Shown here piece after piece: positions 1 through 32,000 of a stretch of 32,000 bases of DNA. Location: the NCBI RefSeq assembly GCF_022701215.1, contig NZ_CP089976.1, positions 210,001 through 242,000 of the forward strand, written 5' to 3'. This DNA comes from Moraxella nasovis. GTDB taxonomy: Bacteria; Pseudomonadota; Gammaproteobacteria; Pseudomonadales; Moraxellaceae. Positions within the stretch are counted from its first letter, which is position 1. Every line of letters starts with the position of its first letter. The notes under the pieces are model-generated. The model was not told where the DNA came from and searched no databases. It was given only the letters and a program-made list of their open reading frames with translations. The position numbers and the translations under genes are program-made.

Positions 1-706
1 ACACCTTGCACCGTTTATTGCAAGCCACAGCGTAACCCCTGTATTTAACGCCGCTCAGAATAATTCAGCTGTATCAGCAGCAGCGTATGGCTCAGCAAGC
101 ATCTTGCCAATCTCGTGGATGTACATCACCATGATGGGCGGCGATGGCTTAACAGCAGCAACCAAGCGTGCATTACTAAACGCCAACTATGTCGCTAAGT
201 CCTTAGAAAGCGATTATCCTGTTTTATATAAAGGTAAAAATGGCTTTGTGGCACACGAATGTATCATTGACATTCGTCCGCTCAAAGAAGAAACAGGCAT
301 CACTGAAACTGACATTGCCAAACGCTTGATGGATTATGGCTTTCACGCACCGACCATGAGCTTTCCTGTAGCAGGTACACTCATGATTGAGCCGACCGAA
401 TCAGAAGATATTGCCGAGCTTGACCGCTTTATTTCAGCACTCAAACAAATCAAGCAAGAAGCACTGGATGTGAAAGCTGGTAATCATGGCTATACTTTAG
501 ACAATAACCCACTGGTGAACGCTCCGCACACTGCAAGTGTCGTAACAGCCAAATCTTGGGAACGCCCTTATAGCCGTGATTATGCTGCATTCCCATTAGA
601 ATACGTCCGCCGTCATAAGTTTTGGCCAAGCGTTGGGCGTGTAGATGATGTCTATGGCGATAAGAATCTTATGTGTTCTTGCCCAAGCATTGATAATTAC
701 GAATAA
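1..706 (+). CDS. gcvP: Glycine dehydrogenase (aminomethyl-transferring), glycine cleavage system P protein, C-terminal part (5' end outside window)
   Basis: Frame 2 is open from the window edge to TAA at 704-706. The translation HLAPFIASH...[18 protein letters not shown]...[23 protein letters not shown] matches the conserved C-terminal region of GcvP. Confidence 0.93.
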
Positions 707-723
707 GTCTACTTATTTATGCC

Positions 724-758
724 AAATACCCTGATTGTATCATCAGGGTATTTTTATT
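724..758 (+). terminator. Rho-independent terminator after gcvP
   Basis: 12-bp perfect stem AAATACCCTGAT / ATCAGGGTATTT (724-735 / 742-753) with a 6-nt loop, followed by TTATT. Confidence 0.8.
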
Positions 759-832
759 GAGTGAACGACAAAAAAAAGCTTTTGTGGTAGAATTGGCAAC
801 CTGCAAATGAACACTGCTTTACTGGAGATTAA

Positions 833-3127
833 TTGGTGATGACCAACCCTGCCGATTTAGACCATATTCTTAAACATATTGCTGCACTGAGCGATCTACC
901 AGAAGCACAGTCACTTAAGCGACTCATTGACTATCTTCGCACTCCCAAAGATGATCAAGAAGCTAGCAATGCTAAAATATTAGAATTGATTGAAATTTTG
1001 CAAGCCAATCCTGAATATGGTGAAGGCTTGGTGGCATTTATCTTACGCCTTATCAACCAATACAGCCAGATTCCATTGTATGTAGATACTGGTATTGCAC
1101 TTGATCATGGATTTTTTCAAAGTTTTAATCGACTCATCGCCCACCGTTTTTTACCACTTTTACCCCAAGAAGATTCTGTGGTTGAATTGGCGGCATACTT
1201 ATTTGATCAAGATAATGATTTACAGTGGCTTAGTACGATTGCAGAAGAGCATTGGGAAGCGTTGGTGGATTTATTAAAGGTAAAATCTGATGATTTACAT
1301 TTAGTTGCCACCGCCAAAAATAACATTCTAAACGCCATTGTTATTTTATCGTATCGTATCGCTGGCATGGGATTGCATCCTGACCTAATGATCGCCTACC
1401 CGCAGATGCTAAATCATTCTGCCGCTTTTGTCGCCCAAAACCAAGAAGCTGTACTGTTTGCAAACGACTACCGTAAGGCACACGACCTAGACTCGCTGAC
1501 TGATATTGCACCAGAAGATGATATCTACCCTGCACAGCTGTTAGTCATGCTAGAACAATGTAATGACATCGTGGTTAATGTGCGAAAACGCATTTATAAA
1601 ACTGGTATTTCTATTCGCTTAACCAACCTAATTGTTCGCCTTGAGCAAAGCTTGCATCGCATGGGTGTCTTGATTGCTCTTTTATGTGATAAAAAGCAGC
1701 GTGATAACGCCATTGTTGAGCTAACTTCTCAAATTGCCCTGACCGCCAAAACTCGTTACAGCTTTAGTTATCTGATTGAAAGTAATACCAAACTTTTGTC
1801 ACGAAAGGTGACTGAAAATGCCAGCAAGGTGGGTGAACATTACATCAGCACCGATAAGGCAGGTTACCGTAAAATGTACAAAAAAGCAGCACTCGGCGGC
1901 TTTTTCATCGCATTTATGGCAACCTTAAAAATCTTAGGTTACCGACTGGTCTTAGCACCAGTTGGCAGTGCTTTTATGAACAGTATGATTTATGGTCTAG
2001 GCTTTGTGGTGATTCATATCGCAGGTGGTACTGTTGCAACCAAACAGCCTGCCATGACAGCTGCTGCCATCGCATCCACACTATCTGAAGGCAATGGCAC
2101 AAACAACAAGAAAACTCAGCAACTCATCAAGCTTTCTGAGATCATAGTAGATATTTTAAGAACGCAGTTTGTTGCCATCTTAGGCAACATTTCTATTGCC
2201 ATGCCTATCTCATTAGCCATTGCGTATGCTTGGGTGTATTTTAATGATTCACCTATGATTACTGGGGTACAGGCGGCACATTTATTACACGACTTAGATC
2301 CGATTCACTCCCTATCTTTACCACATGCAGCGATTGCAGGCGTGTACTTATTCTTATCAGGTCTCATCTCTGGCTATTATGATAACTTAGCAGCATATAA
2401 TAAAGTTGGCGAACGTGTAAAACGTCACCCTTTGCTTGCTAAGATTATGTCTAAATCGTGGCAAGACAAACTTGGCAACTTTGTGGAAGCCAACCTTGGT
2501 GCGATTATGGGAAACTTCATTTTTGGCTGTTTTTTAGGCTCAACTGCAACCATCGGCTATATGCTAGGCTTGCCAATTGACATTCGCCACATTGCTTTTT
2601 CAGCTGCCAACTTTGTACATGGACTGTTTTATCTACCTGCCGCAGATTTGACATGGCAGCTGATTTTGATCTCATTTGTGGGCGTTTTACTCATCGGTAT
2701 GGTAAACTTAATGGTAAGCTTTTCGCTTGCATTATTTGTTGCCTTACGCTCAAAAGAAGTACGCTTCTTTGAGTGGCAGCGACTAAATCGGCTTGTCTTT
2801 GAGCATTTTTTGGTACGCCCATTAGACTTTTTTCTGCCACGCAATGAATCGGTGAAATACACTCGCATTGACAGCGAAGGTAGAATCATTTATGAAGAGA
2901 TTATTGATGAAAAAGAGCCCCAAGGACGTGTCCTGCCCGATAGTTATGTTGTACGTAGACTTGGGCGTCTATCTAAGAAAAAACCCCAAGAAAACGAATC
3001 ACCTGAGGTTGTTGATACAGCAGAAAATGTAGTAAACGACGCCACTCCACCAGCTCAACATGATGATTTTTCAGGTGCGGACAATCCGCTGCCAAAACCT
3101 GAGAGACCACCAAATCTGCCTAAATAA
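833..3127 (+). CDS. Large polytopic inner-membrane protein, probably the family annotated as 'site-specific recombinase' (Gcr-like, Pfam PF10136); true function unclear
   Basis: 764-aa ORF. It has a soluble helical N-terminal third, multiple hydrophobic segments from about aa 360 to 650, and a Pro/Glu-rich C-terminal tail. The family assignment is from memory of the N-terminal pattern and overall architecture, not from a search. Confidence 0.55.
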   Translation: MVMTNPADLDHILKHIAALSDLPEAQSLKRLIDYLRTPKDDQEASNAKILELIEILQANPEYGEGLVAFILRLINQYSQIPLYVDTGIALDHGFFQSFNRLIAHRFLPLLPQEDSVVELAAYLFDQDNDLQWLSTIAEEHWEALVDLLKVKSDDLHLVATAKNNILNAIVILSYRIAGMGLHPDLMIAYPQMLNHSAAFVAQNQEAVLFANDYRKAHDLDSLTDIAPEDDIYPAQLLVMLEQCNDIVVNVRKRIYKTGISIRLTNLIVRLEQSLHRMGVLIALLCDKKQRDNAIVELTSQIALTAKTRYSFSYLIESNTKLLSRKVTENASKVGEHYISTDKAGYRKMYKKAALGGFFIAFMATLKILGYRLVLAPVGSAFMNSMIYGLGFVVIHIAGGTVATKQPAMTAAAIASTLSEGNGTNNKKTQQLIKLSEIIVDILRTQFVAILGNISIAMPISLAIAYAWVYFNDSPMITGVQAAHLLHDLDPIHSLSLPHAAIAGVYLFLSGLISGYYDNLAAYNKVGERVKRHPLLAKIMSKSWQDKLGNFVEANLGAIMGNFIFGCFLGSTATIGYMLGLPIDIRHIAFSAANFVHGLFYLPAADLTWQLILISFVGVLLIGMVNLMVSFSLALFVALRSKEVRFFEWQRLNRLVFEHFLVRPLDFFLPRNESVKYTRIDSEGRIIYEEIIDEKEPQGRVLPDSYVVRRLGRLSKKKPQENESPEVVDTAENVVNDATPPAQHDDFSGADNPLPKPERPPNLPK

Positions 3128-3144
3128 CCTAATTAAAAGTAAAT

Positions 3145-3178
3145 AAAATACCCAGCCTATCAAACTGGGTATTTTTAT
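3145..3178. terminator. Bidirectional rho-independent terminator between the 764-aa gene (+) and the COG0720 gene (-)
   Basis: 11-bp stem AAAATACCCAG / CTGGGTATTTT (3145-3155 / 3165-3175) with a 9-nt loop. There is an A-run upstream and a T-run downstream, and it lies between convergent genes. Confidence 0.8.
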
Positions 3179-3191
3179 GAAAACCAATAAG

Positions 3192-3788
3192 CTAGTCTGT
3201 TACTTGTAGTACTACCCTAGGATTGATGAATTTTTGTCCATTTAGCAGCTTATCGTACATCTTAGGATCATGCCATTCGGCTTTAACTTGGTCGCTAAAC
3301 CTAAAGTCTTCTAAGTTTAATACACCCATCTGCTTATTATTCACATCATCAATAAAGCACTGAGCATAGCCAGTATCTGTCTCATGCACGATAACTGAAT
3401 AGACGCTGACGTCGCTTTCTCCATTTTGCATTATGGTTTGTTTTAAAATCTGACTTGCCCAAAAGAAAATCACACGGCTAAACTGCTCAGCAGATGGTGA
3501 AACAGGCAGGCTAATCCATCGATCACTAAAGCGTTTACACGCATCAATATAATCAACGTCATCCTTATCCCAAAACGTGATGGCATGATCAAAGCTGTCA
3601 ATAATGTCTTTGATTGATGACTTTAACAGACCAAAATCATAAACCATCTGCCCATGATCCAAGCGATGAGCTTCTAAAATCAATTCAACTTTATAGCTAT
3701 GCCCATGAATAGAAAATTTACAGCGGTCTGAGCTGCAATTACGCACAATATGTGCATTTTCAAATTTAAAAAGTTTACGAATTTGCAT
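3192..3788 (-). CDS. 6-carboxytetrahydropterin / 6-pyruvoyl-tetrahydropterin synthase family protein (COG0720, QueD-like paralog)
   Basis: Translation FKFENAHIVRNCSSDRCKFSIHGHSYKVEL...VHETDTGYA carries the Cys...HGH zinc and catalytic signature of the PTPS/QueD fold. The ORF track extends to 3833, but the ATG at 3788 (MQIRKLFKFENAH) gives a family-typical N-terminus. Confidence 0.75.
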   Translation of the reverse strand: MQIRKLFKFENAHIVRNCSSDRCKFSIHGHSYKVELILEAHRLDHGQMVYDFGLLKSSIKDIIDSFDHAITFWDKDDVDYIDACKRFSDRWISLPVSPSAEQFSRVIFFWASQILKQTIMQNGESDVSVYSVIVHETDTGYAQCFIDDVNNKQMGVLNLEDFRFSDQVKAEWHDPKMYDKLLNGQKFINPRVVLQVTD

Positions 3789-3847
3789 AAATAATATGAT
3801 ATAAATAAGGCGTGGCGACAATCTATCACGCAAGTTATTAAAGGCAA

Positions 3848-3912
3848 GGTGTATTGATATACTTGTGTTTTGGGATAAAAATAATAAATATCAATACACC
3901 CTAATTTTTTTT
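3848..3912 (+). other. Strong hairpin followed by T8 in the divergent COG0720/trpG intergenic region (terminator-like, orphan)
   Basis: 13-bp perfect stem GGTGTATTGATAT / ATATCAATACACC (3848-3860 / 3888-3900) with a 27-nt loop, then CTAA plus T8 (3905-3912). No plus-strand gene ends upstream of it. Confidence 0.5.
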
Positions 3913-4154
3913 ATAAGTTTATCACAACACAAAGATTATGGGGTGATTTTATGGCAAATAATTTTTGCATGATTAAGAAAATTAGCTAAATTTTATAATG
4001 CTTAAAATAGCACTAAAAGTTGTCGCATTTTAATGAAATATAATATAAATTCTGATAGAATGACTTTTCATATTATCTGGTTTATGCCAATCATCGGCAA
4101 TACAAAATAATGGCTATTTAAATAAAATATCAACACAATCAACGAGATAAATTA

Positions 4155-4778
4155 ATGATTCTAATCATTGACAATTTTTGTAGCTTTACTTATAACATCG
4201 TGCAGTACTTTAGTGAGCTGCAACAAAATGTCATTGTCAAACAAAACGATCAAATCAGCCTTGATGACATCAAACAACTAAAACCTGATGCCATCGTGCT
4301 TGGTCCAGGTCCTTGTACACCGAACGAAGCAGGCATCAGCTTACCCATCTTAAAGCATATCAGCACGACAATCCCCACGCTTGGGGTGTGTCTTGGACAT
4401 CAGGCGATTGGGCAGGCTTTTGGGGGTCGTGTGGTGCAAGCCGATGAAATCATGCACGGCAGACTATCTAGTATTTACCATGATGGCTTGGGGGTATTTA
4501 CTGACTTGCCAGCACCCTTTGATGCCACACGCTACCACTCTTTAGTCATTGATAAGGCAAGCCTACCACAGTGCCTAAGCGTTACTGCTTGGACTGCGAA
4601 CCAAGATGGCTCAATCAAAGAAATTATGGGCGTTCGCCATCAATTTTTACCAATACAAGGGGTACAGTTTCACCCAGAATCCATTCTTAGTGAGCATGGC
4701 TATCAGATTTTTAATAACTTTTTGCACCAGCATGGACTTGCCAAGCTTGACAATCAACACTTACCCAAAGTAGCATGA
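4155..4778 (+). CDS. trpG: Anthranilate synthase component II / aminodeoxychorismate synthase glutamine amidotransferase subunit
   Basis: 207 aa. Class I glutamine amidotransferase motifs are present ([13 protein letters not shown] and GVQFHPES), and the gene is followed by trpD and trpC. Confidence 0.92.
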
Positions 4779-4808
4779 CAGACAACACTCATTATTTCAA
4801 GGCTTATC

Positions 4809-5891
4809 ATGAATACCGCCCACGACATCTTAAACTTATCTGACGATGAGATTAGTCAAATTCTCACCACCGCTTTAGATAAACTACTAAATAACATTGA
4901 TTTAGACAGCACACTCATGCGTCAAGTCATGCTTATCATCATGCAAGGACGCTGCCCTGATGCCTTAATGGGAGCGATTCTTGTCGCCTTACGCATTAAA
5001 GGCGAGACCATTGACGAGATTACCGCATGTGCATCTGTCATGATTGAGCTTGCTGATAAAATCACCCTGCCATCGCTTGATTATGTCGTTGATATCGTGG
5101 GGACCGGTGGAGATGGGGCAAACCTATTTAACATTTCAACAGCTTGTGCCTTCGTGGCAGCAGCAGCTGGGGTTACTATCGCTAAGCATGGCAATCGTGG
5201 CGTATCTACACGTTCAGGCTCATCGGATTTGCTTGAACAAGCAGGCATCGCACTAAACTTAGATAAGTCGCAGACCTTAGAATGCATTACCAAGCAAGGC
5301 ATTGGATTTTTATTTGCTCCAAATTACCACGCCGCTATGAAACACGCCATTGGTGTGCGTCGCCAACTAAAAGCACGTACCATCTTTAATATTTTAGGAC
5401 CGCTGACCAATCCTGCAGGTGTTAAAAATGCCGTCATCGGCACATTTAGCGAAGAATTATGCGAACCACTGGCTCACGTTTTTAGAAATCTTGGGGCAAA
5501 TCATGTCATCGTAGCAAGCTCACATGATGGGCTTGATGAGTTTAGCTTAGCGGAAGCGACATACGTTGCAGAGTTAAAAAACGGCAAGATAAGCACTTAT
5601 AATGTAAGCCCAGAAGACTTTGGTATCAACTCCCAAACTCTAAACGGACTAAAGGTGCATGATTCTTCTGAAAGTCTGACGCTTATCCGTGCTGCTTTAG
5701 CTGGCAAAAGCGAGGATCAGACCATCAAAAAAGCCCAAGATATTCTTGCCATCAATGCAGGTGCAGCTATTTATGTGTCAGGTCTAGCAGATAGCCACAC
5801 CCAAGGTGTACTTACGGCTCGCCGTGTGATTGAAAGTGGCAAGGCACTCGTTAAGCTTGACGAATACGCCAAATTCACCCAAAGCCTTTAA
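4809..5891 (+). CDS. trpD: Anthranilate phosphoribosyltransferase
   Basis: 360 aa with VDIVGTGGDGANLFNISTA and KHGNRGVSTRSGSSDLLE motifs typical of TrpD. It sits in trpG-D-C order. Confidence 0.95.
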   Translation: MNTAHDILNLSDDEISQILTTALDKLLNNIDLDSTLMRQVMLIIMQGRCPDALMGAILVALRIKGETIDEITACASVMIELADKITLPSLDYVVDIVGTGGDGANLFNISTACAFVAAAAGVTIAKHGNRGVSTRSGSSDLLEQAGIALNLDKSQTLECITKQGIGFLFAPNYHAAMKHAIGVRRQLKARTIFNILGPLTNPAGVKNAVIGTFSEELCEPLAHVFRNLGANHVIVASSHDGLDEFSLAEATYVAELKNGKISTYNVSPEDFGINSQTLNGLKVHDSSESLTLIRAALAGKSEDQTIKKAQDILAINAGAAIYVSGLADSHTQGVLTARRVIESGKALVKLDEYAKFTQSL

Positions 5892-5913
5892 CTTTATTTA
5901 AACAGTGATTATC

Positions 5914-6741
5914 ATGCAAAACACACCTAGCATTTTACAAAAAATCATAGCAACCAAACATCAAGAAATCGCTGCTGCAAAAACCAAAATAAGTCTTGAT
6001 GCCTTGCAAAAAAAAGTTGCCGACTTAACAGAGCCCCCTAGAGGATTTGCAAACGCCTTACGCCAAAAAGCAAAAGCTGGCAAAATAGGCATTATCAGTG
6101 AAGTTAAAAAGGCATCGCCATCAAAAGGGGTGATTTGTCAAAATTTTGACCCAAAATCTGCTGCTATCGGCTATCAAAACGCAGGGGCAGCTTGCATCTC
6201 GGTGCTAACTGATCGTGAGTATTTCTTAGGTCATGAAGATTACTTAGCACAAGTAAGGTCGGTTAGTCATTTGCCCATACTGCGTAAAGATTTTATGGTG
6301 TCAGAGTATCACATCTATGAATCTCGCTTAATGGGTGCAGACTGTATTTTACTGATTATGGCTTGCCTTGATGATGAGACAGTATCACGCCTTCATGCTA
6401 CCGCCATAGAACTTAAAATGGATGTCTTGATTGAAATTCACACCAAAGAAGAGCTAGTGCGTGCATTAAAGTTGCCTTATTCTACCCATAATATCTATGG
6501 TATCAACAACCGTAATTTGAACACATTTGAAGTGGATTTACAGCACAGCATTCGACTATGTCAGGCGTTATTTGACACGCTTGGCAAGGACGCCTTGATT
6601 GTGAGTGAAAGCGGTCTTGATAATGCCAAAGATATTCAGCTAATGCTTGATAATAACATTCATCATTTTCTCATCGGTGAGCAGTTCATGAAAACAAATG
6701 ATGCAGGCAAGGCATTGGCAGATTTACTCAATGATTTATAG
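5914..6741 (+). CDS. trpC: Indole-3-glycerol phosphate synthase
   Basis: Translation IIATKHQEI...IISEVKKASPSKGVI...ISVLTDREYF matches IGPS. The ORF track starts at GTG 5905, but ATG 5914 (MQNTPSIL) is the more likely start. Confidence 0.93.
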   Translation: MQNTPSILQKIIATKHQEIAAAKTKISLDALQKKVADLTEPPRGFANALRQKAKAGKIGIISEVKKASPSKGVICQNFDPKSAAIGYQNAGAACISVLTDREYFLGHEDYLAQVRSVSHLPILRKDFMVSEYHIYESRLMGADCILLIMACLDDETVSRLHATAIELKMDVLIEIHTKEELVRALKLPYSTHNIYGINNRNLNTFEVDLQHSIRLCQALFDTLGKDALIVSESGLDNAKDIQLMLDNNIHHFLIGEQFMKTNDAGKALADLLNDL

Positions 6742-6756
6742 CCGATAATCGGCAAT

Positions 6757-6793
6757 AAAAAGCCGCTCACTAGATTTTAGCGAGCGGCTTTTT
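6757..6793. terminator. Bidirectional rho-independent terminator between trpC (+) and the MarC-family gene (-)
   Basis: 12-bp stem AAAAAGCCGCTC / GAGCGGCTTTTT (6757-6768 / 6782-6793) with a 13-nt loop, flanked by an A-run and a T-run, between convergent genes. Confidence 0.85.
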
Positions 6794-6804
6794 ATTGGAC
6801 TAAT

Positions 6805-7434
6805 TTAACTCATCACATATGGCAAAATCGCCTTTAGCCCATTAATGGTAATCTCAACAGCCACCGCAGCTAGCAGCATACCCATCACACGGCTTAAAAT
6901 ATTTAAACCCGTATTCCCCAAAAATCGACTTAAACGACCCGCTGCCATCAAGCCAGAATAGCAAAACAAACTGATAAAAAGACCAGCTGCAATAATCGCC
7001 ACTGTCTCAAACCAACCGCCAGGTCGGCTTGAATAAATAATAACAGTTGAAATACCGCCAGGTCCAATCATCATTGGTATTGCAAGTGGCACTACCGCTG
7101 AAGCAGTTAAGGTTGTTTTAATTTCAATATCTTCTTCATTGGGTTTAACAGGATTGCCATCACCATTCATCATGCTAATGGCAATTAAAAACACCAAGAT
7201 GCCACCTGCCACTTGGAATGAACCGATAGAAATCCCTAAGAATTTTAATAAAAATTCCCCAAGCAAGGCAAAAAATGCAATCGTTACAAAAATGGTCGTG
7301 CAAGCAATCTGTGCTACCTTACGGCGATCGGCAACACTGTAATTTTTGGTAAGATTTAAAAATAACCCTAAAGCACTAAAGGGATTCATCAGCACCAAAA
7401 ATGCCAGAAAAATTTTAATAAATTCGGTATCCAT
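6805..7434 (-). CDS. MarC family (UPF0056 / NAAT) integral membrane protein
   Basis: 209 aa with about 6 hydrophobic segments and an N-terminal FLVLMNPFSALGLFL motif characteristic of the MarC family. Confidence 0.8.
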   Translation of the reverse strand: MDTEFIKIFLAFLVLMNPFSALGLFLNLTKNYSVADRRKVAQIACTTIFVTIAFFALLGEFLLKFLGISIGSFQVAGGILVFLIAISMMNGDGNPVKPNEEDIEIKTTLTASAVVPLAIPMMIGPGGISTVIIYSSRPGGWFETVAIIAAGLFISLFCYSGLMAAGRLSRFLGNTGLNILSRVMGMLLAAVAVEITINGLKAILPYVMS

Positions 7435-7492
7435 ATCATAAGCTCTTATGTCATATCAAAACAGGTCTATATCGCTCATGCCAAGCATGAAC

Positions 7493-7525
7493 TTGATAAA
7501 AAGTTTACTTATTAATCAAGTAACT
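7493..7525 (-). terminator. Probable rho-independent terminator after cdsA
   Basis: Minus strand reads AGTTACTT-GATTAAT-AAGTAAACT (8 bp with one bulged A) followed by TTTTTAT. It starts 5 nt after the cdsA stop. Confidence 0.55.
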
Positions 7526-7529
7526 CGCC

Positions 7530-8351
7530 TTAGTTTAGCTGCGTTAAATGTGGCAATACATTGGCATATACAAGTACCCAAACTCCGAGTGCAAAGACTG
7601 GGGTGGCAGATAACAATGAATCAATGCGATCAAGCACGCCGCCATGACCAGGTAAAATCGTACCAGAATCCTTAATGCCTGCTCGACGCTTTAACATCGA
7701 CTCAAACAAATCACCCAGTACGCTAGCCATGACGGTCAGCACCGACAATAACAAAAAGGCGACGAAAGCTGTGCCACTAAATCCAAGCCAAATACTCACC
7801 CCTACGACCACAACGCCTGCCGTTACCAGTCCGCCAATCAGACCTTCAACACTCTTATTTGGCGATACATTAGGGGCAAGCTTACGTCTGCCAAACTTTC
7901 TACCCACAAAATAAGCGCCACTATCAGCACACCACACCAATAAAAAGACATACATCAGCCACCAAGGTGACATGGACCATAAGCTGTACATTGCTGTAAT
8001 GCTGGCAGTTAAAATAACAATACCCATAAAAAATAAACGGCGTCCATACCATTTTTCTTGGTCAGGATATACAAGCACCCATTTTAGTGCCATCACCCAA
8101 ATGCCAAATGACAAAAGCCACCATACCACCCAAACATAAGCAATTAAAATACTGATCATGGTTACCACCAATGACAGCAGGATAAATCGTGCTGGGAACT
8201 TCATCTTAGGCATAAGCTTCGTCCATTCATGGCTAGCGATAAGTGTACCTAATGCCAATAATGGTAAAAATAATACTGGCAAACGTGTGGTGAACATCGC
8301 CACACCGACAATCAGCACCAAGATAATGGCGGTTTTAATTCGTTGCCACAT
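7530..8351 (-). CDS. cdsA: Phosphatidate cytidylyltransferase (CDP-diglyceride synthase)
   Basis: 273-aa polytopic protein with the C-terminal signature SMLKRRAGIKDSGTILPGHGGVLDRIDS. It follows uppS and overlaps it by 17 nt. Confidence 0.93.
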   Translation of the reverse strand: MWQRIKTAIILVLIVGVAMFTTRLPVLFLPLLALGTLIASHEWTKLMPKMKFPARFILLSLVVTMISILIAYVWVVWWLLSFGIWVMALKWVLVYPDQEKWYGRRLFFMGIVILTASITAMYSLWSMSPWWLMYVFLLVWCADSGAYFVGRKFGRRKLAPNVSPNKSVEGLIGGLVTAGVVVVGVSIWLGFSGTAFVAFLLLSVLTVMASVLGDLFESMLKRRAGIKDSGTILPGHGGVLDRIDSLLSATPVFALGVWVLVYANVLPHLTQLN

Positions 8352-9117
8352 ATTTTATCCTTGTGTTTTTTTGGGTTTGTTGCAAAGCGATTTGCTCTTG
8401 GGTTTGCCCAAATCGGCGTTCACGCATAGCAAAATCAGTCAGTATTTCATCAAACTCTTCTGGGGTAAATTCTGGCCACAACGTCTGGGTAAAATACAGC
8501 TCTGCATATGCAGCTTGCCATAATAAAAAATTAGAAATGCGAAATTCGCCACCTGTACGGATTAGCATATCCACAGGTGGGCAATCTGACAAGCAAACGT
8601 ATTTGCCAAGCATGTCTGTGTTAATGTCTAAAACATCAATCTCACCACTCACTGCCTTTTTGGCGAGTGTTTGACAGGCGTTCGTCATATCCCATTGACC
8701 GCCATAGCTGATGGCGATAACTAAAGTCATAGCACAAAACTGTGCTGTTTGTGCTTCAGCATCCGACATTAATTGGATTAAATCATCGCTTAAGCGGCTG
8801 CGATCCCCAATAAATCTTAAGCGAATTTGATATTTATGCATGCGTGGCATTTGTTCATTAATGGTGTTTTTAAGTAGTGCCATTAATAAATCTACTTCAC
8901 CCTTTGGTCTTGCCCAATTCTCCGATGAAAATGCAAAAACCGTCAGCACCTTTATCCCTTTTGCCAAGCAATGCTCTACGATAGGGTCTAGTGCGTCTTT
9001 ACCCGCCTTATGCCCCATGCCAGTAGCTAGGTTTTGAGCCTTGCCATAGCGATTATTGCCATCCATAATAATTGCAACGTGTTCAGGCACAACAACAGAG
9101 TGGTTAATATTTGACAT
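8335..9117 (-). CDS. uppS: Ditrans,polycis-undecaprenyl-diphosphate synthase (isoprenyl transferase)
   Basis: 260 aa with the HVAIIMDGNNRYGK, FAFSSENWARP and LIRTGGEFRISNFLLWQAAYAELYF motifs. Confidence 0.95.
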   Translation of the reverse strand: MSNINHSVVVPEHVAIIMDGNNRYGKAQNLATGMGHKAGKDALDPIVEHCLAKGIKVLTVFAFSSENWARPKGEVDLLMALLKNTINEQMPRMHKYQIRLRFIGDRSRLSDDLIQLMSDAEAQTAQFCAMTLVIAISYGGQWDMTNACQTLAKKAVSGEIDVLDINTDMLGKYVCLSDCPPVDMLIRTGGEFRISNFLLWQAAYAELYFTQTLWPEFTPEEFDEILTDFAMRERRFGQTQEQIALQQTQKNTRIKYVATN

Positions 9118-9237
9118 AAGTTATGGGCTTTTTTAAATTGATTAAATTAATAATAGGCGGGATAATTGTATAAACTGATATAAAGAACAAAAACCGCTTT
9201 GGTATCCCCATCACGGTTTTTAGTTAGGCTTGATGAT

Positions 9238-9792
9238 TTACACTTCCATCAGTTCGCTTTCTTTTTTCTCAAGGCGTGCATCAATCACACCGATGAATTT
9301 ATCTGTCATCTTTTGAATGACATCAGCTGCACGACGTTCGTCGTCTTCTGAGATTTCTTTATCCTTAACCAAGGCTTTTACATCATTCATCATATCACGG
9401 CGAATGTTACGCACAGATATACGAGCTTGTTCAGCGTCTGAGCGTGCCAGTTTTTGCATATCACGGCGAGTCTCTTCGGTTAATGCTGGCATTGGTACAC
9501 GAATTACGTCAGCGGTCATTGGGTTTAGCCCCAAGTCAGCTTCACGAATTGCTTTATCAACCGCTTGCACCATTGAACGCTCAAAAGGCTGGACAAGTAG
9601 CGTACGGCTGTCTTCAACGTTCACGCTTGCCACCTGATTTAATGGCGTGTCCGCACCGTAATAATTGACCATCACACTAGATAAGATACCAGGGTGGGCT
9701 CGCCCTGTACGCAGTTTAGCAAAGGCATTTTCTAATGCTTCTACTGATTTGTTCATACGGCTTTCGCCATCATCATGGATTGCATTTAACAT
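9238..9792 (-). CDS. frr: Ribosome recycling factor
   Basis: 184 aa. The translation [20 protein letters not shown]...[22 protein letters not shown] is typical of Frr, and the gene lies between pyrH and uppS. Confidence 0.96.
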
Positions 9793-9851
9793 ATAAATTC
9801 CTTAATAGTTATAGATTGTAAACTTATGGTGAAATTTGAACTGCATTTGGT

Positions 9852-10577
9852 CTAATGATAGACACGAGTACCTTCTTTTTCGCCCATCACAACGTTAAGC
9901 AAGGCGTTTGGCTTATTCATATCAAACACTTGTAACGGCACATTATGCTCACGACATAGAGCGATTGCGGTAAGATCCATTACGCCAAGCTTACGTTCTA
10001 GCACTTCATCAAAGCTTAAGCTGTCGTATTTTACGGCATCTTCATGGGTATTTGGGTCTTTATCATATACCCCATCAACCTTAGTCGCCTTTAAAATCAA
10101 ACCTGCTTCAATCTCAATACCACGCAAGCAGGCCGCTGTATCGGTAGTAAAAAACGGATTTCCCGTCCCCGCTACAAAGATACAAACCTCGCCATTATTT
10201 AAATGACGAATCGCTTCACGACTAGAATAAGACTCACCCACTGTAGATATTGAAAGTGCAGACATTAGACGAGTTTTAATGTTGCGGCGAACCAACGCGT
10301 CACGCATAGCAAGACCATTCATTACAGTTGCAAGCATACCCATCTGATCGCCCGTTACACGTCCAACCAAGCCTTCTTTTTGTAGAGTGCTACCACGGTA
10401 CAAGTTACCGCCGCCGACCACGATACCCACCTGAACGCCTAACCCACATAAATGAGCAATTGACAGACTCATCTTATCTAAGATAGAGGCATCAATCCCC
10501 ATATCCTTACCGCCTGCCAACGCTTCACCTGACAATTTTAATAAAATACGAGAAAACTTAGGATTTTTATCAGACAC
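9852..10577 (-). CDS. pyrH: UMP kinase
   Basis: Translation [12 protein letters not shown]...[13 protein letters not shown]...[11 protein letters not shown] matches PyrH. The ORF track extends to 10631, but the GTG at 10577 ([14 protein letters not shown]), preceded by AAGGTGAAG, gives a family-typical length of about 242 aa. Confidence 0.9.
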
Positions 10578-10713
10578 GGCTTCACCTTTTTTTTGATTAT
10601 AAATTAAAACAAATTGCGATAATTTTAGCACATTTTAGTAAGTCGTGCTAAATTTTTCCCAAATTCAAAAAGATTACACCTTTTAGCACCGCTTAAGACA
10701 GCACGCCTTGTGC

Positions 10714-12744
10714 TTACTTTTTCTTAGCAAGCATCGCTTTAATATTCGCTAAATAATGATCAGCAGCTTGCTCTTTGGTAAGCTTAGAAGCTCCTTTTTT
10801 GGCAGGATAGTCAATGTGCTCTAGCGGCAACTCATCTAAGAATCGAGAAGGTGTCGTATGACGCATATCACGCCCCACACGTCGCTGCTTGGCAAGCAAT
10901 AAAGTCAGCTCAAGCTTTGCTCTGGTGATACCCACATACATTAATCGCCGTTCTTCTTCTACAGTATCGCTTAAGATGGAATTGCGGTGCGGTAAAATCT
11001 CCTCTTCTACCCCCATAATATACACATAATCAAACTCCAAACCCTTAGCAGCGTGCAGCGTCATAAGATTTACTTTGTTGATATTTTCTTCTTCTTGTTG
11101 CTGCTCTAACATATCAAGCAGCATCATCTTACGGATAACAGACTCAATGGTTTTCTCATCATCATCTTCAGCACGATCGATTAGCGACGACATAGAAGCA
11201 TAAAGTAGCTCGATATTCTCAAGGCGTACTTTTTCTTGCTGTGGCGTCTTACTGTCGTCTTTAATGTAGTCAATATAGCCTGTTTCTTCAATCATCTGCC
11301 TAACAAGCCCCATTGGATCTGAATTATCATAAAGCTCTTTGGTGTATCTCTCTATAAACTTGGCAAAATCAAGCAATGTGTGGCTTGCCTTATTACCCAC
11401 CGCTGCCTTTAAGCCTGCGTGTTGACAAGCAGATAATAGCGAAATCTCGTATTCTTGGGCAAGCAATCCAAGCTTTTCAAGCGTTACTGAACCCATGCCA
11501 CGCTTTGGTGTATTAATAATGCGTAAAAATGCCGCATCATCATCAGGGTTTAAGATGATTCTTAAATAGCTCATCACATCTTTAATTTCAGAACGAGCAA
11601 AAAAAGAAGTTCCGCCAGACAGCTTATAAGGTACGCCCAGCTGTCTTAGCTCTGCCTCTAATAATCGTGCCTGAAAATTACTACGGTACAATACTGCATA
11701 CTGCTCCCATTTACCATCGTGCGTTACTCGGTGAGCTACGATTTCTTTGGCAACACGCTCTGCTTCATCTATTTCGTTTAGACAAGTCAACACTCGGATG
11801 TGTTTGCCTTCACCCTTATCTGACCACAATACCTTATCAAAAAGGTGTTCATTATTGGCAATCACTGAATTAGCGGCAGTTAAAATCTTGCCAGTAGATC
11901 GGTAATTTTGTTCAAGTTTAACCACCTGTAAAGTGGGAAAATCTTGCTTTAGCAGTGCCATATTTTCAGGCTTCGCACCACGCCAAGCATAAATAGACTG
12001 ATCATCATCGCCCACCACCGTAAACCTTGACTGAGTACCAACCAATAGCTTTATTAATTCATACTGTGCGGTGTTGGTGTCTTGATATTCATCCACAAGC
12101 AGATAACGAATGCGAGTCTGCCATTTATCACGCACTTGCTCATTTTGCTTTAGGATTTTTACTGGCAATACAATCAAATCATCAAAATCCACAGCGTTAT
12201 AGGCTCGTAGATTGCGTTCATATAACCCATAAAGATGAGCAAACATCATATCTTCTGGATCGCTTAAGGTGTCAGCAGCTTTTTCTGGTGGGATAAGATC
12301 ATTTTTCCAATCAGAAATCATCTTAATTGCCTTGCCTACAAGCTCTCTACTGTCTGCACCACTTAGGTTATCTCGCTGCATAAGATCCATAAGCAGTCTT
12401 TTACTGTCTTCGCCATCCATGATACTAAAGTTACTTTTAAGTGGTGTATGCACCAACTCAAAGCGTAAAAACTGCAAACCAAACTGGTGAAATGTAGAAA
12501 CAGTAAGCCCTCGGCTACGTTCAGCGGGTAGTAGCTTTTGAACACGAGCTTTCATCTCACGAGCAGCCTTATTGGTAAAGGTCATCGCTGTGATACGGTC
12601 GGCAGGAATATTGCAGTTGGTGATTAAATGAGCGATTTTTTGGGTGATAACGCTTGTTTTACCAGAGCCTGCCCCCGCCAAGACAAGGAGTGGACCTAAA
12701 ACGTATTTTAATGCTTCTTGCTGACGAGAATTTAATTGACTCAT
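10714..12744 (-). CDS. rep: ATP-dependent DNA helicase Rep (UvrD/Rep superfamily 1)
   Basis: 676 aa. Walker A is present (AGAGSGKTSVIT), along with the LLVDEYQDTN, VGDDDQSIYAWRGA and MTLHAAKGLEFDYVYI motifs. Length and the C-terminal end (ANIKAMLAKKK) resemble E. coli Rep rather than UvrD. Confidence 0.9.
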   Translation of the reverse strand: MSQLNSRQQEALKYVLGPLLVLAGAGSGKTSVITQKIAHLITNCNIPADRITAMTFTNKAAREMKARVQKLLPAERSRGLTVSTFHQFGLQFLRFELVHTPLKSNFSIMDGEDSKRLLMDLMQRDNLSGADSRELVGKAIKMISDWKNDLIPPEKAADTLSDPEDMMFAHLYGLYERNLRAYNAVDFDDLIVLPVKILKQNEQVRDKWQTRIRYLLVDEYQDTNTAQYELIKLLVGTQSRFTVVGDDDQSIYAWRGAKPENMALLKQDFPTLQVVKLEQNYRSTGKILTAANSVIANNEHLFDKVLWSDKGEGKHIRVLTCLNEIDEAERVAKEIVAHRVTHDGKWEQYAVLYRSNFQARLLEAELRQLGVPYKLSGGTSFFARSEIKDVMSYLRIILNPDDDAAFLRIINTPKRGMGSVTLEKLGLLAQEYEISLLSACQHAGLKAAVGNKASHTLLDFAKFIERYTKELYDNSDPMGLVRQMIEETGYIDYIKDDSKTPQQEKVRLENIELLYASMSSLIDRAEDDDEKTIESVIRKMMLLDMLEQQQEEENINKVNLMTLHAAKGLEFDYVYIMGVEEEILPHRNSILSDTVEEERRLMYVGITRAKLELTLLLAKQRRVGRDMRHTTPSRFLDELPLEHIDYPAKKGASKLTKEQAADHYLANIKAMLAKKK

Positions 12745-12858
12745 AGATAATCACTTAGTTTATTTATAAATATTTACTGGGTGGGTAGTGGGTATTTATT
12801 TTATCATAAAAGCCATCTTATGCTAAAATATCGTAAAGCTTATCATTGGGCATATTTT

Positions 12859-13347
12859 ATGACATCACACCCCAAGCACGCTATGCACTTATCTGACGTA
12901 GCACCCAATTTACTGCAATATCTGACTGCTGATGGCTCATTAACCGCCCTACTTGAAAGACAATCAAGAAAGCCTTTATGCGTACAAGTCATCAGTCAAA
13001 TCATCAGACCGTTAACCTTTGATGAAAAAAAACTACTAAATCTACCTGTGCACAGACCTAGCCTTGGTAAAGTGCGTAAAGTACTGCTATCAGCCAGTGG
13101 TGACATACCCAAAGTAAATGCCACAAGTATCTTTCCACTGACAAGCCTAACAGGTAGTGCCAAGCGACTTAAACACCTAAAGACCACACCTGTCGGCTAT
13201 GTTCTATTTAAAAAAAATCAGACGCTACCCTTTACTCGCAGCTACTTTTATGACCACCACAATCAATCATGGGGTAGAAATACTGTCTATGATTGGCAAG
13301 GTCGCAAGATTTTAATTCAAGAAGTATTTATTCAGCCATGTAGCTAA
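12859..13347 (+). CDS. ubiC: Chorismate pyruvate-lyase
   Basis: LTADGSLTALLE, RKVLLSASGD...TSLTG...TPVGYVLF and WGRNTV...ILIQEVF align with E. coli UbiC blocks. The ORF track starts at 12781. ATG 12859 (or 12883) is more plausible given a family length of about 160-170 aa. Confidence 0.75.
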   Translation: MTSHPKHAMHLSDVAPNLLQYLTADGSLTALLERQSRKPLCVQVISQIIRPLTFDEKKLLNLPVHRPSLGKVRKVLLSASGDIPKVNATSIFPLTSLTGSAKRLKHLKTTPVGYVLFKKNQTLPFTRSYFYDHHNQSWGRNTVYDWQGRKILIQEVFIQPCS

Positions 13348-13359
13348 GCCAACCAAAAG

Positions 13360-14352
13360 CTACATCAAGCGACTGCTGGCAAGCTTAGTTAGCTCATAAA
13401 GACCTTGGCGATAGCGGTTGTCTGGTAGGTTTTTTAGGGCATTTTGGGCAGCATAAGTCTCATCAAATGCCCGCTTTTTACAGTAATCTAACGCCCCTGA
13501 CGACTGCACCATAGTAATAAGCTTACCTACATTATCCACTTTACCTGTCTGAACAGCGACACGCAACTTGTCATAATCATCATTGCCTTGTTCTTTTAGA
13601 AGTTGCAAGGTTTTAATAATAGGTAGCGTAGGCTTTCCTTCAGCCAAATCATCACCTAAATTCTTACCCATAATCTCACTATCACCACTAAAATCAAGCA
13701 CATCATCGATAATCTGAAACGCATTGCCAAAATGATAAGCGAACGCCCCTAAGTCTTCTAGCAAGTCATCTCGACCTGCTAAGATACCTGCCCCTTTGGT
13801 TGCCATCATAAATAGCCGTGATGTCTTACCATCGATAATCTGCAAATAATCGTCTTCGGTCGCCTCAGGATTATGCTGGTGTTGTAACTGCAACACTTCA
13901 CCTTCGGCAATGTCGCATGTACCATCTGAAAATAGCTTTAATAAAGGTAGATTGCTAAATCCCACCAATAAATTAAACGAACGAGCAATCAGATAATCTC
14001 CCACCAAAACGGCTGTGGCATTATCCCACGTGGCATTCGCTGTCGGTCTGCCTCTTCTTAATCCTGATGCGTCAATCACATCATCATGCACTAAAGTTGC
14101 AGTATGCAGCATCTCGGTAATCGCTGCAAGCTCCATGGCTTGGGCATTTTGACGATCATCTAGCATTCTTGCAGTTAAAAGTGTGATAAGTGGACGCATT
14201 CTTTTACCGCCTGCATCGATGACGTGCTTTGAGACACTCATGACCAGCTGCACTTTTGAATTTAAGCTACCAAAAACTTGCTTATCCATAATGGCAAAAT
14301 CATCTGCCACAATACTTTGTATGTCGCTGTACGTTATGTTGTTATTACTCAT
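13360..14352 (-). CDS. ispB: Octaprenyl (all-trans polyprenyl) diphosphate synthase
   Basis: Both polyprenyl synthase Asp-rich motifs are present (LVHDDVIDASGLRRG and FQIIDDVLDF). The ORF track start at 14361 is TTG, and ATG 14352 (MSNNNITY) is likely the true start. Confidence 0.92.
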   Translation of the reverse strand: MSNNNITYSDIQSIVADDFAIMDKQVFGSLNSKVQLVMSVSKHVIDAGGKRMRPLITLLTARMLDDRQNAQAMELAAITEMLHTATLVHDDVIDASGLRRGRPTANATWDNATAVLVGDYLIARSFNLLVGFSNLPLLKLFSDGTCDIAEGEVLQLQHQHNPEATEDDYLQIIDGKTSRLFMMATKGAGILAGRDDLLEDLGAFAYHFGNAFQIIDDVLDFSGDSEIMGKNLGDDLAEGKPTLPIIKTLQLLKEQGNDDYDKLRVAVQTGKVDNVGKLITMVQSSGALDYCKKRAFDETYAAQNALKNLPDNRYRQGLYELTKLASSRLM

Positions 14353-14600
14353 AGTCACCAAATCGTTAAACTATCAAAATCGCATTATCATATCACAGCA
14401 TGCGATGAAGCGAAAGCATACAAAATCACAGACAATCAAATCCCAGCATAATTGAGTAAATTTCATGATAATTAAAAGATTTTTAACTTGTTAATTACAG
14501 TTATTGTGTGCATAATATAACCCCTAGCATTTCAATTGACTGTACGTCAAATGGATTTGAGTCATTTAAGATCAGTAATTTTAATTTTAGGAATTTAGCC

Positions 14601-15683
14601 ATGAGCCAAACCGCCACTCACAATGCAGAAATCGACGACGTGAATATTGAAAAGTTTATCCCTCTAATTACCCCCCATCAACTCAAAAGCAAATACCCAC
14701 TCACGGATACCGCTTACCAAACCGTACTCAACGGTCGTAAAACCATTGAAAATATCCTTGATGGTAAAGATAATCGCATTTTAGTGGTTATAGGTCCTTG
14801 TTCTATTCATGATGTTACAGCAGCCCACGAATATGCCGACCGCCTAAAAGTACTTGCCGAAGAGTTGTCTAACGAGCTATTTATCGTTATGCGTGTTTAT
14901 TTTGAAAAACCTCGCACCACCACAGGCTGGAAAGGTCTGATTAACGACCCTTACATGAATGACAGCTTTGATATTGAGCATGGTCTTGGCTTGGCTCGTA
15001 AGCTACTTCTTGACTTAAACGAAAAAGGCTTGCCATGTGCCACCGAAGCACTTGATCCAAATACGCCGCAGTATATTCAAGACCTAATCAGCTGGTCAGC
15101 GATTGGGGCTAGAACCACCGAATCTCAGACGCACCGTGAGATGAGCAGTGGCTTGTCCTGCCCTGTTGGCTTTAAAAATGGCACAGACGGCAGTATGACA
15201 GTTGCTGTTAATGCCATGCAAGCGGTGCAATCTGGGCATAGCTTTTTAGGTCTATCAGAAGATGGTCAAGTATGCATCATTAAATCAAAAGGCAATCAGT
15301 ACGCCCACGTCGTCTTGCGTGGTGGGAATGACCAGCCAAACTATGACGAGACCGCCATTGCCGCTGCTGAAGATGAGCTTGCCAAAGGTAAAACTAACGG
15401 TAAAATTATGGTTGATGCCAGTCATGCTAATAGCGGCAAAGACCCTTACTTGCAACCTATGGTTATCCAAAACATCGCAGGACAAATCCAAAATGGCAAC
15501 ACTTCTATCATGGGGCTTATGATAGAAAGCCACCTTAAAGGCGGAAGACAAAATATCCCTGCTGATTTATCACAATTAGAATACGGTAAATCTGTAACCG
15601 ATGGTTGTTTGGATTGGGAAGCCACCGTTGAAACCCTAAGACAGTTTGCCAAAGATGTCAAAGCCTATTTGCCCAATCGTTAA
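14601..15683 (+). CDS. 3-deoxy-7-phosphoheptulonate (DAHP) synthase, class I
   Basis: LVVIGPCSIHD, RVYFEKPRTTTGWKGLINDP and VDASHANSGKD are class I-alpha DAHP synthase motifs. ATG 14601 is preceded by AGGA, and the upstream extension to 14508 is unlikely. The feedback specificity (aroF/G/H) cannot be told from sequence. Confidence 0.92.
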   Translation: MSQTATHNAEIDDVNIEKFIPLITPHQLKSKYPLTDTAYQTVLNGRKTIENILDGKDNRILVVIGPCSIHDVTAAHEYADRLKVLAEELSNELFIVMRVYFEKPRTTTGWKGLINDPYMNDSFDIEHGLGLARKLLLDLNEKGLPCATEALDPNTPQYIQDLISWSAIGARTTESQTHREMSSGLSCPVGFKNGTDGSMTVAVNAMQAVQSGHSFLGLSEDGQVCIIKSKGNQYAHVVLRGGNDQPNYDETAIAAAEDELAKGKTNGKIMVDASHANSGKDPYLQPMVIQNIAGQIQNGNTSIMGLMIESHLKGGRQNIPADLSQLEYGKSVTDGCLDWEATVETLRQFAKDVKAYLPNR

Positions 15684-15786
15684 TTGGCACGCTTTTGACA
15701 ATGAATGTTTAAGATGATTAAGTAGCAACTTTTACATTTTACAAAAACTGCTACTTAATCCAAAATACCAATCATATTGACATCAA

Positions 15787-15817
15787 GGGGAGAAAAGTTT
15801 TTCACCCCCTTTTTTTT
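15787..15817 (+). terminator. Rho-independent terminator after the DAHP synthase gene
   Basis: GGGGAGAAA-AGTT-TTTCACCCC hairpin (4+4 bp with one A/A mismatch) followed by C plus T8 (15810-15817). Confidence 0.65.
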
Positions 15818-15924
15818 GGTTTTTATTTATTCTTTGTTTTTAGTTAATCCAAGCTCATATCCAATCTGGCATTAAGCACAGTTTTTTATTCATACATTTT
15901 ATCCAAATCATTACCCATCAAATC

Positions 15925-16836
15925 ATGACCAATCCCAGTCCATCAAGCACGCCAAACAGCCCAGACAACCCAAACAGCCCCAACCCAAATAATCAAGGCT
16001 CATTTTTTGGGTCATTTTATATGGTATTGGCAAGTCTTGGTTTTGCTTTGATGCTCGTTTTTATCAAATTTTCTGGTCAAAAATTTGCCATGCACACCTA
16101 TGAGATTACCTTTTGGCGTGTGGCATTCTCCTTGATTGTACTTGGGGGTTATTCATGGATAAAAGGGCGAGACTTTCGCACCCCCTACCCAAAAGAGCAT
16201 TTTTGGCGGTCTTTGGCAGGCTCTGTCGCTCTTTTGATGAATTTTTATGTGGTCTTACATCTGCCACTTGCGACCGCCAGCACCCTACAAAATACGTCTG
16301 CGATATTTTTGGGGCTGTTATCCGTCATTATCTTGAAACAAAAACCAACGCCCATCACATGGCTGTCTCTCATCTTGGGTTTTGTTGGCGTGCTGATACT
16401 GCTAAGACCCAGTGCAGATGGCGACATCTTCGCCATGATTTTGGGCTTGGTGAGTGGGGCAATCTCTGGCTATGCCTATTTGCAAGTGCGTGAGCTTAGT
16501 TTGCTTGGTGAGCCTGCGTGGCGAATCGTGTTTTATTTTTCATTATTATCCACCATCATCGCAGGGCTGCTAGCGTTATATTTTGGCTTTAGCCCTGTTA
16601 CTCTATCTAATCTGCCATACATCATCGGCATCGGCGTGACCGCGCTTTTGGGGCAGTTGTTATTAACTTACGCTTACCAAGTAGGACGAAAATTCGTCGT
16701 AGCCACACTATCCTATCTGGGCGTGGTGTTCGCGATACTCTTTGGCGTGTGGCTGTTCGGTGAGCGACTGGACTGGTTGAGTCTCTTGGGGATTGGTGTG
16801 ATTGTGGCGAGTGGGATGCTGAGTGGAAAGAGATAG
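15925..16836 (+). CDS. DMT superfamily (EamA-like) transporter
   Basis: 303 aa with about 10 hydrophobic segments in a two-EamA-repeat architecture. It has a Pro/Asn/Ser-rich N-terminal extension, and the alternative start at ATG 16021 (MVLASLGF) cannot be excluded. Confidence 0.8.
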   Translation: MTNPSPSSTPNSPDNPNSPNPNNQGSFFGSFYMVLASLGFALMLVFIKFSGQKFAMHTYEITFWRVAFSLIVLGGYSWIKGRDFRTPYPKEHFWRSLAGSVALLMNFYVVLHLPLATASTLQNTSAIFLGLLSVIILKQKPTPITWLSLILGFVGVLILLRPSADGDIFAMILGLVSGAISGYAYLQVRELSLLGEPAWRIVFYFSLLSTIIAGLLALYFGFSPVTLSNLPYIIGIGVTALLGQLLLTYAYQVGRKFVVATLSYLGVVFAILFGVWLFGERLDWLSLLGIGVIVASGMLSGKR

Positions 16837-16907
16837 GAATACTTTATACCTCCATAAAATCTACCATCGCAAGCATATCAATAAAATTTACCAACGATAA
16901 CTCTTTA

Positions 16908-18587
16908 TCAAAATTGACTTTTATCAATAATGCTTGTTCGCAAATTACCATTTACCTGCCGCATCAAATCCAGCTCATAACTTTGATAACTGTAAAAGTC
17001 TAAAATCTCATCAACTTGAGCGTACATAGTATCATCACCAAATAGATTGTCATAACCAAACCAAGCATTCCCATAAGCATATTTCACAATATATTCTCCG
17101 ATAGGCAAATTAAGATTTATAATATCGCCTCTACGCACAAAGTACCAAGCGACCTCACGATGATTATTTGCATCAATAATTTTAATAAGATGATGATAAT
17201 GACGATTTGTTTTAATTTGCAGGTATGTATCACCATAAAGATCGGGCTGATTTGTCTCCCCTGTCCATGGCAGTGGTTTAACCTCTAAAGCCACAGTATG
17301 TAACTGTGCTCGAAGATAATCAGTGCGCTCCTTCAGTTGTGGAATTTCACAGCGATAACGCATTGTTTTAGCAATATCCACCCTATTACTATTTGTGTTA
17401 GCATAATCAATACATTTCCTCTCACGCCGCTGATTAATAGTTTTTTGCTCATTTCTTATTTGATTGCGAAAGTTGGGATGTAAAGCATCCCACACAGCAT
17501 TAATCTCTGCCACAGCCGCATGATATTCAGCTTCAGCAGCTGCGTAATCTGCATTAATCTGAGCTTCGGAAGATACTTGCTCAGCAGCTATCCGTGCTGC
17601 ATTAGCCGCTTGTTCAGCAGCCATTTGTGCCGCAGTAGCAGTCTGCTCTGCAATCATCACTGCTTCAGCAGTTGTTTCATCCCAACCATGCTCTACCTCA
17701 TCACTCTTTATTGTCGGAACGGTGGATAATGAATCCATGCTTGAAGTACTGTAGTCAATGACAGATGTATTGCTAGAAATTACAAACATCTGGATAATTA
17801 ATGCAATTATCGCAATACACAGTAATGAATAATCTTCTTCATAAACAGTATGACTAGGCTTATCATTAGGGTCCCGCGGGTCAACCCCGAAGCGATTCGC
17901 CCCTTTGCTAGGTGGTAAAAACAATAGTACAATCGGCAATAAAGGAATGAGTGACCACCAGCCAGAATGATTGCAATCGTGCAGTCTCTTGATGACAAAG
18001 TATTGCGATACAACCAGGGGTAAGGTAGTGATAACACCAACGAAAAACAAGCCCACACCAGCGAGTTCAACTCCCACCATGGATAATGACACCAAAATAG
18101 CCTGTCCTATCCAAATCGCCGCCACCATTGTTGACAAATAACAAATGGCATAAGTTCGGCGTCGCATCCGTCCACGCACGGAAAAATAGTCTCTTTCGAT
18201 AGGTTTTGGGTTTACCATCTCAGATGAAGTCCTAATGTCATCACTTGACACATATTCATCATTTCGCCTATCCTTATCGCCCTTGCTAGTAGTATCATTA
18301 GCGGTATGATATTGCGAAGTATGATCAAAAGATGAATAACGAGAATTTTGCTCCGCTCGTCTTTCCTGCTCATCAATCCACCGATCATACTCTGACCTTC
18401 TTACCGGATCAAACAAAACCTCATAAGCTTTATTAATCAGCTTCATGATACGCTCAGCTTCAGGATCGCCTGGGTTTCTATCAGGATGATATTTTTGTGC
18501 CAACGCCTTATAAGCTGCTTTGATGACAACGGCATCAGCCGTTCGAGCCACCTTTAAATTATCATAATGTGTATGAATTTTACCCAT
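16908..18587 (-). CDS. Mosaic membrane J-domain protein: N-terminal DnaJ J-domain (HPD), DUF805-like membrane core, Ala/Gln/Glu 11-mer repeats, DUF1311-like Cys module, C-terminal beta-rich domain
   Basis: aa 6-70 read YDNLKVARTADAVVIKAAYKALAQKYHPDRNPGD...AYEVLFDPVRRSEYD, a J-domain with HPD at aa 34-36. aa 133-237 read YFSVRGRMRRRTY...IKRLHDCNHSGWWSLIPLLP, a DUF805/YhaH-like signature. There is an extra hydrophobic segment at aa 254-272. aa 311-343 carry three 11-residue repeats. aa 355-430 have the W...R..C...C...R..L pattern seen in DUF1311. Confidence 0.8.
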   Translation of the reverse strand: MGKIHTHYDNLKVARTADAVVIKAAYKALAQKYHPDRNPGDPEAERIMKLINKAYEVLFDPVRRSEYDRWIDEQERRAEQNSRYSSFDHTSQYHTANDTTSKGDKDRRNDEYVSSDDIRTSSEMVNPKPIERDYFSVRGRMRRRTYAICYLSTMVAAIWIGQAILVSLSMVGVELAGVGLFFVGVITTLPLVVSQYFVIKRLHDCNHSGWWSLIPLLPIVLLFLPPSKGANRFGVDPRDPNDKPSHTVYEEDYSLLCIAIIALIIQMFVISSNTSVIDYSTSSMDSLSTVPTIKSDEVEHGWDETTAEAVMIAEQTATAAQMAAEQAANAARIAAEQVSSEAQINADYAAAEAEYHAAVAEINAVWDALHPNFRNQIRNEQKTINQRRERKCIDYANTNSNRVDIAKTMRYRCEIPQLKERTDYLRAQLHTVALEVKPLPWTGETNQPDLYGDTYLQIKTNRHYHHLIKIIDANNHREVAWYFVRRGDIINLNLPIGEYIVKYAYGNAWFGYDNLFGDDTMYAQVDEILDFYSYQSYELDLMRQVNGNLRTSIIDKSQF

Positions 18588-18665
18588 ATCAACAAAAAGC
18601 CAATAATTTGAATTTTCTGATGATTTGACCTTGCTACAAATCCATCAAGACAATATTAAACAAAC

Positions 18666-18695
18666 ATCAAAGACCGGCAATCACCAGTCTTTGAT
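18666..18695 (-). terminator. Terminator-like hairpin between the exported-protein genes and the J-domain gene
   Basis: 9-bp stem ATCAAAGAC / GTCTTTGAT with a 12-nt loop. On the minus strand it is followed by GTTTGTTTAAT, and it lies 14 nt downstream of the 18709 stop. Confidence 0.45.
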
Positions 18696-18708
18696 AATAA
18701 AAATACAA

Positions 18709-19176
18709 TCAGCTTGTCTGATTGGTTATACTTTGCACCTGATACGCCAGGCAGATGTTCTGAACGATTCCATCGCCTACCGTATCAGGAATGGCTCTCA
18801 TCCAACTATCAGATGAGTAAGTGAGCACATAACCAGCCCCACTCCAGACAACTTTATTTCCATTTTTTGTATAATAAACCATATCCCCAATCGAAAATCT
18901 CTTAGCAGAACAATCAACATACCATAGCTCTTTGGACTCTTGATACACTCGGCCATCTCTCAATTTCTGCGCACCAGGATATTCTTTTTTAACCCAAGCC
19001 ATCACATAATATTTGCCTTTACTATAACCATTAAAATAATAACCTTGAATACTACTGTGGTCAATATAAGTTTTCTCTTTACCTTCATAACTACTTACGG
19101 GTGAAACAACCCAATTTGCTGCTATCGCTAATTGACTGGCAAAAGCTAGACAAGCACAAAAAACTAATTTTTTCAT
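18709..19176 (-). CDS. Exported protein, possibly surface-adhesin protein E-like fold (Pfam Adhesin_E-like)
   Basis: Signal peptide MKKLVFCACLAFASQLAIA. The mature part has TYIDHSSI..., ...LWYVDCSAKRF... and ...QNICLAY, which parallel blocks of Haemophilus protein E (YYIDSESI, ILNCANYH, QIICANY). The ORF-track start at 19188 is TTG, and ATG 19176 is preferred. Confidence 0.6.
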   Translation of the reverse strand: MKKLVFCACLAFASQLAIAANWVVSPVSSYEGKEKTYIDHSSIQGYYFNGYSKGKYYVMAWVKKEYPGAQKLRDGRVYQESKELWYVDCSAKRFSIGDMVYYTKNGNKVVWSGAGYVLTYSSDSWMRAIPDTVGDGIVQNICLAYQVQSITNQTS

Positions 19177-19217
19177 CAAAATTTCCAATTTTCTTTATTA
19201 TGTCGGTAGTAAGTAAT

Positions 19218-19781
19218 CTAATCCACAATTTCAAATTTGATACTACCAAAATCAACTTGGCCAACTTTCACAGACATCAAGTAAACACCCTTTGGTGTTC
19301 TTGCTGATTCAAATACCCAGCAAGAACTCAAGCTGTTAGTTTTGCTTATTTGCTTTCTATTATAGCCATAAGTATAATTAGTTATTTGTCCTCCGTTATG
19401 AATCTCGTCTTCAGTGGTATTTTGCCCGAAAAATGGTACACCTAAACGAACAGACTGCGGTAAATTAAAGAGCTCACTAATATAATACTGATTGTCATTT
19501 GGTACGGGGTAAACCTGCCAGCATATATTTTGATTTTTCCTCAGAGAAACTTGATTTCCACCTACCGGCCCTCTTCTGCCAGGCTCATAAACATCAACAT
19601 ATATCCTGGGCTGGGCCTGTGTTTGATAGTAATAATAGACGTCCTGATTGTTTTCATAACGAGCGTTTTCTACGCCACGATTATAAGCTCCAAATATATT
19701 TGGGATGTAGGTAGCATTTACCAATGTACTAAACGCGCTAAATAAAGCAACCGTTAAAACCAAGCCTGCTGATTTTTTCAT
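19218..19781 (-). CDS. Exported protein of unknown function (Tyr/Asn/Gln-rich N-terminal part, two Cys)
   Basis: ATG 19781 is preceded by AGGAG at a 5-nt spacing. Signal peptide MKKSAGLVLTVALFSAFSTLVNA. The C-terminal beta-rich part (CWVFESARTPKGVYLMSVKVGQVDFGSIKFEIV) is vaguely DUF3859-like, but this is unverified. Confidence 0.6.
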   Translation of the reverse strand: MKKSAGLVLTVALFSAFSTLVNATYIPNIFGAYNRGVENARYENNQDVYYYYQTQAQPRIYVDVYEPGRRGPVGGNQVSLRKNQNICWQVYPVPNDNQYYISELFNLPQSVRLGVPFFGQNTTEDEIHNGGQITNYTYGYNRKQISKTNSLSSCWVFESARTPKGVYLMSVKVGQVDFGSIKFEIVD

Positions 19782-19789
19782 TGAAGCTC

Positions 19790-20146
19790 CTAAATGCAAA
19801 TTCCATAACTATTGTCTGACAACTGCCAAGCTCGCCCATTTTGATCTGTACCATTTTGATAAAGCATCATCATCCCCGATGTGTAAAATCCACTTAATTT
19901 AATAATACTAGCCTGTCCCGCATCCCACCATATAACCGCATAATGATCAAACATACTATACTTGCCCATATATGCATTGCCGGTAGCTTCGTTGAGCTCT
20001 TGTCCACTATAAATATGAGACTGCACCTGATATGATTTCGACCAAGAATAATTGGTTTGATATTTTGCGCATACTTTTTTAACCTCGTAAGCGCTTGCTT
20101 GAGTCATTAAAATAAATCCAAAACCCAAAAATAAAAGTCTTTTCAT
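19790..20146 (-). CDS. Small exported protein of unknown function (118 aa, Cys near each end of the mature chain)
   Basis: Signal peptide MKRLLFLGFGFILMTQASA. Its TAG stop (19790-19792) overlaps the Shine-Dalgarno of the next gene, which indicates an operon. Confidence 0.6.
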   Translation of the reverse strand: MKRLLFLGFGFILMTQASAYEVKKVCAKYQTNYSWSKSYQVQSHIYSGQELNEATGNAYMGKYSMFDHYAVIWWDAGQASIIKLSGFYTSGMMMLYQNGTDQNGRAWQLSDNSYGICI

Positions 20147-20230
20147 GAAGATTCCATTAATTGCAAAAAATTATTCGTTCATGTTACAATAAGCCATTAA
20201 AACTTTAAACCAACCATCAATTCCCATGTG

Positions 20231-20245
20231 CTAACTGCCAGTTGG
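20231..20245. promoter_or_regulatory. Imperfect palindrome (candidate operator) just upstream of a TATAAT box in the divergent control region
   Basis: CTAACTG-C-CAGTTGG matches in 6 of 7 arm positions. TATAAT at 20253-20258 lies 15 nt upstream of the XRE-family gene ATG (20273). An outer inverted repeat AACCAAC...GTTGGTT surrounds it. Confidence 0.35.
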
Positions 20246-20272
20246 TTTTTTATATAATTATTGTAGGTTTCT

Positions 20273-20668
20273 ATGATTAATTTTGACACCATTCGTGAAC
20301 TGCGAGAAAATCGTAGTTGGACACAAGAAGAGATGGCAGAAAAGCTTGGTATGACCAGAAATGGTTACGCCAAAATTGAACGTGGCGAGAGCACGCCAAA
20401 CCTCGAAAGATTAGATGAAATTGCAAACACTTTAGGTGTTAAAGTTATTGAATTACTAAGGCTTGATAATAAACACGTTGTCTGCCAGATTAGCGAAAAT
20501 CATAGTAATAATCACTACTATAATAATGACCAAAATCTTACAGTTGAGATTGAGAAATTAAAACTCATCATTGCTCACAAAGATGAGTTAATCGCCCAAA
20601 AAGACGAACACATTCAAGCACTTAAACGCTTAGCATACAATAACAACAAAGTCATCCCTGAACTATAA
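20273..20668 (+). CDS. XRE-family helix-turn-helix transcriptional regulator with a C-terminal coiled-coil
   Basis: aa 5-62 (IRELRENRSWTQEEMAEKLGMTRNGYAKIERGESTPNLERLDEIANTLGV) are a canonical HTH_3/Cro-C1 domain. The C-terminus LTVEIEKLKLIIAHKDELIAQKDEHIQALKRL is heptad-like. The gene is divergent from the exported-protein operon. Confidence 0.85.
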   Translation: MINFDTIRELRENRSWTQEEMAEKLGMTRNGYAKIERGESTPNLERLDEIANTLGVKVIELLRLDNKHVVCQISENHSNNHYYNNDQNLTVEIEKLKLIIAHKDELIAQKDEHIQALKRLAYNNNKVIPEL

Positions 20669-20678
20669 TTAATCAAAA

Positions 20679-20718
20679 TAAGCTAGTTGTCAGAAACATT
20701 CATCTGACAACTGGCTTA
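20679..20718. other. 16-bp hairpin at the right edge of the accessory cluster
   Basis: TAAGCTAGTTGTCAGA / TCTGACAACTGGCTTA (one G-T wobble) with an 8-nt loop. A T-run follows only in the minus orientation (TTTTGATT). Confidence 0.5.
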
Positions 20719-20768
20719 TACTATACTCAAAAAGTTAAGCTTTATCTTTATTCATTTTGGATCCACCA

Positions 20769-21467
20769 ATGACCACCTTCAAAGACCTATTATCCAAAGA
20801 TTTTCAAGCCCAATTAAAAGACTTGGGCGGTAAATCCACCAAACCCGAAACCGACATCAATGGCAAACCGACCAGCCAAAGCATCATGAAGCAAGGTGAT
20901 GTCGCCAAACAAGTCAAACGCTTTAATAGCGAACTTATTGACGATGATAAAGTGCTATTCATGCAAGCGATGAGCGGTGTCGCCCCACTCAAACACGAAA
21001 AAACCATCGCCCAAAAACCCCAAAAAGACGACAACGCCATCTACCGCCGTGCCAATGCCGAAGGGGGTGATGAGCTTGGCGGTGTCAATTTATCGGATAT
21101 GCAAGCTTTATTAAACCCTGTGGCAGGCGAAGCTTTTTTGAGTTATAAAAACCCCACCCTACAAAATAAAATTTTTGAACAATTAAAACAAGGCAAATTG
21201 CGTTGGTATGATGCCGTAGATTTGCATGGGTCTAGTATTGAAGATGCCAGAAATGCGGTCTTAACACTCATTCATCACGCCAAACAAAACGGCGAGACAG
21301 TCGTAAAAATCGTGCATGGCAAAGGCACAGATGCCATCATCAAAACCTGCGTCAATGGTTGGTTACGCCAAATCAGCGATGTGATGGCGTTTGTCTCCGC
21401 CCCTGCCAATGATGGCGGTAATGGGGCGGTACTTGTCCTACTAAAACGCAATAAAATCAATGGATAA
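20769..21467 (+). CDS. Smr-domain endonuclease (SmrA/SmrB family)
   Basis: The C-terminal Smr domain reads AVDLHGSSIEDARNAVLTLIHHAKQNGETVVKIVHGKG...MAFVSAPANDGGNGAVLVLLK. The N-terminal VLFMQAMSGVAPLKHEKT block resembles E. coli SmrA/SmrB. The ORF track start at 20757 is TTG, and ATG 20769 is preferred. Confidence 0.85.
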   Translation: MTTFKDLLSKDFQAQLKDLGGKSTKPETDINGKPTSQSIMKQGDVAKQVKRFNSELIDDDKVLFMQAMSGVAPLKHEKTIAQKPQKDDNAIYRRANAEGGDELGGVNLSDMQALLNPVAGEAFLSYKNPTLQNKIFEQLKQGKLRWYDAVDLHGSSIEDARNAVLTLIHHAKQNGETVVKIVHGKGTDAIIKTCVNGWLRQISDVMAFVSAPANDGGNGAVLVLLKRNKING

Positions 21468-22686
21468 CAAACAACCACTCACCATCGGCATCGTGGCAGG
21501 CGAGATCTCAGGCGATGCACTGGGTGCAGATTTCATGCACAAGATGAACGCCATACACCCAAATATCCGCTGGGTGGGAGTGGGTGGCAATCAAATGGCG
21601 AAAGCTGGGCTAATCTCCATCATTGATATGCGTAGATTATCGGTTATGGGGCTTACCGAAGTCATCAAGCATTTGCCTGATTTGATATTGGCAAAACGTC
21701 AAATTTTGGGCGAATTTCATCAAGCAGGCATTGATATTTTTGTGGGCATTGACGCACCTGATTTTAATTTAAGATTAGGTAAGGTATTAAAATCAAAGGG
21801 TATTTTTTGTGTGCAATACGTCAGCCCTAGCGTGTGGGCATGGCGTGAAAATCGCATTCATGGCATCAAACAGGCGACCGACTTGGTGCTGTGCTTATTT
21901 CCTTTTGAGTTAGATGTTTACCAAAGGCACCATCACCCTGCCGTATGTGTTGGTCATCCTTTGCTAAATACACTGACGGCAGATGAACGAAAGTTACCCA
22001 TCATTAGGCAAGAATTTTTTAAGCGGCACCACCTGCCAATTCAAGCTAATCCCAATCACCCTACCATCTGCGTCATGGCAGGCTCTCGTCTATCGGAGAT
22101 TAATGCTATTTTACCGCTGCTTGCTAAAAGCATGCTACTGATTGCTAAAAGCTTGCCTAATTGTCATTTTGTTTTGCCTGTAGTTAGCCAAGAACACGCC
22201 GATTATACCAGTAATCTGTTGCACAAACACGCCAATGACATCATCAAACTCACCCATATCATTTGTCAAGCAGACACAAATAACACACTCACCACAAGCC
22301 AAACTGCAATGAATGCAAGCGATATTATTTTATTGGCATCAGGCACTGCCACACTAGAAGCTCAATTATTAGAACGACCCATGGTAGTTGTCTATAAAAT
22401 CAGTCCTATTAGCTATGCTATCGCTAAAAGATTAGTTAAAACCCCTTATGTTGCTCTACCAAACATTTTATCAAATCAACAAAAAGGGTGCGCCATCGTG
22501 CCAGAACTAATTCAAGAAAATGCCGAACCCAAACAGATTGCAGAGTACGCCTTAATCATCTTAAACGATACAAACCAAGCACAACGCCAAAAACTGCATC
22601 AGCTTAATACTTGGTTACGTCAAGAATCCACCGCCAATCCTGCTGTCAGCACGCTTAATTATTATGGTAAGTTTTGTCATGAATAA
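21460..22686 (+). CDS. lpxB: Lipid-A-disaccharide synthase
   Basis: 408 aa. The N-terminus IGIVAGEISGDALGADFM..., then YVSPSVWAWRENR and ASGTATLEAQLLERPMVVVYK, are LpxB blocks. The start overlaps the smr stop (ATGGATAA), and rnhB follows as in E. coli. Confidence 0.93.
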   Translation: MDNKQPLTIGIVAGEISGDALGADFMHKMNAIHPNIRWVGVGGNQMAKAGLISIIDMRRLSVMGLTEVIKHLPDLILAKRQILGEFHQAGIDIFVGIDAPDFNLRLGKVLKSKGIFCVQYVSPSVWAWRENRIHGIKQATDLVLCLFPFELDVYQRHHHPAVCVGHPLLNTLTADERKLPIIRQEFFKRHHLPIQANPNHPTICVMAGSRLSEINAILPLLAKSMLLIAKSLPNCHFVLPVVSQEHADYTSNLLHKHANDIIKLTHIICQADTNNTLTTSQTAMNASDIILLASGTATLEAQLLERPMVVVYKISPISYAIAKRLVKTPYVALPNILSNQQKGCAIVPELIQENAEPKQIAEYALIILNDTNQAQRQKLHQLNTWLRQESTANPAVSTLNYYGKFCHE

Positions 22687-23425
22687 GCCAGCACATACGA
22701 TTTCATCACATGATAACTACTGTGCCATTAAAAGCCAAATTAACACACCTTTTGATGGTGTGACGCCCATCGTTATTGGCGTTGATGAAGTTGGGCGTGG
22801 CTGTCTGTTTGGTCATATGACGGTCAGTGCAGTTATCTTATCGCCAAAGCTTACTGGCGAATTTGGAGTTATCGATCTATCGGCTTCACCTATCGCTTTA
22901 TTAAATGACAGTAAAAAGCTTAGTCCTAAAAAGCGAGCATTATTATCTTCTCACATTCAGTCCATCTGCCAAAGCTATGTCCTTGTTGATATTCCCGCCT
23001 TTGTCATTGACGACATCAACATCTATCAAGCAACGCTATTAGGTATGCGATTAGCGATTGAGCATCTCATCAGTTTAAATCACATCACGCTTTCGCACGC
23101 TCCATTGATTATCATTGATGGCAATGCCATGCCAATACTTTCTGATCGTTTTTTGTGTTATCAGTCACGTCTTCAGACACTGATTAAAGGCGATAGTAAA
23201 CACAGCAGCATTGCTTGTGCGAGTATTTTAGCAAAAGTACATCGAGATGATAGCATGCTGCATTATGCCAAACTCTACCCTGATTATGGACTGGATAAGC
23301 ATAAGGGCTATGCTAGTAAATTTCACACTCACGCCATCACTACTTTTGGCATATTGCCCGAACACCGTAAAAGCTTTAACCCAATGAAAACCATGCTTTT
23401 GACAGCTAAAGATACACCAAATTAA
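22664..23425 (+). CDS. rnhB: Ribonuclease HII
   Basis: IGVDEVGRGCLFGHMTVSAVIL, NDSKKLSPKKR, IIDGN and KGDSKHSSIACASILAKVHRD are RNase HII motifs. An alternative start at ATG 22679 overlaps the lpxB stop (ATGAATAA). Confidence 0.92.
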   Translation: MVSFVMNKPAHTISSHDNYCAIKSQINTPFDGVTPIVIGVDEVGRGCLFGHMTVSAVILSPKLTGEFGVIDLSASPIALLNDSKKLSPKKRALLSSHIQSICQSYVLVDIPAFVIDDINIYQATLLGMRLAIEHLISLNHITLSHAPLIIIDGNAMPILSDRFLCYQSRLQTLIKGDSKHSSIACASILAKVHRDDSMLHYAKLYPDYGLDKHKGYASKFHTHAITTFGILPEHRKSFNPMKTMLLTAKDTPN

Positions 23426-23448
23426 TCGCTTTAAGCCTACTAAACTAC

Positions 23449-23610
23449 CTAATCAAATGCTTGCCATGATAGTGCAAGTTTTGCTCTTTTTCTTGCTTTT
23501 TTATGGCGAGTTTTTGGATTATCTTTATCATGCACGCCGCCTTTTTGAAAATTAATGTGCTTTGCGACATAATTTCTAACTTTAATCTGCTTAGTTGTTA
23601 TATTCATCAT
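23449..23610 (-). CDS. Small basic hypothetical protein (53 aa), not present in the supplied ORF track
   Basis: Read by hand on the minus strand as MMNITTKQIKVRNYVAKHINFQKGGVHDKDNPKTRHKKARKRAKLALSWQAFD. AAGGAT lies 5 nt upstream of the first ATG. The ORF sits downstream of the der terminator and converges on rnhB. The call rests on the SD and open frame only. Confidence 0.4.
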   Translation of the reverse strand: MMNITTKQIKVRNYVAKHINFQKGGVHDKDNPKTRHKKARKRAKLALSWQAFD

Positions 23611-23757
23611 CAGTATCCTTCATATTTTATTATATTTGCCATTTTAATTTAATGCTCACTACATTTACCCTATGAATAGTTTACCCACCTAAAGCAAATA
23701 TATCCGTGCAGTTGTTGTATCATCAATCACTGCAAATCTTAGAATATTCACCTGCAT

Positions 23758-23789
23758 AAAAACGGCACTAAAGTTAAAGTGCCGTTTAT
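23758..23789 (-). terminator. Rho-independent terminator downstream of der
   Basis: 10-bp stem AAACGGCACT / AGTGCCGTTT (23760-23769 / 23778-23787) with an 8-nt loop. On the minus strand the run reads GCCGTTTTTATG. Confidence 0.75.
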
Positions 23790-23862
23790 ATAAAGACAGA
23801 TTTGATAAAATCAAGTCTACTAAAGCAGGGGAACCCACTCGCTTTAGTGCCGTCTAACCAAA

Positions 23863-25278
23863 CTATCGCTTTTTCTCACGCTTTTTAAATTCAGCGATAC
23901 GCTTTTTCTCACGCAATTTTTTGGCTTTATTTTTCACCACAGGATTTTTTTTGCCTTCATATGGGTTGGCGTTTTTCTTAAACTCCACATGTAACGGTGT
24001 ACCTTCAAGCTTAAATACATTGCGATATACATTCTCCAAATAGCGTTGGTAGCTTTTTGGTAGGGCTGAAGTTTGGTTGCCATGAATAACAATCACAGGT
24101 GGGTTATGTCCGCCAAGGTGTGCATAGCGAAGTTTAATACGTCTTCCATTCACCATTGGCGGCTGATGCGATTCTACGGCATCTTGTAAAATCTGTGTTA
24201 AACGAGAAGTGGATACCTTAAACATCGATGCATCATATGCCTTATGAATGGAAGGATATAGATTGCCCACACCGTTTCCATATAAAGCAGAAATCAGATG
24301 AATCTTCACCCAAGGAATAAAGTGAAAACGTCTATCCATCTCAATCTTAACAATGTCTTTTTGGTCTTGGCTTAGCCCATCCCATTTATTAATGGCAATG
24401 ACAATCGCTCGCCCTGCATCTAATGCAAAGCCTAGCATATGTAAATCCTGATCAACGATGCCCTCTTTGGCATCAATGACCACGACGACGACGTTAGCAT
24501 CTTTAATGGCTTGTAAGGTTTTGACAACCGAGAACTTCTCCACCTTTTCGTCGATACGCCCACGACGACGTACGCCTGCTGTATCAATGAGTGTGTATTT
24601 ACGCCCTTCTCGCTCAAACGGAATGTAAATACTGTCTCGTGTCGTGCCAGGCATATCAAACACAACCACCCGCTCTTCGCCAAGCAAGCGATTGACCAAA
24701 GTTGATTTGCCGACATTTGGCCTGCCGATGATGGCAAGCTTAAGACCAGCTTCGTTTTCTTCTTCGGGTAAATCTTCGGCAAAGTCTGCTGTCAGCACTT
24801 CAAGCAGGTTGTGTACACCCTTGCCATGACTGGCTGCCATTGGTACTGGCTCACCAAAGCCCATGGCAAAAAACTCTGCCGATGCCGCCTCATGCACGCC
24901 ATCCATTTTATTAGCAACCAAAAAGACAGGTTTGCCAAGCGTATGTAAAAAACGTGCAATCTCTTGGTCTGCTCCAATCATGCCAGAGCGTGCATCTACG
25001 ACAAATACGATGATATCTGCCTCATGAATGGCGGTGTAAGATTGGGTTGCCATATAATCATCGATATTCCCCGTGCCATCATCAGCCTCACCGATACCAC
25101 CTGTATCAATAACGATAAATGACTTATTTTCATAAGTCGCATCACCGTACTGACGATCTCGAGTTAAGCCTGCCATATCTGCCACAAGTGCTTGGCGAGA
25201 CTTAGTCAGCTGATTAAACAGCGTAGATTTACCAACATTAGGTCTGCCGATTAAGGCGACAACTGGTTTAATACTCAT
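23863..25278 (-). CDS. der: Ribosome biogenesis GTPase Der (EngA), double GTPase domain
   Basis: 471 aa with two G-domains ([12 protein letters not shown]...DTGG and [12 protein letters not shown]...DTAG), a KH-like C-terminal domain and a Lys-rich tail. Confidence 0.96.
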
Positions 25279-25313
25279 AATTTCAACTTTTAAATTTTAT
25301 ATCTCAAAAACAC

Positions 25314-25344
25314 CACAGATGCCATACACTTTCGGGCATCTGTG
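25314..25344 (-). terminator. Hairpin with T-run between bamB and der
   Basis: 10-bp perfect stem CACAGATGCC / GGCATCTGTG with an 11-nt loop. On the minus strand it is followed by GTGTTTTTGAG. Confidence 0.6.
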
Positions 25345-25446
25345 ATTATCTTTTCCAATAACAAGACGGTCTAAGTCAGTCAATTACCACACCCAATATA
25401 AAAGCATTGTAATCATCACCTTTAGCTAACTTAAAAAGTTACAAAC

Positions 25447-26622
25447 TTAAAACCGCCAAACATTCACCACGCCTGCTTGAGTTTGGGTATAAAGACGATT
25501 TTGGTTGCTCTGCAAACTCGTCAGACGACCTTTAGATTTTTCACGACTGATGATTTTACCTGATGTGTCAAATATGTGAATCACACCTTCAAAATCACCC
25601 ACAACAATATAATTACCAATGGCGACAGGATTGGTTAATTTGCGGTATTTTAACTCTTTATTTTCCCACAATACATCGCCTGTTATAGCGTTAAAAGCCG
25701 TCACATCGCCACTTGTACTTGTAACCACAATCATACCCCCTAAATGCGTAGGGGTTGTTAAGCTTTTGATTGGCTTAGCAAACATCTTCTGTCCTGTGGT
25801 CATATCAAAGCCAACAAATGGACCGCTAAAGCTTGTTACATAAAGACGACTACCCACCACAAGTGGCATAGCATCGACATCTTTTAGATGATCAGTCATA
25901 CTACCACCTGCCGCCATACCAACAGCACGAGTCCACATTGGCACACCTGTTTGTATATTAAGTGCATGAATACGCCCATCAGTCGTGCCAAACACTGCTG
26001 TATCTCGATCAATTGCGATTGGCTTAGCAGCTCCAATAATACCTAGAGTGCTAAACTGCGTATCAAACTGCCAAACCACGTCGCCTGTTGCACGATCCAA
26101 ACCGTAAAGCGTTCCATTGTTGCCAGAAAGCAGTACTCGATTTGAGCTCACTAAAGCGGGGGTATAGCTGACTGTAGGCAGGCTTTTTGCCCATAAGACA
26201 TTACCATTATTAGCGTCTAATGCCACAACCTTGCCTGAATGCGTGCCAACTACCGCCACTTTACCATCTAAGCTTAACGCCACCGCACTGGTAATCGCAT
26301 CTTTGACAGCGATAGACCAAAGCTTGCCTGTGGCATTTATTGCACTTACCACACCACCTTCGCTGGCTGCAAAAAAAACGTCACCATGAGTTGCCACCTG
26401 TAAATCTGTCGTCATTTTCTTATTAAGTTTTAGCGATCTAGGAATTTTACCGTCAGTATCTAATCGCTGCTCAAGCTGTAACTGCAACACAGTCATTGGG
26501 GCTTGAATTTGCACAAGTTTTGCAGGCGTTTTTGGTTCAGCCTTTAAAGTTTTACTACAACCAGTTGCCGTCATAGCAAGTAATGCACAAGCAAGTGCTG
26601 TGTGAATCATTTTTGTACGCAT
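25447..26622 (-). CDS. bamB: Outer membrane protein assembly factor BamB (PQQ-like beta-propeller lipoprotein)
   Basis: Lipoprotein signal with lipobox LAMTATGC. Repeated beta-propeller blades are visible (G.V.A....G...W). The position between yfgM and der matches E. coli. Confidence 0.9.
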   Translation of the reverse strand: MRTKMIHTALACALLAMTATGCSKTLKAEPKTPAKLVQIQAPMTVLQLQLEQRLDTDGKIPRSLKLNKKMTTDLQVATHGDVFFAASEGGVVSAINATGKLWSIAVKDAITSAVALSLDGKVAVVGTHSGKVVALDANNGNVLWAKSLPTVSYTPALVSSNRVLLSGNNGTLYGLDRATGDVVWQFDTQFSTLGIIGAAKPIAIDRDTAVFGTTDGRIHALNIQTGVPMWTRAVGMAAGGSMTDHLKDVDAMPLVVGSRLYVTSFSGPFVGFDMTTGQKMFAKPIKSLTTPTHLGGMIVVTSTSGDVTAFNAITGDVLWENKELKYRKLTNPVAIGNYIVVGDFEGVIHIFDTSGKIISREKSKGRLTSLQSNQNRLYTQTQAGVVNVWRF

Positions 26623-26659
26623 GGCATTTCCTTTTTAAAATTACGATAATAATTAATGC

Positions 26660-27421
26660 TTAGTGTGTAGCTTCAGTGATTTGTGCTGACTGTTCGTCAA
26701 TGACCACTGATGGCGTGCTAATCGGTTCTACCTCTACACCCAAAGACTGTAATTTTAGGCTAAGTAGTGCACGCTCTTCTTGGCGATCACGCAAAGACTC
26801 CCAAGCAGCGGTATAGGCAGCTTTTGCATTCTCGATGTCATTTTTTGCCACATAAATATCGCCAAGCACTTCTTGTTTTGACGCCTCAAAGGCTTCTGGC
26901 AATGCTTTTTGCATCACTGCTTTTGCACCATCTGCATCACCCTTGGCAAGCAAAACTTGAGCAAGGCGTAAATCTGTAATCGCCATCAAGCCTGCATCAT
27001 CTAGCTTAATCGCTGCCGCTTGATTTAGTGAATCAGCAGCAGCTTGATAGTCTTCTTCATCACTTTGGTGGCGTGCTTTTAACATCAATGCCTGCCAAGC
27101 GTAAACACTATCGCCATGCTCTGCCACAAGCTTATCAATATCAGTATACAGCCGAGCCTTATCATCTGCCAATGCTTTTTTGGCGGTGTCGTCAAGATCA
27201 GGGTTTTGCTCGGCTAAAATAACCGCGTCATTTCGTTGACTGATTGACGCATAACTATCGGCTGCTACCACATCTACTTTGGCATAATGATTTTGATAGT
27301 ATTGCCACCCAAAAAAAGCCGCCAATACCAAAATAATCGCCCACAATATCTTGCTACCGTGCTGTTTTAAGGCGTTTAGTGCTTGTTGATTGTCTTGATT
27401 TTTATCTGCGTTTTGTGTCAT
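26660..27421 (-). CDS. yfgM: YfgM-family membrane-anchored TPR-like protein (ancillary SecYEG translocon subunit family)
   Basis: It has a single N-terminal TM segment (ILWAIILVLAAFFGWQYY) followed by an Ala-rich helical-repeat domain, and it sits in the conserved position between hisS and bamB. ATG 27421 (MTQNADKNQ), preceded by GAGAAG, is preferred over the 27478 start, which would overlap hisS by 47 nt. Confidence 0.8.
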   Translation of the reverse strand: MTQNADKNQDNQQALNALKQHGSKILWAIILVLAAFFGWQYYQNHYAKVDVVAADSYASISQRNDAVILAEQNPDLDDTAKKALADDKARLYTDIDKLVAEHGDSVYAWQALMLKARHQSDEEDYQAAADSLNQAAAIKLDDAGLMAITDLRLAQVLLAKGDADGAKAVMQKALPEAFEASKQEVLGDIYVAKNDIENAKAAYTAAWESLRDRQEERALLSLKLQSLGVEVEPISTPSVVIDEQSAQITEATH

Positions 27422-27431
27422 ATTCTTCTCT

Positions 27432-28715
27432 TTAAATTTTAAAATCAAAGGCGTCTTTTGACTGAGATGATTGCTCACCTGTTGCCATATCTTTTACACT
27501 TACCGTGTCGCCTGCCACTTCGTCAGCACCTATAATAACGGTGAATGCAGCTCCTGATTTGTCCGCTTTTTTCATTTGTGATTTTAATGAAGTTGCTGAA
27601 GCCATTTTTACTTTAAGGCTTGGGCGTGCGTGTCGTAATTGGTTGGCATACACGACAGCATGTAAATACTCATCTTCACTTGCCACCACGAACACATCAC
27701 AATCAGAAACATTCTTTAGCGGGGCAACTTCATCAATAAGCAACATCAATCGCTCCAACCCCATTGCAAAACCTACCGCAGGCTCAGATTGCTCAGGCTT
27801 ACCTTTGACAATACCTACCAAGCCATCATAACGCCCACCGCCACACACGGTTGCCTGCGAGCCTAGCTTATCTGTTACCCACTCAAAGACGGTTTTGTTA
27901 TAATAATCAAGCCCACGAACTAATTTTTCGTTAATTTCAAACTTAATACCAAGTGCCTTTAGATAGCTTTGAACTTGATTAAAGTGAGTACGACTCGCCT
28001 CGCCTAAAAAATCTGATAATTTTGGTGCACCAAGTAGTACCGCTTGAGTTTGCTCATCTTTACTATCCAAAATTCGTAAAGGATTTGTGGTTAATCGCCT
28101 TTGGCTATCGTCGTCTAGTTTATCAAAATGCGTGGATAAGTAATCCACCAAAGCCGTCTTATAAGCCAATCTTTCATCGGCTTCTCCAAGTGTATTTAAC
28201 TGCAAACAAACATGATCAGAAATGCCAAGACGCTGCCACATGGTATAAGTCAAAGCGATAAGCTCGCTGTCAGCGTCAGGCGACGGGCTACCAAAGCTTT
28301 CTACACCAAGCTGAGTAAACTGACGATAACGCCCTTTTTGCGGACGTTCATAACGAAACATCGCCCCCATGTACCAAAGCTTAGGCGTATCACCACGAGT
28401 TAGATTATGCTCCACCACTGCACGCACACACCCTGCTGTCCCTTCTGGACGTAAGGTAAAGCTAGCACTTTCGCCCTTTTCGCTGTTTTGGGAATTATGA
28501 TTGGCGACGCTAAACATCTCTTTTTCTACAATGTCGGTTGCTTCACCCACACCACGAGCGAACAGCTGTGTTTCTTCAACCAATGGCAGACGAATTTGAC
28601 TAAATCCATAGCCATCAAGCACTTGACTTAGTATATTTTCAACGTGTCGCCATTTTTTAGCATCGCTTGGTAAAATATCATTAAAGCCACGAATGGCGGT
28701 GATTTTACTCATCAT
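27432..28715 (-). CDS. hisS: Histidine--tRNA ligase
   Basis: 427 aa with class II aaRS motifs. The blocks [27 protein letters not shown] and GGGRYDGLV are diagnostic of HisRS. Confidence 0.96.
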
Positions 28716-28731
28716 TTACTCACTTGTTAAT

Positions 28732-29727
28732 TTATTTAAACTTTGTTAATTTACTTAAACATTGTGCCAATTGACCATCGGTCAAAATTTCATCAAATTC
28801 ATCTTTATAGCGATTGGGATTATTCACATCAAAGTCGGTCATCGTCTTTAAAAATCCTGCAAAATTTGGGCTTTTGTTGGCAAGTTCGCTGATGACCGAA
28901 TAATCCATATTTTCTTTAAATTTGGCAGGCGATACAATCTTGCTTTGATGAATATCTATCAGATTTAATTCAATAATACCAATACCAAAACTGATGCTTA
29001 ATTTTTGTAAGGCTTCTATAAATTGGCTGTCTGGCTTAATATTTACCGCCACTAAATATCCCTCATTCGCCCAACTAGAATTACTCACCGCCTGAAAAAA
29101 ACTTTCTTTATAATTACTAAAATTTAATTCTTTTTTAATTTCAAACGAAAAAACTTTGATGGGCAATTGGTCAAATTTGTTAATAAAATTTAACACACAG
29201 CTTTTTTGGTAATTAGCATATTCAAAACTCACCGCCACCATATCAGGATACAACCATCTATCTTCACCTTTTATCCCTTTTTGGCTTGTCTCATGGAAGA
29301 TGGTTTTTGAATACGCCATAAAGTAATCATCGTGCCTTAAAAAATAACTCAGCACTTGGTGTAAATCACGTTCATGAAAATAAGATTTTTGATTAAACTT
29401 TTTAGAATTTTCTAACTTAACAATTTCTTGAACTTCTTGATTTAACTCGTCATTGTTTTGATTTTTTAAAATATACTGCTTAGGCTTGGTATTGGGCATT
29501 TCTTGAAAATGCTTTTTGTCAGTATAAATAATTCTCATAAAAGTAATATTGGGGGTTTTACCAGAAAAACACCCTGTATTATCATCAAAAGTATTTAAAC
29601 GATATTGTAGTTTATTTTGGACAACAAATTCCCATAATTGACTTGGCGTAACAGGACGATTGACCATACTCATCGCCAATATCGCAAGTTCGGTAAAACT
29701 TAATTTATCGGTGTTTAAATTATCCAT
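28732..29727 (-). CDS. Hypothetical protein: N-terminal HARE-type winged helix-turn-helix plus C-terminal PD-(D/E)xK nuclease-fold core (candidate stand-alone DNA endonuclease)
   Basis: aa 8-88 (LSFTELAILAMSMVNRPVTPSQLWEFV...SGKTPNITFMRIIYTD...YILKN) fit the HARE-HTH pattern. aa 115-235 contain HERDLHQVL (E), WLYPDMVAV (D162), VFSFEIKKEL (E196-x-K198) and FFQAVSNSS (Q) in the order expected for a restriction-endonuclease fold. The ATG directly abuts the ispG stop (TAAATG). The gene is very AT-rich relative to its neighbours. Confidence 0.6.
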   Translation of the reverse strand: MDNLNTDKLSFTELAILAMSMVNRPVTPSQLWEFVVQNKLQYRLNTFDDNTGCFSGKTPNITFMRIIYTDKKHFQEMPNTKPKQYILKNQNNDELNQEVQEIVKLENSKKFNQKSYFHERDLHQVLSYFLRHDDYFMAYSKTIFHETSQKGIKGEDRWLYPDMVAVSFEYANYQKSCVLNFINKFDQLPIKVFSFEIKKELNFSNYKESFFQAVSNSSWANEGYLVAVNIKPDSQFIEALQKLSISFGIGIIELNLIDIHQSKIVSPAKFKENMDYSVISELANKSPNFAGFLKTMTDFDVNNPNRYKDEFDEILTDGQLAQCLSKLTKFK

Positions 29728-30855
29728 TTATCCCACTCTAATAATCTCTTTTGCCTTGGCAATCGCACGAGCTTCACCAAGCTCACGGGCTTTTTCACGC
29801 ACCATCTGCTCTATTTCATTGACAAGATTATTAGTGTCAATCAGATGGCTTTTTTGTCCCATTTTATACACCAAAGAATTAGGATTTGCCCCCACCACAC
29901 CGATGGTCGCCTCTTTGGCCTCACCCGGTCCATTGACCTTACAGCCGATGACCGATAAATTTAGTGGCTCTCTGATGTCTTCTAGTCTTGCTTCTAGTTC
30001 ATTCATCACTTTGATGACATCAAATTCTTGGCGACTACAACTAGGGCAAGCGATAAAATTCACGCCATTAGAGCGAATGCCCAATGATTTTAAAATATCA
30101 AAGCCGATTTTAATCTCTTCTTCTGGGGCGGCAGCGAGCGATATTCGCATGGTGTCGCCAATGCCATCAAGCAAAAGCCCACCCAAGGCAATCGCACTTT
30201 TGACCGTGCCTGTGCGATACACGCCAGCTTCTGTTACCCCCAAATGCAAGGGGTTGTCAATTTGGGCAGAGATGAGTCGATATGCGTCCAAAGTCAAAAA
30301 GACATTACTGGCTTTGACAGAGATTTTATAATTTTGAAAATCCAGTTTTTCTAAAATATCAATATGACGCATGGCAGATTCTAGCATTGCTTCGCCTGTT
30401 GGCTCGCCATATTTTTTTTGTAGATCTTTTTCTAGTGAGCCTGCGTTCACGCCAATGCGAATGGGGATATTGTGGTACTTGGCACAGGCGACCACTTCAC
30501 GCACTTTGGCGTCATTGCCAATATTGCCAGGATTGATACGCAAACAGTCCGCCCCTGCATCAGCTGCCGCCAAGGCGATTTTGTGGTCAAAATGAATGTC
30601 GGCGATGAGCGGAATATTCACCAGTTTTTTGATGTCAGCAAAAGCCTGCACGCTCTCCATCGTCGGTGTGGACACACGCATAAGATCCGCCCCTGCATCT
30701 ACGCAACGCTGTATTTGGGCGACAGTCGCTGCCACATCACAGGTATCTGTATTGGTCATACTTTGCACGCTGATGGGCGCATCACCACCGATGGCGACAG
30801 AGCCTACATGGATTTTGCGAGTAAGACGGCGTTTGATGGGACTGTGATTTGACAT
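29728..30855 (-). CDS. ispG: 4-hydroxy-3-methylbut-2-en-1-yl diphosphate synthase (flavodoxin)
   Basis: 375 aa. [28 protein letters not shown] and the Fe-S Cys motif [10 protein letters not shown]...[11 protein letters not shown] are IspG/GcpE signatures. Confidence 0.96.
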
Positions 30856-30883
30856 ATCTCTTCCAAAATGTGTTTAAAGATTA

Positions 30884-31492
30884 TTAATCTGGATCATGGC
30901 TCATCAAGTGTGTCAGCTGCTCACGAACTTGTGGGTTTGTGCTGCCTGCCTGTATCGCCTTGGTAAAAGCCTGCTTAGCACCTGATTGATCACCCAGCTT
31001 TTGTAAGGTAAATCCAAGATTTTCTAGACTTTGGATACGTCCCACATAGCCTAGACTTGCAGCTGCTACACCAAAATAATGCACCGCTTCATGCTCACGC
31101 CCCATGCGTGCCAAGTAGACGCCATAGTTATTAAACGCTTGCATAAATTTGCCATCTAAATCGATAGCCTTACGAAAATAACCGTCTGCCTTTTGAAGGT
31201 TTATCGCACTACTTTCTGTCTGCAACAAGACACCCATCATATCATAAGCGGGCGCATATAAAGTGTCAGCAAGAAACGCCTTATCGAGCTGTCGCTTTGC
31301 TTCATCAAGCCGACCATCAGTGATATGCTGGGCAGCCAAGGCGGTACGAATGCGTGCAAGTTCAGTGTTTTTATCACTATTTAGCATCAAAATTTCGTCA
31401 ATCTGATTGCCGCCATCTGGCATACTGTGGCACGCAGATAATAGGACTGTGACCGCTAAAATAAGCCCAAGCTTAAAATATTGCACTCGCAT
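30884..31492 (-). CDS. pilW: Type IV pilus biogenesis/stability TPR lipoprotein PilW (PilF in Pseudomonas)
   Basis: Lipobox LLSAC. The TPR repeats include NNYGVYLARMGREHEAVHYF...SLENLGFTLQKLGDQSGAKQAF, which aligns with Pseudomonas PilF. The gene lies between rlmN and ispG. At 202 aa it is shorter than the canonical ~250 aa. Confidence 0.72.
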   Translation of the reverse strand: MRVQYFKLGLILAVTVLLSACHSMPDGGNQIDEILMLNSDKNTELARIRTALAAQHITDGRLDEAKRQLDKAFLADTLYAPAYDMMGVLLQTESSAINLQKADGYFRKAIDLDGKFMQAFNNYGVYLARMGREHEAVHYFGVAAASLGYVGRIQSLENLGFTLQKLGDQSGAKQAFTKAIQAGSTNPQVREQLTHLMSHDPD

Positions 31493-31554
31493 GATAAACC
31501 CATTCTAACAATTAATGGCTATTTTGCCAAACATTTCACACCATCAATTAAAAA

Positions 31555-32000
31555 TTAATCTTTTTGGCGACTTTGGATACTTTGTTGCCATTTTGCCGAA
31601 CGCCGTGTTTTATCCGCCACCTGACCAACAAGCTGTCCGCACGCCGCATCAATATCATCGCCACGAGTTTGGCGAATGGTACACACAAAACCTGCATTAT
31701 TTAAAATATTACTAAAGGCATGAATGCGATTGTTGCTTGACCGCTCGTAAGGGGCGTGCGGAAAGGGATTAAATGGTATCAGATTAATTTTACACGGCAA
31801 CTCTTTTAATAAATTAATAAGCTCATGAGCATGAACATCTGTATCATTGACGTCTTTTAGCATGACATATTCAATGGTAACGTGCTTTTTGTGGCGTGGG
31901 TTTTCATCATAGACATAGGCTTTAGCAGCTTGGATAAGCTCTGCCAAAGGGTATTTTTTGTTAATCGGTACAAGCTCGTTACGCAGCTTATCATTGGGGG
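31555..32000 (-). CDS. rlmN: 23S rRNA/tRNA (adenine-C2)-methyltransferase RlmN, C-terminal part (5' end outside window)
   Basis: Translation [41 protein letters not shown]...[16 protein letters not shown] matches the RlmN C-terminus. The frame stays open to the window edge. Confidence 0.92.

Follow-up and report, generated by a model that had tools for sequence, protein, structure and literature searches.

A promoterless single-gene cassette is wedged between two conserved essential genes, ispG and hisS, in the 32,000-nt stretch of the Moraxella nasovis genome analysed here (hereafter the window). By sequence similarity its 331-aa product is a clear member of the HrgA/COG2958/DUF511 family, and sequence motifs combined with an AlphaFold model divide it into two predicted domains: an N-terminal HARE-HTH, joined by a disordered linker to a PD-(D/E)xK-type core (a predicted nuclease), which is followed by a helical tail. 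The gene appears to act like a promoterless 'minimal mobile element', one that would spread by recombination. Our tentative reading, to which we assign slightly less than an even chance, is that it encodes an operon-coupled, partnerless, type IV-like modification-dependent nuclease spread as a minimal mobile element; the defence role in this reading is drawn by analogy from the solitary architecture of the protein and from the literature on HARE-HTH domains.

An earlier note on this DNA had described an ORF abutting the ispG stop codon and ending 16 nt before hisS, and the sequence agrees with it: the start codon of the 331-aa ORF is ATG, and the spacer between its stop and the hisS ATG reads ATTAACAAGTGAGTAA. 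No terminator-like site is found on the coding strand between ispG, the ORF and hisS. Given spacers of 0 and 16 nt and the absence of a terminator, co-transcription with ispG and hisS is likely, as had been proposed. Similar junctions are present in other Moraxella species, where the start of the gene overlaps or abuts the ispG stop (ATGA, TGATG, or 4-6 nt). The insert consists of the ORF and 16 nt, and has no recombinase genes or terminal repeats of its own: an insert of this size excludes space for either. Feature coordinates are collected in Table 1; the residue numbers given previously (G56-K57-T58-P59, E119, P161-D162, E196, K198 and Q212) are all correct.

Table 1. Features of the ispG-hisS interval, in window positions
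Feature	Position	Strand	Basis
HrgA/COG2958-family gene, 331 aa (M. nasovis LU293_01180)	28732..29727	-	ORF list, sequence, exact database match
ispG (GcpE), conserved flank upstream of cassette	29728..30855	-	Pfam GcpE on M. catarrhalis orthologue
hisS, conserved flank downstream of cassette	27432..28715	-	Pfam tRNA-synt_His on orthologue
ispG stop / gene start junction TAAATG, zero spacer	29725..29730	-	read as translational coupling
16-nt spacer with hisS ribosome-binding region	28716..28731	-	sequence
Predicted HARE-HTH winged helix, aa 8-88, GKTP block aa 56-59	29464..29706	-	family-level PF05066 matches, AF2
Variable low-complexity linker, aa 89-115	29383..29463	-	pLDDT, alignment
Predicted PD-(D/E)xK-type nuclease core, aa 116-266	28930..29382	-	motifs, AF2, literature
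E119 codon	29371-29373	-	
D162 codon	29242-29244	-	
E196 codon	29140-29142	-	
K198 codon	29134-29136	-	
Q212 codon	29092-29094	-	
C-terminal helical extension, aa 267-331	28735..28929	-	AF2, family conservation

BLASTP aligns the protein with an H. pylori 'HrgA protein' at 43% identity over 272 aa (E 2e-71) and with HrgA from an H. heilmannii plasmid at 47% identity (E 8e-59), and the PGAP names carried by tblastn matches include 'HrgA protein' and 'COG2958 family protein'. Direct profile searches with the window protein return no match in Pfam, NCBIfam, PADLOC or PHROGs; the Pfam matches that had been expected, PF05066 at the N-terminus and the PD-(D/E)xK clan at the C-terminus, do not appear. 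PF04373 (DUF511) matches neither the window protein nor bona fide HrgA proteins of Helicobacter and Vibrio in the Pfam copy used, which suggests that this entry is missing from the release; the precomputed Pfam fields are all empty. The predicted architecture is the published one: Laganeckas et al. (2011) predicted DUF511/HrgA to combine a winged helix with a PD-(D/E)xK fold bearing all three motifs in about 310-320 aa, and the same combination is found here in 331 aa. In the literature hrgA is described as being of 'unknown function'. The earlier note overlooked that the family is already named and that the fold prediction dates from 2011. The family is large, with 1,042 clusters at 50% identity and >7,900 at 90%. 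Since it belongs to the named HrgA/COG2958 family, the gene is a plausible single-gene DNA-surveillance nuclease but no new kind of protein.

The assignment of the N-terminus to HARE-HTH holds at the level of the family, but not through a direct match. PF05066 is matched in 61 of 80 diverse family representatives (best E 1.2e-24), whereas the window protein itself gives no match to it even at E <= 10. One relative displays PF05066 at residues 6-75 with 48.5 bits (cut-off 25.9), and the same relative aligns with the query end to end (query residues 6-315, E 9e-61). In the AF2 model the N-terminal domain has a pLDDT of about 90, and its best Foldseek matches in the PDB are forkhead-type winged helices (prob 0.99, E 0.13). 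This family-level evidence supports a HARE-HTH in the window protein. HARE-HTH has been proposed as a reader of modified DNA, which for ASXL1 was shown in pull-downs.

The ordered E / PD / ExK / Q motifs pointed out earlier vary little or not at all within the family, and the AlphaFold model places them on an alpha-beta-beta-beta-alpha-beta core. In an alignment of 80 representatives with 27-53% identity to the window protein, E119, H123, W158, P161, D162, E196, K198, F211, S215, N216 and G250 are invariant, and Q212 is conserved in at least 90%. The modelled topology of the core runs H-E-E-E-H-E-H-E, with helices at 119-132 and 206-216 and strands at 139-142, 163-168, 190-201 and 222-230; the aspartate stands at the start of strand 2 and ExK lies inside strand 3. 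The linker has a pLDDT <50 for aa 91-113 and varies in length in the alignment. In the C-terminal extension helices are modelled at 276-329, and P267, A268, Y276, E281-L282-A283 and F311-D312 are conserved.

The modelled topology is REase-like. Foldseek against BFVD finds MmcB-like DNA repair proteins (E 4e-4 with prob 1.0, and E 4e-3), and against the PDB there is no significant match to any solved REase. AspBHI is among the weak fold matches. Profile searches with close and diverse alignments yield no significant sequence relative in the PDB. The label 'Mrr-like' is not sustained: neither Mrr_cat (PF04471) nor any other type IV catalytic or reader domain is found by Pfam or NCBIfam. A homing endonuclease was considered and rejected, as LAGLIDADG, GIY-YIG and HNH signals are absent; one weak PDB sequence match touching on this idea (E 0.45) was dismissed. 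The nuclease-like fold could also be a mere binding module of a non-catalytic regulator that binds DNA or RNA polymerase, its HARE-HTH acting as in RNAP delta. PGAP labels relatives as 'HTH domain-containing protein' with transcription GO terms, and the RNAP delta N-terminal domain is the closest structure cited for the DUF511 N-domain. However, the full acidic/lysine catalytic set is invariant family-wide, which would be unexpected in an inactivated fold, and we regard a regulator of this kind as extremely unlikely.

The earlier description of an extra gene in a normally tight junction is borne out by comparison with related genomes: of the 80 genomes compared (Moraxellaceae and other Gammaproteobacteria), about 66 have ispG and hisS separated by 6-209 nt, and the exceptions contain an HrgA-family gene, other cargo or an IS element. 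The HrgA-family gene occupies the site in M. nasovis, M. catarrhalis, M. canis, M. marmotae, M. caviae and three MAGs; no insert is present in M. porci, Moraxella sp. TY6 or two MAGs, and other, unrelated cargo fills the site in M. oblonga, M. boevrei and Psychrobacter UBA5136. The gene is present, absent or replaced depending on the species, and the polymorphism is one between species, not between strains. IspG identity across Moraxella is 85-91%, and species with an IspG 89-91% identical are among those with an empty site. In Neisseriaceae (N. polysaccharea, a Neisseria sp. and Alysiella) homologues sit at pheS|pheT; in H. pylori the gene follows an ABC-F gene, and a paper places one beside glyS in A. 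baumannii AB031. Relatives are also carried on plasmids and at prophage edges. The gene tree is discordant with host taxonomy and mixes Moraxella with Neisseriaceae, and inter-class movement of the cassette between Gamma- and Betaproteobacteria is supported by such sequence comparison. A search for carriage on sequenced phages was negative: tblastn finds no match in 50,697 phage records, and IMG/VR contributes only 67 matches, many of them at contig ends.

The gene had been singled out as a compositional outlier, and it is indeed the most AT-rich of the 29 ORFs in the window: its G+C is 0.311 (z = -4.0), against 0.468 in ispG and 0.433 in hisS. The cassette gene lies 10-16 points of G+C under every one of its hosts. 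The deficit is concentrated at the first and second codon positions (z -3.1 and -2.8), so the low G+C is mostly a matter of amino-acid composition; GC3 is 0.296, only mildly low (z -1.9). Between M. catarrhalis and M. canis the gene is under purifying selection and has co-diverged with its flanks: its dS equals theirs, so in these species it is an old resident rather than a recent arrival. Omega is 0.20 overall, with 0.43 in the N-terminal domain versus 0.10 in the C-terminal domain, making the HARE-HTH the fastest-evolving domain at about four times the C-terminal rate. The mildly low GC3 and the dS equal to that of the flanks (M. catarrhalis versus M. canis) led us to reject recent acquisition as the sole cause of the low G+C. 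Horizontal acquisition, for which the earlier note had argued, has the patchy distribution and the Moraxella/Neisseriaceae-mixed gene tree in its favour.

The same data bear on the possibility that the gene is a selfish cassette of little or no benefit to the host, spread by transformation through highly conserved flanks. Its persistence would then follow from its position: wedged, promoterless and coupled, it could not be deleted imprecisely without harm to hisS expression. Three competent lineages have the gene in or beside essential or conserved operons (ispG|hisS, pheS|pheT and ABC-F), to which the glyS adjacency reported for A. baumannii AB031 may be added; uptake-sequence repeats bracket the gene on both sides in Alysiella and Neisseria, and the Moraxella site also accepts unrelated cargo. 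By contrast, the low omega, overall and especially in the catalytic domain, and active-site residues that stay invariant over >1,000 clusters at 50% identity show selection on the activity of the protein and not mere persistence of the DNA, and the clean empty sites mean that loss is possible. We consider a purely selfish cassette distinctly unlikely.

No conserved partner gene accompanies the cassette: in 80 metagenome loci, 90 of the 124 immediate neighbours have no relative among the rest, and this candidate was rejected. Small upstream ORFs seen in Alysiella and in a high-GC contig were also rejected as partners, being mutually unrelated. A relative on a Vibrio plasmid has an HsdR neighbour, one on a Clostridium megaplasmid is accompanied by two DNA methyltransferases and an REase, and an H. 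pylori paralogue has RM genes nearby. The 106 neighbours at 71 diverse loci include AAA_21 (four), DNA methyltransferases (four), DpnII, FokI, integrases (two) and Fic. Only a minority of relatives have defence or mobile genes as neighbours, and most neighbourhoods are not defence islands. The proposed PADLOC check returned nothing for the window protein (PADLOC-DB v2.0.0); among 80 relatives it produced one PDC-S14 and one PDC-S57, both candidate families, and a re-scan of the ten longest relatives gave no match. The positions at hisS, pheS/pheT and (as a paper has it) glyS hinted at a link to aminoacyl-tRNA synthetases, a pattern confined to a few competent lineages; as a family-wide trait it was rejected, with no tRNA-synthetase Pfam among the top families of the 106 neighbours at 71 loci.

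These neighbourhoods also weigh on whether the protein is the R subunit of an R-M system, either with its methyltransferase elsewhere or as a replacement REase of the kind suggested beside hpyIIIM. In H. pylori, hrgA takes the hpyIIIR position beside hpyIIIM, and D12-class and N6/N4 DNA methyltransferases and a DpnII REase lie near some relatives. However, no DNA methyltransferase adjoins the gene in Moraxella or Neisseriaceae, a conserved partner is absent across the 80 loci, and Laganeckas et al. note that some strains with hrgA have an inactive HpyIIIM and that a conserved methylase neighbour is absent. The latter two points argue against a type II role and are neutral for a type IV one, and we hold an R subunit to be very unlikely.

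A housekeeping role deserves separate consideration: the protein could be an MmcB-like repair or recombination nuclease that acts on damaged or branched host DNA instead of foreign DNA and was recruited into a constitutive operon in some lineages. The MmcB-like proteins in BFVD are its only significant structural matches, in agreement with the published COMA match between DUF511 and PDB entry 3dnx. Ordinary genes in most neighbourhoods, purifying selection and tight translational coupling in Moraxella are all compatible with repair, and the long residence that dS implies for M. catarrhalis and M. canis is as compatible with housekeeping as with defence. The gene is, however, patchy even among the closest relatives, with sites empty where IspG is 89-91% identical; it shows inter-class transfer in its tree, is carried on plasmids and prophage edges, and has a DNA-reading domain that evolves fast. 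These are traits of accessory or defence genes and not of core repair, and we judge the repair role unlikely.

Under the preferred reading, that of a type IV-like modification-dependent nuclease, the cassette would be translated from the mRNA of the rlmN-pilW-ispG-hisS operon, and coupling to ispG would keep a Mg2+-dependent DNA endonuclease at a low, constitutive level. Its fast-evolving HARE-HTH would select the DNA target. As there is neither a linked methyltransferase nor a conserved partner gene, host DNA would have to be intrinsically a non-substrate, most likely because cleavage needs a base modification or a DNA form missing from the host. The target would be phage or other incoming DNA, restricted in a modification-dependent manner. 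In favour of such a role, hrgA in H. pylori replaces a restriction gene by homologous recombination, and pheS/pheT, a defined minimal-mobile-element site, is where meningococci have a type II R-M system. Helicobacter and Neisseria genomes are heavily methylated, which constrains any modification-dependent nuclease in these hosts. Spread among naturally transformable bacteria would proceed by homologous recombination in the conserved flanks, with which the discordant gene tree and the uptake sequences around the gene in Neisseriaceae are consistent. A broader generalization appears doubtful to us: that the HrgA family as a whole, which current defence catalogues lack, is a widespread partnerless modification-sensing restriction nuclease, inserted as promoterless, translationally coupled cassettes into essential translation-related operons (hisS, pheST, glyS, ABC-F) of constitutively competent mucosal bacteria (Moraxella, Neisseriaceae, Helicobacter and possibly Acinetobacter). 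Such positions would be hard to lose, and ultra-conserved flanks would permit cross-class exchange by transformation.

The HrgA family has been named since 2002 and predicted to be a nuclease since 2011, and has no PADLOC model. Because ispG|hisS also holds the gene in M. catarrhalis, the loci in Moraxella and Neisseria are a clean, genetically tractable place to study it. Restriction of foreign or modified DNA by such a solitary nuclease, if shown, would also supply the first functional read-out for a bacterial HARE-HTH; if the protein is a repair enzyme or an inert hitch-hiker, the interest is local. With this locus the 'minimal mobile element' concept would reach beyond Neisseria to another genus and another site, the same cassette apparently moving across Gamma- and Betaproteobacteria.

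Among known systems, H. pylori HrgA is homologous over most of the protein, of the same length class (about 310-330 aa) and of the same predicted architecture, and it too alternates with other content between conserved flanks in a naturally competent host and is exchangeable by homologous recombination. The M. nasovis gene differs in lying at ispG|hisS and not beside a methyltransferase, in its tight translational coupling to an essential operon, and in an N-terminal domain too diverged for BLASTP alignment with that of Helicobacter HrgA. The HARE-HTH of the RNA polymerase delta subunit and ASXL (PF05066) corresponds to the N-terminal domain of the HrgA family, but is unlinked to a nuclease in those proteins, and the copy in the window lies below Pfam detection. 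MmcB-like/DUF1052 PD-(D/E)xK proteins (the PDB 3dnx family) are the best significant structural match of the C-terminal domain and the best profile match in the literature for DUF511, but they show no detectable sequence similarity and lack a HARE-HTH. Type IV enzymes that join a modified-DNA reader to a PD-(D/E)xK cleavage domain (for example DpnI/HhiV4I-like winged-helix fusions, Mrr and AspBHI) share the solitary combination of reader and nuclease in a single polypeptide, here a predicted one; the reader in M. nasovis is a putative HARE-HTH instead of a DpnI-type winged helix, SRA or Mrr-N, and Mrr_cat is unmatched. Finally, the minimal mobile elements of Neisseria (Saunders & Snyder 2002; Snyder et al. 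2007) are whole-gene cassettes without mobility genes, with pheS-pheT as the archetype. The Moraxella site differs from them in being ispG|hisS, with polymorphism between species and a spread by recombination that we infer; both consist of two conserved flanks whose content differs by strain or species, and homologues of the M. nasovis gene occupy pheS|pheT itself.

An exact copy of the protein encoded between ispG and hisS exists in the database, where its annotation for Moraxella nasovis goes no further than 'hypothetical protein'. Searched alone, it has zero matches in Pfam, NCBIfam, PADLOC and PHROGs, and the expectation that a profile search would return PF05066 (HARE-HTH) and a PD-(D/E)xK clan match fails for the query itself. 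Its family is large, with 1,042 clusters at 50% identity and over 7,900 when the cut-off is raised to 90%. PF05066 is matched at the N-terminus in 61 of 80 diverse representatives (27–53% identical to the query), and one of these aligns with query residues 6–315 (E 9e-61). The N-terminal domain of the query is therefore a diverged HARE-HTH, as proposed earlier, with the support lying at the family level. A tblastn search of plasmids and a second protein search return relatives that carry the name 'HrgA protein' or 'COG2958 family protein'; the query shares 43% identity over 272 aa with H. pylori HrgA (E 2e-71) and 47% with HrgA from an H. heilmannii plasmid. Laganeckas et al. 2011 identified all three PD-(D/E)xK motifs in DUF511/HrgA and assigned it to that superfamily, adding an N-terminal winged helix like the N-domain of RNA polymerase delta and leaving the function open. 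Steczkiewicz et al. 2012 listed DUF511/COG2958 under PD-(D/E)xK with function unknown, and later papers still term hrgA a gene of unknown function. The query protein is a new member of this known, uncharacterised HrgA/COG2958 family. The earlier note, reading a winged helix fused to a PD-(D/E)xK core, thus rediscovered a published prediction, sound at the family level, and missed the family. Other domain arrangements occur among homologues. P0088, a 419-aa protein from a Logan contig, carries a minimal nucleotidyltransferase domain (PF18765 / PF01909) of the MNT type known from HEPN-MNT toxin-antitoxin pairs ahead of the HARE-HTH nuclease, and in the distant members P0144, P0147, P0179 and P0229 the nuclease core is preceded by a tandem pair of HARE-HTH domains or by a further N-terminal extension.

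In the alignment of 80 sequences, E119, H123, W158, P161, D162, E196, K198, F211, S215, N216 and G250 are invariant, while Q212 and the SNSSWANEGYL block are kept in at least 90%. AlphaFold models (pLDDT 81 for the full protein; pLDDT 83 and pTM 0.82 for the C-domain alone) predict a helix at 119–132, strands at 139–142, 163–168 and 190–201, a helix at 206–216 and a strand at 222–230. This is the canonical order of the PD-(D/E)xK core, with D162 heading strand 2 and E196-x-K198 within strand 3. The E / PD / ExK motifs proposed from the sequence, all correctly numbered, fall on the expected elements; the predicted fold is well supported by motifs, modelled topology and literature, and weakly by fold search. 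A non-catalytic regulator is possible and fourth among the rival explanations; the invariance of the catalytic residues speaks against it. The proposed likeness to Mrr was unsupported in every test run.

The position of the ORF, its junction with ispG and the 16-nt spacer between its stop and the hisS ATG (ATTAACAAGTGAGTAA) are as first described. Its G+C content of 0.311 (versus 0.468 in ispG and 0.433 in hisS) is the lowest among the 29 ORFs of the window (z = -4.0), in agreement with the AT-rich composition noted before. The shortfall falls chiefly on the first (z -3.1) and second (z -2.8) codon positions, resulting in a protein rich in Lys, Asn, Phe, Ile and Tyr; GC3 is slightly low (0.296, z -1.9). 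A terminator-like site was sought on the coding strand in the ispG, ORF and hisS intervals and none was found, so co-transcription of the three genes, as claimed, is the natural reading of the sequence. As called mechanically, the yfgM ORF begins at a GTG and shares 47 nt with the 3' end of hisS; its true start is more likely the ATG found inside that ORF at codon 20 (MTQNADK...).

Coordinates of the query gene and of compared loci (window positions, or local positions for other sequences)
Feature	Sequence	Position	Strand	Remark
Query ORF	window	28732–29727	−	ATG start, 331 aa
ispG stop and ORF start	window	29725–29730	−	TAAATG
yfgM, mechanical ORF	window	26660–27478	−	
ispG–hisS cargo, M. oblonga	L023	4626–6998		
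ispG–hisS cargo, M. boevrei	L029	4970–7716		
ispG–hisS cargo, Psychrobacter UBA5136	L052	4748–5674		
ispG–hisS interval, Psychrobacter sp. WY6	CP049902.1 (L071)	4421–5242		821 nt
pheS–pheT locus, Alysiella filiformis	CP059564.1 (L004)	4657–6008		
Small ORF, A. filiformis	CP059564.1 (L004)	4678–4968		96 aa
Uptake-sequence-like inverted repeats, A. filiformis	CP059564.1 (L004)	4664, 4972, 5959		TTCAGGCAGCCTGAA / TTCAGGCTGCCTGAA
COG2958 locus, H. pylori	CP122955.1 (L184)	2403–4945		

The ispG–hisS gap measures 6–209 nt in nearly all of 80 scanned genomes with an IspG relative; close spacing is thus the rule, and the additional gene is a genuine exception to it, bearing out the insertion inferred earlier. 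Homologues occupy the junction in M. catarrhalis, M. canis, M. marmotae, M. caviae and three Moraxella MAGs. The site is unoccupied in the MAG with the closest IspG (91% identity; 37-nt spacer), in M. porci, Moraxella sp. TY6 and another MAG, and the homologue is absent from it in all sampled Psychrobacter and Acinetobacter. Cargo unrelated to the query is found in M. oblonga (three lipoprotein-like ORFs), M. boevrei (an IS1 InsA fragment, YceI, a family-3 solute-binding protein and an unknown ORF) and one Psychrobacter (an IS30-type transposase). Across Moraxellaceae this junction acts as a general hot spot for insertions. All Moraxella copies have a start codon overlapping the ispG stop or at most 6 nt away (ATGA, TGATG, TAAATG), an interval too short for a promoter or terminal repeats. 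A selfish 'operon-hostage' cassette, second among the rivals, is a possible reading of a gene so placed. Two further junctions deserve mention. A contig labelled Streptomyces cinereus JCM 3040 (BMPS01000001.1, L045) carries, within a Streptomyces assembly, a Moraxellaceae-like ispG–hisS arrangement whose IspG shares 82% identity with the Moraxella protein, and is likely contamination or mislabelling. In Psychrobacter sp. WY6 ispG is matched only as far as residue 307 and hisS only from residue 198 onwards; a deletion, masked sequence or an assembly fault at the junction may account for this.

Elsewhere, homologues lie between pheS and pheT in N. polysaccharea, a Neisseria MAG and A. filiformis, bracketed in these Neisseriaceae by DNA-uptake-sequence repeats. 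In A. filiformis the repeats bracket, by their positions, both the HrgA-like gene and a small ORF between it and pheS. That ORF has no Pfam match and shares no relationship with the small one found upstream of the L092 homologue. Further homologues are found upstream of hrpA on a high-GC contig, beside hsdR on a Vibrio conjugative plasmid, and beside two DNA methyltransferases and a restriction endonuclease on a Clostridium megaplasmid. In H. pylori CP122955.1, a gene for a 'COG2958 family protein' has a 4-nt overlap with the end of an ABC-F-type ATPase gene of two cassettes; within 3 kb are HaeIII-like endonuclease fragments accompanied by a C5 methylase, or else hsdS/hsdR genes of type I. 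This place differs from the hpyIII locus known for hrgA, so the species may harbour family members in two positions. The strain-unique hrgA of A. baumannii AB031 is reported to adjoin the glycyl-tRNA synthetase beta-subunit gene glyS (PMC6563999), and would be a third aminoacyl-tRNA-synthetase-adjacent site in a competent lineage.

In a neighbour-joining tree, Neisseriaceae pheS–pheT alleles fall among Moraxella ispG–hisS alleles, at 60–70% identity all round; IspG identity within Moraxella is 85–91%. Each site also has a second, deeply diverged allele, and homologue G+C is 10–16 points under the host in every genome examined. Together, placements, gene tree and composition show that the cassette is exchanged horizontally, even between classes, and the patchy ispG–hisS occupancy likewise favours the acquisition suggested at the outset. 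Between M. catarrhalis and M. canis, dS of the homologue (0.58) is near that of ispG (0.75) and hisS (0.73), so in this lineage gene and flanks have diverged together, and the gene did not arrive recently. Omega is 0.20, versus 0.03–0.05 in the flanks, and differs between the two halves (HARE-HTH 0.43, nuclease 0.10): the homologue is under purifying selection, with the DNA-reading module evolving faster. Compared with P0081 and P0102–P0120 in protein alignment A1, P0098 resembles the P0102 group in its N-terminal half and is nearly identical to the Neisseria yangbaofengii allele from about residue 220 to the C-terminus, an apparent mosaic that suggests recombination inside the gene.

No partner gene is conserved across the family. 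Among 124 genes directly flanking the homologues in 80 metagenome loci, 90 show no relationship to any of the rest. A Pfam census of 106 neighbours from 71 non-redundant loci contains a defence or mobile minority (four AAA_21, two AAA_15, four D12 and N6/N4 DNA methyltransferases, DpnII, a FokI cleavage domain, two integrases and Fic). An R subunit with an unlinked methylase is a possible, third-ranked rival. No tRNA-synthetase family occurs in the census, and synthetase adjacency is therefore rejected as a family-wide trait and confined to a few competent lineages. A tblastn search of 50,697 sequenced phage records found no carrier of the gene. IMG/VR holds 67 members on predicted viral contigs (L185–L251), about a third of them (~24 of 67, counted by hand from the coordinate table) within 1.5 kb of a contig end, which suggests prophage-border cargo or over-extended prophage calls. 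The proposed PADLOC check left the query unmatched, and PADLOC contains no model for it.

According to published proposals, HARE-HTH reads modified DNA. The best-supported function is a putative solitary endonuclease whose HARE-HTH would act in a type IV-like way, picking out DNA not presented by the host; the proposal draws on the architecture, the lack of a cognate methylase, the accessory, horizontally transferred behaviour and the HARE-HTH literature. A repair nuclease is possible and comes first among the rivals. What is modestly new here is the ispG–hisS site in Moraxella as a minimal mobile element, with apparent translational coupling, and its exchange with Neisseriaceae pheS–pheT, the textbook locus of such elements, which holds a type II restriction-modification system in meningococci.
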